From Octopus bimaculoides (taxonomy: Eukaryota): 64,000 bases of DNA. Numbering within the stretch: the first letter of the stretch is position 1; the number at the start of each line of letters is the position of its first letter. This document shows, in pieces, positions 1 to 64,000 of the stretch. The stretch is taken from assembly GCF_001194135.2 (NCBI RefSeq), contig NC_068981.1, positions 86,354,129 through 86,418,128 on the forward strand, read 5' to 3'. The notes under the pieces are model-generated. The model saw only the letters and a list, made by a program, of their open reading frames with translations. It did no database searches and was not told the origin of the DNA. The position numbers and the translations under genes are program-made.

Positions 1-267
1 GGCTCCTGTGCCAGTGCATGTAAAAAGCACCATCTGAGTGTGGTCAATACCAGTGCCGCCTGACTGGTTTCTGTGTTGGGATTGGTGGCACATAAAAAAG
101 CACCCACTACACTCTTGGAATGGTTGGCGTTAAGAAGGGCATCCAGTTGTAGAAACATTGCCAGATCAGATTGGAGATAGGTGCAGCCTACTGGCTTGCC
201 AGCCCCCAGGCAAACCATCCAACCCATGCCAGCATGGAAAACGGACGTTAAACGATGGTGATGATGA
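1..267 (+). mobile_element. RTE-LINE 3' UTR-type fragment with (GAT)n tail
   Basis: aaaagcaccc...ggaagggcatccag...ccaacccatgccagcatggaaa.cggacgttaaacgatg motif shared with the 3' end of the RT-bearing copies at 3662 and 42115. Confidence 0.8.
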
Positions 268-329
268 AGAAACAACTTAAAATAGTCATATAATTCCTTT
301 ATTAGAACAAATTATAGATAGAGAGAGAT

Positions 330-575
330 GCATGTGTGTGAGTGTGTATATGGGTGTGCCTTTGTCTTGACATTGCATGAGTGTTGTAAATGAGTGTCAC
401 AGTCATGCAAGCTGAGTCATTCATTTCCAATATTCTGCAAAAAAACATGTCTGACAATGGGGAGTATTACCTTACTCGAAAACAGGTAAGGGCATCCAAC
501 CATAGGAAATCTGCCTCAGTAAACTCTATCTGATCCATGCATGCATGGAAAAGTAGATGTCACCAAGTTGATGAT
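330..575 (+). mobile_element. 3' half of SINE family A2 (head missing)
   Basis: Homologous by eye to 34160-34385 and 38405-38645. Confidence 0.65.
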
Positions 576-1220
576 GTACCATGTTACATTTATGTGTATG
601 TATGTATGCATCTATGTATACCTACATCAATATGTGTGTATGTATTTCCTTTTACTTCTCCCCTTTTCTTCCTTTTTTTTTGTTGCTTTTTCATGTAACC
701 TCCCATTATTCTCTCTGCTGTTCTTACACATTTTTTTGTATTACCCCTATTTCCAGTTTTCCTATGCACTTCTCATTACTTCTCCATTAATCAAAGAGCC
801 TCACCCAAACCGTTGTGAAATTTATTGAATTGATTTTTGTCAATGCATACTGACATTGATGTTTGTTGCTTAGCATCAGGTCAGTTTTGATCAAGTAGAT
901 CTATAATCAAATGGATGTCAGTCATGATCCTATTGTTTGTATTTCAGCTACAGTATACCTAGACCAGTATAACCCTTTCTCTTTTAAGATGGAAGCATGT
1001 GATTTAAGGGTAATTTGACTGTTCTTTGCAGCAGATTAAGCAATCAACACCTGTTTCCTTGTACTTGTGTACTTTTTATCTCTTTAGTTAAGAGGTTCAG
1101 AGAAATAGTTCAATGTAACTTTTTTGAAGTACAAAATGCAATGTCATTGGTAACATTTTGACTCATGGATCCTACCAGTATGGTAAATAGGATAATAAAA
1201 TTAGTACTATTAATAATAAT

Positions 1221-1424
1221 ACTTTCTGCTTTAGGCACAAGTCCTGAAATTTTGTGGGAGGGGTCTAGTTAACAACCCCAGTGCTCAACTGGTAATTATT
1301 TTATTGACCCCAAAAGTGATGAGTGGCAAAGTTGGCCTTTGCAGAATTTTAACTCAGACTGTGAAGAACTGCAAGGAATGCTGTTGAGCATTTCGTCTGA
1401 TGTACTAACAATTCTGCCAGCTTG
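1221..1424 (-). mobile_element. tRNA-headed SINE family C
   Basis: Reverse complement reads ctggcagaattgttag (A-box-like)...gagttaaaattc...actttgccact...ggggtcaataaaataa..ccagttgagcactgggg; homologous to 41628-41835. Confidence 0.75.
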
Positions 1425-1764
1425 CAATAATAAAATCTAAGTTGCTTCCAAATTCTTTTATGTATTCAGAGTGGTGGTTAACTTTTCATAGAACATCAGC
1501 ACTCTGAACTTTAATTAGATTATTGTCTAGAGACACTTCATTAATTCTACAGAAAAAAATGTCTATACTTAGTAAATGCTGTCATTCATTATATTGTTCC
1601 AAAATATAAGTGTCATATGATTTATTTCTTGTTTTCTTTGTATGAAAGAGACATCATTATGTGCAGTAGTGATACAACTGCTAATTTGAAAATAAAAGAA
1701 AATTACTTTAAACTGAATGTAGCTCTGCATAATACATAGTATAGAAGATAGAAATTCCTCACCA

Positions 1765-1855
1765 GACATGGTCATGTGGAAAGACGTTTACTTCACAATG
1801 ATATGGTTCTAGGTTTGATCCCATTATGCAGTACTTTGGGCAAGTGTCTTTTACC
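1765..1855 (+). mobile_element. Degenerate SINE family A head fragment
   Basis: atggttctaggtttgatccca...tttgggcaagtgtctt matches the head of 23946. Confidence 0.55.
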
Positions 1856-1995
1856 AGAGGAATGAGGTGAAAGTCAACTGCTGTATGTTTTGAACTTGTG
1901 ACATGAATGAATGTAACTAAACACCATAAAGCATTTATTCCAACCTGATACTGTTCTTCACTTTCACTTATTAGTTCATATTCTAATTTTCACAG

Positions 1996-2348
1996 GTACT
2001 GCTGTCACACATGAAATACCCTGTCATCCCCAAAAGAGTGATAATCGGTAAACGATTAGCCCAGTGTCTTCATCCAGCTTTACCAAGTGGTGTCCATCTG
2101 AAGGCTCTTGAAACCTATGATATCATCTTCAAAAGTATTGGTCTTGAGCGTTTGTCCCAAGATCTCTTTATCTACACTGCAGGTCTTTTCCCCCTCATGA
2201 GCTATGCTGCCATGAACGTGAAGCCAGTTCTTTTAGATCTCTATGAGTGCCATTTTGTACCTTTAGGAAAACATATAAAACCAGGTCTAAATGGACTTCT
2301 ACTTGGATTGTTACCTGGCATGGAAGAGGGTTCAGAACTATCCTACAG
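1996..2348 (+). CDS. DOP1: DOP1 exon 1 in window (Dopey_N; [27 protein letters not shown]...EEGSELSYR), phase 0 in / 2 out
   Basis: ttttcacag|gta acceptor, ag|gtaata donor; ORF 2011..2352. Confidence 0.95.
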
Positions 2349-2491
2349 GTAATAAATATAGGACTTTTATTATCTGTCAAATATCTTATTTGTTCATTAT
2401 TCATTGTCTCTATGATTTAAATCATTAGATTAAGAATCTTACATTTTTAGTCTAATGGTTTCTAATGTTTTAAATGTATTAAGCTCTAACC

Positions 2492-2946
2492 CAGCATTTC
2501 CCAGTCTCTTTACTTTGTGAGGAAACCTTGAAATAAATTGCCTGTTTCAGGGAATCCCTACATGAAAACTACACATCTTGATTTCTCTTTCATAAAGGTA
2601 AATTTCATGAAACTGCTTTTGAAAGGTTTCACTCTGCTAAATCTATTAGATACTGCAAAGAAGGTTTAAGAAATTTTGTCTTAATGAAGACCTTGTTTTA
2701 ACCAAATTCCCCTTCAATTTCCTCTTAAGAATTCATTTTTCCAGGGTATCTCCTTACTACCTACAGATACCATAATTTCCCTACCTTTAATAATATGCCA
2801 GGAATGTATAATAAAATTACAAATAAAGAATTAAATACAAAAAAAAATATGCATATAATTAGCGTTTATTTTGCTAATTCTTGTAGGACTCCTAGTGACC
2901 TCTTACGGAACCATATCATCCTGAGGGACCCTGGTTGAGAAACCTC
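2492..2946 (+). mobile_element. hAT-type MITE (degenerate)
   Basis: Termini cagcatttccca... / ...ggttgagaaacctc; 8 bp flanks ctctaacc / ctctagct resemble an hAT TSD. Confidence 0.45.
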
Positions 2947-3149
2947 CTCTAGCTTTCTTCTCCAACTTATTTTAGTTTCTTGGTATTTTTTAAACCTCTG
3001 CAATCTATTAACTGGACTCTCTCTATAGATATCAACATTTTATTATTTAAGCTGTTTTCTTTCAATGCATTTTTCTTCAAAATCATATTATTTCTATATT
3101 TTGTATTTCATACCTGATACATATAAAAATAATGTGACCTGACAAATGA

Positions 3150-3262
3150 CAGAGACCTTCTCTTTGTGGCTGGTGACTTGAATGGGCATGTTGGACATCT
3201 GGGGAGCTTCTATGGTGTTGCATGGTGGCAACAGATTTGGTTTCCGCAAACTAAGGGACTAG
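3150..3262 (+). mobile_element. RTE-LINE apurinic endonuclease fragment
   Basis: Translates LFVAGDLNGHVG (GDxNxxVG motif of APE domains). Confidence 0.6.
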
Positions 3263-3374
3263 CTATCTGAATTGACAGTCGGAGACCCCCTTTGGTTACG
3301 AATGACCATGGGATTGCACCTAGAAAGTTACCCTCTGAACCACAAGTCTTGGCAAGGTTGTTTGTTAAAGACCA

Positions 3375-3603
3375 GCAGTCGTCCATGCATACCAGCCTCC
3401 TCTCTCCATGCCACCAATGTTATCCAAGGGAAAGGCAAAGACTGAAACAGCTTGGCACCAGTGACGTCACAATTCATTTCTACAGCTGAGTGAACTGGAG
3501 CAACATGAAATAAAGTGTCTTGCTCAAGAACACAACACACAGCCCAGTCCTGGATTCGAACTCACAACCTCACAGTCGTAAGTTCGACACTCTAACCACT
3601 GAG
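3375..3603 (-). mobile_element. tRNA-headed CORE-like SINE
   Basis: Reverse complement: ctcagtggttagagtgtc (A box)...gagttcgaatcc (B box)...gtgttcttgagcaagacacttta...cactcagctgtagaaatga (CORE-like). Confidence 0.75.
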
Positions 3604-3685
3604 ATAAAACAATTAAGGATATGAAGACATGGAAAGCTCCCAGCCCATCAGTAATCACTGCTGAGATGCTTAAAATATCTGGCGC

Positions 3686-4448
3686 TCAGAGTGAAAGACA
3701 GAAGTATGATGCCTGTGTGTGAACAGCGATGCTACACAACTGTGAAACATGGGCTGTGATTGCTGAGGATGTGTGTAGGCTGGTAAGAAATGAAGCTAGT
3801 ATGCTCTGCTGAATGTGTAAAGTCAGTGGGCATGCACGACAGAGTGTAAGCATCCTGAGAGAAAAGTTGGACATAAGAAACATCAAATGTGGCATGCAAG
3901 AGAGATGACTGTGCTGCTATGGTCATGTGATGCTTATGGATGAGGACAGCTGTGTGAAGAAGTGTTGCATTCTAATGGTGGAGGAGACTTGTGGAAGAGG
4001 TAAACCCAGGAAGACATGGGATGAGGTGGTGAAGCATGATCTTCAAATGTTGGCCCTCATAGATGCAATAATAAACATCTGAGACCTTTGGAGATATGCT
4101 ATGCTTGAGAAGGCCCATCAAGCCAAGTGAGATCATAGTCGTGGTCAATGCCAGCGTCGCGTAACTAGCCCACTCGTTAAAAGTAACCTTCAATTGCTGA
4201 GCGATTTGCTGTGCTTGTGAAGACCTGCTGTACCAAGTGCCGTCTGACTGGCACCCATGCTGGTGGCATGTAAAAAGCACCCACTGCACTCTTGGAGAGG
4301 TTGATGTTAGGAAGGGCATCCAGCTGTAGAAACCTTGCTAACTCAGATTTGAACCTGGTGCAGCCCCCCCCCCATCCGGGGTACCAGTTTTCAGTCAAAC
4401 TGTCCTGCCAATGCCAGCATGGAAAGTGGACATTAAATGATGATGATG
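3686..4448 (+). mobile_element. 5'-truncated RTE-clade LINE (RT C-terminus + 3' UTR + (GAT)n), decayed
   Basis: YDACV.TAML..CETWA, GRGKPRKTWDEVVKHDL with stop codons; tail gacattaaatgatgatgatg. Confidence 0.85.
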
Positions 4449-4508
4449 AAAGTAAATTTGAACATACTGACTTTTACTGTCTTTATAGTTTTATATTTCT
4501 AATTACAG

Positions 4509-4698
4509 GTGTGATAAATTGCTGGTGGATTTCAGTCAGGTGACTGATGAGAGTTACTTCTACAGTTGTATGTGGCAGTGTATCTACACTTTCCCTGCTG
4601 CTAGACTTCAGGCAATCACTTTCTTATTGGCACACTACAATAAAAAGCAGAGCATGGAAGATCAGCTGTATATGATGGGCCTTAATATCGACCTCATG
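4509..4698 (+). CDS. DOP1: DOP1 exon 2 (CDKLLVDFSQ...SMEDQLYMMGLNIDLM), phase 2/0
   Basis: ttacag|g acceptor, atg|gtaatt donor; SMEDQLY motif; ORF 4519..4737. Confidence 0.95.
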
Positions 4699-4796
4699 GT
4701 AATTCATTTTGATGATGTTTATTGCATAGAAGGATAGTTAACATTACATTTTTTTCCCTTAGCCTCACATATATAAGAGAGAGTGTTCAGTGTTAA

Positions 4797-5143
4797 AGAA
4801 CATTTTTAAAGAAATGTTTCTCCACAACTTAAAAATAAAACAACAGTGTGTCACACAGATATAATGAGAATTACACATTTAGAAAAGACATTTTATTACA
4901 AACTTGAGTATGTGGGGAAAAAAAAAGGACTGGTAATTTTTTGATGTGAATGTATTTTTCTTTTAAATATCCTCATATTTAAAAAAAAAATTATTGTTTT
5001 CTGTTAGAATTTTCCAAAAAGTGTTTTTTTCCACTTTTTAGTATCAGTTACAAAAGTGTATCACCTGGAATAATATACACTGGTAAATGTTGCAAATCTG
5101 TTCGTTTTTCATTATTTACATAAAATTACTTGATGACAATAAT
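4797..5143 (+). repeat. Intronic direct repeat copy 1 (about 345 bp)
   Basis: Collinear with 7348-7668. Confidence 0.9.
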
Positions 5144-5699
5144 GTTTTAAAGATGTTTTTGAAGTTTCTATGGAGGCAGTGTAAGTTTGTCACAAGGCAT
5201 CTAGCTTGTGTGTAATTGATGCCTGTATAAAAGAAATGTTGGTATCATGTGTACATTGTTAGAAGTGATAGCATGTTGAGTGCTAATGTACAGGATGTAA
5301 AGCTTGAGAAATGACCAAACCTTGGAATAAACTAGAGTTAATAGTCAGAAAGACCCCCATCAGCACACACTTCTGAGGAACACTTTGAATGGAATCCAGA
5401 GCTGTGCAACTTAGCTAAGAGATTCCCACACCAGATAGACCTTGCAGGTGTTAAGTACTTTTACTGACCATGAAACTTTTAGAAGTGAAAGATCAGTTGG
5501 GTATGACATAGACCAAGTCTCTGGTAGATCAGCTTTTTCTGGAATTGTATTAAGGAAGCAGAAACATGCAAAATGGAGTGGTTTTGCTGTTATTTTCAAC
5601 TAAACACACTCACATACATTTACTACCCTTCATTAGCACACCCCTTATCTTCTCTCAACCTTTACACACCGAACATACTCTACTCACATTAACAAAAAT

Positions 5700-6720
5700 C
5701 ATGAAAACATCCTCCAGTAGAGATATAAATATGTAGTTTCCTTCACTAGCACCAAGACATGGTCACTACATTTACAACAGCTATACCCTCTCAAGTCTCT
5801 GATGATGACTTATGGCAACTACGTATGGAGAACATTGCAAAAACTGTATATCAAAGACTAGGCCTTCTCTTCAGGACTAGAAACTACTTTTGCTCTACAT
5901 AGCTGCTGATCACATACATGGCACTGCAAGAGTATTGCTTATCTGTGAGGGAATACTTATTGCACACACAAACAAACACAACAGTCTAGGTTTCCCCATC
6001 TCCCAAAAAAGGCCAGCTGCCTGAAGAGAAACATTCTTTTGTAAACATTCATTCACTAATACTGTACAACAACAAACCCTCTTCAATGCTGTGTCTTCCC
6101 TCTGTTTCTTCTACTGTTACTATAATAGCTACTGTTCCTCTAAACCAGCAAATTGTGAACCCTCTGTGTTCAATCCTACCTATTCACCCATCTTCCTCTT
6201 ATATTCTGTGGAGGCCCAGTGGTTAGGGCAGCAGACTCGCGGTCATAGGATCGCGGTTTCGATACCCAGACCGGGCATTGTGAGTGTTTATTGAGCAAAA
6301 ACACCTAAAGTACCACGAGGCTCCGGCAGGGGATGGTGTCGAACCCTGCTGTACTCTTCCACCACAACTTTCTCTCACTCTTACTTCCTGTTTCTGTTGT
6401 GCCTGTAATTCAAAGGGTCAGCCTTGTCACACTGTGTCATGCTGAATATCCCCGAGAACTACGTTAAGGGTACACGTGTCTGTGGATTGCTCAGCGACTT
6501 GCACGTTAATTTCACAAGCAGGCTGTTCTGTTGATCGTATCAACTGGAACCCTCGACATCGTAATCGATGGAGTGCCAACACCTCTTATATTCCATATTC
6601 TGTCTCACCACCAACTACATATTTAAACAGTTTACCCAAATCTGTATCCCTAGAACTTTCAAACCTTCAGAAACTTACTATTTGCAGCCATTTTCCATAC
6701 CAGCTTGGTAGGCCTGCAAA
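5700..6720 (+). mobile_element. Highly decayed CR1/L2-like LINE 3' region, interrupted by a SINE
   Basis: Remnant motifs resembling VSFxxxKT, NIAKTxxQRLGLLFR and SLCFFYxYY. Confidence 0.45.
6207..6581 (+). mobile_element. Full-length tRNA-headed SINE with 12 bp TSD
   Basis: A/B-box-like head (gtggttagggc...ggtttcgatacc); TSD cctcttatattc at 6195-6206 and 6582-6593. Confidence 0.85.
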
Positions 6721-6742
6721 GACTATAGGTGTATACTTTCCT

Positions 6743-6773
<31 letters not shown>

Positions 6774-7149
6774 GTGATATCAAGGCATATATTTTTTTTT
6801 ATGAGGTATTTTCAGAAATATTTTTAATATTTCCACCAATATCCACAGCTAGAAAGATTGCTATATTTACTCATCAGTACATAACATCTTTTTCTAAAGA
6901 GTATCTAAATATAGAAAAATGTGTCCGCTGAAGTCATACATGTTTGATAGTCATAACATTACTAACTTTTGCGAAGTTGTCATATTGTTAGGTAAATCCA
7001 CTTCACAAATGTTTCATGAAGCGGTTACGGAGATATATATACTGAGTTGTTGTATATGTGTTTGTATTTTGTTTCTTCTGTTTCTCTTGTGAAAGTTTGA
7101 TGCATGAAGTACAAATTATTTGTTTTTCCTTTTTTTTCTTGTTCTGCAG

Positions 7150-7347
7150 TGTCACACACACACACACACACACATATATACACATGTATACAACGGGTTT
7201 CTTTCAGTTTCCGTCTATCAAATCCACTCACAAGGCTTTGGTCGGCCTGAGGCTATAGTAGAAGACACTTGCCCAAGGTGCCACGCAGTGGGACTGAACC
7301 CGGAACCATGTGGTCCGTAAGCAAGCTACTTACCACACAGCCACTCC
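7150..7347 (-). mobile_element. SINE family A head with microsatellite
   Basis: Reverse complement ggagtggctgtgtggtaag...gggttcagtccc...; close match to 23946-24110. Confidence 0.9.
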
Positions 7348-7668
7348 AGAACATTTTTAAAGAAATTTTTCTCAACTTAAAAAAGGAAAAACAATGTGTC
7401 ACATAGATAATGAGAATTACACATATAGAAAAGACATTACAAACTTGATTAATTAGTATGTGGAAAAACAAAAAAAGAACTGGAAATCTTTTGATGTGAG
7501 TGTATTTTTCCTTTAAATATTCCCATATTAAAAAAAAAAATCATTGTTTTCTGTTAGAATCTTCCAAAAAGAGTTTTTTTTCACTTTTTAGTATCAGTTA
7601 TACACTGGTAAATGTTGCAAATCTGTTAGTTTTTCATTATTTACATAAAATTGCTTAATGACAGTAAT
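7348..7668 (+). repeat. Intronic direct repeat copy 2
   Basis: Collinear with 4797-5143 apart from small indels; ends just before the exon 3 polypyrimidine tract. Confidence 0.9.
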
Positions 7669-7700
7669 TTATTTTTTTCATTTTGTATTCCATCTCATAG

Positions 7701-7929
7701 GTACAAGCAGCATGTACAGCTGTTCAAGATAGCATTGTCCTAGTTCAGAGAAGTCTGTTAGATTTTCTCTTGATAGCATTCCCTATGCATAATGCTCAGT
7801 TGACCAAAGCTGATATGTTGAAGATTCTGAAAGCTTCTGTTACTGTAATACTACGCAGGGACATGTCTTTGAATCGAAGATTATATGCTTGGTTGTTGGG
7901 CACTGATTGTAATGGAGTCCCTTTAGCAG
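7701..7929 (+). CDS. DOP1: DOP1 exon 3 (VQAACTAVQDS...RRDMSLNRRLYAWLLG...PLA), phase 0/1
   Basis: ctcatag|gta acceptor, g|gtgaga donor; conserved RRDMSLNRRLYAWLLG. Confidence 0.95.
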
Positions 7930-9158
7930 GTGAGATATATTCAAGAGATATTTGTTGATAAAAATAATGGAAATTCTGTTAAATTATGATAGTAACCATA
8001 ACCAGCAAAATTCTTCTAGTTATTTTTTTGGTTATTTAGCATATTTTGATTTGGTGTACTAATCCTTTGAGTGAATGAATATTTTTTCATCTTATAGAAT
8101 TAAATTTAAAAAAAAAATTTTTTTATCCCCCCCCCNNNNNNNNNNNNNNNNNNNNNNNNNNNNNNNNNNNNNNNNNNNNNNNNNNNNNNNNNNNNNNNNN
8201 NNNNNNNNNNNNNNNNNNNNNNCCCCCCCCCCACACACACACAATCACACACAGCTGCTCTTTTAGTCACAATTTTGACTTGGTACTTATCTTATATTCT
8301 CTTATTTGATAAAAAATATAATGAAATTATAATACTTTTGGTCACATTTAGATATAAAATCAAATGTATAGTTTAATTATGATTATGCAAAAACAAATGA
8401 ATTAAAGCTTTGTTTACACTAAAATAAATTTATTATAATTAACTAATTTTATGCTTAGTCAAATTTGATAAGAGAAAGCTTAGTAAATGCAAGAAATATG
8501 CATATGTATGTATGTGTGTGTAAACGATTAAATATAAAATTGCATATATCTAATTCTAGTAAAAAAAAAAATACAATTGTATATTGAAACTATCAACTGA
8601 CTAATTAATGAAACTATGTATAGTAATGAAGTCTATCTTGTGACAGATGTAACATTGTAATATAAATAGAAAGTTTTGTTGGAAATAAATACTTGCAAAA
8701 AACAAGAAAAAAGCCATTGCTAGTATTACAATGATCACACGACAAATTTCTTTTGATACGGTAATGATTATAATTGTTTGACAATTTAGATAATGTTGGG
8801 AAAGCAGTTACAGAAATCACAACATATTCCTTTCCCCTGCCTTCCAGCCAAATTTTAATGTTCAGATGTATGTAACTTCAACATTTAAAAACATTGGTCC
8901 ATAACTTTTTTTTTTTTTTGGCCAAATATTCAGTATTTGACTTTCAGGAATTTCCAAGTTATTAAGAATATATATAAAAATTAAAATTAAATAAAATCAC
9001 TTTTCAAATTGAGTTTAAGAGTGAACCACTTGAATTGACTGAAAAGCAAAAATATAACCTCCATTTTTCTTGACCTTTATTTATGTTAATTCAAATTAAA
9101 TACAAATATCCTAATAGTATTTTAGAATATTTTTCTTCCCTTTTTTTTTTCTCATTAG

Positions 9159-9748
9159 GTGCAATTGATGCTCGGCAACGTCACTCTACTTTGTCTAATG
9201 ATTCAGTTGAGAATAATACTGCTTCCAGTGAAGGAGAAAAGGACCAATCTTACTTTCATACTTTTTCAAAAGACTTACTTGTCTTAGCTCTGAAAGCTCG
9301 ACTCTACGAAAGTTCTTGCACACCAGATTATCCTAATGATGAGTCATCTGCAAAAGCTTCCATATTACAGCCATTCCGAATTCTCATCAGTCTCTTGGAT
9401 AAACCTGAAATTGGACCGGTGATCTTAGAAAATGTGCTATGGGCTCTTTTCCGAAGTCTTTATAAAGAGTGTAAAGTTCCTTCATCAAATTCTAAGACAG
9501 CTTCCCCACAACGTGATGAGAAAGTTATTACTGAACTTTTGAAGACTGCTAATTTGCTTTTTAACTCTTTTGAACCTTTTTATATTTGGGATTTTATTGG
9601 AAGAATGTTTGAATTGGCCTGCCAGAAGAGTTCTATGCAGGTTCACACAGCAAAAGTTAACCATTCTGATTTAGAATCTCCCTCTGACATGCCTGATTTC
9701 ATCGAACTTTGTGAATTGTGTAACTTCCTTCTTGATGTTATTTCATTA
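9159..9748 (+). CDS. DOP1: DOP1 exon 4 (GAIDARQ...PFRILISLLDKPEIGP...FLLDVISL), phase 1/0
   Basis: polypyrimidine tract + tag|gt acceptor, tta|gtaagt donor; coding core of ORF 9083..10414. Confidence 0.96.
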
Positions 9749-9827
9749 GTAAGTAAAGCAATATTATCAAAATATTATTCAAAAACTTTGTATTTTCTAG
9801 GTTCTCACAAAGTACTTTATATATATG

Positions 9828-9876
<49 letters not shown>

Positions 9877-10411
9877 NNNNNNNNNNNNNNNNNNNNNNNN
9901 NNNNNNNNNNNNNNNNNNNNNNNNNNNNNNNNNNNNNNNNNNNNNNNNNNNNNNNNNNNNNNNNNNNNNNNNNNNNNNNNNNNNNNNNNNNNNNNNNNNN
10001 NNNNNNNNNNNNNNNNNNNNNNNNNNNNNNNNNNNNNNNNNNNNNNNNNNNNNNNNNNNNNNNNNNNNNNNNNNNNNNNNNNNNNNNNNNNNNNNNNNNN
10101 NNNNNNNNNNNNNNNNNNNNNNNNNNNNNNNNNNNNNNNNNNNNNNNNNNNNNNNNNNNNNNNNNNNNNNNNNNNNNNNNNNNNNNNNNNNNNNNNNNNN
10201 NNNNNNNNNNNNNNNNNNNNNNNNNNNNNNNNNNNNNNNNNNNNNNNNNNNNNNNNNNNNNNNNNNNNNNNNNNNNNNNNNNNNNNNNNNNNNNNNNNNN
10301 NNNNNNNNNNNNNNNNNNNNNNNNNNNNNNNNNNNNNNNNNNNNNNNNNNNNNNNNNNNNNNNNNNNNNNNNNNNNNNNNNNNNNNNNNNNNNNNNNNNN
10401 NNNNNNNNNNN
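9877..10411. other. Assembly gap (others at 8136-8222, 12983-12992, 15310-15319, 42444-42644, 52687-52696)
   Basis: N runs; all intronic, and exon phases are consistent across them. Confidence 1.
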
Positions 10412-10519
10412 TGATTTTTTGCAACGAATATGATCATCATTGGGATATGACTCTGGAGGAAGCAATTGCAACAAATTCTCCAAATCAAGTCAGGGATCTG
10501 TTTGCAGATCTTCCCATTT
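10412..10519 (+). mobile_element. Helitron Rep/helicase coding fragment next to an assembly gap
   Basis: IFCNEYDHHWDMTLEEAIATNSPNQVRDLFA resembles the HWxxTLxEA...SPxQxRxLFA segment of Helitron RepHel proteins. Confidence 0.6.
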
Positions 10520-12049
10520 GGGCTCAGTAGCTTAAAAGCTGCCCTATTGGGCGATAAATAGATAGAGCAAGCATCCTTTACTTGAAAAATGGGTAAGGGT
10601 TAGAGACAGGAAGAGCATCTGCTTGTGAAACTACTTCAACAACATATTTGTTTAATAAATGCTAGCATTAAAAAATTAATGGAAAAGCAAGGTTGAGCAG
10701 ACTTCTTAGAATTATCTTTGTTAACAACTGCCACTAGAAGTTTGTTTACTCCAACTAAGAAGGAAATTTATGTTGAGAAGTTTTGCATATAGCTTTCAGT
10801 TCATCTCCATTTAACCTATTTATCTATATCTAATTTACTCAGCATGGACTTGACAACAGAACGTGGGACCCTGACAAAAGCTTTTTCTATTTTGCCAATG
10901 TAGTTTGTTTTGGTTATCAACATCTGTTGCAATTGTTTTGCTAGATATATGATGTAAGGGATTCCATGCACATGTACAAACTTAAGCTGCATTGTACCAA
11001 ACTTTATTGTGTCTTATACTAATTTTGCTACAATTCACTTTATCACTTTCATCAATTGATTCATCAGCTTAAGAGATCTTAGGCTGAGGTCTCTTTCTTT
11101 TCACTGTCACTAAATGTTGTCTTGTGATTTCAAATACTTAACACATAAAGCGCAGGCACAGGTCAACAGGCCACGATCATGGCCCAGATAGATGCAGTTA
11201 ATTTATGGACGTTTGTTGGAGTCTAATGTCACTCAGATGATCCAATAGCCCCAAAATGCAAGAGGACTAGTAGTTCAACTATTGACTTTTCAGATGATGT
11301 GAAACTTGCTTCCATTATATACTAAGAAGATATTTTAACTATTTTTTGTTTTTTATGTGTGTATTGTAGTTTCATTTTCATAAAATGTGCTCAGCAGTCC
11401 ATGCTATGTAAGTGCAAATCCCAGTGCTTTATGGGTTAATACTACTTAATCCTTTTGACAAGGCTCCTGCTATCTGCATTCATCCTAAGCTAAATTATTG
11501 TCATACTGCTTACCCTGTTTTCATGATATTGCACCTTGCTAATAACTTATTCTCAACTCATTTGAAGATTGTTGATTAATTCAAAATTCTCTTATAAATG
11601 GACCATTTCATGTATTTCTGGATATGTGAAATTGATTCAGTTCTCATACTTTAGTGAATTCCAGACAATTGTTTGGCTGGTTGGCTGGCTTTCAGATATA
11701 AGACAGCTAACTTTATTTCTGTCATAGAATTCCAAGAGCTTTATTCTCTCATTTCTTTTGCCATTGCTGTAGACTCTAAGTACATCAAATTTTCATTCAA
11801 GTAATGATAAAGATTTAGAAAAGAAGCATTTAAAAAAATTTTTACAGCAACATATGAAAAATCATGAATAATACTGATTGGAAATTTTGTTGAAATGAGT
11901 GATAAATATTTTTTATGAGTTTTTGTCTTTTTTTTTTCTCTAAAATATAAATTTATTGGTTTTGCGTAGATAAACTGTTTGCTAGAATAATTATATTGCC
12001 TTTTGTTATTGTTATTTTTTATTCGTAACTTTTATATTTCATTTTGCAG

Positions 12050-12899
12050 GAAACATATTTGGAAACACAGACGGAGTTTCTTCCAAATCTTCTTCGGAGA
12101 ATGATAACATCATTGATACATTACAGTGATAAGCTACAGAGCAATCAGATAATGTATAGTCTTAAGTTGTGTGATAAAATTTTAACTCGTGCCCAACCAT
12201 CCATGACAGTCATTGAGACTGGGGATCAAGAAGAGGTTGTAAATAATGTATTTTCTGTGGACAACTACTCAAATGAAAGACAAAAATCAGAAAGTTCAGC
12301 AAGTTCAACTAGTGAGGATCTTACTATTGAAAGTACTGATTCAGGTGCCTTAAATGATTTTGAAACTCTTTCAAGTCCTCAGATTCTAAAATGCGAGACT
12401 GAATCCGTCAATCAGAATTCACAAATTGAGATGACTGAATGTACACCTATAAACCATGTAGCAAATCTGAGGGCAACATTCTACAGGATGACCAATTCTC
12501 CAATAAAATCTGCTGACAAAATAGTCAGTGCTCCATTGACTCTAATGCAAGCTTGTGTTCAGTGTTTCCAAGATTTTTTTCATACTTTTGTATCTCATAG
12601 AATATTCAATGAAGACACCTCTGTTAACAATCTCCTGGACTCGATCACTTTACCTCTGGATTCAATACGCTGTTCAGATAAAGATTCTGTGATTGGTAGC
12701 TCCTCTTCTGTATACAGCCAAGATGAAACTTTACGCAAGCAAAGTATGGAAAACAGATTACCTCAGAAGATATCCGTAAAATCAGATTCAGATTTTTGTG
12801 AGGCATTTACATGGGCATGTCGTCTACTTGTTGAATTTGCCAGTTTCCCTATTTATTGTACAGATTATCACAAAATATTAGAACAGTCTTTCCAACAAG
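12050..12899 (+). CDS. DOP1: DOP1 exon 5 (ETYLETQTEFLP...LEQSFQQ), phase 0/1
   Basis: ttttgcag|gaa acceptor, g|gtacat donor; ORF 12044..13204. Confidence 0.94.
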
Positions 12900-13267
12900 G
12901 TACATTTATTGACATTTTTACTTGGATTTTTTTATTTTTTCAGATTCTATTTCTACCCTCATTCTTGATCACTTTCTCTCTCNNNNNNNNNNCTCTTCTT
13001 TCTGGCAAGGTAACCATGTATTTCCTTTACAACAGCACACCTATTTTGCCCTCTTTCTTGTTAACTCTCTCTCCCCTCTCTCTCTCTCTCTTTCTCTCCC
13101 TCTCTATCTCTCCCTCTCTCTCTCTCCCTCTCTCTCTCTCTAGCTTGCACCTATGTACCTCCCCTACACCAAGATACACTCTAATTTTTCATCATCTGAC
13201 ATAAGATCACTTCCTCCAATGTCCCCTCCTATCTGAAAGATTCCTTGTCTTGCAAGTCATTTAGTGA

Positions 13268-13565
13268 CCCTGCCAGTGCTGGTGCCACATTAAAAGCATC
13301 TAGTCCACACTGTAACATGGTTGGCATTTGGAAGGATATCCAGCTGTAAAAACATGTCAAAACTGACTTTGCCTGTATTTATGCCACATAAAAAGCATTC
13401 AGCCTACTCTACAGGGTAGTTGGTGTTAGGAAGGGCATCCAGCTGTAAAAACCATGCCAAAACAGACACAGAAGTATAGTGCAGTCTTCTGCCTGGTCAG
13501 CTCCTGTCAAACCATTCAACCCATGCCAGCATATAAGAAGAATGTTAAACAATGATGATGATGAT
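13268..13565 (+). mobile_element. RTE 3' UTR-type element with an internal ~100 bp duplication
   Basis: ccacat.aaaagcat...ggaagg..atccagctgtaaaaac occurs twice; (GAT)n tail. Confidence 0.7.
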
Positions 13566-13624
13566 TCTTCTTCAAACTTGATGTAAAAGTAGACAAAATA
13601 CTGTTCTACCTTCACAATTGTTTC

Positions 13625-13920
13625 TAATTATAGATACAAAACCTGAAATTTTGGAGGGAGAGAGTTAGTCAATTAAACTATTTCTAGTAGTTGACTGACA
13701 TTTTATTTTATCAACCCAGTGCTCTAGTGATTCTGCCATTCCACTAGGCACAAAGCCAGAAATTTTGTGGGTAGGGTTTGTTGATTATATTGACCCAGTA
13801 CTTGGTTGTAACTTTATTTTGTTAACATGGGAAGAATGAAAGGCAAAGTTGGAACTCGAAATTTAAAGAGCCAGAACATATATCACAAAGCATTTTGTCT
13901 GGCACTTCAATGTACTACCC
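13625..13920 (-). mobile_element. Two partial SINE family C copies
   Basis: acctgaaattttgg... and ccagaaattttg...gaatgaaaggcaaagttg motifs. Confidence 0.65.
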
Positions 13921-14690
13921 TCTTGATGATAATAATAATAACTACCAGGACCTGTGAATATTTCACAGAATTAATAGTAAACCTATTGGGTTATACCTGA
14001 AAACTTTATCCAAGATCAAGTGAATGGCAAGTTTGAGATGCACATGCATTAAATGATAGGTGATATAAAACAGTTTTTCAATATGCACTCACCATTTCCA
14101 CCACCACCATCATCTCTCATTGCCTTTTTAATTTCACCATCAGAACATCACCCCTCTGCTAAAATTATATTCCTAACTCACCTCGATATCACTATGTTCA
14201 ACTAATTTTTTTAGCCACATAATAAATATTACGTTCCCCCTACCACATGTCATGGACACTTCTCTCTCCTTTTTCTTTCTCTCTCTTTCTACCTCACTCT
14301 TCACCTTGTCCTCTTTTTCTTTCTCTTGTTCTCTCTTTCTCTTCAACTAATCATGTGAAAGTGTTACAATTATGTTCCCCCCACCTCACGTCATGAGCAC
14401 TTCTCTCTCTCTCTCTCTCTCTTTTCTTTTCCTCTTTTTCTCTAATCATGTGAAAGTGTTGACGGGCTAAGTATCGTAATGACAAGCAATTATTATAAGA
14501 TAATAATAACAGTAGTAGTAGTAGTAGTAGTGGTGAGGATAATGTTTGCTTCCAAAAGCCTATTGCTATCATGGGTTGCCATTATTTGAAAAAAAACCAT
14601 CATCATTTTAATGTCTACTTTTCCATGCTTAATGCATCAAAAGGAATTTGTTGAGGCAAATCCAGGTGTAACATACTGGTATTTTTTACT

Positions 14691-14756
<66 letters not shown>

Positions 14757-15144
14757 GAGAGAGAGTGTACAAACACATGTAAATACATATGAAAGCTCCT
14801 GAAGTCAGTGTTGACATATGAGTTTTCACCTGCATATTTAAAACAATGTTTCTGGGAAATATGTTTTGTTTCATAGTGTCAGTGTTGGAACTACCACCCA
14901 CTGTGGTTACGATCAACAGGTGTACTATACTCAGTGTTGTATGAATTAATTTTTCATCTATGCTCTACACTCTGTTCTCTATAAATGAGAGTATTACAGA
15001 CACACACACATACATATAGGGATTTCAATCAATCTTTGCCTTAGTTTATTCTATTTCAGTTTGTAAACAAATTAATTCTATTCTACTTTATAAGTAATAA
15101 AGAAAAGGTGATTGATCTGGGTTACTATTTTGATAAGACTGTGG

Positions 15145-15177
<33 letters not shown>

Positions 15178-15179
<2 letters not shown>

Positions 15180-15462
15180 CATACGAGAAAAGCTGAACAT
15201 TAGAAGCATCAGTTGTGGCGTGCAAGAGAGACGATTGCGCTGGTATGGACATGTGGTGAGAATGGAGGAGGATAGCTGCGTGAAAAAGTGCCACACCCTA
15301 ACAGTTGAGNNNNNNNNNNAGGAAGGGCATCCAGCTGTAGAAACTCTGCCAAATCAGTCTGGAGCCTGGTGTTGCCATCCGGTTTCACCAGTCCTCAGTC
15401 AAATCGTCCAACCCATGCTAGCATGGAAAGCGGACGTTAAACGATGATGATGATGATGATGA
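15178..15462 (+). mobile_element. RTE-LINE fragment collapsed across a 10-N gap
   Basis: REKLNIRSISCGVQERRLRWYGHVVRMEEDSCVKKC, then 3' UTR and (GAT)n. Confidence 0.85.
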
Positions 15463-16344
15463 TACATACATACATACATACATACATACATACATACACA
15501 TACATGTGTGCATATGAACCTAATATATAATAAAACTGACAAGGTTTTTAATAAAACAATATCCATGCACACATACATACGCAATGTTTGCAAACTAGCC
15601 AATTTGATAAGATGCCAGGTTACCAGCTAAAGATTTCAATGTATTTATCTTTTGACTGGTTACTGCCCTGATTGTGGCTTAGACACTTAACACAGGACTG
15701 GCAAGTCAACCTAGCTGTAAATCTCCCTTCCTCCCCCCCCCTCTCTCATTCATGCCTTCCTGTCCCTCTCACAATTTAGCACATTAATGGGCTGGTCTCT
15801 CTGAAGTTATCTGGTAAGGCCTCTGAATAGCTATCTGTTAGTAAATACAGTTCAATGCATTTAGCCATTGTTGCACCAGAATACTGATATGCGCAGGGTT
15901 GAGTTCAATGTTTTCCTGTGAATTAGCTTAAGAATGTATTTGGCTCTGCCATGCTGATTATCCTCTATAGACACTACACGATGCTTTCAGTGATAGCCTT
16001 AAGATCTAATTAGAACCATGTGTGTGTTGTTATTGTATAGTTTTTATGAAGCAGACTTATAAACAAAATGTTCCAGCCATGATTAGCTCACTTTATTTTC
16101 AGATAGTGTCCTTTTCTTTTTAAGATAGCCAGGTGTAATTTAAGGGGAATTTGGCCACTGTTTCTAGCATGTTTATTGGACCACAGCGAGAGTTACTATT
16201 TAGTGACAGTAATGATTTGCTAAAAGAAGTACAGAACTTGAGTGGTAATTTATTTTATCAATTCCAAAAGATAAAAGGCTAAAGGCATTTTCTCCAATGC
16301 CCTAATCATTTTGCTTATCCACCACTCTAAATAATAATAATATG

Positions 16345-16635
16345 GAGCGGGGCTAGTCAATTACCTCTACTCTAGTGCTCAAATGGTACTTGTTATATCA
16401 ACCCTTAATGGATGAAAGACAAAGTTGACCTTGATGGGATTTGAACTTAGAATGTAAAGACCCAGAAAAATACTAAGTAATTTACTGATGCACTACTAAG
16501 TAATTTACTCATGCCCTAACAATTCTACCAGCTTGCCTCTTAGTAGTAGCAGTAGTACTTCTGAATTTAAGCACAAGGCTAACAATTTTGAGTGACAGGG
16601 TTAGTCAATTACATTAACCCCAGTACTTGACTGAT
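16345..16635 (-). mobile_element. Two partial SINE family C copies
   Basis: gatgaaagacaaagttgacc...; aggcacaagg...cagtacttgact motifs. Confidence 0.6.
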
Positions 16636-17704
16636 TAATAACAGCTGCTAGCAGCAGCTTTGAAAAACACACACACACACACACACACACTCCTTCCTTC
16701 CTTCCTTCCTTCCTTCCTCATATTACTGTGCTTTGCTTGTCCATATATATCAGATATGTCTGTTTGTTCCTTCTCTATATGAACTATCTGTTATACAGAA
16801 ATTTCATAACTTTGAAATCAAAAGCTGTAGTATATTTTTCACTTTATAGTATTTAAAAAATTGTGTAATTTACATATATTGTTATGCTGCACATGGCCTC
16901 CCGAAACCATGTACAACACAGCAGTCTATGTCCGATAGCTCAGAAGACCTCATAGGCAAGCTCAACAAACCAACTTGCTTAGAGTGGAAGATTCAGTAGT
17001 CAAAGAAGTTAGGAGAGTTAAAAATAACAAACAGAACCATTGAGTATAACTAGTATACAAGAACTTTAATTAAGAGACCAATAACATTTATGGAATAAAT
17101 AAGCAGTTCTTTAAAGAGTTCTTTCATTTACCTCTGAAATGTGTAGACTTCTTTTGGTGAGCTCTTCTTTCGTTCACCAATCTAATGATTTATTTTTTAT
17201 CTTGTTTTTCTATCTCTTTTTTTTTTTCTGAATGAACTCTTGTTACTTCTGAATTTACTGTACCATTCTGCCTTCCTTACGTTGCCAAGTTCACTATTTT
17301 CGCAGCCAGTTCAAAACCTTCCACTGTTCATATTAACCACCAAAACCAACTTCATACTCAACACCTAATACTGTGTCAACTGTTCCACATGAATTTTGCC
17401 CAGCACCATTTCACACATCAATCGTGTGGCACCGGCTACTACATAAAGACCTACTCACATCAGCTTTCATCCTGTTGCACATCATCTTCTAGCATGAAGT
17501 AACTCACCATGTGGGCAATAATAGTCTTTATACTACACCCACACTGTAAATGTGCACCAAAATCATACCACCTACACCTTAAACAGTCACATGACCCCAA
17601 AGAGTTTTTTTTCTGTCTTCACTTGCTAAACCAGAGAGCAGTGTTCTAATTCATGTTGTGCAAATGAGAAATTATCTGAATATATTTTTTTAATTCATAA
17701 CAAT

Positions 17705-17742
<38 letters not shown>

Positions 17743-18757
17743 CCATCATTCCTGTGACTACTTTCCAAAATGCATGCATTGAATACTTTGATAGACTCAA
17801 TGCAATGGGTTGAAGGACCATGTCATGCTCCAGTTTCTCAGTTTTGATATGATTTCTATGACGATGTCTTTCCTAATGCCAGGGTATAGTGAGTGCTTCC
17901 CTCCACTCTTAGTACTGACACCAGTGAGGTCACCTCATAACTCACAAGACTAAAGCACCTTCTTGACTGAAAGGGAAGATAGGGGATAAGGGCATTGCTT
18001 TATGCAAAGCATTGAAAGATTAAAATATGATAGGTTGAGTAAGGACAAGAAGAGATTCATAACAATCTTGCATGTTACAGAGGCAAATGTGGGAGTAGCT
18101 GGAGTGGTACCTGAGAAAAAGGGTAAATATAGCAGTAATTAGATGTCAGAATGTATTCTTAAAGCAATATGTCCAAGAAAGTGAATAGAAGAGAGTATAG
18201 ATACAGAAAAATCAGGCAGTGTGATAGAGTTTCAAGAGTGTAGGAGGAGTGTAAGAGATGGAGGTAGCCAGATGTATATAGGGGATGAATGTAGTGGAAG
18301 GTGAACAAAGGGGTAGGGTAAATATGAGTTGAGATTATAATCATAAGAATGAGGGTTGGATGCTAATTGAGAGTAGCTCTCAAAAGCTGGCAGTTCAGAA
18401 ATGCTAATATAATATAAGGTAACATTACTGACAGCCACAGAATAATACAGTAGATAGGAGATTGATGGAGGTATGAATGATAGGGAGCTAAGGATTTCAT
18501 TTGAGTGTAGAGAGGGTGAGAGATGGATATAAATATAGGTGAGCAGGCTCATAGTAAGAATGAGGGATGGCTGTCAATAGAAATTAGCTCAGGAGATTGA
18601 CCCAGATGTAGCGGGAGAGTCTAAAGATATACCTCAAGTAACAGTAAACATTTTTCAGCTTATTATCAACAGGACAAAATTCAGCTATGTGTTGTAAACT
18701 CTTTTTTTTTTTCCTTTTCCTATTTGTGCATTTTTTTTTGTACAAGAACATGACGTA

Positions 18758-18795
<38 letters not shown>

Positions 18796-19084
18796 TTGCG
18801 TATTTGATGGCATATAAGATGCATTTTTTTTTTTTTTTTAATGTCAAAGGGAAAAAAATCACTCTGGGTTCTATACACGAAGTTGGGTCTATAATGCATG
18901 CTTTAATACACTAAAACTTTTTCCCGGAATATGTGCTGCTGAAACTAGGGTTCCTCTAATATATCCAGGTATCTTTTATGCCATCAGATGTGGTAATATT
19001 ATAAATAATTAACTGTTTCTTTTAATTTTTTTATTTATTAATTTTTCTATTTATCTTTTTTTATATATTTGTTGTTATTTACAG

Positions 19085-19359
19085 AAGAGGACTCTGCACT
19101 ACCTCCGTGGCTGCAAGATTTGATTCTCTGTAGTTGCTTTGTTGACAATTTCCATATTCAAGTGGCAGCAATTTCTACGATGCTGGATTTGGTTAGTCTG
19201 ACTCAGTCAGTAGAATGTGAGTCTCGTAGCAAAGATGATGGAGGCAGTGAACGGAAGCCATCATCTGGCAATGATGGTGGAACCATATCAGTAGTTATTT
19301 TGCCAGCACTGCTGCCCAGGCATCTCAAATATCTTAATAACAATACTCTTTTCTATCAG
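19085..19359 (+). CDS. DOP1: DOP1 exon 6 (EDSALPPWLQDL...NNTLFYQ), phase 1/0
   Basis: tttacag|aa acceptor, cag|gtttgt donor; PPWLQ and AISTMLDLVSLTQSV motifs. Confidence 0.93.
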
Positions 19360-20929
19360 GTTTGTTTGGTTTTTGACTTTGAATATTTTAAAATGTTTTT
19401 AAGTAATAGTGGTTTTCATTTTTCAGCATCTTAAATAGTCTATAGATTATATTGGGTTGAACATTACTTCAAATTTAGATATTTGCACCTGTTATATAAA
19501 ATGGTATGTTTCTGTGCTTTTGTAAAAATCATGTGATGAATCTATTAGTTAGGATGGAGCTAGACAAAAGGAATTACTTATGGATTAGCTGTGTTTTCAG
19601 TGGGTGTAGTGTGCAGACAGAATGATGGGACTCAGGGAGTGTGTGTTTGTATGTTATTGCAGTGAGTTTTTATTTTGTTATCGATTTATTGTATTTGTTG
19701 CTGTATTGTGTTGTATGTTGAGAGAATTCAGTGTGGTATGTATGGTTGTGTGTGTGCATGTATAAATGTGTGCTTAACTGTGTTTTGGTGACTATAATGA
19801 GAAGTTGTTTGTGATATGGGGAGTGTGTATATGTTTATGTCATTGTTGTGTTATTGTGACTGTTGCTATGTTGTGTATGTTATATAGGACATATGATTGT
19901 ATGTATTTGTCTAATGTGTGTAGGTGTCACGTAAGTGTATATGATTGTGTTTATGAAGTTATTAAGGAAATTATATGGAAGGTGGGTATGTGTATTCATG
20001 GGAAAGGTGATGCTTTTGTTACATGTGGGTTTGGATGTGTCTAAATGTGTGTGCTTGAGGAGTGATGTGTATGCTAAAGAGGTTTTAGTAGTGATTGAGT
20101 CCATAAAGAATGAAGATAAGTTCTCCTTCATGTTGGAGGTAAAAGTTTGGAAAACGTCTGTGTAGGGCTAGGTTGAACATTGAGACATGCTAAGTTTAGT
20201 GTTTAGCAGGACAGTAATGGCATGCAAAAAGAGAATCAATACCATAATGTGGTTTTCTGTATTGTGAAACTTATTTTCTTATTGACTTCCATGTTGCAAA
20301 TTGAAATGTATTCCTATAGAATTTTTCTAAAAAGAAAAAAAATTGTACAGTCACTTTTATGCATGAAAGTATTTTTAACAACACACAGTACAATATGCAT
20401 AACCATTTGAAGAGAAATACATTAGGAAATAAATGAGAATAAACATTCAGCTTCCATTTTAGTGATCATTGTATTTCTTGACCTGTTACATACAGTCTGA
20501 TTGTCAATCCACGTAGTAGAGAAGTTCCATATTTAGCATCAGATCAAATTCATGAAGAAGCAATGTCCAGGCAAGTAATGAAATAACCATTACAAATCAT
20601 TATCCTTTTTTTGCCTATTGCCTTCACTTACATCTGATGGCTTCTTTCAGTCATCTTAAATAAGTGTAATGTTCTATATTGCATATCTGTTAAAATTAAA
20701 ATGTACAGAATCACACAGTGGTGACAGACAAATCCATTCCAGATATATATTACTCCTAGTATATATCAGGAACTCACCTGTCATAGATGACAAATGAAGG
20801 TTCCACCATTTCTAGATGAATGATCTGCACAAATTATTTGTTTATATTGATCAAATGTATGTGCTGTACATTAACTCATTCCCTCCATCAACTTGACATT
20901 GTCTGAATAGGTGCAAAATGTGTCACATG

Positions 20930-21066
20930 TCAGGTATCAAAGTGGATGCAGTGCAACATGAAGTGAAGTGTTTTGCTGAAGAACACAAACATCTGCCCAG
21001 TTGGGGAATTGAAGTCACAATCTCATGATCATGAATGCAACACCCTAACCACTAGGCCACTGCCCT
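20930..21066 (-). mobile_element. CORE-like SINE fragment
   Basis: Homologous to 3490-3603. Confidence 0.6.
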
Positions 21067-21098
21067 CATATAGTTTACAAATATGCTTTGTGTGTGTG

Positions 21099-21140
<42 letters not shown>

Positions 21141-21258
21141 TTATTTGTGATTTTTAGATTTTAAAATTTATCCAAGCTTTCTGTTTACCTTATAAATAGC
21201 AACATATGTGTGTGCATGCATTTATATATTGAATCATATATCTTTATGCTTATTGTAG

Positions 21259-21411
21259 ATGGTTGCACAAAATTTATGGAATCATCTTGATGCATCTACT
21301 TCTAATAATCATCAAAGGAGTGTGGAATTGTTCCAGCAACTGCACCAAGTAACACCAAACAGTTGGGTCTGTGAAGATGTGATTGGCAGTGCTCTTGTTG
21401 GAGATGAACCA
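21259..21411 (+). CDS. DOP1: DOP1 exon 7 (MVAQNLWNHL...CEDVIGSALVGDEP), phase 0/0
   Basis: ttgtag|atg acceptor, cca|gtaagt donor; HQRSVELFQQLH motif. Confidence 0.94.
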
Positions 21412-21829
21412 GTAAGTTCTCACATTTCCTGCCTTGTGTTAGAGCAGGGATAAACAACTACTTTTTATCATGGCCCATTTTTTAGCATTGATTGTTTTTT
21501 TGGGGGGGTTTTGATGGGGGGGGGGTATTCATGACCAACATGTATATCTTGTCTTACATATGAAAATATCTTTCATTTATACCCATCCATATTTCCATTA
21601 CTGCCAATGTTTATGTAAGCAAACATGAAACCAATCTGACACAAAAGACTATCTAAAAGTCATCAACTGCTCAATGGATTGCAAATTCAATAAAATTGAG
21701 AGAAAAAAACTTGTAAAAAAAGGCCCACATAGAAGAGCTCAGTGGCTTATTTTGACCCCTTCTTCAGAGATTGTTACACTTTGTTAGGATTTCAAAGAAA
21801 ATTATTTGCAGTGATTCTTTTTTTTCTTG

Positions 21830-21975
21830 CTCTTTATATTTTGAGTTCAAATTCCACCAAAATCAACTTCACTTTTTATTCCCCTGGATTTGATTAAAGT
21901 ACCAGTCAAGTACTGGAGTTGAGTTAACCGACCACACCACTATACCAAAACATTCTGGTCTTTGTACCTATGTTA
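21830..21975 (+). mobile_element. SINE family C fragment
   Basis: gagttcaaattcc...gattaaagtaccagtcaagtactggag...tgtacctatgttagaa. Confidence 0.6.
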
Positions 21976-23133
21976 GAAACTTTTGATACTGTTTTTAACC
22001 ATATTAAAGGTTGAAATAGTGATCATTTGTTTGTTAACATATTTGTTTCTTAAAAATTATTATTAATCATAAAAATAAATGACATTTGAATGTTAGAACA
22101 ATAGACATAGCAACACTTTACAGTAATTATATTCCTGTATATTCTGAATTCAAATTTCACCAGGGTAACATTGCCTTTATTCTTATGACAGTCAGTGCAA
22201 TCAACTGTCACCTTTTTTGTGTGTTTGCATTTTCTTTTTCCCCAAAATGTGTGGCATTATGCCTAAGTTGGAGATCATCATTATCATTTTTATTATAAAA
22301 GATTGTGAATGCCAGATTTGGTTGAAAACCAAACATGCCAGACTGCAATGCTGCTGTTCTGCACTATCAGACACCCGCTACTTTTCCACCCACCTCCTCT
22401 GCTCCACTCATTCCTACACACCTCAAGCTTTGAAGGTCCACTCTGGCACCTTATCTCCACACTTTTTTTCACTTTTCACCTCCACCCTATCATTTCCACC
22501 TTCTCTTCTAAATGTGAGTCATGGAGCATCTCAACAGAAAAAAACCTGTTCTGCTCTGACCCTTTTCTCTCGTACTTTACTCCTTTCTAATTGTCATCTC
22601 CTGGCATAATCTTGTCCTCCTTGGGGTTTGTAGTCTTGCAAGCAGCATAGCAACCTCACTAGTGTTGGTGGTATGAAAAAGGCACCTAGTGTATGCTGTA
22701 AAGTGGTTGACTTTAGGAAGGGTAACTTTACCAGTGAAGACAATGGCTTACAATGCAGCCCTTGGACCCATCAGATCCTGTCAGACTATCCCATGGAAGA
22801 CAAATGTTAAATGACAGTAACATCTTGTGAGGAATTAATTACATTCTTAGATGAAATTCCACCATGGTCATTTTTACCATTCATTATCCTTGAGTGCCAA
22901 TCAAACATTTAATCAAATATATCTCTCCCCCTATTCCCCAAATTTGTGCCATTCTATCACTCTTATTACTAGCAGCAATAATACATCATTACTTGTAGTA
23001 AATTAAACAAAAATACTTCATTAAGTTTCTTTGTTCTTCTAAGTATGTTTTCTTGTTTAATCTTAATTATCCAATGAAACTATTGAGTATTTATGAATAA
23101 TGTATAATTTTTCTATCAATTTTTGTTTTTTAG

Positions 23134-23237
23134 AATAAACGCATTGAAGCTTTCCGAAAATTTACTGTTCTCTGGCATTTAATCCGTGATAAGAAAACTA
23201 GTCGTGCCCCTGGAATGCCTCTCAGAACATTTGATCG
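23134..23237 (+). CDS. DOP1: DOP1 exon 8 (NKRIEAFRKFTVLWHLIRD...RTFDR), phase 0/2
   Basis: T-rich tag|aat acceptor, cg|gtaaat donor; FxVLWHLxRD motif; too short for the ORF track. Confidence 0.92.
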
Positions 23238-23346
23238 GTAAATATCGACTTCAGATTTACTGTTTAAATACTAATAAAGCACTTGCTATTCTCATACATT
23301 TCTTATTCCTTATAGCAAATAAATAAGTGTATTTGCATATTTTCAG

Positions 23347-23499
23347 GTCAATGTTTGCAGTATTAGATAGTCTCCGGGAAGATACAAGTTCTGCGAAAAC
23401 ACTAGCTAGTACTTGGTTAATGCACACTATACAGCGTGGTGGCATTTACAGAATTTTAGAACCTACCCTTCTTATTCTCTTGCATCCAGATACTGCCAG
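23347..23499 (+). CDS. DOP1: DOP1 exon 9 (SMFAVLDSL...ILEPTLLILLHPDTAR), phase 2/2
   Basis: tttcag|g acceptor, ag|gtttgt donor; 109 bp upstream intron. Confidence 0.93.
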
Positions 23500-23945
23500 G
23501 TTTGTTATATTTCTATATAAGCATTTGCTACATTTTATATTTTACCTCACTGATCTCTCAATGTTAACCTTCTATTAGATGATTAGACAGACTGACATAC
23601 ATACATGTCAATATGTACGTCAGATTCCAGCCAAAAGAAATTAATACTAAATTTGTAGAGAGACATGTCAAGGTGTGAAATCCAACCTAAATTACTACTT
23701 CAAGTTTCATATTGAGTGTAGTGTTTGTGTGTGTCCGGTACAACATCTATGAGGCCAAGGTACAAGAATATTGGCAACATAAGATCAAAGCATAATTCTG
23801 CTAACTTCCATGGTTGAGAAATTAGGGATCAGAAAGATATCTAATCAAAAAAGGGGGTTTGGTCTCAACAATATGCAAATATTCTGATTTTATAAATGTT
23901 TTCTAAAATACACTTCAATGAAAAATGAATGTTAAATTAAACTAT

Positions 23946-24117
23946 AGGTGCAGGAGTGGCTGTGTGGTAAGTAGCTTGCTTACAAACCACATGGTTCTGG
24001 GTTCAGTCCCACTGCGTGGCACTTTGGGCAAGTGTCTTCTACTATAGCCTCGGGCTGACCAAAGCCTTGTGAGTGGATTTGGTAGACGGAAACTGAAAGA
24101 AGCCCGTCGTATATATG

Positions 24118-24150
<33 letters not shown>

Positions 24151-24343
24151 CTGTGTTTGTCCCCCCAAGCATTGCTTGACAACCGATGCTGGTGTGTTTA
24201 GGTCCCCGTAACTTAGCGGTTCGGCAAAAAGAGACCGATAGAATAAGTACTAGGCTTACAAAGAATAAGTCCTGGGGTCGATTTCCTCGACTAAAGGCGG
24301 TGCTCCAGCATGGCCGCAGTCAAATGACTGAAACAAGTAAAAA
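23946..24343 (+). mobile_element. Full-length SINE family A1 (tRNA head - central (TA)/(TG) microsatellite - 3' module)
   Basis: A box gtggctgtgtggt, B-box-like gggttcagtcc; 3' module ...ccagcatggccgcagtcaaatgactgaaac shared with 51243-51440. Confidence 0.9.
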
Positions 24344-24767
24344 AGCTATCAAAGATTATTCACTCCAACTCGTAACATTATATATTTTCTTTCTCTGGTT
24401 TAAGGAAGGATGACTGAAGCTTTGGTCTATGATGTGCATCTATACTGAAGTAGCAGATGGATTTGTTGACATAAAAGGTTTACTTATAATGTCGAAGACT
24501 ATTAGTTACAGACACACATAGAAACATGTATCACACTTATTCACATGAAGGCCACACTCTGTGAAGCTTGAAGTGATAAATTAGGCTGGATTTCACAACA
24601 TGACATATCCCTCTTCTTAATTTTACTTAATCTCTTCATTGTACCAGAATCTGATATATGTGTTTGTAACTGTATGTCTGTCTATATATTTGTTTTAATC
24701 AATAATTAGTGTTTTAAGTAAAGATTTTGTCAAAATTTTTTAACATTTGTGATACTCTGATTATATC

Positions 24768-25183
24768 GTTAAAGAAGTGATTTTAAATTCTCAATCGCAG
24801 AATAATGCTAATAATATAGCCTGAACAGGATAAACTACCCCTAATTTGCAGAGAAAAGTGTAGGTGGCTAGCTGTGGACACGACCTCACATCCCCGTGAT
24901 TACATGTCATGATGCTTTGACCGATTAAGCTAAACTACCCACTACAAATTCCTCTGCAAATTAAGATATATAGATCTCGCTTTATGAGACGCTCTCATAT
25001 GTTAAATTCAAATTACGACAAACGTAAATAAACAAACGAAGTTTGCTTTTAGAAGCGTTGAGATGTCTTTTAGAAAGTTAAAGAAGTGATTTTAAATTCT
25101 CAATCGCAGAATAATGCTAATAATATAGCCTGAACAGGATAAACTACCCCTATTTTGCAGAGAAAAGTGTAGGTGGCTAGCTG
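24768..25183 (-). repeat. About 1.3 tandem copies of a 309 bp tRNA-containing unit with target-site duplication
   Basis: 24768-24874 recurs at 25077-25183 (period 309); flanks ctgattatatc at 24757-24767 and 25181-25191. Confidence 0.9.
24866..24939 (-). pseudogene. Degenerate tRNA-Thr(TGT)-like copy in the same repeat unit
   Basis: Reverse complement of 54610-54683 with B box changed to GGTCGTGT and a mismatch in the anticodon stem. Confidence 0.6.
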
Positions 25184-25253
25184 ATTATATCATTTTAATG
25201 TTCTGCATCAGTTTGAAGTCATTATTTATTTGTATTTTAATTGCTCTTTCCAG

Positions 25254-27167
25254 AATATCCATACAACATGTAAATATCCATCAACCCCAAAAAGTGAAGC
25301 TATCAGATGTGGATGAGGATAAATCAGACACCAAAATCTTTGCCATCAGTAGCGAAGGGGGAAATGTTATTTATCATGTTAGTTCTAAAACCAAAAATAT
25401 CTCAAAGAAGAATGTTGAAGAACTGAAATCTTTTGCTTTAACTGTAATGAACGAAAAAGGATCTGGTGTTTTGACTGCTTCAACTAGAGCACAAATTGAT
25501 ATGCCCTTTGACAGGGTGAACCCAGAGAATCTCAAGCTCCGAATCAATCCCTTTGGTGGATCAGAAAATTCTCTTGATCGGCTTATATTTGATGGATTTG
25601 AGCTTCCACCGCCTGCTCAAAATTTTGATCTAAGAAGCATCCGACGTTTAACAAAGGAAACTTGTTTAAAGGAAGGTATATATTTTGATGAGAAGGACCA
25701 ACTGGATAATACTGATCCCACAGAAGATCAGCCTACTGGAGTTAAGCAAGAGTTAGCTGGCACAGTCACTGATGATCCATCCAATAATGTGGTCACTGTT
25801 GAGGAACCTGCAGGTGAGACTAGTGAAAATATTGTCACTGGTATTCTGGATGATCTTGTTAACAAAGTAACAAGGGAGCCACTGCTTTTGAGCAAACAAG
25901 TCGATATTCCCGACGATTTCTCTCTTCCAGATGGTAAATCTGGCTCCATGTCTAAAGACAGTAGCGTCCTTGATGATGAGGATCTCCTGAATGCTATTGA
26001 TAAGAGAGGGTTAGAGATTGATTCTCCAACTGGCAGTGAATCCGATCTCTCTAGACCATTTGGTAGATCATCAAATAACGTTAGCAACAATTTAGATGAA
26101 AATGAAGAAGAAGCTACAGGTATACACACATTGCATATGCATATACTTCTCTATGTGCAGAAATATGACTGTCAGCAAACTCTCTATGCACTGTCGACCC
26201 TCAAGTCTATGCTTGTAACATGTCCTCGGCTCATGGTTACTGCCATGGCAACAACCAGCATCAGTAACAACAGATTACAACAGTTACCAAAATTGCAGAT
26301 GCTTCTAGCAAGACACCGAAAGTCAGTTTTTGGAAATAACTTCTTTGGAGAATTACCATCTGATGTGATATCAAACTACCGGACAAATATGTACTTAGAA
26401 ATTGTGATTTCTCTTTGCTTATACTTCATCCGATCATACTATCCAAATCTGATGATGAGCAAGTTATCACTTGAAGAACTTCATGGTAACAAAGAGGTTC
26501 ACATACTCAGTGCTGAAATTCTAACCCATCTTGTATCAGAGTTAATCCATATAATGAAAGAAAGTGGTAAAAGTTTTGTCTCTTACATCAGTGATCTTTT
26601 GATGAAATGCAAGCTGCAGAAAGCTATTCTACACTCTGTTTTGGCAAGCGTCTACAATTCACGCCAGATATCAGACAATGTCATGCATCGAGTGAGTTTC
26701 ACTGAAACTATTATATCCTTTAACGAGGACAGCTTAGAACAAAGTGCTAATGAAACTTTTCAAATAAAGCTATTAAATCTGTTGCTTGTGATGATTATGT
26801 TGGAGGGTCATATTCAATTAATTAAGGGAAGTCCAAATCCAACCAGTGGGGATTCAGCAAATAATGATAATACATCTTCATCCGTTGACTGGGATCGCAC
26901 AAAAGTAAACTTTAATCCTTCTCTGTCACGTGTACGTTATAACTCAGGACGGCCCATTGTCCAACAAGGCATGTTTTTGTCTGCAGTTCTTAGCGCGCTC
27001 AAGCAATCTCATCGAGCCCATATGCATCGTCACTGGATTTCCATGGTAACAGCTGCCCTGCCACATATGGGAAAGGCCATGGCTTTGGTTGTTATGAATG
27101 TTGTTTCACAGCTTTGCCGCAACCTTGAATCAATTTCATCTTTGTATACAACTCCAAAGGATGAAAG
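25254..27167 (+). CDS. DOP1: DOP1 exon 10, 1914 nt (ISIQHV...IHTLHMHILLYVQKYD...LCRNLESISSLYTTPKDER), phase 2/2
   Basis: tttccag|a acceptor, ag|gtaagc donor; ORF 25198..27171; IHxLxxHxLLY, LLARHRxSV and QGMFLSAV motifs. Confidence 0.97.
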
Positions 27168-28716
27168 GTAAGCATCTGTTATAGTTCATAAATGTTACCG
27201 TAAATTTTCATAAATTGTGTGCTAATACATAAATGTGCACACGTATGCATGCGCATACACATGTACAATGTATACTATGGGAATGGGAGATATATTTATA
27301 TAAATATATATATAGATAGATAGATATGTACTTTATGTATAATTACCTGCATTCTGAAGTATAGAGCTACTGCAAACATAATTGCCAAACCTTGTGGAAA
27401 TTTTGCTGATGGAATCACTTCCACCTCCTCCAAAACATATGTTTAAAGTTTTTGCAACAGTTTCCTTACATTAAAAAAATTTGGTTCTAACTCTGCCATA
27501 TATACCCATGCACATAGATATGCAGAAATATCTCATTTTATATACCACCATCATCATTTTACATCCACTTTTCCTTACTGGCATGGGTTGGACTTATGGT
27601 CCAAATCAATTTTTATTTGGATTTACTTTATTCTTAGATAGATTGGGGGACCTAGTCTTGTATGTTCATCCTGATGTCAAACACTTTATAGTGTGCCCTA
27701 GGTGTGTTTCATGCAGTACCTGCACTAAAGAGGTTGTCTTGTTCCCAGTAAAATTAAAGTCCTCTTTGCTTTGCTTTGTTTCCATTTGTTCAAGTCAATA
27801 TGGCTGAGAAGGTGATAGGAGAAAGGGTGAGAGGAGAGAACTATAGTGATAGATGAGAGAGACAGAGAAAGAAATGAAGATATCAAGCAAGGGATGAAAA
27901 AGAAAATTAACATGTTGATAAGGACATTGACTAGAAAACACCAAGAGTAGCATGATGGGAAATGAGTGTGATAGAAGTGACAAGCTGAAATAAGCGAGAG
28001 TAAAAGAAATGATGAGTAAGAGAGAAAGAATAATGAATAGTAATGTTGAGAGAAACAGTGTGTTTGGAGCAAGAGTGTGTTAGAGAAGAAAGTAATAAAA
28101 AAAGCAGTGATGGCAACTACTGTTTGGTGTTATGATGGAGAGTGGGTAATGGCTAGTAACAGAGCCAGGTAATGGTTGTCTATTGACAACCTGGATGAGA
28201 AGGAGGAGTGATGGCTAACTGAACAGAAGGATCATGGTAATTGCACCAAATACAGCCAACTCTAATGCAGACCCTTATTAATCCATTACCTCCCATAATT
28301 CTATTAACTGGATTTTTTTTTATGAAACTTTGATTTCTAGCATAAAACAGCCTTAGAAACAGACTGGAATGATCAAAATAACATTTTAAATAGAAATAAG
28401 CGAGATATTGGGTGAAAAATTAGCAAACTTCATTTGAATATCAGAAAAATATACCTAGTAGATATAGCAAAAAGGTTAGATATGTGTAAATATTGACAGA
28501 TAATTACGAAATTTGTAATTTTTAAGTGATCTCATATGAGATCACTGGTAGGTAATGGGTTAAATAGACATTGTGATGGGAGTGGGTGCAGTGACTTAAA
28601 CAATTTATAATAAAACTGTTTCATTTAGACATTAATTACTTTCAGTTACATTCCTGCTTTATTCACATTTCCACCACTGAGACCTGCATATTGACATAAT
28701 TCACTTATATTTTCAG

Positions 28717-28936
28717 GAAGCAACAGATGAAGAGTCTTCCTCCAGACCATGTGTTGACTATGTTAGAAGGATTGACCAGAATTTGTCACTATTGTCTTTT
28801 GGACAATAGTTCCCCTGTTTTAATCAATCAACACAGCCTGCCTAATCTGGGGATTCAATCCGCTGTGGATTCATATACTGCCGGCCAGATCCTCACCAAT
28901 TTAATCCATGTATTCAATCCAGTCAGTGGTAGTCGG
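28717..28936 (+). CDS. DOP1: DOP1 exon 11 (KQQMKSLPPDHVLTMLEGL...PVSGSR), phase 2/0
   Basis: tttcag|g acceptor, cgg|gtatgc donor; PPDxxLTxLEGxxxIxHYCLLD motif. Confidence 0.92.
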
Positions 28937-30449
28937 GTATGCATGCTGCTGAGTTGTATATTGTTTGCTCATAAATAGAATTTAGAGGAGGGGAGGATTT
29001 TATAATACATATTTGTTCTTTGATCTAAAGATAATGAGAAACTTGAGGGTAGGAATGCAGTTTGCTAATTCAACTTGCAAATTCTTTCATCAGTCTACAA
29101 TAATTTTGTTTTAAGAAAAGGTTCTTGCACTTTTAGTATCATTATTTCAAACAAATTAAAATCAGTTGCTTTTGCAGGATGCATAAAATAAATCGTATAC
29201 AAATAGTTTGATATCAATAATTCTGCCCTTATTTCAAGCATTTTAAAGATTTTAAACAACTTAAACCTGAAAATACAAATTCAAAAAATATTTTGATTTT
29301 TAATATTTAATTAATTGTTCCTTTATGAATGGGTTTCAAAGAACATGTATTTAATATTCTATTGAATCTAAAATATTAATATACATATATATATGATGAT
29401 ATACATATATATATATCATCGACTGTGCAATGAAGGAAATCATCATTTTGGTGATAGCATGTATTTTATCCATCAATTTTTGTATAATTATATAAATTCA
29501 ATATGATCAACGCATTTATAAATTTATGCTTTTAAAAATAAGTTAGGTATCCATAGTTAATTATCAAATTAGATTTATAACATTTAATTAGATTTTATAA
29601 ATGGGGGTACATTTTGCTTTTTATATTTCCGTTTGGTGCTTTTTTTAATTGGGTTTGTTTGTTATTTTTATGTAAAAGAAATTAGCATCAGAATTCCAGT
29701 TTAATGATGTTCATTTACTTAAATTTTTTTTTTCTTTTTGTTTCTTAAATTTTTTTTTTTTACCAGATTTTAAAATTCAGTAGAATCATAAGTTTTAGCA
29801 TTAACAAAATTGTATAAATTTAATTTATACACTGATAATTATATCATATATCCTGTAAAATAGTAATTCTGATGATAATATAATTTACTCTTGTTTATTT
29901 GATAATTTGTGTTTTGTTTTTAATCTTTCTGTTTTTTTATTATAATAAACAACATTGATACAGTGAATTAGATACATCTCCATCTTAACAGTTAATCTGA
30001 TTAAAACACTGGAGCTGTCTTTCCTAATTGAAACCTATTTGTCTTGCTATTTGGCTTATTAATTTTAACATCTTCAGTTGCTATTATTAACAAGCTATTT
30101 GCTCATTTGTAAGGCTTAAATTCTGCATGCTGCAATTTCACTACATGTAACCTTGTTTATCATTGATTCATTCACCACTGACCAAAGATTAAATGCTATG
30201 CTCAATTGTGAACCATGTTACACTTATCACAAGTTGATCTGTGAGTGATAATACCGGTTGGTGACCAAAGATTCTGTTTGTACTGCTAAAATGTACTCCA
30301 GCAACCACCCTCATGCTCAACTGCCCAGAATTCACTGTCTATCACTTGTGTTTACATGACTGTGCTGAAAGGTTACATACCCATACCCATCAATATGGGG
30401 CCAGTGATCAGAAAAAAACACAAAGGCCCCCGGTCTTAACAAACAATGC

Positions 30450-30590
30450 ATATGAGTGTATTCTCTACAGAAAAAAATAGAGATGAAGAAGACAATACAT
30501 GACAGTGGAAACTTCATTGTTATGGACCATGAGTTTGGTGCCAATGAAGCTACCATTCGTTCCACTTGCAAAGTGCATGGAAACGATTCA
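30450..30590 (+). mobile_element. Possible pogo/Tigger transposase helix-turn-helix relic
   Basis: HEFGANEATIRST resembles the CENP-B-type HTH motif xEFGVxESTIRxI; very short match. Confidence 0.3.
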
Positions 30591-30812
30591 TTTATTACTG
30601 TGATTTTTTTTTTTTGGTAACCCCACCTCCTCCATAATAAGTGAGGATAGATGTTTTTACAATATAATTATTTTCTTTAATAAATGAAGTATTTTTTATT
30701 CATTTTCTAAATAAACATTTGAGCCTTTAAAACTATGACTAGAATTACACTGAGGTTATTTTTAGTATTGGTTCATCTTTAAACATTTTATTTTGTGTAT
30801 TTTTTTTTTCAG

Positions 30813-30986
30813 GAGGCCAATTCCCAAAGTGATGCTGCACTTTTAGTACCACTTTTGGAAGCCCGCACACACCTTTTAAGTATACTTCCACGTATAATTG
30901 GGTGTATGGCTACTTTATGGAAAGCTATCAATGAATCAGAAGAAAATTTAGCACTTCAGCATAACTGGATTATAGGAGCACCCAAG
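30813..30986 (+). CDS. DOP1: DOP1 exon 12 (EANSQS...LEARTHLLSILP...GAPK), phase 0/0
   Basis: long T tract + cag|gag acceptor, aag|gtatga donor. Confidence 0.92.
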
Positions 30987-31486
30987 GTATGAACTCTGTC
31001 AACTGAATAAATGTTCTACTGGTTTTAATATCTTTTATTTTCTTTTGGTATATTGTAATAGCATGTAATATTTTTACTACTTAGTATGCAGTTCCATTCA
31101 TTCACCCAACTTAGTACACTCATCTCTCTATCTCTTTCCCCATTGTTGCATCCAAAACCTCCCCACTTCACTTTGCACTAACCTCTATTCCCACTTCTCC
31201 CTCCCCAGCAAATCAGCATTCTGGAATCTTCTTTCTGCTGGTGTCTTTCCTGCAGGTGTTTGCTTCTGACAGGTTATATAGAACATTAATAGCATTAATC
31301 TTCCTGCAACTTGAGGCTGTGCACTCTGATACATCTTCATCTTCTCTGTTTTCTAACTGGTAACCATGCATCTTCCCTACAGCATGACACTTGTTCCTGT
31401 TCCCTCTATCATATTTTATTTGGTGACCTCACTGGTGCCAGTGTCACATAAAAAGCACCCAGTACCCTCTGTACAGGGGTTTGTGT

Positions 31487-31790
31487 TAAACTGGCACTCC
31501 ATCACTTACGACAATGAGGGTTCTAGTTGTTCCAATCAACAGAACAGCCTGCTCATGAAATTAACATGCAAGTGCTTGAGCACTTCACAGAAGTGTCTAT
31601 CCTTAACGTAGTTCTCAGGGAGATTCAACATGTCAAAGAATGTGACAAGGCTGGCCCTTTGAAATACAGGTATAACTCATTGACCGGAGCATCATGAAAT
31701 AAAGCGTCTTGCTCAAGGACACAATGCACTGCCAGGTATTGAATTCATGGCCTTATGATATTGAGCCAAATAGCCCAACCACTTGGCCCA
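31487..31790 (-). mobile_element. CORE-like SINE nested in an RTE 3' UTR-type element (host 31415-31476 and 31800-31946)
   Basis: Head and CORE like 3375-3603, 3' tail homologous to 6400-6581; host halves flank it. Confidence 0.7.
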
Positions 31791-32497
31791 GCACCTTCAC
31801 AGGGATTGGTGCCATGAAGAACATTGATCCATGGAAACTATGTCAAAGCAGATATTGGAGCTTGGTACAGTCCCTAGGCACACCAGTTCATGTTGAAGCA
31901 TCCAGCCTATGCCAGCATGGAAAAGAAACGTTGAATGATGATGGTAATTAACATTAACCTCACTGGTTTTGGAAAGCCTGCAAAGGTCATATTCACTCCA
32001 AACTCAGCAAATAATTAAAAAAACAGCCCTGTTGCTGGAAATGTCACCAAATCCAGAACCAACATTGATAGGGATTGACCCATGTAAAAGTTAATGTATC
32101 ACTGTCATGGTGAAAATTAGATTAAAAAACAAACAAAAATATAGTGTTGATAATGACAGATGTTGAGATAATATTAGGGCAACATTATCATAACAGTTGT
32201 ATGGCATAATATTATTTTTTGGCAGTTATAAGCCAATTAGATACTTTGCAGTGCCTAAAATTCTATACCTAGTTGCTCCAAGCTCAAATGGCTGGTTTTC
32301 CTTTGCATACTTTTGGAGTTAAATAAGTACATATAATATATTATGATTGATTCCATAAGCATACCTTCTCTTTTGCAAAATTGTTCTTCTTCCTAAACAG
32401 ATACAATTGTTATTACTAGTTGATTTATATTCATGTCTGTATCTGATGCATTCTGCTCTTAAGCTAAGTATCTAATTAGTAACTATAATTTCATCTG

Positions 32498-32500
<3 letters not shown>

Positions 32501-32544
<44 letters not shown>
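32501..32544. repeat. (TA)n microsatellite (others at 9825-9876, 14716-14752, 15146-15175, 62126-62171; also (CA)n, (CT)n, (ACAT)n and (CTTC)n tracts)
   Basis: Direct reading. Confidence 0.95.
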
Positions 32545-32548
<4 letters not shown>

Positions 32549-33373
32549 GTCATCCCATAAATAATGCAATTTTTTCAGTTGCATGAACTTAAAGTCGGAG
32601 TGGGACAGGATAAACTTCCTGCATCAACTTGTTATAAAAGCAGGTAGTAATTTTACCTTGTACTTATTCTTGGTGCAAGTTTTGAAGAGGAAGAATGCAT
32701 TTCAATTTTAACCGTTATTTTTTCAAAGCTTTAATGAAAGTGACAAAGGAGTATATTTTGCTTTATGAGTTCAATAAAGGCAACAATGCAACAGAAAGTG
32801 CAAGAAATATTAATGTAGTATATGAGGATCAGAGAATAAGCGCAAGCCAGTGTCAGCGGTGGTTCCAGAAATTCCAAGCTGGAGACTACAGCCTGGAAGA
32901 TGAGCCTTATCTTGGAAGATCTGTAGAACTTGACAAGGATGTCCTGCAAACTCTGGTGGAACAAAATCCCATTGTAACTGTTTAGGAACTAGCAGAGAAG
33001 CTTGGATTTGGTCATTCAGTCAGTGCTAGAAGGAAAATGACCGTCTTTGATTTCAAGACGAAAGGTGTTCTTCCATCAGGATAAAGCTCAACTACATGCA
33101 GCGAGGATGACATTCCAAAGACTGGAGCAGTTTGAATGGGAAAGATACCCCACTCATCATATTCACTGGACATGGTCCCATCTGATTATCATTTATTCTG
33201 CACTCTTCAAAATCATTTGGATGAAAAATATATGAATTCTGTAGATGAGATCAGAAGAGTAGTAGAGGAGTATTTTTTGTCACTGACAAGTGAATTTTGG
33301 AAGAGCATTGTAGAAAATTGAGAGTATATTTTAGATTAATAAAAAAAAATGCATTATTTATGAGATGACCCAA
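32545..33373 (+). mobile_element. Internally deleted mariner (DD34D) transposon in a (TA)n tract
   Basis: TIRs ttgggtcatcccataaataatgca / tgcattatttatgagatgacccaa, TA flanks; N-terminal HTH (QRWFQKFQAGDYSLEDEP); QD-34 aa-D with HSSYSLDMVPSDY. Confidence 0.92.
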
Positions 33374-33669
33374 TATATATATGTAATAAACGAAGGAAAA
33401 AATTCCTTCAATGGGGTGTAAAACATCCAATTCACTGGTATGTCAATTTAATACCACAGGAATAGGGGTACAAGTACAAAATACAAACAATAAATTAAAT
33501 AGAGAAATACAATCGACAATCTAACAATTTATTTATATAAGACAGGACAGCATAAAAAATTATTAAAAAAACATAAAATGCCAACAATTTGTTTCAACTT
33601 ATATACATTGATTTATAAACAATTCATATCCATGTATTCAGCTTGATTTTTTTTTTTTTTGTTCTTCAG

Positions 33670-33795
33670 GTTGTTCGTTCATACATTTTGGAATTTCTCA
33701 GTCCTGTTGCTGTTCCTCATGGCTGCAATTTACTTGGCTCTGTTGCTGTTGCCTGGAATGACAGAAGACGAAAAGTTCCTGGTTATAATAAAAAG
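33670..33795 (+). CDS. DOP1: DOP1 exon 13 (VVRSYILEFLSPVAVPHG...AWNDRRRKVPGYNKK), phase 0/0
   Basis: ttcag|gtt acceptor, aag|gtatca donor; frame differs from listed ORF 33659..33886. Confidence 0.92.
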
Positions 33796-34011
33796 GTATC
33801 ATGTTTTAAAAGAGATGAATAATAATTGCTCAGTAATAAAAGGTAAAATGACAATTATCAATTTTGGAAACATTCCAGGGTTTTGAGTATTTTACTTTTA
33901 TTAATGTCTTAGAAATACTACACTAGCCTCACCTGCTTTAGTCTCAATCAAAACTAGTTTGTCTTATGTTACAAGTTTTTACTTTTATATTTACTTTGTA
34001 CAGAAGTGGAT

Positions 34012-34385
34012 ATGGTGCAGGTGCTGTGTGGTTAAGATAATTGTTCCCCAAATACTTAGTTACTGGTTCAGTGTCTTTGCATTGTACCTTGGGAAAGTGT
34101 CTTCTACTATAGTCTTGGACTAACCAAAACCTTGTATTAGAAATTGAATGAAGCCCACCATGTGTGTGAGTGTATCTTCATGTCTTGGTGTTGCATCATA
34201 GTTGTAAATGAGTGTCACTGTCATACAAGCAATGTTATTCCTTTCCAATATTCTGCAAAACATGTCTGGCCATGGGGAAATATATTAACTTGCTAGGAAA
34301 CAGAATGAGTGTCTGCCTGTAGAAAATTTACCTCAAACTATCTGACAATGCAAGCATGGAAAAGTGGACTTTAAAATGAACAATG
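34012..34385 (+). mobile_element. SINE family A2 (A head + alternative 3' half ending in the RTE-like tail)
   Basis: Head as in 23946; ends gcaagcatggaaaagtggactttaaaatg. Confidence 0.75.
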
Positions 34386-34404
34386 ATTTCTGCATTTATT
34401 CATC

Positions 34405-34555
34405 ATCATCATTGTCCAATGTCTACCCTCCATGCTGGCATGGGTGGGATGGTTTGATAGGAGCCAGCCAGGCAGGAGCCTGCACCAAACTTCTGTGACT
34501 GTTTTAGCAGGATTTCTACAACTAGATGCCATTCCTAACACCAACCATCCAACAG
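34405..34555 (-). mobile_element. RTE 3' end fragment
   Basis: catcatcatcatt...ccatgctggcatgggtgggatggtttga. Confidence 0.7.
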
Positions 34556-35187
34556 GAAGGATATTCTATAACTCATGAATCTGCATATTTTCACTGCATC
34601 TATAGAAGACAGCAGTTACAAAAAGGCCACTGAAAAGATTCACTCACCTATGCACAACAACTACTAATTCCTTGTTACCATTATTTTATTCTCTTACTAC
34701 CACTACTAAGGTTTCCGCTCCACTAAACTGACAAGCTGCATGCCAGTTCTTCTTACTAGAAGTTACAGCCTTTTAGAACGCCTTCCCTATCCATGTTTTC
34801 CTTTCATGAATCAAAACATAGATATTCAAGTTGAGCAACTGAATTAAGCTCACTTGACTAAGAAGAAAGAGGCCTGCAAATGTCATCTAGGTTGTCCCCT
34901 TCATCCACTAATTAAATAGTTTCTAAAGAAAGACAAATATTTTAGTATTGAATTTTTATCTATTTCACTAAACATTCTTCCTCTCCCCAATTTAGAGATT
35001 ATTCTATTTTTAAAGAATATTATTTTTCTTTGGGGAAAAAAATGGTAGCTACTAAATAATTTTTTTTAAATATTTTTAGCTACTGAAATTTTTTTAATAC
35101 TAAAAAGAGTGATAGTTAATGCAACATTAATTTTCATTTGAAAACTATTAATATGCTTATTAAGATATAAATTTTATTTAATTTCAG

Positions 35188-35328
35188 GTAATACCGGTAC
35201 CTTGTGAAGACCAACTTCTATTAGTTCAACTAGTGGATGCCATAAAAGTGTTACCAACTGATACTTTGGTACAAACAGTGAAACAAGTACTTAAACAACC
35301 ACCACCTTGTGATCTTGGACAAACAAAG
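35188..35328 (+). CDS. DOP1: DOP1 exon 14 (VIPVPCEDQLLLVQLV...VKQVLKQPP...QTK), phase 0/0
   Basis: tttcag|gta acceptor, aag|gtgaaa donor; QTVKQVLKQPP motif. Confidence 0.93.
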
Positions 35329-37365
35329 GTGAAAGAAGTTACCATTTTTTCTGTCAATAAGTTATTTTTAATTTTTGATTTCTTGCAAAAATCCTTTTCA
35401 TATGAATTACTTTTGAACACATCATAATAGATAGATCGCAAAAACGCATTAAGTTTGCAGTTAGTTTTGAGCATTAATAATCACACTTAAACTCCAACTG
35501 ATTTTCATGGTTATAGACAATGAATTTCCTTCTTTGATATAATAATAAAACAAAAAGATAAATGTTAACATCAAATAAGTTATAATATAGCATAATCTTT
35601 TTTAGTGCCAAATGAAATCTGTGAAGCTTGTCTAATATTTGTCTACAAAGAAAAATTGAAATTTCATCTGAAATATACTGTTGGTCATTGTCTTCACTAT
35701 GAAGAAATACCATATTTATTCATGTATAATATGAACTTTTGGCCAAATTTTTAAACCTAGACATTAAGAGTATGCAATGAAAAACTACAAATTAATGCTA
35801 TCTGATTTTCTTTTTAAAGATCTAAATTATTTGTTCAATTTATGTCCCATAAAATTACATGAAATACTTTTTGAATATTTGTTTAAAATATTTATTGATT
35901 CTCTGAAAATATAAAATGTTCTTTCAATCTTAATTTTATAAATAAAAAAATCTCGATTGAATTTTGGAATAAATGCACCCACATCCCTATCCTGTAATTT
36001 GTTTATATTTAATTTTTCTTTAAAAAATTTTGAGAAGAACTGATGATTAGGATAGCATATTCTAATAAAACTAAATTTTTCTTTTTTTCTTTTTCTTGAA
36101 TTCTCTAGTTTAAAGAGTTTTTTTTTTTTTAAATACAACTAGCAGAGTGACCTGGCTATACCTAGATATAGAATCAGAGTTACATGAGACAGACGAGTGT
36201 ATTTAATAGAGGATTGGCTCCTTTTTCCAACAAGTGACACAGAAATCTTGCTTGATGATTCATGCAAGAATATACATTTACATACAATAGCAGGGTGTTG
36301 TTTGAGGGAAATTTAGCTGCCTGATGGTAAGCCCACTAGAAGCAGCCTATTATTACATTATTGATATGGGACTTCTATTGGCATGACACCATTTCTAATG
36401 TCTTCACATTAGAAATGGTTACTGCTGCTATTTTATATAATTTCGTATTTGAGGGGCTTGATATATAGAAACAATTCTCAGTTCAAGTAAATAACAATTT
36501 TGTTTGTAGATTCTTTTAATCCTGTGAACTCTTTAATTGGTTTTATTGTTTTTGTGATATTTGGTTCCAAATAAGTTAGAAAATAGGATAGTTTTCAATA
36601 AACATTGAATATATATCAACAACACTGTGTTATTTCCACAATGTTAACTCTACACCAGATGCACTTTTATAGTTCACTTCTGTGAAGTTCAAAGGTCACT
36701 CTTGAATTTGTCTTTTGTCTTCTGAAGTATTTCAGTGTATTTTACACAACAATCAAAATTAATCTAACTGTATCACTGTATCAGTCAGACTATCAGTTAT
36801 ACACTGCTCGTCATAATGTACTTCCAATTCTTTCTTGATTGTGCCCTCTTTTCCATCATGGCCCAAATTAACTAAATTGTTTTCCCATTATCATAGAAGG
36901 ATATCTAACCATGAGAAATCCAAGTAAACTCTTTTTTTTTTCTATACAGCATGAGAAGTCTGTACATGAAAGATATTTTTTCCCTTATTTTCTTACCCAT
37001 AACTATTTCTACACATTTTAGACAAATGCTTCTTATATGCATGAATAAATATGGAAGTTCAAATTTATCCTACCTGTATGTCATCATATTCCTATAATCA
37101 TCTTTTAATTACGAACTACTGCTTTTAATTTTAGCCACCTTTATCAGTTTTGTTTCGTAAAATATATTGAGTCACCCTCTTTAGATCTATCCATAAAATA
37201 TGGACATATTGAAATAATTATTTTTCAACTTACATGATGCTACTTTAAAGATTATATTAGTTCTTACTCTTTCTTTTCTTGTTAAAAAAATATATGTTTA
37301 GTTGAATAGTTTTGTTTTTTTTATATTTATGATTATATTGTGATTTATTTGCTTTCATTATTTAG

Positions 37366-37526
37366 AAATCTGTTTCTCTTGAGATCAACATGCTGCAGTT
37401 CTTCTATGCATATATCCAACAAGCATCTGTGCAACAGCTTCTGGATTCTAAGCAGTCATTGTTGTCTTTATTAAAAGAAGGTCAAGCATTAAACCTTTCA
37501 CCACCTGGATTATTTCTGTTGTTAGA
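37366..37526 (+). CDS. DOP1: DOP1 exon 15 (KSVSLEINMLQFFYAYIQ...PPGLFLLLE), phase 0/2
   Basis: tttag|aaa acceptor, ga|gtaagt donor; LExxMLQFFYAYIQ motif. Confidence 0.94.
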
Positions 37527-37849
37527 GTAAGTAATATGGCAACAATACATTTACCAATTAATTGATTCATCAAAAATGTTTTAAGAAGTTGCTTTATAAT
37601 GACAGTGTTTTATACTACTATAAACTATAACAGTCTAATTGAATGAAAAACTAAAAATCTGGCGGTGTTACAAGTGATTTATCATAATTTCTCTTTTAAA
37701 ACTTGGCATATATTATTGAGTCACTCAGAAACTGGCAAGTATCCTGTTACTTGTTTGATTTGAGTGTCAGCTCAGACATTTTGGTCATGTTGCTCAATTT
37801 TCCTATTTGGATCCTGCGTACCGTGTTTTCTTCTCTGTAGATCTGGCTG

Positions 37850-38035
37850 GGGTGATGATTGGTGTTGGTTGGTCATGCACCTCATGGTCACAACAGATGA
37901 GAAAGTATTTCACACAGATAGGAACTGACCGGAACACTGCTTGGAGGGTTGCCCAGGCTGACCTGAGGATATACTGACAAATGGCAGATACAGAGATGTG
38001 CTGCAATGGCACACATGCTATACCTGACCTGATAT
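37850..38035 (+). mobile_element. LINE 3' end fragment (RTE-like, separate family)
   Basis: Translates approximately WSQQMRKYFTQIGTDRNTAWRVAQAD, a typical post-RT C-terminus. Confidence 0.45.
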
Positions 38036-38249
38036 ACCAAAGCATAATATTTATCAGCATGTCATGTTAGGTGAAAGTTTTTGTGTTTTGTTTTTTTTAT
38101 TTTAGGAGAGGAGTACAATTGATTGTTTCAACTTCAATATATTACTGGTATTTATTTATTTTGACCCTGTTCAAATGACACTTGATGTTAGCAGGTTTTG
38201 AATTTAGGGCCTTAATGAAATAAAGTTCTTAGCTATATCTAGTGATATC

Positions 38250-38645
38250 AGCACAGGTATGCCTGTGTAGTTAAGAAGCTTGTTTTCCAGCCATGTGGTC
38301 TTGGGTTCGGTTCCACTGCATAGTACCTTGGGCAAATCTATTACAGCCGGAGCTGGCCAAAGCCTGTGAGTGGATTTGATAGGCGGAAACTGAAAGAAAC
38401 CTTGTATGTATGTGTAAATGTCCTTGCCTAGACATCATATGATGGTTATAAATGAGCATTACCATCATACAAGCAATGTTCATTTCCAGTTTTCCAGTAA
38501 AAACATGTCAGGCCATGAGAAGATATTACGTTGCTTGGAAACAAGTGAGGGTTAGCAACAGGAAGGGCATGTGGCCATAAAAAATCTGCCTCACTAAACT
38601 CCATCTGTTCCAAGTAAGCAAGAAAAAGTGGGTACTAAATGACAG
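38250..38645 (+). mobile_element. SINE family A2
   Basis: Homologous to 34012-34385. Confidence 0.75.
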
Positions 38646-38967
38646 AGATTTGGTTTCAGCACAATTGTTGAATGACTGTTGAAATTTCAAGACAGAATAA
38701 AAATTGTATGTAATTACAAATACAACATTTTGTAGTACCCAGCTGATATGTCTGAGAACTCTTTATTTTATATGCTTCACATTGTTCACAGTTGCATTAA
38801 GAGAATCACTATCTACTATGTACTTAATATTTATTTTATTGTTTAATAGGGTTTGACCACTCCAGTTTATTAGTTTGAAAAACTAGAAAGAAATCAATTG
38901 ATGATGGTGTTATGGTTTAAGCCTACTGGATTAAACTATAAAACTGTTTGCTACAGAATAAATAATC

Positions 38968-39182
38968 CTTTCTATTATAGACATAAAGCCTGAAATTGGG
39001 GGAAGGGGAATAGTTGATTACATTGACTCCAGTACTCAACTGATACTTAATTTATTGACCCTGAAAGGATGAAAGGTAAAGTTGACCTCAGTGGAATTTA
39101 AACTCAGAATGTAGTGACAAGCAAAACACTGCTAAGCATTTAGTCCAGCATGCTAACGATTCTACTAGCTCGCCGCCTTCTA
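38968..39182 (-). mobile_element. SINE family C, near full length
   Basis: Reverse complement begins ggcggcgagctagtagaatcgttagcatg. Confidence 0.8.
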
Positions 39183-39716
39183 TGAAAGAAATAATGTCAC
39201 CACTATGTTATTAACAATAAATATTCTAGATTGTAATGATCTGTTTGTTAAAAGAATGCTTGTTTTTTTTTTTGTACACATAATGATTATTTTAGTATAA
39301 CAACATGAATAAAGTACATTTTTGTTTCCAGCATTAACACTTTATTTGAAATATTTCACCAGATAAATACATAATCTACATCAAATTGAAACTTCTATTT
39401 AACTTTAATTCTTTAGCATTCAAATTACTCTGTCAAATATAATACCTGTTTATTCACATTGTTTTGAATTAATCTTTCATTATCTCATAGCTCCATCAAT
39501 GATGTTTATTTTTAGAATTACATTGTTGGGTAAGTGTGAGAGGCCAGATCTGGCTCAGTCTGAACATAAAACAGGCAGAATGTTTGAACCAAATACTGTC
39601 AATTTAAATACTAAGGAGTTAAAGATAATTTTGACAAATGCATATATTCAGTTTGAAATAGTCTACATCTTTCCAAGCTGATAGATTTCAAAATATTTGT
39701 ATGTATTTAATTTCAG

Positions 39717-39783
39717 GATTTTGAATGAATTTGTACAAAGGATACCAAGTATGGAAGATAGAAAAAGCCAAAAAGATATTCAG
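39717..39783 (+). CDS. DOP1: DOP1 exon 16 (ILNEFVQRIPSMEDRKSQKDIQ), phase 2/0
   Basis: tttcag|g acceptor, cag|gtaaaa donor. Confidence 0.92.
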
Positions 39784-39919
39784 GTAAAAAAGTATTTCTT
39801 ACTCTATATTGGTTTGATTTATTGATTTTTTTTTTTAGTTCTTTAGATTGACTATATAATGACTTGTAGACACGTGGTATTTCATTATGCAACTATAATA
39901 TACCATTCATCATGGTCCC

Positions 39920-40470
39920 CCATCATCGCTTTTGAGAGACTCAACATTTTGAGGTCAGTCTTCACTTCATCCTATGTCTTCCTAGGTTTACCTCTTCCAC
40001 ATATTTCTGCCATGTTTAGCACTAGGCACTTTATACAGATGTTCTCATCTTTCCACATCACATAATCATACCAGCGCAATCCTCTCTCCTGTTCACCACA
40101 TCTGATACTCCGTATGCTTAATTTTTCTCTAAACATATTTGTAATTTTTCATACATGGACTCAAACATTGCACATCTATCAGAGCATACTTGTTTCATTT
40201 ATTTCAAGTCTTTGTATGTCCACTGCCTGCACAGCCCAAGTTTCACAGCCAAGTAACATAACTGCTCATACACTGGCATCATACAATCTGTCTTTCATTC
40301 TGAAAGGAGGCCTTTTGTTACCAACAGAGGTAAAAGTTCTCTGAACTTTTTCCAGCCAATTCATATTCTAGTAACTATACTTTCAGAGCATCCTCCTTCA
40401 CTGCTAATTAGGTCATCTAGATAACAGAAACTTCTAGGGATCCTCCTGAGCATTTCAGAACATCTATTTC
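39920..40470 (-). mobile_element. Decayed RTE-LINE RT C-terminal fragment
   Basis: Reverse complement encodes remnants of YLDDLIS.EGGCSES, WKKFRELLPLL, CETWA and GRGKPRKT. Confidence 0.75.
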
Positions 40471-40564
40471 CCATGTGTTCTGTCTGTTTTCTTGCTAATT
40501 ATAACTTTACTCTTTCTTTTTATATATATACATATATATAAATGTTTGTTTTTATTTGTTTTAG

Positions 40565-40715
40565 GACATTGCTCAAAAGCTTGTAGAAGCAGTGAGCACA
40601 GTGGCAGGTCTATGTTTAGAACAAACTACTTGGCTTCGAAGAAATCTTGCAGTGAAACCAGGACCTCAAACTGATATTCTAGAAACTGAAGAAGGTGAAG
40701 TAACTGAAGAAAGTG
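40565..40715 (+). CDS. DOP1: DOP1 exon 17 (DIAQKLVEAV...LEQTTWLRRNLAVKP...EES), phase 0/1
   Basis: tttag|gac acceptor, g|gttagt donor; EQTTWLRRNL motif. Confidence 0.93.
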
Positions 40716-40826
40716 GTTAGTTTTACCAACTCTTTTGAAATATATATATTATTTATTTTATTATCTTATGTTATTGGACAATAAATTGATTATAAAATAT
40801 GTCTTAGTAAACATTAATGTAAAATA

Positions 40827-41354
40827 CCATATTTGCCAGCATATAAGATATGTTTTTTATAATTTTTTGTATCTATTAAAAAGCCGTCTTGTGTTTCCTG
40901 CGGCTGTATTACAAAAGGGTGGGGACTGAGTATCATAGGCTAGAAAGCCAGATGTGCATATTTTTGCTAAGTGCAATAATTGTTAGTGGCCAATTGTTGT
41001 AACACAAAAGATCTTAATGAAACAGACAAGTTTCACATAGTTTATGGCAGTTCCCTTGATCAAAATATAAACAACTATAGAGTAAACCTGAAAGAAGATG
41101 AAGTTAAAACGCAGTATTCATATAATGTAGTTTAAATATAATAAATTCATGGTTTCATACTTTATTCCAGTACACTGTCACAGCGTTGTATTTACATGCA
41201 CAGAATCAGACATTTTTCTTATACAAAACTACTTTAAAATGTCTTTCAAAAGGTGTATGATGAAACATTCTAAATTTGTTTTCACTACAAAATATACTTG
41301 TAAAATAGGGGTGCATCTTATGTGAGAGTACATCTTATATGCTGGCAAATATGG
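40827..41354. mobile_element. Tc1/mariner-superfamily (pogo-like) MITE
   Basis: Perfect 23 bp TIR ccatatttgccagcatataagat / atcttatatgctggcaaatatgg; TA on the left flank; subterminal ggtgcatctta repeat. Confidence 0.8.
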
Positions 41355-41627
41355 GAGGTTAAAATTTTCAAGACTATTAATCTTATTATTTCTTTAGGGC
41401 AAAATGAGTAAAAGAAAATGTTAACAGCGTAAAAAGTTTGAGTTCTTTCAATACTGATCCCCTAAAAACTTGATATTTATTAACATTTTTATGTAGCACA
41501 GTTTTTAAAGTGACTTTGGAAAATGCCATTATTAATTAATCATTAAATCAAAAAAGAAAATGTAAACCTTAATTTTGCTCTGAGATATTTGTTAAAATGC
41601 AAATAAGTTTGTAATTTATCAAATTAC

Positions 41628-41835
41628 TGGCAGAGTCATTAGCATGCTGGACAAAATGCATAACAGTATTTCATCCATCTTTACATTCTGAATTCACATT
41701 CTGCCAAGGTCAATTTTGCCTTTCATCCTTTTGGGAATTGATAAAATAAGTACCAGTCAAGTACTGAAGTCAATGAAATCGACCAGCCCCTTCTCACAAA
41801 ATTTCAAGCTTTGTACCTATAGCAGAAAGGATTAT
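41628..41835 (+). mobile_element. SINE family C
   Basis: tggcagagtcattagc head, central ggtcaattttgcctttcatcct...gataaaataagtaccag, (ATT)n tail. Confidence 0.8.
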
Positions 41836-41932
41836 TATTATCATTATTATTGATTGAAACTTTCCGTAGTTTATTACTGTGCCAGTATGATACTTTATGA
41901 TTTGTAAAATACTGTTCATCTTTTTATTGCAG

Positions 41933-42036
41933 ATGTAGAATTGGCAAATTTGGCCGAAAGGAAAGTCATTGAGCCTCAACTTCATTCAAATACAGATGTG
42001 AAATACTGTGTACAGGCTTTAACCATATTGGCAGAG
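41933..42036 (+). CDS. DOP1: DOP1 exon 18 (VELANLAER...YCVQALTILAE), phase 1/0
   Basis: ttgcag|at acceptor, gag|gtaaaa donor. Confidence 0.92.
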
Positions 42037-42114
42037 GTAAAAACAAAAGATCAGTTACTTTCTTATGTCTTCAATTATATATATATATATATATATATAT
42101 TCATATATATATAT

Positions 42115-43078
42115 ATCATCATCATCATCATCGTTTAACGTCTACCTTCCATGCTAGCATGGGTTGGACGATTTGACTGAGGACTGGTGAAACCGGATGG
42201 CAACACCAGGCTCCAATCTAAATTTGGCAGAGTTTCTACAGCTGGATGCCCTTCCTAACGTCAACCACTCAGAGAGTGTAGTAGGTGCTTTTACGTGTCA
42301 CCTGCACGAAGGCCAGTCAGGCGATACTGGCAACGGCCACGCTCGAAATGGTGTCTTTTATGTGCCACCCACACAAGAGCCAGTCCAGGGGCACTGGCAA
42401 CGATCTTACTTGGCTTGCCGGGTCTTCTCACGCACAGCACATTNNNNNNNNNNNNNNNNNNNNNNNNNNNNNNNNNNNNNNNNNNNNNNNNNNNNNNNNN
42501 NNNNNNNNNNNNNNNNNNNNNNNNNNNNNNNNNNNNNNNNNNNNNNNNNNNNNNNNNNNNNNNNNNNNNNNNNNNNNNNNNNNNNNNNNNNNNNNNNNNN
42601 NNNNNNNNNNNNNNNNNNNNNNNNNNNNNNNNNNNNNNNNNNNNCATACCAGCGCAATCGTCTCTCTTGCACACCACAACTGATGCTTCTAATGTTCAGC
42701 TTTTCTCTCAAGATACTTACACTCTGACGGGTATTCACATTCACATTGACATTACACATCCAATGGAGCATACTGGCTTCATTCCTTGCGAGCTTACGTA
42801 TGTCCTCAGCAATTACAGCCCATGTTTCACTGCCATGTAGCATGGCTGTTCGTACACATGCATCATACAGTCTGCCTTTTACTCTGAGTGAGTGTCCCTT
42901 TGTCGCTAGCACGGGTAAGAGCTCTCTAAACTTTGCCCAGGCTATTCTTATTCTAGCAGCTACACTTTCAGCGCACCCACCCCCACTACTAACTTGGTCG
43001 CCCAGATAGCGGAAGCTATCGACTACCTCTAGTTTTTCACTCTGGAATATAAGTATCTGCTTTCCATGTTCTCATGGG
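42115..43078 (-). mobile_element. 5'-truncated RTE-clade LINE with assembly gap
   Basis: ORF 42406..42912 (LRVKGRLYDACVRTAMLHGSETWA...ERRLRWY), upstream EVVDSFRYLGD, (GAT)n tail. Confidence 0.92.
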
Positions 43079-43156
43079 TTATATGTATGTATGTATGTAT
43101 TTTAATATTTCACTTAGTCATTGTGAGACTAATAACCTGGTGTAGAACTCAATATA

Positions 43157-44022
43157 CAGGGTGCGATGGGTAAATTGTCGCCATTTTATATTTTTAATTT
43201 CGTGCATGCTCATTGTTTATTGTTGATTTTGTCAATTACACAATGTAGTAGGGTTGTTTGGGCACTGTCTGTGAGTAAATAAGCACCATGGCACAATTCA
43301 CTCTGCCAGAAATTTGGAAATGACATGCTGTACTGCTTGGCATTCACACTGGAAGCTCCAATAAGAACAGATGGTGAAGAGCAACTGTTGGCTTGCTGTG
43401 TTCCCAAAACATGTACTGAGAGTGATAAAAATCAAACATCCTGTCAACATCATGGTGTTTGAAGTGATCATTAGTGGTGGCAACGTTATGCCTCCATCTT
43501 CTCACACAGCCTCAGGTTCAACACAGATGCCTACATCAAGTACCAGGAAGGAGGTAGTGCTGCCCTGGGTCAACAGGGTGACTGCTGGAAGACCCTATGT
43601 CTGGAAACAGGACTCTGTGCCATGCCACACAAGCAGGAAAGATCAGTCATGGTTGTCAGACAATTTCTGCGACCACATCACCCCTAACATCTGGCCACCT
43701 AACTCCCCAGGCTGCAACCCCCTTGATTATTATGTGTGGGATGCAGTTGAGCAAGAGACCAATAAAATTCCTTGTTACACACCAAAGATGAACTGAAGGC
43801 AAGGGTTATGAAAGCATTCACCAACAAGGCCATTCAGAATACTGCAGGAGATTCCAAAATTATCTAGAGGCCGTGACTGAAGCCAATGGTGATTTTATTG
43901 AATAAATTTACTCTTTAGGATTTCAAGATACTTTTATGTAATTTGGTAAATATATCTGTTAAAATGAGATGTCAATGTTATTTTCATTTTTGCTAATTTA
44001 GACGACAATATATTCACCACTG
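43157..44022 (+). mobile_element. Internally deleted maT-type (DD37D) Tc1/mariner transposon
   Basis: KIKHPVNIMVF, QD + 37 aa + D (WPPNSPGCNPLDYYVW); TA flanks; imperfect TIRs sharing cag...attgtcg. Confidence 0.8.
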
Positions 44023-44139
44023 TACATATGCTTCAGAACAAAGTTGAATACTTAGTGCATTGAGTTCTGTATCAGATAATATTTGAACTATGTAAAATAT
44101 TTTTTTTAATATGTTACATCTCTTACACTACAATATATA

Positions 44140-44380
44140 TCTATATACTACTAAAAGTCCGTAATTGCTTGCTTGCGATCTTGTCTGTAATTTAATACAG
44201 CCAAACCAGTGCATAATGGGAAAATATTCTGAAAGTAAAGTATCCCTGAAATATGAATACAAACGGAATAAAACAAGTTTCATGTAAATCAGACCATGGA
44301 TTCCTGAGATATGTGATTTTGGGGGGTTTGTTTCCCCAAATCTAAGAAGTTATTGCCCTTTACTGTGAACAACTGGCTAG
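44140..44380 (+). mobile_element. Possible non-autonomous Helitron-like element
   Basis: A|TCTATATACTACTAAAAG start and CTAG|T end; body repeated directly at 46100-46310. Confidence 0.4.
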
Positions 44381-44394
44381 TTTTGTTGGTATAT

Positions 44395-46075
44395 CTACAG
44401 ATGTGTACTCACCGACTTTGCTACCTCATGACTTCCAGAAAAATGGATACTTTTTTTCACAAAATTTTCAACAAATACCACTCAGATGCTGTGGATTCAG
44501 AGTATATAGGTATTTGTGGGGAAAAAATTTTCTGAGGGGGTGGGGAGAGGAGTTTCGGAAAATTCACATGATCTGACTTTTTTCCCTCATAATTTTCAGC
44601 AAAATGGATTTCTTTTCATGAAATTTTATACAAATATCTTTCAAATGGTAGAGATTATAAAGAAGTTTATGGGGGAAATTTTTTCCGATAGGGTGGGGAG
44701 AGGAGTTTCGGTTCAAGAAGACCAAATAAGTTGAAACTACTGTGTTTTAACGGGGATTTTTCCCATTTTTTATTTATTTCACCGCAGCCTTCATAATGAT
44801 AGTGGCATCTTTTTACAAAAAAGTTTTGAAATTCTTCACCATCCCACTCCAGGCCAATTGTTTTTTAACTTAGAAACCAAGAGAGGAACGTTTACGGTGA
44901 AAAAAAAAAAGAAAAAATATGTAAATATTTTCAGAGGAAAAGCCATATGATTCAAGGGAGATTTGATTGTTGTTTCTAGCACATCCCAAACCACCCTCCA
45001 TTTTCACTTTCACATGTATTGATGTTTTCTCAATACTTTTCTACCATTAAACACATTTTATGGAATGACGGTGCTGAAGTAGCACATGCATGGCCCAATT
45101 GTAGAATATAGTAACAGAAAAAAATTGTAATTTATATTTTTACCCCCATCTCAATCAAGCAAGGTTGTGTATGCATGTAAGAAAAAACATTTTCTAACAG
45201 ACAAGTATTCTGTTAAAATGAATTATCGTTTACATACCACTGTGGATAAATACCAGCAATGACCTTCTCAGGCTCTCCAGCATTTTAATTTATAAACAAT
45301 TGGAGGCAGAGAGTGGGGTTGCAAAAAATCATAATTTTTCAAATTTTTTTTTTTTTGTAGCATATAAATGTATTTATAGGGAGAAAAATATTGAAAAACA
45401 TCAATACATTCAAGACAGAGAAATAAACAAGGCAGGTTGTCTTGGGATGTGCTAGAAACAACTGCCAAATCTCCCTTAAATCATTCACTTTTCTTCTGAA
45501 AATATTAACAATTTTAAAAATATTTTTTATACTAAAATGGTTCCTTCCATGGTTTTCAAGTTGCCAAAAAATTGACCAAAATCGGTCCGGAGTGGGATGA
45601 TGAGGTGGTGGGGTTGTACAAAAAATATTTTCAAAACTTTTTTTCATAAAAAGATGTTCCCCACCCACATCATTTCAAAGGCAGTGGTAAAAAAAAAATT
45701 GGTAAAATCCCCATCAAAATAGAGTAGTTCCAACTTATTTGGTCTCCCTGATCTGAAACTCCTATCCCCACCCCTCAGAAAACATTTTCCCCACAAATTT
45801 CTTTACAATTGTAATCTATGCCATTTGAAAGGTTTTTGTATAAAATTTCATTAAAAGATATCCATTTTCCTGAAAGCTATGAGGGAAAGAAGTCAGATCA
45901 TGTTAATTTTCCGAAACTCCTCTCCCTACCCCTTCGAAAAAATTCTTCTTCATAAATCCCTATAAACTCTGAATCCCCAGCATCTAAGTGGTATTTGTTG
46001 AAAATTTCATTAAAAAGTTTCCATTTTTCTGGAAGTTATGAGGCAACAACATCAGTGCGAGGTACACATCTATAG
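44395..46075. repeat. Long imperfect inverted repeat (arms about 44395-45152 and 45308-46075)
   Basis: e.g. acttccagaaaaatgg / ccatttttctggaagt; ggagaggagtttcggaaaat / attttccgaaactcctctcc; ttctagcacatcccaa / ttgggatgtgctagaa, in mirrored order. Confidence 0.9.
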
Positions 46076-46610
46076 TTATGCTAGTGTTGTTTGTATATTT
46101 GTCTGTAATTAATACAGACGAACTGGCGTATAATGGGAAAATACTCTAAAAGTAAGGTACGCCTGAAATGTAAATACAAACTGAATAAAACAAGTGTCAT
46201 GTAAACTGGACCACGAATTCCTGAGATACATCATTTTTTGGGGTACCTTCATAAATAGCCAAAATGGTGCATAATGGGAAAATACTCTGAAAGTAACATA
46301 ACCCTGAAATGGGAAGATTGTTTCCATTAATTTTACATTATGTAACAATCCCTTGTGCACATATGCCATAAATAAATGCTGTTACTGGAGTTCAAGTTTA
46401 TCCCAGAAGTTCTATTTCTATTGGATGCTGTGGATAATTAATAAAACCTTTAACATGAACTTGTAAACCAGACCTATGATGGCACGGACAAACTGAAATA
46501 TTTAACTGAATCATCATAAAATTAACTTTCATTTCAATGCAATGTTGAAATCAGCTTCACTGTTTTATAACCTGAACCATCAGTAACCCAACAGGTCACA
46601 GGTAGTCTAG

Positions 46611-46641
<31 letters not shown>

Positions 46642-46684
46642 GTACATACACATTTATGTAAAAAAAATTTCCTTTGTTATACAG

Positions 46685-46794
46685 CTGACGGCCCCTCTCT
46701 TGGATGTTGTTTATGGCAGCGATGAGAAGGAAAGAATAGCCTCATTCCTAACTTCTATTATGTACAACGTCTTCCCATATTTGAGAAATCATAG
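46685..46794 (+). CDS. DOP1: DOP1 exon 19 (LTAPLLDVVYGSDEKERI...PYLRNHS), phase 0/2
   Basis: atacag|ctg acceptor, ag|gtttgt donor; SDEKER and PYLRNHS motifs. Confidence 0.94.
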
Positions 46795-47379
46795 GTTTGT
46801 TATCCTTTTAACTATTCATCATTCACTTTTATAGAAAAGCACACACACACACACACACTTTCCACTGAAGAGAACCTGTTCTTATAACTTTTGCTAACCC
46901 TCTTAGACTAGTAAGATCTAAGATCCAGCTTGGACATCTGAAGGTTGTTAGCACAAAAATGTGTACAGGTTGAGAAGAATTCCAGCAGTCTGCAGTTTTA
47001 TGGAGGAATATTTGAGCAAAGTATTTTGAGTGGGATCTTTTGAGTGATAAATAATGGGACAAGAGTAGGAAAGACAGATCTGTCCATAGGTTTGATACAG
47101 GTAGCATGGTGTGGTATGATGTTAACTAGTTTAGAGAGATAGAGGTGGTGGTGGTTGGTATAGAAGTGGTTGAGAGAAGAAACATTGTCTGAAAGGTAGA
47201 AGTTGTAACTGAATTTCTTAAATTTTTTTTCTTTTCAAGTTCCCACTTTATCAGAACTGAAGCATTTTCCTGAAGTGGCAACCTTACTTCAGGGAAGAAG
47301 CATTTTTATTTATCTTATAAATGTGAAGTCACTGCAAATGTGAGGTCTGGCATTTAAAACTGCTTTGGGGTCTTTAGTT

Positions 47380-48010
47380 GCATGTTGTCCATGTGAGACT
47401 TGGCAGTTGTTTTTGTGTTGCTGAAAGAAACTAGTCTGTCATATGTCCGCTGTGATTTTTTTTTAGTAGATCTTTGTTCCTGGAGGTAATGCAAGTCTGT
47501 CAAGAGGTCGCTAAATCGGATTTAGATGTGGAGGATTACAACAGTCTAGTGAAGGATGTATGTTGTTAGAAGTGACAGTAAGAGGTTGTTAATCAATAGA
47601 AAGAAGTGTGTAGAAGACAGAATGAAATCTTGAGAAGCATTAGAGTTGATAGCATGGGTTAGAGGAACCATTTCAGTACATATTTCAATTCAGGGAGTTA
47701 GATATGATGAATCCCAAAGGCTAGCAGCTTATCAAGGAAGTTCTCATGCTAACCATAGTCAATGGCTTTGTTGATTCAAGAACATTGCTGGGGCTGAAAT
47801 TTTAATGAGTCAGTAACTACTGATATATGACAAAGGGGAGAAAGTCTCCAGTAGAACTGGTACTATGGAAACTGTACTGGTAGTTACTGAACATGGAGGG
47901 GAAGGGAATAGAAGAGACGGTGTTTATGACTATCTTCTTCACTTTTAAGATGTTGGAAATAAGAGTCATAGATTGGTACATGGCAGGATCCATAGGGATA
48001 TGCATTTCAA
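47380..48010 (-). mobile_element. Decayed CR1/L2-like LINE reverse transcriptase
   Basis: Reverse complement remnants resembling YRPISLLSNISKV (ORF 47817..48005 YQSMTLISNILKV), KLLAFGI and QGSVLSPTLFLLFIND. Confidence 0.6.
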
Positions 48011-48178
48011 AAACAGGACTTTCTATACTATGTGTCTCTAGATTGGAATAGATTCCTATGAAAAGAGAGAGAAATATTAAAGAGTTTATTAAGGATTGGA
48101 GCTAGCTCTAGAGTTTAATATTTCAAAGTAATAGAAGGGTCACCACTGAGATTTCCTGTTTCTATTATTAACCAAAAT

Positions 48179-48605
48179 TAAGGTGGCAAGCTAGTACATT
48201 TCTTCAAGCTTTACATTCCAAGTTCAAATGCTGCCAAGGTTGACTTTGCCTTTCACCCTTTCAGGATTGATAAAATAAATGCCAGTTGAATACTGGGATC
48301 AATGTAATTGACTAACCCTCTCCCCTAAATAATTTCAAGCCTTGTGCCTATAGTAGAAAGGATTATTAAATAAAATTCTTAAATTTTTTAATGAAAGGTA
48401 GAAAGACAGCAAGCTGGCAGAATCATTAACATATCAGACAAAATTCCATGCAGTATTTTTTCTACCTCTATATATTCTGGTTTCAAATCCTGTCTGTCAT
48501 CTTTATCTTTTATTCTTTCAGGGTCAATAAAATAAAGTATTAATCAAATACTGGGGTCAATTCCCTCCCCACATAATTTCTGGCCTTGTGTATAAATCAA
48601 AAACA
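48179..48605 (+). mobile_element. Two adjacent SINE family C copies (48179-48366, 48405-48605)
   Basis: Both carry the head, central domain and ccttgtg tail. Confidence 0.75.
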
Positions 48606-48747
48606 ATTCTTATTATTGCATTGCTAATTATTTTATAATTTTTTTTTTATTAAAGTATCTGTGTGTGTGTGTATTTCAAAATAATTATAGAAAGGTAATA
48701 ATTATTACATTTTGAAATGACTCATGTTTATATAATTCTATTCACAG

Positions 48748-48959
48748 CGGCCACAATATACCCAGCTTCAGAGCAGCTTCCCAGCTTCTATCCAGTATTA
48801 GTGGTTACCAGTATACACGAAAGGCTTGGCGAAAGGAAGCTTTTGATTTGCTGATGGACCCTAGTTTTTTCCAAATGGATTTGAAGTGCTTATGTCACTG
48901 GAGCATTGTTATTGATAACCTGATGACTCATGATAAAACTACTTTCAAGGACTTGATGT
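48748..48959 (+). CDS. DOP1: DOP1 exon 20 (GHNIPSFRA...[16 protein letters not shown]...[10 protein letters not shown]), phase 2/1
   Basis: ttcacag|c acceptor, t|gtaagt donor; highly conserved Dopey C-terminal-region motifs. Confidence 0.96.
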
Positions 48960-49194
48960 GTAAGTCTTCAGATTATTGAATTGCTTTTCCACTTTTTATG
49001 AAATTTTGTTAACCATCAGTTTTCTTTTTAATGTTATCAAAATCTGTTACTAAATTAAACAAGACAGTAATGTTCTTAGATGATTTATTTCTTGCAAGTA
49101 AGTACTTCTTCTGAAGTTGGTGAGGGCATGGCTCAAAAACTGGTTAATATTTGTTTGTCTATTCCATCGAACATATCAGTTGAGTTTTCAGTGA

Positions 49195-49380
49195 TGGTGC
49201 CACATAAAAATCATCCAGTACTCTTTGTGGATTGGTTGGCATTAGGAAGGGCATCCAGCTGTAGAAACCAAACCAAAACAGACTATGGAACCTGGTGTGG
49301 TACCTGATCTTACCAGTCCCTGCCAAGCCATCCAAACCATTCCAGCATTGAAAATGGATGTTAAATGGTGATGATGAGGA
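49195..49380 (+). mobile_element. RTE 3' UTR-type fragment
   Basis: ttaggaagggcatccagctgtagaaac...atggatgttaaatggtgatgatg. Confidence 0.75.
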
Positions 49381-49544
49381 TAAGTTACTTGACAACCTCT
49401 CTAGTATGAATAAAAGAGTACCCAATTATACACTGTAAAAAATGATTGGTGAAACCATACCAAAGCAGGCACTGGAGCTCAACACAATCCTGTAACTTGT
49501 AGGATCCTCTCAGACCTTCTAGCCCATGCTAGCTTGGAAAACAG

Positions 49545-49700
49545 CTCCTTGTTTCTTTCCATGTTCCTTTCTGTGGAAGAGCATAGGCTCAAAACGTTAA
49601 AGACTTTTTCACTTCCTGAGCGTTAAACTAATACATCTATTTGTTGTCTACACCACCTATCTTTGTCTTTTGTTTTTTTTTGTGAATTCTCCCTATATAT
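49545..49700 (+). mobile_element. Penelope-like terminal repeat fragment with degenerate minimal hammerhead motif
   Basis: cttt-ctgtggaa-gagc-atag-gctc-aaaacgtt-aaag, followed by a T-rich tail and (TA)n. Confidence 0.5.
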
Positions 49701-49707
49701 ATAATGT

Positions 49708-49745
<38 letters not shown>

Positions 49746-49949
49746 GTAATATATGTGTCTCATGAAAGTTCCACATATTCTTGTTTTTATTTTAATCTAT
49801 AATTATATATATCCTCATAAAACTGTTTTTTTATGTTAAAAAAAAAATGTATGATGAGCTAAATAACAAATTGAGGTTTTTGAAAAAGTAGGATTTAGAT
49901 AACTTATAGTGTTAGTAACAATATAATAAATATTTTCCTACTAAATTAC

Positions 49950-50140
49950 AAGTCCACCATTTGGGAGAAAAGGTATAGTCAAGTTTATCAACTCTACTAT
50001 TTGACTAATACTTTATGTTAATCCAGGAGACTGAAAAGCAAAGTTGACCTCAGCAAGATTTGATCTCAGAATGTAATTGATTGTAACTAAATACAAAGAT
50101 TTTTTTGTCTGATGCACTCATGACTTTGCCAATCTACCAA
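49950..50140 (-). mobile_element. SINE family C, decayed
   Basis: gactgaaaagcaaagttgacctcagcaagatttgatctcagaatg. Confidence 0.6.
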
Positions 50141-50860
50141 TACAATATTATACTTCATTTTATTTTCTATCTCTGACCATTGCCACTTGCCTATCTGTTC
50201 CCAACACCTGTTACCTCCTCTTCTCTTGATTACATTTGTTCAAGATGAGGTTATTTCCCTTTGAGACCATAGCATTCGAACACTAGTTGTGATAAGCAGA
50301 AATGATACAGATAATATTTGTTGAGAAGCTGAAGTTTTTTTTTTTTTTTTTTTAATTCTTACCTATTCTGTTTCTCTATACTGTTGTGGCGATTACCATT
50401 TAGCCCCTAGTGAAGCAGACCTAAAATAGGCACTCTCTCTGATCACCCAGTCTTTTTCATGCCTATCTCATCATCATCATTTAATGCCTACCTTCCATGT
50501 TGGCAGGGGTGGGATGGTTTGACGGGAGCCAGCCGGGAAAAAGCCAGCACCAGACTTCTGTGACTGTATCTCATACTGTATTATTCATTGTGTCCTTCCT
50601 GGTTTTGTTTTTTAGTAAGACAGTAGAATGCCATAGGTAAGATTTCACTGTTATTACTGGCAGGCTAGGCAACCACATGTAACTTTATGGTAATCATCAC
50701 TAAAAAGACTACTACTTTAGTATTGGCTATAAGTCTATTCTTATATATTTCAGACATCTTAACACTTGGGAAGAAATGGGGAGGTCAGATTTTAGGATGT
50801 TGATTCATAGACACATGACAGTACGTTTAGAATAAAACACTTGTGTGCTGAGGGTGCTTC

Positions 50861-50898
<38 letters not shown>

Positions 50899-50964
50899 CT
50901 AGCAGTCCATGTATTAGGCAGTGAAGTAGTGCTGTATGCGTTCCAGCCTCTTCTACTGTCACAG

Positions 50965-51156
50965 AAGGACTACTTGGGGCCACCCACTGATGTAGGCAAC
51001 AAAACTCCCAATGTTGCAATTCTGGGTCGAATGTTTGTTTCTATGTAACAGACCTTCCACACAAGGACTATTAGGGGTCACCCACTGATGAAGGCAGCAA
51101 AACTCCCAATGTTGCAATTCTGGGTCAAATGTTTATTTCTATGTAACAGACCTTTC
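50965..51156 (+). repeat. Tandem duplication, period 98 bp
   Basis: aaggacta...cacccactgatg.aggca.caaaactcccaatgttgcaattctgggtc...gtaacagacctt at 50965 and 51063. Confidence 0.9.
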
Positions 51157-51242
51157 CAACCAATGCCATCATGGAGAAACTGTTATGATGATGGACAGGT
51201 ATTCTTTCAACGAAATCATGTTAATGTGACTTGTCTTTCTTT

Positions 51243-51950
51243 TATTCTTTTACTTGTTTCAGCCATTTGACTGCGGCCATGCTGGAGCATGGACTTGAAG
51301 GGTTTTAGTCGAACAAATTGACCCCAGAACAACTGCTGAGTTATGGGGACATAAACACGCCAACACCGGTTGTCAAGTGGTGATGGGAAACACACACACA
51401 TATATATATATATGACAGGCTTCTTTCAGTTTCCATCTACCAAAAAGTGGAATCGTGATGGCACCACCGTTCGAGCGTGATCGTTACCAGAGACGCCTTC
51501 CTGGCACTTGTGCCGCAGCTTCGCATTCCTGGCACGTGAAGTCATTCGAGTGAGATCATTGCCAGTCCCGCTGGACTGGCTCCTGTGCAGGTGGCACGTA
51601 AAATACACCATTCTGAGCGTGGCCGTTGCCAGTACCGCCTGACTGGCCTTCGTGCCGGTGGCACGTAAAAGCACCCATTACACTCTCGGAGTGGTTGGCA
51701 TTAGGAAGGGCATTCAGCTGTAGAAATTCTGCCAAATGAGATTGGAGCCTGGTGTAGCCACCTGGTCCACCAGTCCTCAGTCAAATCGTCCAACCCATGC
51801 TAGCATGGAAAGCGGACGTTAAACGATGATGATGATGATGATGAAATCCATTCACAAGGCTTTGGTCGGCCTGAGGCTATAGTAAAAGACACTTGCCCAA
51901 GCTACACACAGTGGGACTGGACCCAGAACCATGTGATTGGGAAGAAAGCT
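51243..51950 (-). mobile_element. SINE family A1 split by an RTE 3' fragment (51445-51843, + strand)
   Basis: SINE reads ...ctaccaaa | insert | aaatccattcac...; the insert ends in (GAT)n. Confidence 0.88.
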
Positions 51951-51983
51951 GTTCTTACTGATTGTCATTTCTTTATTTTGTAG

Positions 51984-52136
51984 CCCGTGTTGCCATAACA
52001 CAGTCTGGTTCCCTGAATCTCTTCAGTAGCAAGGAACAAGAATTTGAGTTACGTGCCCAGATGCTGAAGCGGTTATCTTTTACCATTTTAAGTAGTGAAT
52101 CAGACCAGTATCAAAGAAACATGCCAGATATTCAAG
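51984..52136 (+). CDS. DOP1: DOP1 exon 21 (RVAITQSGSLNLF...DQYQRNMPDIQ), phase 1/1
   Basis: tttgtag|cc acceptor, g|gtaatt donor; ORF 51962..52201. Confidence 0.95.
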
Positions 52137-52373
52137 GTAATTCTACTTTCTTGTTCCATTATTTGTTTGTTGCTGTTGTTTATTTTTTTGTTTTTATTTA
52201 GCATGTAAATGGAAATTTTAAATTGATAAAAATTGTGTTAATTCAATTTGTAATTTATATAAAGAAATAATTTTCTTTGATAACTAGAGTTTGTCAGGTA
52301 AGTAAATAAAGTTGATCTGCAGAAAACTCTTTGTAGAACAATGGTACATTATATTTTTTGTTTTGATGTATAG

Positions 52374-52510
52374 AGCGTCTTGCTGAATGTCTAAGAACAC
52401 CTCAAGTGCCATCTGTTATGTCACAAGTATTTCTCTGTTTCCGTGTATTAATACTTAGAATGTCTCCACTTCAACTGACCTCACTTTGGCCAATTATTAT
52501 CACTGAAATG
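52374..52510 (+). CDS. DOP1: DOP1 exon 22 (ERLAECLRTPQVP...LTSLWPIIITEM), phase 1/0
   Basis: tatag|ag acceptor, atg|gtgagt donor. Confidence 0.95.
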
Positions 52511-53901
52511 GTGAGTTATTCACACCTAATTTATTTTCATTGTGAGCTATAATTATGTATTCATTCCATTGAATTGTTTACAATATCTTATAAGTAATTT
52601 TTTTGGATTCAGTCTTTCCTGACCAAATACACAGTCAAAAAAATGTTTTGTCCAAATAAGGCATGGTGTTTTTTTTTAGGTGCTGGNNNNNNNNNNATAG
52701 GGCTTTTTATAATAATAATAATAATAATAATAATAAACTTATTGTATACAGTGCTCAGGTGCACTCTATGTTTTGGTAAAATGCTACTTTGATTAGAGTA
52801 TTTTGATAAAATTATTTTGAGGTTAAGGTATTTAAGGTACTGAAATCTGAAGCCAAATAGTAAGACAGCTAAATGTTTTGATGGATGTTAAGGTGAGTAA
52901 TTTCAGGCAAAATAAGCTGTTTCACTTGCCTAATAAAATAAAATTTAACCTCAAAAGCTGAAAAGTAAAAGCATTAATTTGGTTTCTTTTTAGATAATTA
53001 AATACATTTACATTAAAAAGTAAAGAATGTTATCAATGCTTCTTTATTTGAATATATTTCTCATTATTAAGTATTCAGTTTAAGATATTGTTGACTGTTA
53101 AGATATTGTTATTGGATATTTGATAGATAAATGTAGGTTTTAGCTGCCTTTGTTTCTTTGTGTTCTGTCTGAGTACATAAATAAAATCTCAAGGATTTAC
53201 TGATCTCTTCATGCAATTGCTACACACAAGCCACAGTTACTATGCCCTACTGTTATCTCTACCAGAAATTGAGATATATGAGAGGTAAACAAAACTGCAT
53301 GTCATATGTCCAAATTTTCAGAACTATACCAACAATTTCAATACACTAGCCAAAGTCATTGTGCCCTATTATTATTATTATTTATATCAGAACATTGACA
53401 TTTAAAAGAAACTACGCAGGAAAAATTGCATGTCATGTGCCCAGATTCACTTCATGCACCCAAACACTGCATGACACAATTTTTAATTTTCTATACTAGA
53501 ATAGAAAAAAAAAAATCTTTGCACACTTTATTTAATTGGGATTTCAATTTTAGAAAAATTCTTTCATTGAGAATAAAATTAAAATTCTAACAGAAAAAAA
53601 AACATTTTTATCATATATAATGTGCGTGTGTGTTTTCAATGCTATGTGTTCCCTCTCCATCTATCATGAATCCCCCCCCCCAATTCTGTGTACATTATGT
53701 TCGTTTTCTCTGTTACTTTGATTACTGTAATATATAATTCATTCAGTAGACTGTTTAAATTATTTTCATAGTTCTTAAGAAGGAATTTAAATAAAAATTA
53801 ATCGTTAGTCAGTAAGAGGCCTCAAATTGAATAACTGATATTGGAAAAACACATATTTTCTTTATATGACTTACTGGTTGTTCTACTTTACTTCCTTATA
53901 G

Positions 53902-53957
53902 GTGAATGTGTTTCTACAAATTGAACAAGAATTATCAACAGACACAGATGAATTCAG
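53902..53957 (+). CDS. DOP1: DOP1 exon 23 (VNVFLQIEQELSTDTDEFR), phase 0/2
   Basis: cttatag|gtg acceptor, ag|gtacaa donor; matches the VxVFLxxEQEL motif. Confidence 0.9.
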
Positions 53958-54400
53958 GTACAAAATTCCAATACACTGTCTTCAAAAATATAACTTTTAG
54001 TTCTCTTAGATAATTTTGTTGAAGTTTTTCTTTTTCATAAAACTCATTCATTTATTGTTTATTATTTCATTATCATCATCATAATCATGAAGAAGATGCA
54101 CATTAGCCATATCAAGTTTCACATAAGGAGTGTGATAGTAACAATTCTTCTCAACTTTTAAGGACTTATTAGTTTTCTCCAACTCTGCTATTTTTATCTC
54201 AATTCCAGTATTTCTTTAAAAGCTAATTTGGTGTGGTTTCTAACATTACCTGTGACAGGGTATTTTCTGTTTCCCCCCAACCCATAATTTTCTATCTATG
54301 ATCTTGCAAATTTGGACTGGGGATGGTCTCTTTACAATAATATTTACTTGTAGTGACTTCTATTTTATTGGCAATTTGGACTGAGAAATCTACCAGGGTC

Positions 54401-54789
54401 TAGTTTATCCTGTTCAGGCTATATTATTAGCATTATTCTGCGATTGAGAATTTAAAATCACTTCTTTAATTTTCTAAAAAAGACATCTCAACGCTTCTAA
54501 AAGCAAACTTCGTTTGTTTATTTACGTTTGTTGTAATTTGAATTTAACATATGAGAGCGTCTCATAAAGCAAGATTTATATATCTTAATTTGCAGAGGAA
54601 TTTGTAGTGGGTAGTTTAGCTTAATCGGTCAAAGCATCGTGACATGTAATCACGGGGATGTGAGTTCGAGTCCACAGCTAGCCACCTACACTTTTCTCTG
54701 CAAATTAGGGGTAGTTTATCCTGTTCAGGCTATATTATTAGCATTATTCTGTGATTGAGAATTTAAAATCACTTCTTTAACTTTCTAAA
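54401..54789 (+). repeat. Second insertion of the tRNA-containing unit (about 1.25 copies, period 311), opposite orientation
   Basis: Near-identical reverse complement of 24768-25183; tagtttatcctgttcagg at 54401 and 54712. Confidence 0.9.
54610..54683 (+). tRNA. tRNA-Thr(TGT)-like sequence (probably non-canonical or pseudo) inside a repeat unit
   Basis: Acceptor GGTAGTT/AGCTAGC (one G-G mismatch), D arm GCTT/AAGC, anticodon arm CGTGA-CATGTAA-TCACG, A box TAGCTTAATCGG, B box GTTCGAGTCC. Position 33 is A rather than U and the T stem has a bulge. Confidence 0.6.
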
Positions 54790-55409
54790 TAATAATTATG
54801 TTGAATGTTAGTTTATTATTCTAATAATCTTATTGTGTTCCTTCAGTGCATAACTCAGTCATCATTTAACATCTGTTTTTCCTTGCTGGCATTGGTTGGA
54901 AAGTTTGACATGAACAAAAGAGCCAGAGGGCTTCACCAGGCTCCATGTTTGCTTTGGCATAGTTTCTACATCTGGATGCACTTTCTAATGTTAACCACTT
55001 AGTAGCCTACTGGATGCATTTTACATGGCACCAGCACCAGTGAAGTCACCAGGTACCCACAAAATAAGACCCCTCAACTGAGCGGGGTGTAGACTGGAGA
55101 AAGAAACTATGATGGAGGGTGAAGAACAGGTGTTTTGCTGAAGATGTGAGTGTATGGCTTGCTCACCTGGGAAGTGAGAGAAAGAAAGAGATGTGAGGCC
55201 GAGGTACATGAACATGAGACAGAAAAGGAAATGTACTGAGTGAAAATAGTGTGAAAGATGATTAAAGATAGCAAATGAGTTGGACACAGAGGATATTAGT
55301 TCAGTGTAGTAAGAAGTGAAGAAAATAAAAGATGAGTTATGGGAAAAGGCTTGACTGAGCCTAAATTCTGCTGAGATGGACAAGTCTTCCCAAGCACAGC
55401 ATAACGCCA

Positions 55410-56570
55410 TTCATCACAGTCCCCTATCATCTCTTCTTGAGGTCAGTCTTCATCACTTTGTCCCTCGTCTTCTTAGGTCTACTTCTTCCATAGCGATCTT
55501 GTACAATCTGATTAACTATATGAGTGACTAGGCCATATCCTACCCTGCCAGATATTTTAAGAGGTAATTCCTGATATACCAGGGATTTTCTCAGTCTTCA
55601 TTTTCTTAATTACTTTAACTACAACACTAATGTCAACACAAATGGCTAGACTCTCTGTCAGGTTCACATTAGGAAGATTCTCTTTCTTCTATGCATTCTT
55701 CACATTTAATAACCTTTCATAATATCACTTCTATGCCTCTTTCTTTTCAGAATCACTAAATGCAAGCAAGCCATCCTCTTTCTGCATAGATTTCTCTTCC
55801 ACAACATCTCAATTTTCTCTGGTACACTGCCTTGCAATTGGGAAACACCTCATGTCTTTTGTCCTCATGGTGTAGAATGTTGGCAAACCCCTTTTTTCCT
55901 GCCACTTCCCTTGCTAAATAGTCCTACCTCCTAGCTTCTCTTCTAGTTACCTGGTAAAGTTCTCTGCTGTCCCCATTGTTCAAACCCTTCTAAGCTTGCT
56001 TCATCACTTTTATTGCTCTGTCTACTTCTTCCTTGTTCCACCACCACATCACATTTGGTCTAGCTGGACTTTTGCACCCACCACAAATTTGATTTGTAGC
56101 CCTCAGTAGATTGTCGTGTAAGAATTTCCAATTGTCCTCTACATTATATGTCCCTATCTCCTACTCTTTTTCATCGAATCTCTAGCTGTTTGAAAAATCT
56201 CTAAGCCTCTGGCTCTTCCTTTTCCAGATTGCATTGCTAGAGCTCTAAGTCTGAACTCATGACTAACCGATGTTGGGAAGTACATTCTTCACCAGGAAAG
56301 GACTTTGAATTCTCAAGCATCTGCCTATCCTGTTTTCTGGTGAAAATGTTGTCAATTTGGCTTTTGTGTCCACCAGATTCATAAGTGACCAAGTGGCTGG
56401 TGGTTTTCTGGACTTCATAGAAGTGATCCTTCGATTCATCCATCAGTCCAACTTGTGGAGCATATACTGAGATAAATGTTACTGTTGCATAATCTAATAC
56501 TAATCTTAGCTTAAACAATCTTATCACACTCTTTGACTACCTCAATCACTTTTTCTGCTCATTTCTCTGC
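55410..56570 (-). mobile_element. Internally deleted RTE-LINE relic spanning endonuclease to RT C-terminus
   Basis: ORF 56237..56527 (FISVYAPQVG, SQIDNI, ECTSQHRLV = APE motifs); 55430-55495 reverse complement GRSRPKKTRDKVMKTDL. Confidence 0.7.
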
Positions 56571-57773
56571 TAAGAGTATGCTTACATTGACCCACCCAAC
56601 CACCCCATCTTCCAGGCCCTTAAGTTTTATCAGTTCCCCATTGCTTCCTATGATAGAATATCTCTTGGAAAAAAAATTTTTTTGTTCTCCTCAATGTCTT
56701 CAGTATATCTAAATGTCTGATTGTATATTGTTTTAATTATAGTTGGGGAACCAGAAACGATGTTATTGTTTCTCACCATTTTCACATGTTCTGTTGTTTT
56801 TTATGCTCAAGTCTATTTATATGTAATTTTTTTTGTTTAGTTTAGTTCTTAGAGGTAGGCTTTTTTGTCATATGCTCAGTCAAAACCCTCTGGCCTCAGC
56901 TGTACTTTCTTGGGTTTTCAATCGGTTTAAGGACTTTTGTTTAATGTACGTAATTCATTATTTTTGGTATTGATCATGTTGGGGTTTTTCCCTCACCTTC
57001 TTACTATTGCTTCTTGAAGTCTTATTTTTAATCTTAATTTATCAAATTTTCTCATTTTGTTTCACCATTTTCTTCACAATTGCCTCTTACCTCTTTACTG
57101 CAGCCTTTGTTTTACATCTTCCTTAAGACAATATAGTTTTTCTTTGTTCTTGTTTTGTAGCTGTTTATTCTTTGCTATATATTTTTGTAGTCATATTTTA
57201 TAATAGCTTTGTAGGTATAAAAGCCTTGTAACTCCTTGTGTTTATGATAAATATGTTTCTATGATGACTTTCGATGATGTATTCTAAATACAGTTTTAAA
57301 TGTCTATAATATTGCTATCCAACCTTTCCTTCTGTATTGTATTCTAATTCACTAACTCCTGGTTGTTTGTAAATATGTCTTTTATCAAATTCATATTACT
57401 GAAAACTAATGATTTCTTGTTGAAGAAGCTTTACAGTGTTTTCTCTAACAATGCTATGCAGTGACACATTAAGTGTATTGAGAATTTGAATGCTTTCATA
57501 CATGTATATGGCAAAACAATAAAAAATAATCCACTTTACTATTCTGAATTAGAGCAAAACTTGAGAACCTAGTTCAAGCATGGTTTGCATAAACCTTAAA
57601 TATTAAAGCATTTGTATCCTTAGTATTTATAAAACTGCTTATTTGTTGAGTCATGTATATATTGACTTAATATTTTTTCTCATACTTTCACTATACTTAT
57701 TATGGAGATAGGTGTTAACAGTGTACTTAATGCCAAAATCTGCTTTAGAAAAATTGTTTTGCTTCATTTTAGG

Positions 57774-57999
57774 CAGTTGTTCTCAACCATTTTTTGGCTT
57801 ATGACCCCTTTGATTCCTATGTTACTCAGCAGGGGGGTCTTCATTACCCATTCCATGTCTAAAATCTGCTATTATATTTTTATGATTAAATATTAGAAAT
57901 TGTATTAAAAAAATGTTTAAATATTTTGTGTGTAGTAGAAATATAACCAGTTTATTGCACATAAGTTTTAATTAAATGGACCCTATTTGAGAACCACTC
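57774..57999 (+). mobile_element. hAT-type MITE
   Basis: TIR cagttgttctcaa / ttgagaaccactc; 8 bp TSD attttagg / atttaagg (one mismatch). Confidence 0.7.
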
Positions 58000-58198
58000 A
58001 TTTAAGGCATCTAAATGTGAAATATTCTTCAACAAAAAGAATAGTATTTGAAAACCCCTATCATAGGTTTTCATACTCACCTCAACATGTAATTGTGTTT
58101 TGTTTTGTTTTTTTAACTCTTATGCAGAAGTATTTGATAATATTTTAATTACAGGCTTGAAGCTTATTTTAATTAATTATTGTTTTTATATTTTTCAG

Positions 58199-58262
58199 GT
58201 AAACAATGGCAGTTATTTCCTTTTGTTGATGTTACCAGCATGTTTGGAAGTCATGTGAACAG
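58199..58262 (+). other. Candidate cryptic/poison exon or recursive splice site (AG|GTAAAC)
   Basis: Strong T-rich acceptor tttttcag followed directly by gtaaac; 64 nt island richer in GC than its flanks, ending ag|gttgtg; joining to exon 23 gives AGG TAA. Confidence 0.35.
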
Positions 58263-60259
58263 GTTGTGCTTGGTTCTGTTTTAGGTTTTTCTCTTGTGTG
58301 ATTTTCTTTCTTTGTTGGTAGGGGTTTCTTTTTCTTGCAATATTAATGGTTAGTAGTATCTATTAAACTGTTACTTACCTATTTTTTTCCTCTTCATTAT
58401 TTTTGATAATCAATGTTTTACTTCTTGTGTTCTCTTTATAATGATTAAGAGTAGTGGAGTATTGTAGTGAATAGGTTTGGCTTAATTTGATACATTTGTT
58501 TATGTCTAGGCATGTATTTATGCCCAAACATAATATCTAAAGCTTCATAAATACATTTTCTTTTATGCATATCATTTTCCTTAAAGTGGAAAAAAAAATG
58601 TTTCAAAAGAAGAAAAGGAAGAAAAAAATGTCTTGAATTTTTGCTTGTGGTGTTTGAAAATTCTAAGATTGAGATTAATCAACTAACAGTCTAGAATGTA
58701 GAAAATAGCTTATTTTGGAAAACTTAAAGCCTTTAATAATTTTCTGAAGGATGTCTCCCCCTACCCCTGCCCTTCATTTCTTTTAATTTTTCACTCTACC
58801 TTTCTCAAATTCTTAGGTAGTTGCCTACTTTCTCATCAAGAAAGAGAAAGATTGAGGTTTCTTTTTGAGCTTTTACTAAAATATTAATATTTATGAATTT
58901 GTAATCTGAAAATTGCATGAAACATTTAGACATAGATTATAGGAAATACTCCATTTACCTCCTGCTAGATAACAAAATAATAATAATGTGGACATAAGAG
59001 AAAAAAATATTTTGTAAATATATTTCTTAGTTTTATTTAACCATTGTTTATTTCAACTAGCAAAGTATTTTTTACAATTATATATTTTGTTTATACTAAA
59101 GTTTAACTATAAACGTTATGAATATTTCTTTAAAATACAAAAAAGATTGGTTAATTTTTTGAGACTGAATTAAAGTAATTTTTTTTTTTTTTACCTTTGT
59201 TGTTCTTTCCTGTTATTTTTGAACTCCTTTCCTTTCAATGTTTTCAACATTGTAAATTTGGTTGCTTGTTCCTTGCAGCAGTTTTTGTGTTTTGCACCCA
59301 TTCTTTGTTGTTTTTTTTATGTGTGTGTGTTTCTTTATTGGTTATATTAAATAAAGAAATTGAGAGTTAGTGAATGACTAGGTTGATAAGGATATTGTAT
59401 ATAGGCATAAATCAGAGATTAGTTTAACCGATTAATCTCTTTTTCTTTTTATGCCTGTTGTATACTTACATGGTTTCATTTATTATTCATTTACTTTTTA
59501 AAAATCATGAATTAAAAGATAATTAATTTATGTTATACATTTTCACTATAGTTTTTTTGAAATAACTGAAAATGATATGTTTGAAAAAATCCTTTAAGTA
59601 ATGCAGACAAAATATGTGATGGCAATAAATAAAATCAAAGGGGAAAATTATTGCATTACTTTACCTAGATTATTTAATGGTCATATAATATTTTAGGAAA
59701 GATTCCTTTTCAAATAGAAAATAATCAGAGTTCAGAGAAGTGTGAGGTATCCTTCTTGAGCTATAGGCTCATTAAATAACTTACGTGAGGTAATACAATA
59801 TCTTTCCTCCTTGTTTTCCTTTATTGACACCACTTTACATATTTTGTGTAACTTCTCACCTGCAATGCTCAGTGGACTTTTTTTTCAAACATTTATATCA
59901 GTTACATACATTTTGATACTTCAAGGAAATTACAATACTCTCTTAAGTATAAGAAAAAAATCTTGAAAAATTTTAAGATGCAGAACACATTAGATTCAAG
60001 CCATCATTACTTATATTCAGGCTAAATAATCATTGCTTTTTTAAATAGCTACTTAAATTGTATAAGTTGAACATTTTAAAATCAACAGTTGAACTATTAT
60101 ATTAGCAATTTTTAACTATTTTGCTTTTATAAATGAATATATATTAAATATAAAAATTCTTCGCAGTAAAATTATATTCATAATTTGAAGACTAAGAGAT
60201 AACTTGAGAAATGGTTCTGTAGAATATCTTTGTATATCTGAAAGTTGAATTTGTGTGTG

Positions 60260-60290
<31 letters not shown>

Positions 60291-60292
<2 letters not shown>

Positions 60293-60628
60293 TCCTCATT
60301 AAAGGCCTGTGATATGCCGGAGAGTGAATGGGAGAGCAATACCTGTCATCGCCACAGATGGAGGAAGCAGGTTAAGGAGGGGGTCAACACCTTTGAGAGT
60401 GCATGTATTCTGCATGAAGAACTTAAGCGTGCTGCTCGAAAGCGCACTGCTGGTGTAGTGAATGGGGAAAGCTTGGTTTGCAATGTTTGCAGACATGTTA
60501 GCTTGTCAAGCAGGGCTCATTAGCCACCAATAGAGCCACAAATGCAAAATACAAGTTAGTTCTAGAGCGCACAATGTTCCTAAAGGTCAGTAATAGTCTT
60601 CCTCGGTCACAAGTGGATGGCCATCATA
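60291..60628 (+). mobile_element. 3' fragment of a second RTE (BovB/RTE-1-like) LINE family
   Basis: LKACDMPESEWES...RWRKQVKEGV...LVCNVC...(fs)AGLISHQ (C2H2-like finger remnant), short 3' UTR ending ggatggccatc(at)n. Confidence 0.75.
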
Positions 60629-62117
60629 TATATATATATATATATAGATATAGATAGATAGATAGATAAACATGGAAGCCATTAGCTAAAAGTTTCTGTC
60701 TTAGTTATGAAGCATTAAAAAGATATCTTACATATCCAATAAATATATGCATTGTTTTGAATAACTGAGTCCTTACATAGCAGATGTATAGTAAGGAGAG
60801 AAAGGGGCAGTGAGTCCCAGGTTCTGTGTGAAGAGGTAAAAAATTTCCTCTATTATGTTTGTTAATTAAGGCGGTGGCACCAAAATAAACCTTGCCCTAG
60901 ACTCTGGGAACCTTTGCTATACTACTACATATTGAGAACTTATAACTACTGAATTTTAGAGTTATAAGTAAAGAACTAGTATTTATTTGGATTATTATAT
61001 TTGTAATTGTGTACTTAAAAAAGCTCTTTCTATTTTCTTGAAAAAGCTAATAAAACAATGTTCATTTTCTCATAGAATTATTAGCATTACAATAATCATG
61101 TGGTTCTCACAAATCTACCTATTACTAAATCTTACTAATAGTTTTCTCTATATGAACCTTCTTTATAAAATCTATATATCAATTAAATCATATTTTATTA
61201 ATCAGCAACTATAGATATTTCATATTTGATTATTATTTCAATGGTCAGCAGTTTATATTTTGTCAATGCTGCTGCTGCATTGACAATTGGCTTCAAGCTA
61301 ACTTAGTGCATCTCTATCTAATTAAGTATGGTACAGTAAGGAGTAACTTGACACTGTTAATATTATTCTCAGGCATTCAATACTATTTTATCGTGCCAAC
61401 ACATTTTGGTTTCTCTATATTTACTCAGTGATTTGTTCACTACTAAATGCAGCAGGTTATGAGGAGGCAAAACTTTGCTAAGGAATGTCGATAAAAGCAG
61501 AAACATATCTTGAGTTGTCTCCTACATTTGCTTGAAAAAAACATTAGTCATCAATTAATATTTTTCTCATTGCATTTGTTTTGAATTCAAATTTTTTTAA
61601 TCCCCCTATTTGTAAATAAACTAATATCCACTAATCTTTCATTATTAAATTAAACTTCTCTTGCAAGTATTAGATGAGAAAGGATAGGCTCCAACCAACT
61701 GACATTAGATATAATAGATGTAATTTTCAGTAGTTGTACAATGTCCTAGTCTATTGGCAATATATTGCTTTCATATAAAAAAAGGCTCTTTACTGAGCAA
61801 CATTTACAAGGTCTCATGCTATATTTCTAACCTTACCCTTATAATATAAATTGCGCTAAAATGCATTAAATTCGTGGTTTATCTCATTATAAACAGCTTA
61901 ATTTTTGTTTTTATTGGTTATAGTGTATCAATAAAGTTCTTTTGTCTGCTTTCTTTTAGGTTCCCTTTTAGTGATACTAAATTTTGTTCAAATTTGCTAT
62001 TTTCTACTTGTTTCTTTGTTTTCCAGCATAGTTGTTATCCTGCTGATTCCTCTTGTGATTCTTTTTATTAAACATTCTGTTAGTTTATTCTGGTGATATC
62101 TGTTTATTTCAAGCATC

Positions 62118-62174
<57 letters not shown>

Positions 62175-64000
62175 TCTTTTTATGCTTTTGTACAAGAAAT
62201 TTTGTGATGTGTTTATTTAAAAGTAGTTCAGATTGAAATGTCATAGAATTTCTTGTAACAGCTGAAGTTGTCTTCTTTTACACATGAGTGTTCAATTATT
62301 ATAGTGTGATGTAATTCTTTTATTTGAATATTTTTTACTTTGGTGTCTTGAAACTTTTACGTGAATGAATATTATCTACTACGCTAAGTAATATTCCTTT
62401 GTTTAAATGATGTGTTTTCAAACAATTATTGTTGAAACCAGTTGATGTTTAGAGATGTAACGGTTGTTGTTTGTTTTAAACACATTACTATATTGAGAGC
62501 TATGATGTCACAGTGACATAGCTGTCTTTATAGTAATGACTTTGTTGTAGCATTCTGTTGCAGTTACTTTTGCTCAGTTAAGAGTTAAGAGTTAATTTTA
62601 AGCAATGACCAGTATTTTAAAATTAGCCTATTTATTTCAAATATGTTACTGCAGTAATTTAAAATGTATTTGTTCAAAGGTTAGATTATTTAACTTTAAC
62701 TTTCAAATATAAATTTATCACCCAGTTTTTATTAAAACAAATTAGTCTTTATTAAAAGTTGTTAATATTGCTTATCTAATAGATCACACTATATTTCCTG
62801 CTAAATTATCGTAAACCCTCTACATTATTTGATAATTAATATTTAATATTACCTTTCCTTCTTAAGGAATTTAACATTACCTCCTTCCTAATTTACCTTT
62901 TTTTCTTTTTCCATTGTACCAAATTCTCTGTTCATTTTAGTACTTGTATTGTGTGAAAGTTTAACATAATAGCTTATTACAGCTTCCATGTCTATCTCTT
63001 ATTCATGATTATTCTCCTTGCCTTTAGACATTCAACTTAGCTACTAATCAGTGTTAAAAGCACATTTCTCATTAGATATAGATTTTTGCATCATAACCTT
63101 TTATCCATCTTTCTTCATAACCACATAGTAGTTTTATTAATATATTAAAACCTCTCACCCCTCTTTTAAGTTCTTTTACTGTGACCTCTGTAAATATTAG
63201 TATATTCATTTTGATGTATCTACTTAAATATTATTCAATGACTCCAATAGTTAGGCTAACATACCTTTGAAGTAGCTTTGCAGTTGTACTGCAAAAAAAA
63301 AAAAAACATTCTCTTGATATTACAACAACCATGTCAATATTACAGTTATAACACTCATTCAAGATACATCTATTATGCTATCTACTGATGATCTTCATGC
63401 TCTACTTTAACCTCATCAACTTGAAGTAAACCAAACACCTACTGCATCAATCTCACCAATCTGGGAGGGCCTATGCAGATCATGGGCACCAGCCCTCTTA
63501 TTAAAACTAAAACAACCCTTTTTAAACTCTTCCATTTTCTGCACGCTAGATTCACCACTCTACCTGTCCTACATTAACACCAGCTGTCTTGGTTTTCTGA
63601 GAACACTTTTTTATGATGGTTCTTTAGAAGTGCCAACATTATACATTAAATAGCAATCATATTTGTAGAACCCATTATGTTTGTATCCATTGTTAACATT
63701 GTTTTGCAGGTAGAGGTATCTTACGAGATTTAAAAGTAGATTAATTCTAGATTAGTATTCTTATATTGGTGGCAGTCTTCATACTGTGACCAAGCTGGGG
63801 CAGTCTTAATTGAATATATGAGCTCAAATCTTGACAGACACATATGGAAGATTCCAATCTGGAGTCATGTTAACCCACAATTATGAAGGAAATCCATGTT
63901 GAACATTGAGTTTTATATAAATGGTTTTATAAATTGGTTTATCTTCTAACTTGTTTCAGGCATTGGACTGTAGCTATGCTGAAGCACTAACTTAAAGGGT

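Follow-up and report, generated by a model that had tools for sequence, protein, structure and literature searches.

Position and structure of the insertions

The window, a 64,000-nt stretch of Octopus bimaculoides DNA, contained two copies of a tRNA-bearing repeat, here called A and B. Both lie in introns of the DOP1 gene, 30 kb apart. No further copies were found in the window by blastn at word size 7; a 26-nt match at 9082-9106 was rejected as chance-like when inspected. The exon downstream of copy A was annotated as DOP1 (PF24601, E = 1.4e-123). In RNA contigs the junction with the upstream exon falls at 25250-25254, and copy A therefore ends approximately 62 nt upstream of the exon acceptor, where the earlier note on this DNA had placed it. 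The features of copy A are as follows.

24757..24767, no strand: left target-site duplication (TSD), equal to the right one; the empty site has one copy only (organisms B, C and D)
24768..25180, minus strand: copy A, 413 bp inserted (1.34 units), orientation antisense to DOP1
24768..24837, minus strand: complete-unit body, where the insertion has its 3' end, sense TAGTTTATCC...CACTTCTTTAAC
24838..24865, minus strand: trailer, with the extended-stem 3' arm CTACACTTTTCTCTGCAAATTA, the T4 run and, at 24844, the rare ATT state
24866..24939, minus strand: tRNA-like head, Rfam tRNA 18.5 bits, degraded, B box damaged
24940..24963, minus strand: leader, with the extended-stem 5' arm TAATTTGCAGAGGAATTTGTAG
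24964..25001, minus strand: linker, with the hairpin TATGAGA-GCG-TCTCATA and a TA-rich stretch
25002..25067, minus strand: tail module, sense GACATCTCAACGC...TTTGAATTTAA
25068..25180, minus strand: upstream partial unit of 113 nt, from tRNA position ~66 (CTAGCCACC) through trailer and body
25181..25191, no strand: right TSD; its CAG (tRNA sense) also matches the element

The repeats of copy A (24761-24874 and 25070-25183) are spaced 309 bp apart, which bears out the earlier description of a 309 bp unit followed by a 107 bp repeat of its start. Without the TSD, the repeats cover 24768-24874 and 25077-25183 and differ by a single mismatch (24844 A, 25153 T), with 25153 in the family-majority state. 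The TSD, CTGATTATATC, is identical on both sides over 11 bp. In single-copy contigs of three related organisms (B, C and D), one A separates 24767 from 25194, and this empty site carries a single CTGATTATATC; the identical flanks that had been noticed are therefore a real TSD. The CAG of the right TSD gives the 5' junction a microhomology of 3 nt. In tRNA sense, the 3' end of copy A reads ..CACTTCTTTAAC. The head has three private changes, the majority states differing at 24880, 24884 and 24910. The linker connects the upstream-unit tail with the downstream-unit leader, and its raw-read depth was 10-20% of that of the body.

The features of copy B are as follows.

54402..54787, plus strand: copy B, an insertion of ~386 bp and 1.24 units, sense relative to DOP1; boundaries ambiguous by 2-4 nt
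54401..54481, plus strand: upstream partial unit of about 78 nt, which begins precisely at the 3' base of the extended stem
54482..54548, plus strand: tail module of copy B
54549..54608, plus strand: linker and leader arm
54609..54686, plus strand: tRNA-like head with intact A and B boxes, ARAGORN Thr(TGT), Rfam tRNA 31.9 bits
54687..54789, plus strand: trailer arm and body of the complete unit, ending ..CTTTAACTTTCTA(AA) and merging into the (TAA)n-like target

The repeats of copy B (54401-54478 and 54712-54789) are spaced 311 bp apart with 2 differences. In contigs of organisms B and D, the letters TATAAT stand directly between 54401 and 54788. The target is a (TAA)n-like microsatellite in which a clear TSD is absent: the junctions share at most TCTA (0-4 bp), with a 6-bp difference from the empty allele. 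The TSD of 8-11 bp that had been proposed for the element thus holds for copy A (11 bp) and not for copy B.

Copies A and B are identical at 371 of 381 positions (97%); the second insertion, at 54401-54789, is as near-identical as the earlier note had stated, and it has an empty site of its own. Each unit, of 309 bp in copy A and 311 bp in copy B, is preceded by a partial copy of its 3' part, so that only 1.24-1.34 units are present at the two DOP1 loci. Both copies run through a tail-linker-head junction. Their 3' ends are internal UAA-containing sites (..CTTTAAC and ..TTTCTAAA), which many other family copies also use. In tRNA sense, the 5' start of copy A lies 33-37 nt further 5' than that of copy B, and both 5' ends coincide with margins of the upstream unit's tRNA-like domain, which is strongly structured. 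The copies have no flanking sequence in common.

The contigs of related organisms with empty sites show that copies A and B are lineage-specific insertions. Judged by the family-majority states, each copy has diverged from the common ancestor at ~4 sites (roughly 1%), and both are therefore young. A parent-offspring relationship in either direction was ruled out, because each copy has family sequence that is missing from the other.

The tRNA-like head and its fold

The A and B boxes of a Pol III promoter are readable in the sequence (TAGCTTAATCGG and AGTTCGAGTCC). The Rfam tRNA score is above the gathering score of 29 in copy B and below it in copy A, and ARAGORN made its Thr(TGT) call in copy B only. 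In the UGU reading, position 33 is A and not U. A functional tRNA-Thr gene was rejected on account of the borderline Rfam score, the mismatched acceptor and T-stem pairs, and the thousands of copies. The longest ORF in the 309-bp unit has 47 aa and the unit is non-coding; the 47-aa SINE-derived ORF query gave no protein match.

The leader and trailer arms are 86% complementary and flank the tRNA exactly, enclosing the head in an extended stem of 26 bp. A T4 run lies 7 nt past the head. The 156-nt head domain folds with z = -5.7, and the whole unit is also strongly structured (z = -4.8). A bulge-helix-bulge site was rejected, because a 2x2 internal loop is all that the predicted fold shows. When both strands of the two loci were compared by cmscan with every Rfam family (E <= 10), the tRNA and chance hits were the only matches; hammerhead, twister and similar ribozymes were not detected, and no CUGANGA...GAAA core was visible at either locus. 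Rfam was also run on the whole window at the gathering score, and tRNA alone was found.

An abundant octopus SINE family

The element belongs to a family with thousands of copies in four related organisms. The earlier note had not recognised it as a described family; it is not exotic, and its bulk resembles an ordinary tRNA-headed SINE. An ordinary member has a tRNA-like head, ~100 nt of trailer and body, a 65-nt tail, and then TA/TAA-rich sequence. The word depth was 63,000-740,000 for the family and ~54 for the single-copy flanks, which is about 1,200-13,000 times single copy, with diverse flanks. The raw-read depth was ~1,000 for the family and 0-1 for the flanks. Upstream (5') of the body, most reads run into a diverged tRNA (25165-25182, 'behind'). 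A 27-nt core pattern had 0 matches in metagenome contigs. The family assignment was made independently of Repbase, Dfam and SINEBase, and the family may already bear a name. The octopus tRNA-derived SINEs OR1, OR2 and OK (Ohshima & Okada 1994) are mentioned by citation in PMC4824008. SINEs make up about a tenth of octopus genomes, with nearly all families unclassified (PMC13282606).

Most copies in the four organisms end with ..GAATTTA(A) at the tail end, followed by long, diverse TA/TAA-rich flanks. Loose ends mark this tail 3' end at 24997-25003 ('before') and 54546-54552 ('behind'). An internal 3' end also recurs with diverse flanks, at 25068, 25074 and 25079 ('before', 6-13 contigs each) and at 54789 ('behind', 19 contigs). 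Other copies end at the 3' point of copies A and B or at most ~10 nt beyond it. This agrees with the nearly fixed 3' end and varying 5' start that had been described. At the module boundary 25066/67, some copies have another repeated sequence in front of the tail (25066 'behind', agreement 0.75-0.85), as expected for a tail borrowed from a partner element. Inverted junctions with 5'-truncated copies recur across the family at one point, 25170-25183; no inverted partial copy adjoins copy A or copy B. The rare state AAATTA occurs in the downstream repeats of both copies, and the majority state AAAATA in the upstream repeat of copy A. The linker is the same in copy A, copy B and one contig of organism G. 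The sub-lineage that holds copies A and B has about 44 copies.

The DNA raw reads (X23/X24) came from a linker-ligation library (linker AGGTTCGTCCATCGATCGATGGACGAACCT), and artefacts fill the loose-end tables. The RNA raw reads are unstranded short reads dominated by a few expressed loci and give no strand or end information. One highly expressed locus ends internally at 25071.

Origin of the tandem copies

The earlier note had read the insertions as products of target-primed reverse transcription (TPRT). The empty sites, the TSD of copy A, the recurrent 3' end, the varying 5' ends and the junction microhomology all support this. Our preferred reading, with a probability of a little under one half, is that copies A and B are 5'-truncated TPRT retrocopies of an RNA that spanned more than one head-to-tail unit of the abundant tRNA-derived SINE. 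A SINE does not usually carry ~1.3 head-to-tail units, and a multi-unit template was probably copied here. Of the concatemeric, tandem or circular source suggested before, this reading keeps a template of more than one unit, and nothing points to a circular RNA.

The putative master locus would be a dimer or a short tandem array, with two units joined tail-linker-leader-head, and the tail itself may serve as a favoured target of the next insertion. The template RNA probably starts at the upstream head. Reverse transcription would be primed at internal UAA sites within the downstream unit's body (..CUUUAA|C and ..CUAAA|A) and not at the canonical tail, as the 3' ends partly show; nicked target DNA would be able to prime at such sites. 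The presumed polymerase would copy the downstream head, then the linker, then the tail. Copying would halt at the structured tRNA-like domain of the upstream unit, which the 5'-end positions partly show: the halt point would be tRNA position ~66 in copy A and the 3' base of the 26-bp extended stem in copy B. The cDNA end would then be joined via 2-3 nt of microhomology.

The merging of the (TAA)n-like target of copy B with CTAAA is consistent with this multi-unit reading, as are the stable fold of the 156-nt head domain and the inverted junctions that recur there (25170-25183). The upstream AAAATA of copy A, set against the rare AAATTA downstream in both copies, suggests two non-identical units in the template, and this evidence for two units comes from one site. 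Several observations count against a multi-unit template. No master locus or full-length dimer was seen in the contigs and short-read data. The T4 run 7 nt after the head should end many Pol III transcripts, so read-through over two heads needs explaining. Truncation in the upstream head in 2/2 copies is a high rate for a LINE-mobilised SINE, and the model does not explain why two of ~44 sub-lineage copies lie 30 kb apart. A 1.3-unit copy behind a truncated partial copy also has the textbook look of a Penelope-like insertion (PMC8557442). RTE insertions are marked by a TSD whose first letter is T and which lies about 10 nt past a T stretch (PMC6007223); this signature was not seen at copy A.

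In the main rival reading, template jumping of the kind known from Penelope-like elements would produce the partial tandem afresh whenever a copy is inserted. The reverse transcriptase would copy one RNA to its 5' end and then jump to the 3' region of a second RNA, leaving a pseudo-LTR, in which a 5'-truncated partial unit stands in front of a full one. The candidate partner would be a Penelope-like element (e.g., Naiad) or an R2/R4-type LINE, with the present element as a ribozyme-free, tRNA-SINE-derived dependant. We regard this as possible but somewhat unlikely. The architecture fits the published one, with a truncated partial before a full copy, frequent 5' truncation and variable TSDs, and non-autonomous Penelope-like forms are also inserted head-to-tail; Naiads lack hammerheads and prefer (TA)n targets (PMC8557442). 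Recently active Penelope families (PMC13282606) and Dong-R4 LINEs (PMC9115989) occur in Octopus. Both copies have exactly one complete and one partial unit, and the within-copy repeats show just 1 (copy A) and 2 (copy B) differences, approximately as expected from mutation after insertion. The (TAA)n-like tract at copy B, the TA/TAA-rich family 3' flanks and the recurrent inverted junctions beside 5'-truncated family copies point the same way, although copies A and B themselves have no such inverted neighbour. However, thousands of ordinary, non-tandem copies also contain the body|tail junction found in the tandem; this junction was therefore inherited and not made by a jump, and the linker common to copy A, copy B and the organism G contig suggests an inherited junction as well. 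One site distinguishes the two copy A repeats, and there the downstream repeat agrees with copy B, which would need a jump between two different RNAs. No autonomous element with a similar 3' end was found within the window. An extended form of the idea takes the element as a ribozyme-free, tRNA-bearing counterpart of animal retrozymes: being derived from a SINE, it would depend on a Penelope-like (Naiad-type) or R4-type retroelement, template jumping would regenerate its partial tandem at each insertion, and its leader-trailer stem would set where copying pauses or switches. We consider this form unlikely.

More than one unit would also result if a circular 309-nt RNA were reverse-transcribed by a rolling-circle mechanism, or if circular or satellite DNA were reintegrated. 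The cycle would be retrozyme-like, with tRNA-processing enzymes in place of the hammerhead. The unit size, the GC content of 36%, the tandem form and a TSD of > 4 bp resemble non-LTR retrozymes (PMC7229834), and the unit is strongly folded. But self-cleaving ribozymes were not found on either strand at the threshold given above, the stem has its 2x2 loop in place of a bulge-helix-bulge, the 3' ends cluster at fixed sites and not around a circle, the copy A repeats differ where the downstream state is shared with copy B, and the family consists mostly of linear SINE-like monomers. The RNA reads, in which the earlier note had proposed a search for circRNA-type junctions, held no junction absent from the DNA, a weak test since tandem DNA copies mask back-junctions. 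We find a circular source very improbable. Movement of a SINE-derived satellite fragment at the DNA level, by segmental duplication, Helitron capture or repair-mediated insertion, would account for the tandem structure and for two copies 30 kb apart within one gene, but it fits poorly with the clean 11-bp TSD of copy A and the precise empty sites, with the lack of common flanks, and with the many other copies that have the same 3' end and unrelated flanks; we consider it very improbable. The earlier note had also proposed a TRIM-like element around a Pol III unit. In this remaining reading, the element would be an LTR retrotransposon of the Cassandra/Helenus type that owes its integration to an LTR-element integrase. 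An internal region does lie between direct terminal repeats, and tRNA-bearing TRIMs are known in animals (PMC10886601). However, the repeats start differently (113 nt in copy A, ~78 nt in copy B); they begin with CTAGCC or TAGTTT and end with ..AAC, and TG..CA termini are lacking. The upstream repeat is not followed by a TGG-type primer-binding site (PBS). Copy A has a TSD of 11 bp and copy B none, where Helenus has 4-5 bp, and the two repeats flank the tRNA and do not contain it. The repeat limits, the TSD length and the missing PBS led us to reject this reading, which is hardly credible.

Significance

Copies A and B represent a young, recently active sub-lineage whose copies are not simple monomers and whose ends can be read mechanistically, as probable priming at internal UAA sites and probable truncation at the structured tRNA-like domain. 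If the tandem form is made at insertion, a SINE would be mobilised in the manner of Penelope or R4, and this would help in annotating tandem-looking "unknown" mollusc repeats. The retrozyme-counterpart reading, if true, would link Pol III SINEs to the world of tandem-forming retroelements. The two copies can be used as clean presence/absence markers among closely related octopus species. DOP1 splicing is undisturbed by the 413-bp insertion close to the splice acceptor.

Comparison with known elements

TRIMp3 elements (Cassandra, Helenus and Ajax; PMC10886601) share with the present element a Pol III-type small-RNA module and direct terminal repeats. The LTR termini, PBS and PPT are absent here, the repeat limits vary, and the tRNA is outside the repeats. 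Animal non-LTR retrozymes (PMC7229834; bioRxiv 10.64898/2026.07.22.740005) are likewise non-autonomous, with low-GC units of ~300 bp, TSDs of > 4 bp and tandem copies from dimers upward. They have a type I hammerhead, whereas none was detected in the present element, which has a tRNA-like Pol III module instead.

The resemblance to Penelope-like elements (Naiad and Chlamys MRC1; PMC8557442) includes the full unit behind a 5'-truncated partial unit, the variable TSD, the TA-type microsatellite context and the inverted junctions in the family; a hammerhead is absent, as in Naiads. The present unit is instead built from an ordinary tRNA-SINE, and its RT/GIY-YIG partner is putative.

Dimeric SINEs such as Alu and the mosquito Twin SINE are known. 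Like tRNA-derived SINEs in general, the present element is short, non-coding and very abundant, with an A/B-box head, lineage-specific insertions with variable TSDs, a TA/TAA-rich 3' flank and a tail module apparently common to another repeat. Unlike ordinary SINEs, copies A and B have the head in the middle between direct repeats, spanning a tail-to-head junction, and end at an internal site and not at the tail, and the head is enclosed in a 26-bp leader-trailer stem.

Structure of the two insertions

The two insertions in the DOP1 introns, copies A and B, belong to a SINE sub-lineage that propagates as 5′-truncated head-to-tail composites. Each copy holds about 1.3 units, and the order of the parts in tRNA sense is identical in both.

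Copies A and B and their parts in tRNA sense
Copy A: 24768–25180, minus strand, 413 bp of inserted DNA
Copy B: approximately 54402–54787, plus strand
Part 1: upstream partial unit, 113 nt in copy A and approximately 78 nt in copy B
Part 2: tail module, 65–66 nt, GACATCTCAACGC...TTTGAATTTAA
Part 3: linker, 38 nt, hairpin TATGAGA-GCG-TCTCATA plus a TA-rich stretch
Part 4: leader, 24 nt
Part 5: tRNA-like head, 74–78 nt
Part 6: trailer, 25–28 nt
Part 7: body, 70–78 nt

The copies are 97% identical over 381 aligned bases and repeat with periods of 309 bp (A) and 311 bp (B). The Rfam tRNA score of the head was 31.9 bits in copy B (gathering score 29) and 18.5 bits in copy A, and ARAGORN called Thr(TGT) in copy B only. 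A working tRNA gene was rejected as the identity of the head. A 22-nt inverted repeat, made up of the leader and the trailer, exactly borders the head. This 156-nt domain is predicted to fold into a stem of approximately 26 bp closed by the cloverleaf region (z = −5.7; whole unit, z = −4.8), and a T4 run lies 7 nt 3′ of the head. Rfam detected no hammerhead or other ribozyme at E ≤ 10, so a retrozyme in the strict sense was rejected.

The end of copy A, which is antisense to DOP1, lies approximately 62 nt ahead of an acceptor. The exon starting at 25250–25254 encodes the DOP1 TPR domain (PF24601, E = 1.4e-123), and the DOP1 middle TPR domain was found in an upstream ORF. RNA contigs of 5–8 kb joined the upstream exon at the 25250–25254 acceptor, which is used normally despite the 413-bp insertion. 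This indicates that copy A causes no visible disturbance of splicing.

Several other repeats lie nearby. A different high-copy repeat (54859–55065), 70 bp downstream of copy B, has a word depth of 20,000–100,000 against approximately 50, with many internal deletion variants. Its limits are sharp: one lies at 54859, just before which other copies have (TCA)n, and the second at 55051–55055. It occurs in organisms A–D, and Rfam found no tRNA in it. At 50960–51154, a 98-bp unit is duplicated in tandem (2.0 copies, 91% matches, TRF score 334). Short stretches at 54041–54122 and 24646–24686 show 5–12 times single-copy depth in several organisms and probably consist of low-complexity sequence or fragments of old repeats.

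Insertion sites and age

Empty sites proved that both copies are insertions. The tandem tRNA unit reported at the two loci in the earlier note was confirmed. At the copy A locus, Logan contigs of organisms B, C, and D at single-copy depth joined 24767 to 25194 with one A between. The single CTGATTATATC at this empty site shows that the 11-bp target-site duplication (TSD) of copy A is real. In tRNA sense, its 5′ junction has 3 nt of microhomology, since CAG in the TSD fits the element as well. At the copy B locus, contigs of organisms B and D joined 54401 to 54788 with TATAAT between, which places copy B inside a (TAA)n-like tract (TCT TATAAT AATAATAATT). The junctions of copy B share TCTA at most, and 6 bp differ from the empty allele. 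The 8–11 bp TSD first proposed for the insertions therefore holds for copy A only; copy B lacks even an 8-bp TSD.

In four source-organism runs, the filled allele alone was present. Against the majority states of the family, copies A and B carry approximately 4 private changes each (approximately 1%). Several are CpG transitions, and three of the changes in A fall in the tRNA-like head.

The SINE family

The element reached a summed word depth of 63,000–740,000 in genomic contigs from the source organism, versus approximately 54 for the flanks. Raw-read depth (reads at <1× coverage) was approximately 1000 for the body, 500–600 for the head, 100–190 for the linker, and 0–1 for the flanks. These depths indicate thousands of copies, the exact number varying with the identity cut-off. 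Organisms B, C, and D have the family at equal abundance, and organism E lacks it.

Upstream of the body edge, most reads run into a diverged tRNA (plus-strand consensus ATGAGACTCGAACTCACACCTCCGTGATTA). The commonest 3′ limit is ..TTTGAATTTA(A), some copies extending to ..AACATAT, and in four of four organisms the canonical limit is followed by long, diverse TA/TAA-rich flanks. With a tRNA preceding the body, a canonical 3′ end, and a tail module, most of the family resembles an ordinary SINE made of head, body, and tail. To set it apart from ordinary SINE families was an overstatement. In a minority of copies, a different repeated sequence stands ahead of the tail module, which starts at 25066/25067 in tRNA sense; the plus-strand consensus of the departing flank at 25066 is ATTGTAAGATACAGATAAATAAAATATTTA (agreement 0.75–0.85). 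This is consistent with the tail having been borrowed from a partner element, and the preceding sequence is a candidate for the 3′ UTR of that retroelement.

Ends of the copies

The 3′ end of copies A and B is a recurrent site. Long, diverse flanks begin at 25068, 25074, and 25079 (6–13 contigs each, organisms A and B, narrow reference), and 19 organism B contigs with unrelated flanks end at 54789. One copy ending at the equivalent of 25071 (..CTTTAACTTTCTA) lies within a very highly expressed transcript at another locus, with 943 reads in one RNA run, 278 in another, and the flank CCAGAAGCTGCAATCACTTATAAATTTTTA (agreement 0.99). All limits carry UAA-type motifs (..CTTTAA, ..CTTTAACTTT, ..TTTCTAAA(A), and the canonical ..GAATTTAA), and the junction of copy B blends into its (TAA)n target. 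We infer that short UAA microhomologies allow the nicked target to prime, and that the RNA continued past the point where copying began. Together, the empty sites, the 11-bp TSD of A, and the recurrent 3′ end uphold the original interpretation by reverse transcription.

On the 5′ side, copy A opens with the initial base of the 3′ acceptor strand (tRNA position approximately 66), and the start of copy B coincides with the 3′ base of the extended stem. In the upstream unit, the structured head is probably an obstacle to the reverse transcriptase. One head had already been copied, so passage through a head is possible but not assured. The greater depth of body than head fits many head-less truncated copies.

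Opposite-strand junctions with one side at 25170–25183 (54685–54692 in copy B coordinates) recur in whole-genome contigs and RNA reads; in a linker-ligation DNA library the same joints may come from a CTAG site. In the X23/X24 'GENOMIC OTHER' libraries, a palindromic bridge linker (AGGTTCGTCCATCGATCGATGGACGAACCT) had been ligated at restriction sites, and it gives rise to spurious loose ends and opposite-strand joints. RNA reads of three runs contained opposite-strand joins 24872–24873/24962–24963 and 24984–24985/25178–25179, which could come from expressed inverted copies in head-to-head arrangement or from snap-back artefacts where leader and trailer pair.

Origin of the tandem

The ratio of the linker to this sub-type of head was 0.6–1.3 by word depth across four organisms and 0.2–0.4 in raw reads, and the tail-linker-head junction is also present in one contig of organism G. 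Linker abundance and this contig indicate that the junction is inherited and old. The contig (run X38, 339 nt, the only one, at a low depth of 5.8) covers 54407–54747 at approximately 98% identity in the order body-tail-linker-head-trailer-body, with the majority AAAATA state and copy A-like states elsewhere.

Within a copy, the two repeats show one difference in A and two in B. Those of B are private; that of A is informative. At this site (24844/25153/54705), the downstream repeats of both copies have AAATTA, which makes up only approximately 0.1–0.3% of the family by word depth, and the upstream repeat of A has the majority AAAATA. Copying from one circular or intramolecular template would give identical repeats, unlike those of copy A. 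Judging from this one site, the better fit would be a template whose two units were slightly different, or a pair of distinct RNAs. The circular RNA put forward earlier is not supported. Because the junction is inherited and the repeats of A are non-identical, we favour a multi-unit genomic master, either a dimer or a short array. Such a master may have arisen when one SINE inserted in the TA/TAA-rich tail of a second one.

The AAATTA sub-lineage numbers approximately 44 copies in the source organism by word depth. Copies A and B, both members of it, lie 29.6 kb apart in one gene, far more clustered than expected by chance, and neither gave rise to the other. Their proximity would be explained by a nearby master or by a preference for inserting in this region, and the way the window was selected is a further possibility.

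The TRIM or LTR-like reading, including Helenus and Cassandra, was rejected. The repeat limits are unequal between the copies, TG..CA ends and a PBS are lacking, and the TSD of such elements is 4–5 bp (PMC10886601) versus 11 bp in copy A. The main rival to the multi-unit master is template jumping at each insertion, as described for Penelope-like elements and the non-autonomous forms derived from them, among them the ribozyme-free Naiads, which target (TA)n (PMC8557442). Penelope families and Dong-R4 LINEs were recently active in Octopus (PMC13282606; PMC9115989). We give a tandem-forming SINE of the Penelope or R4 style about one chance in four.
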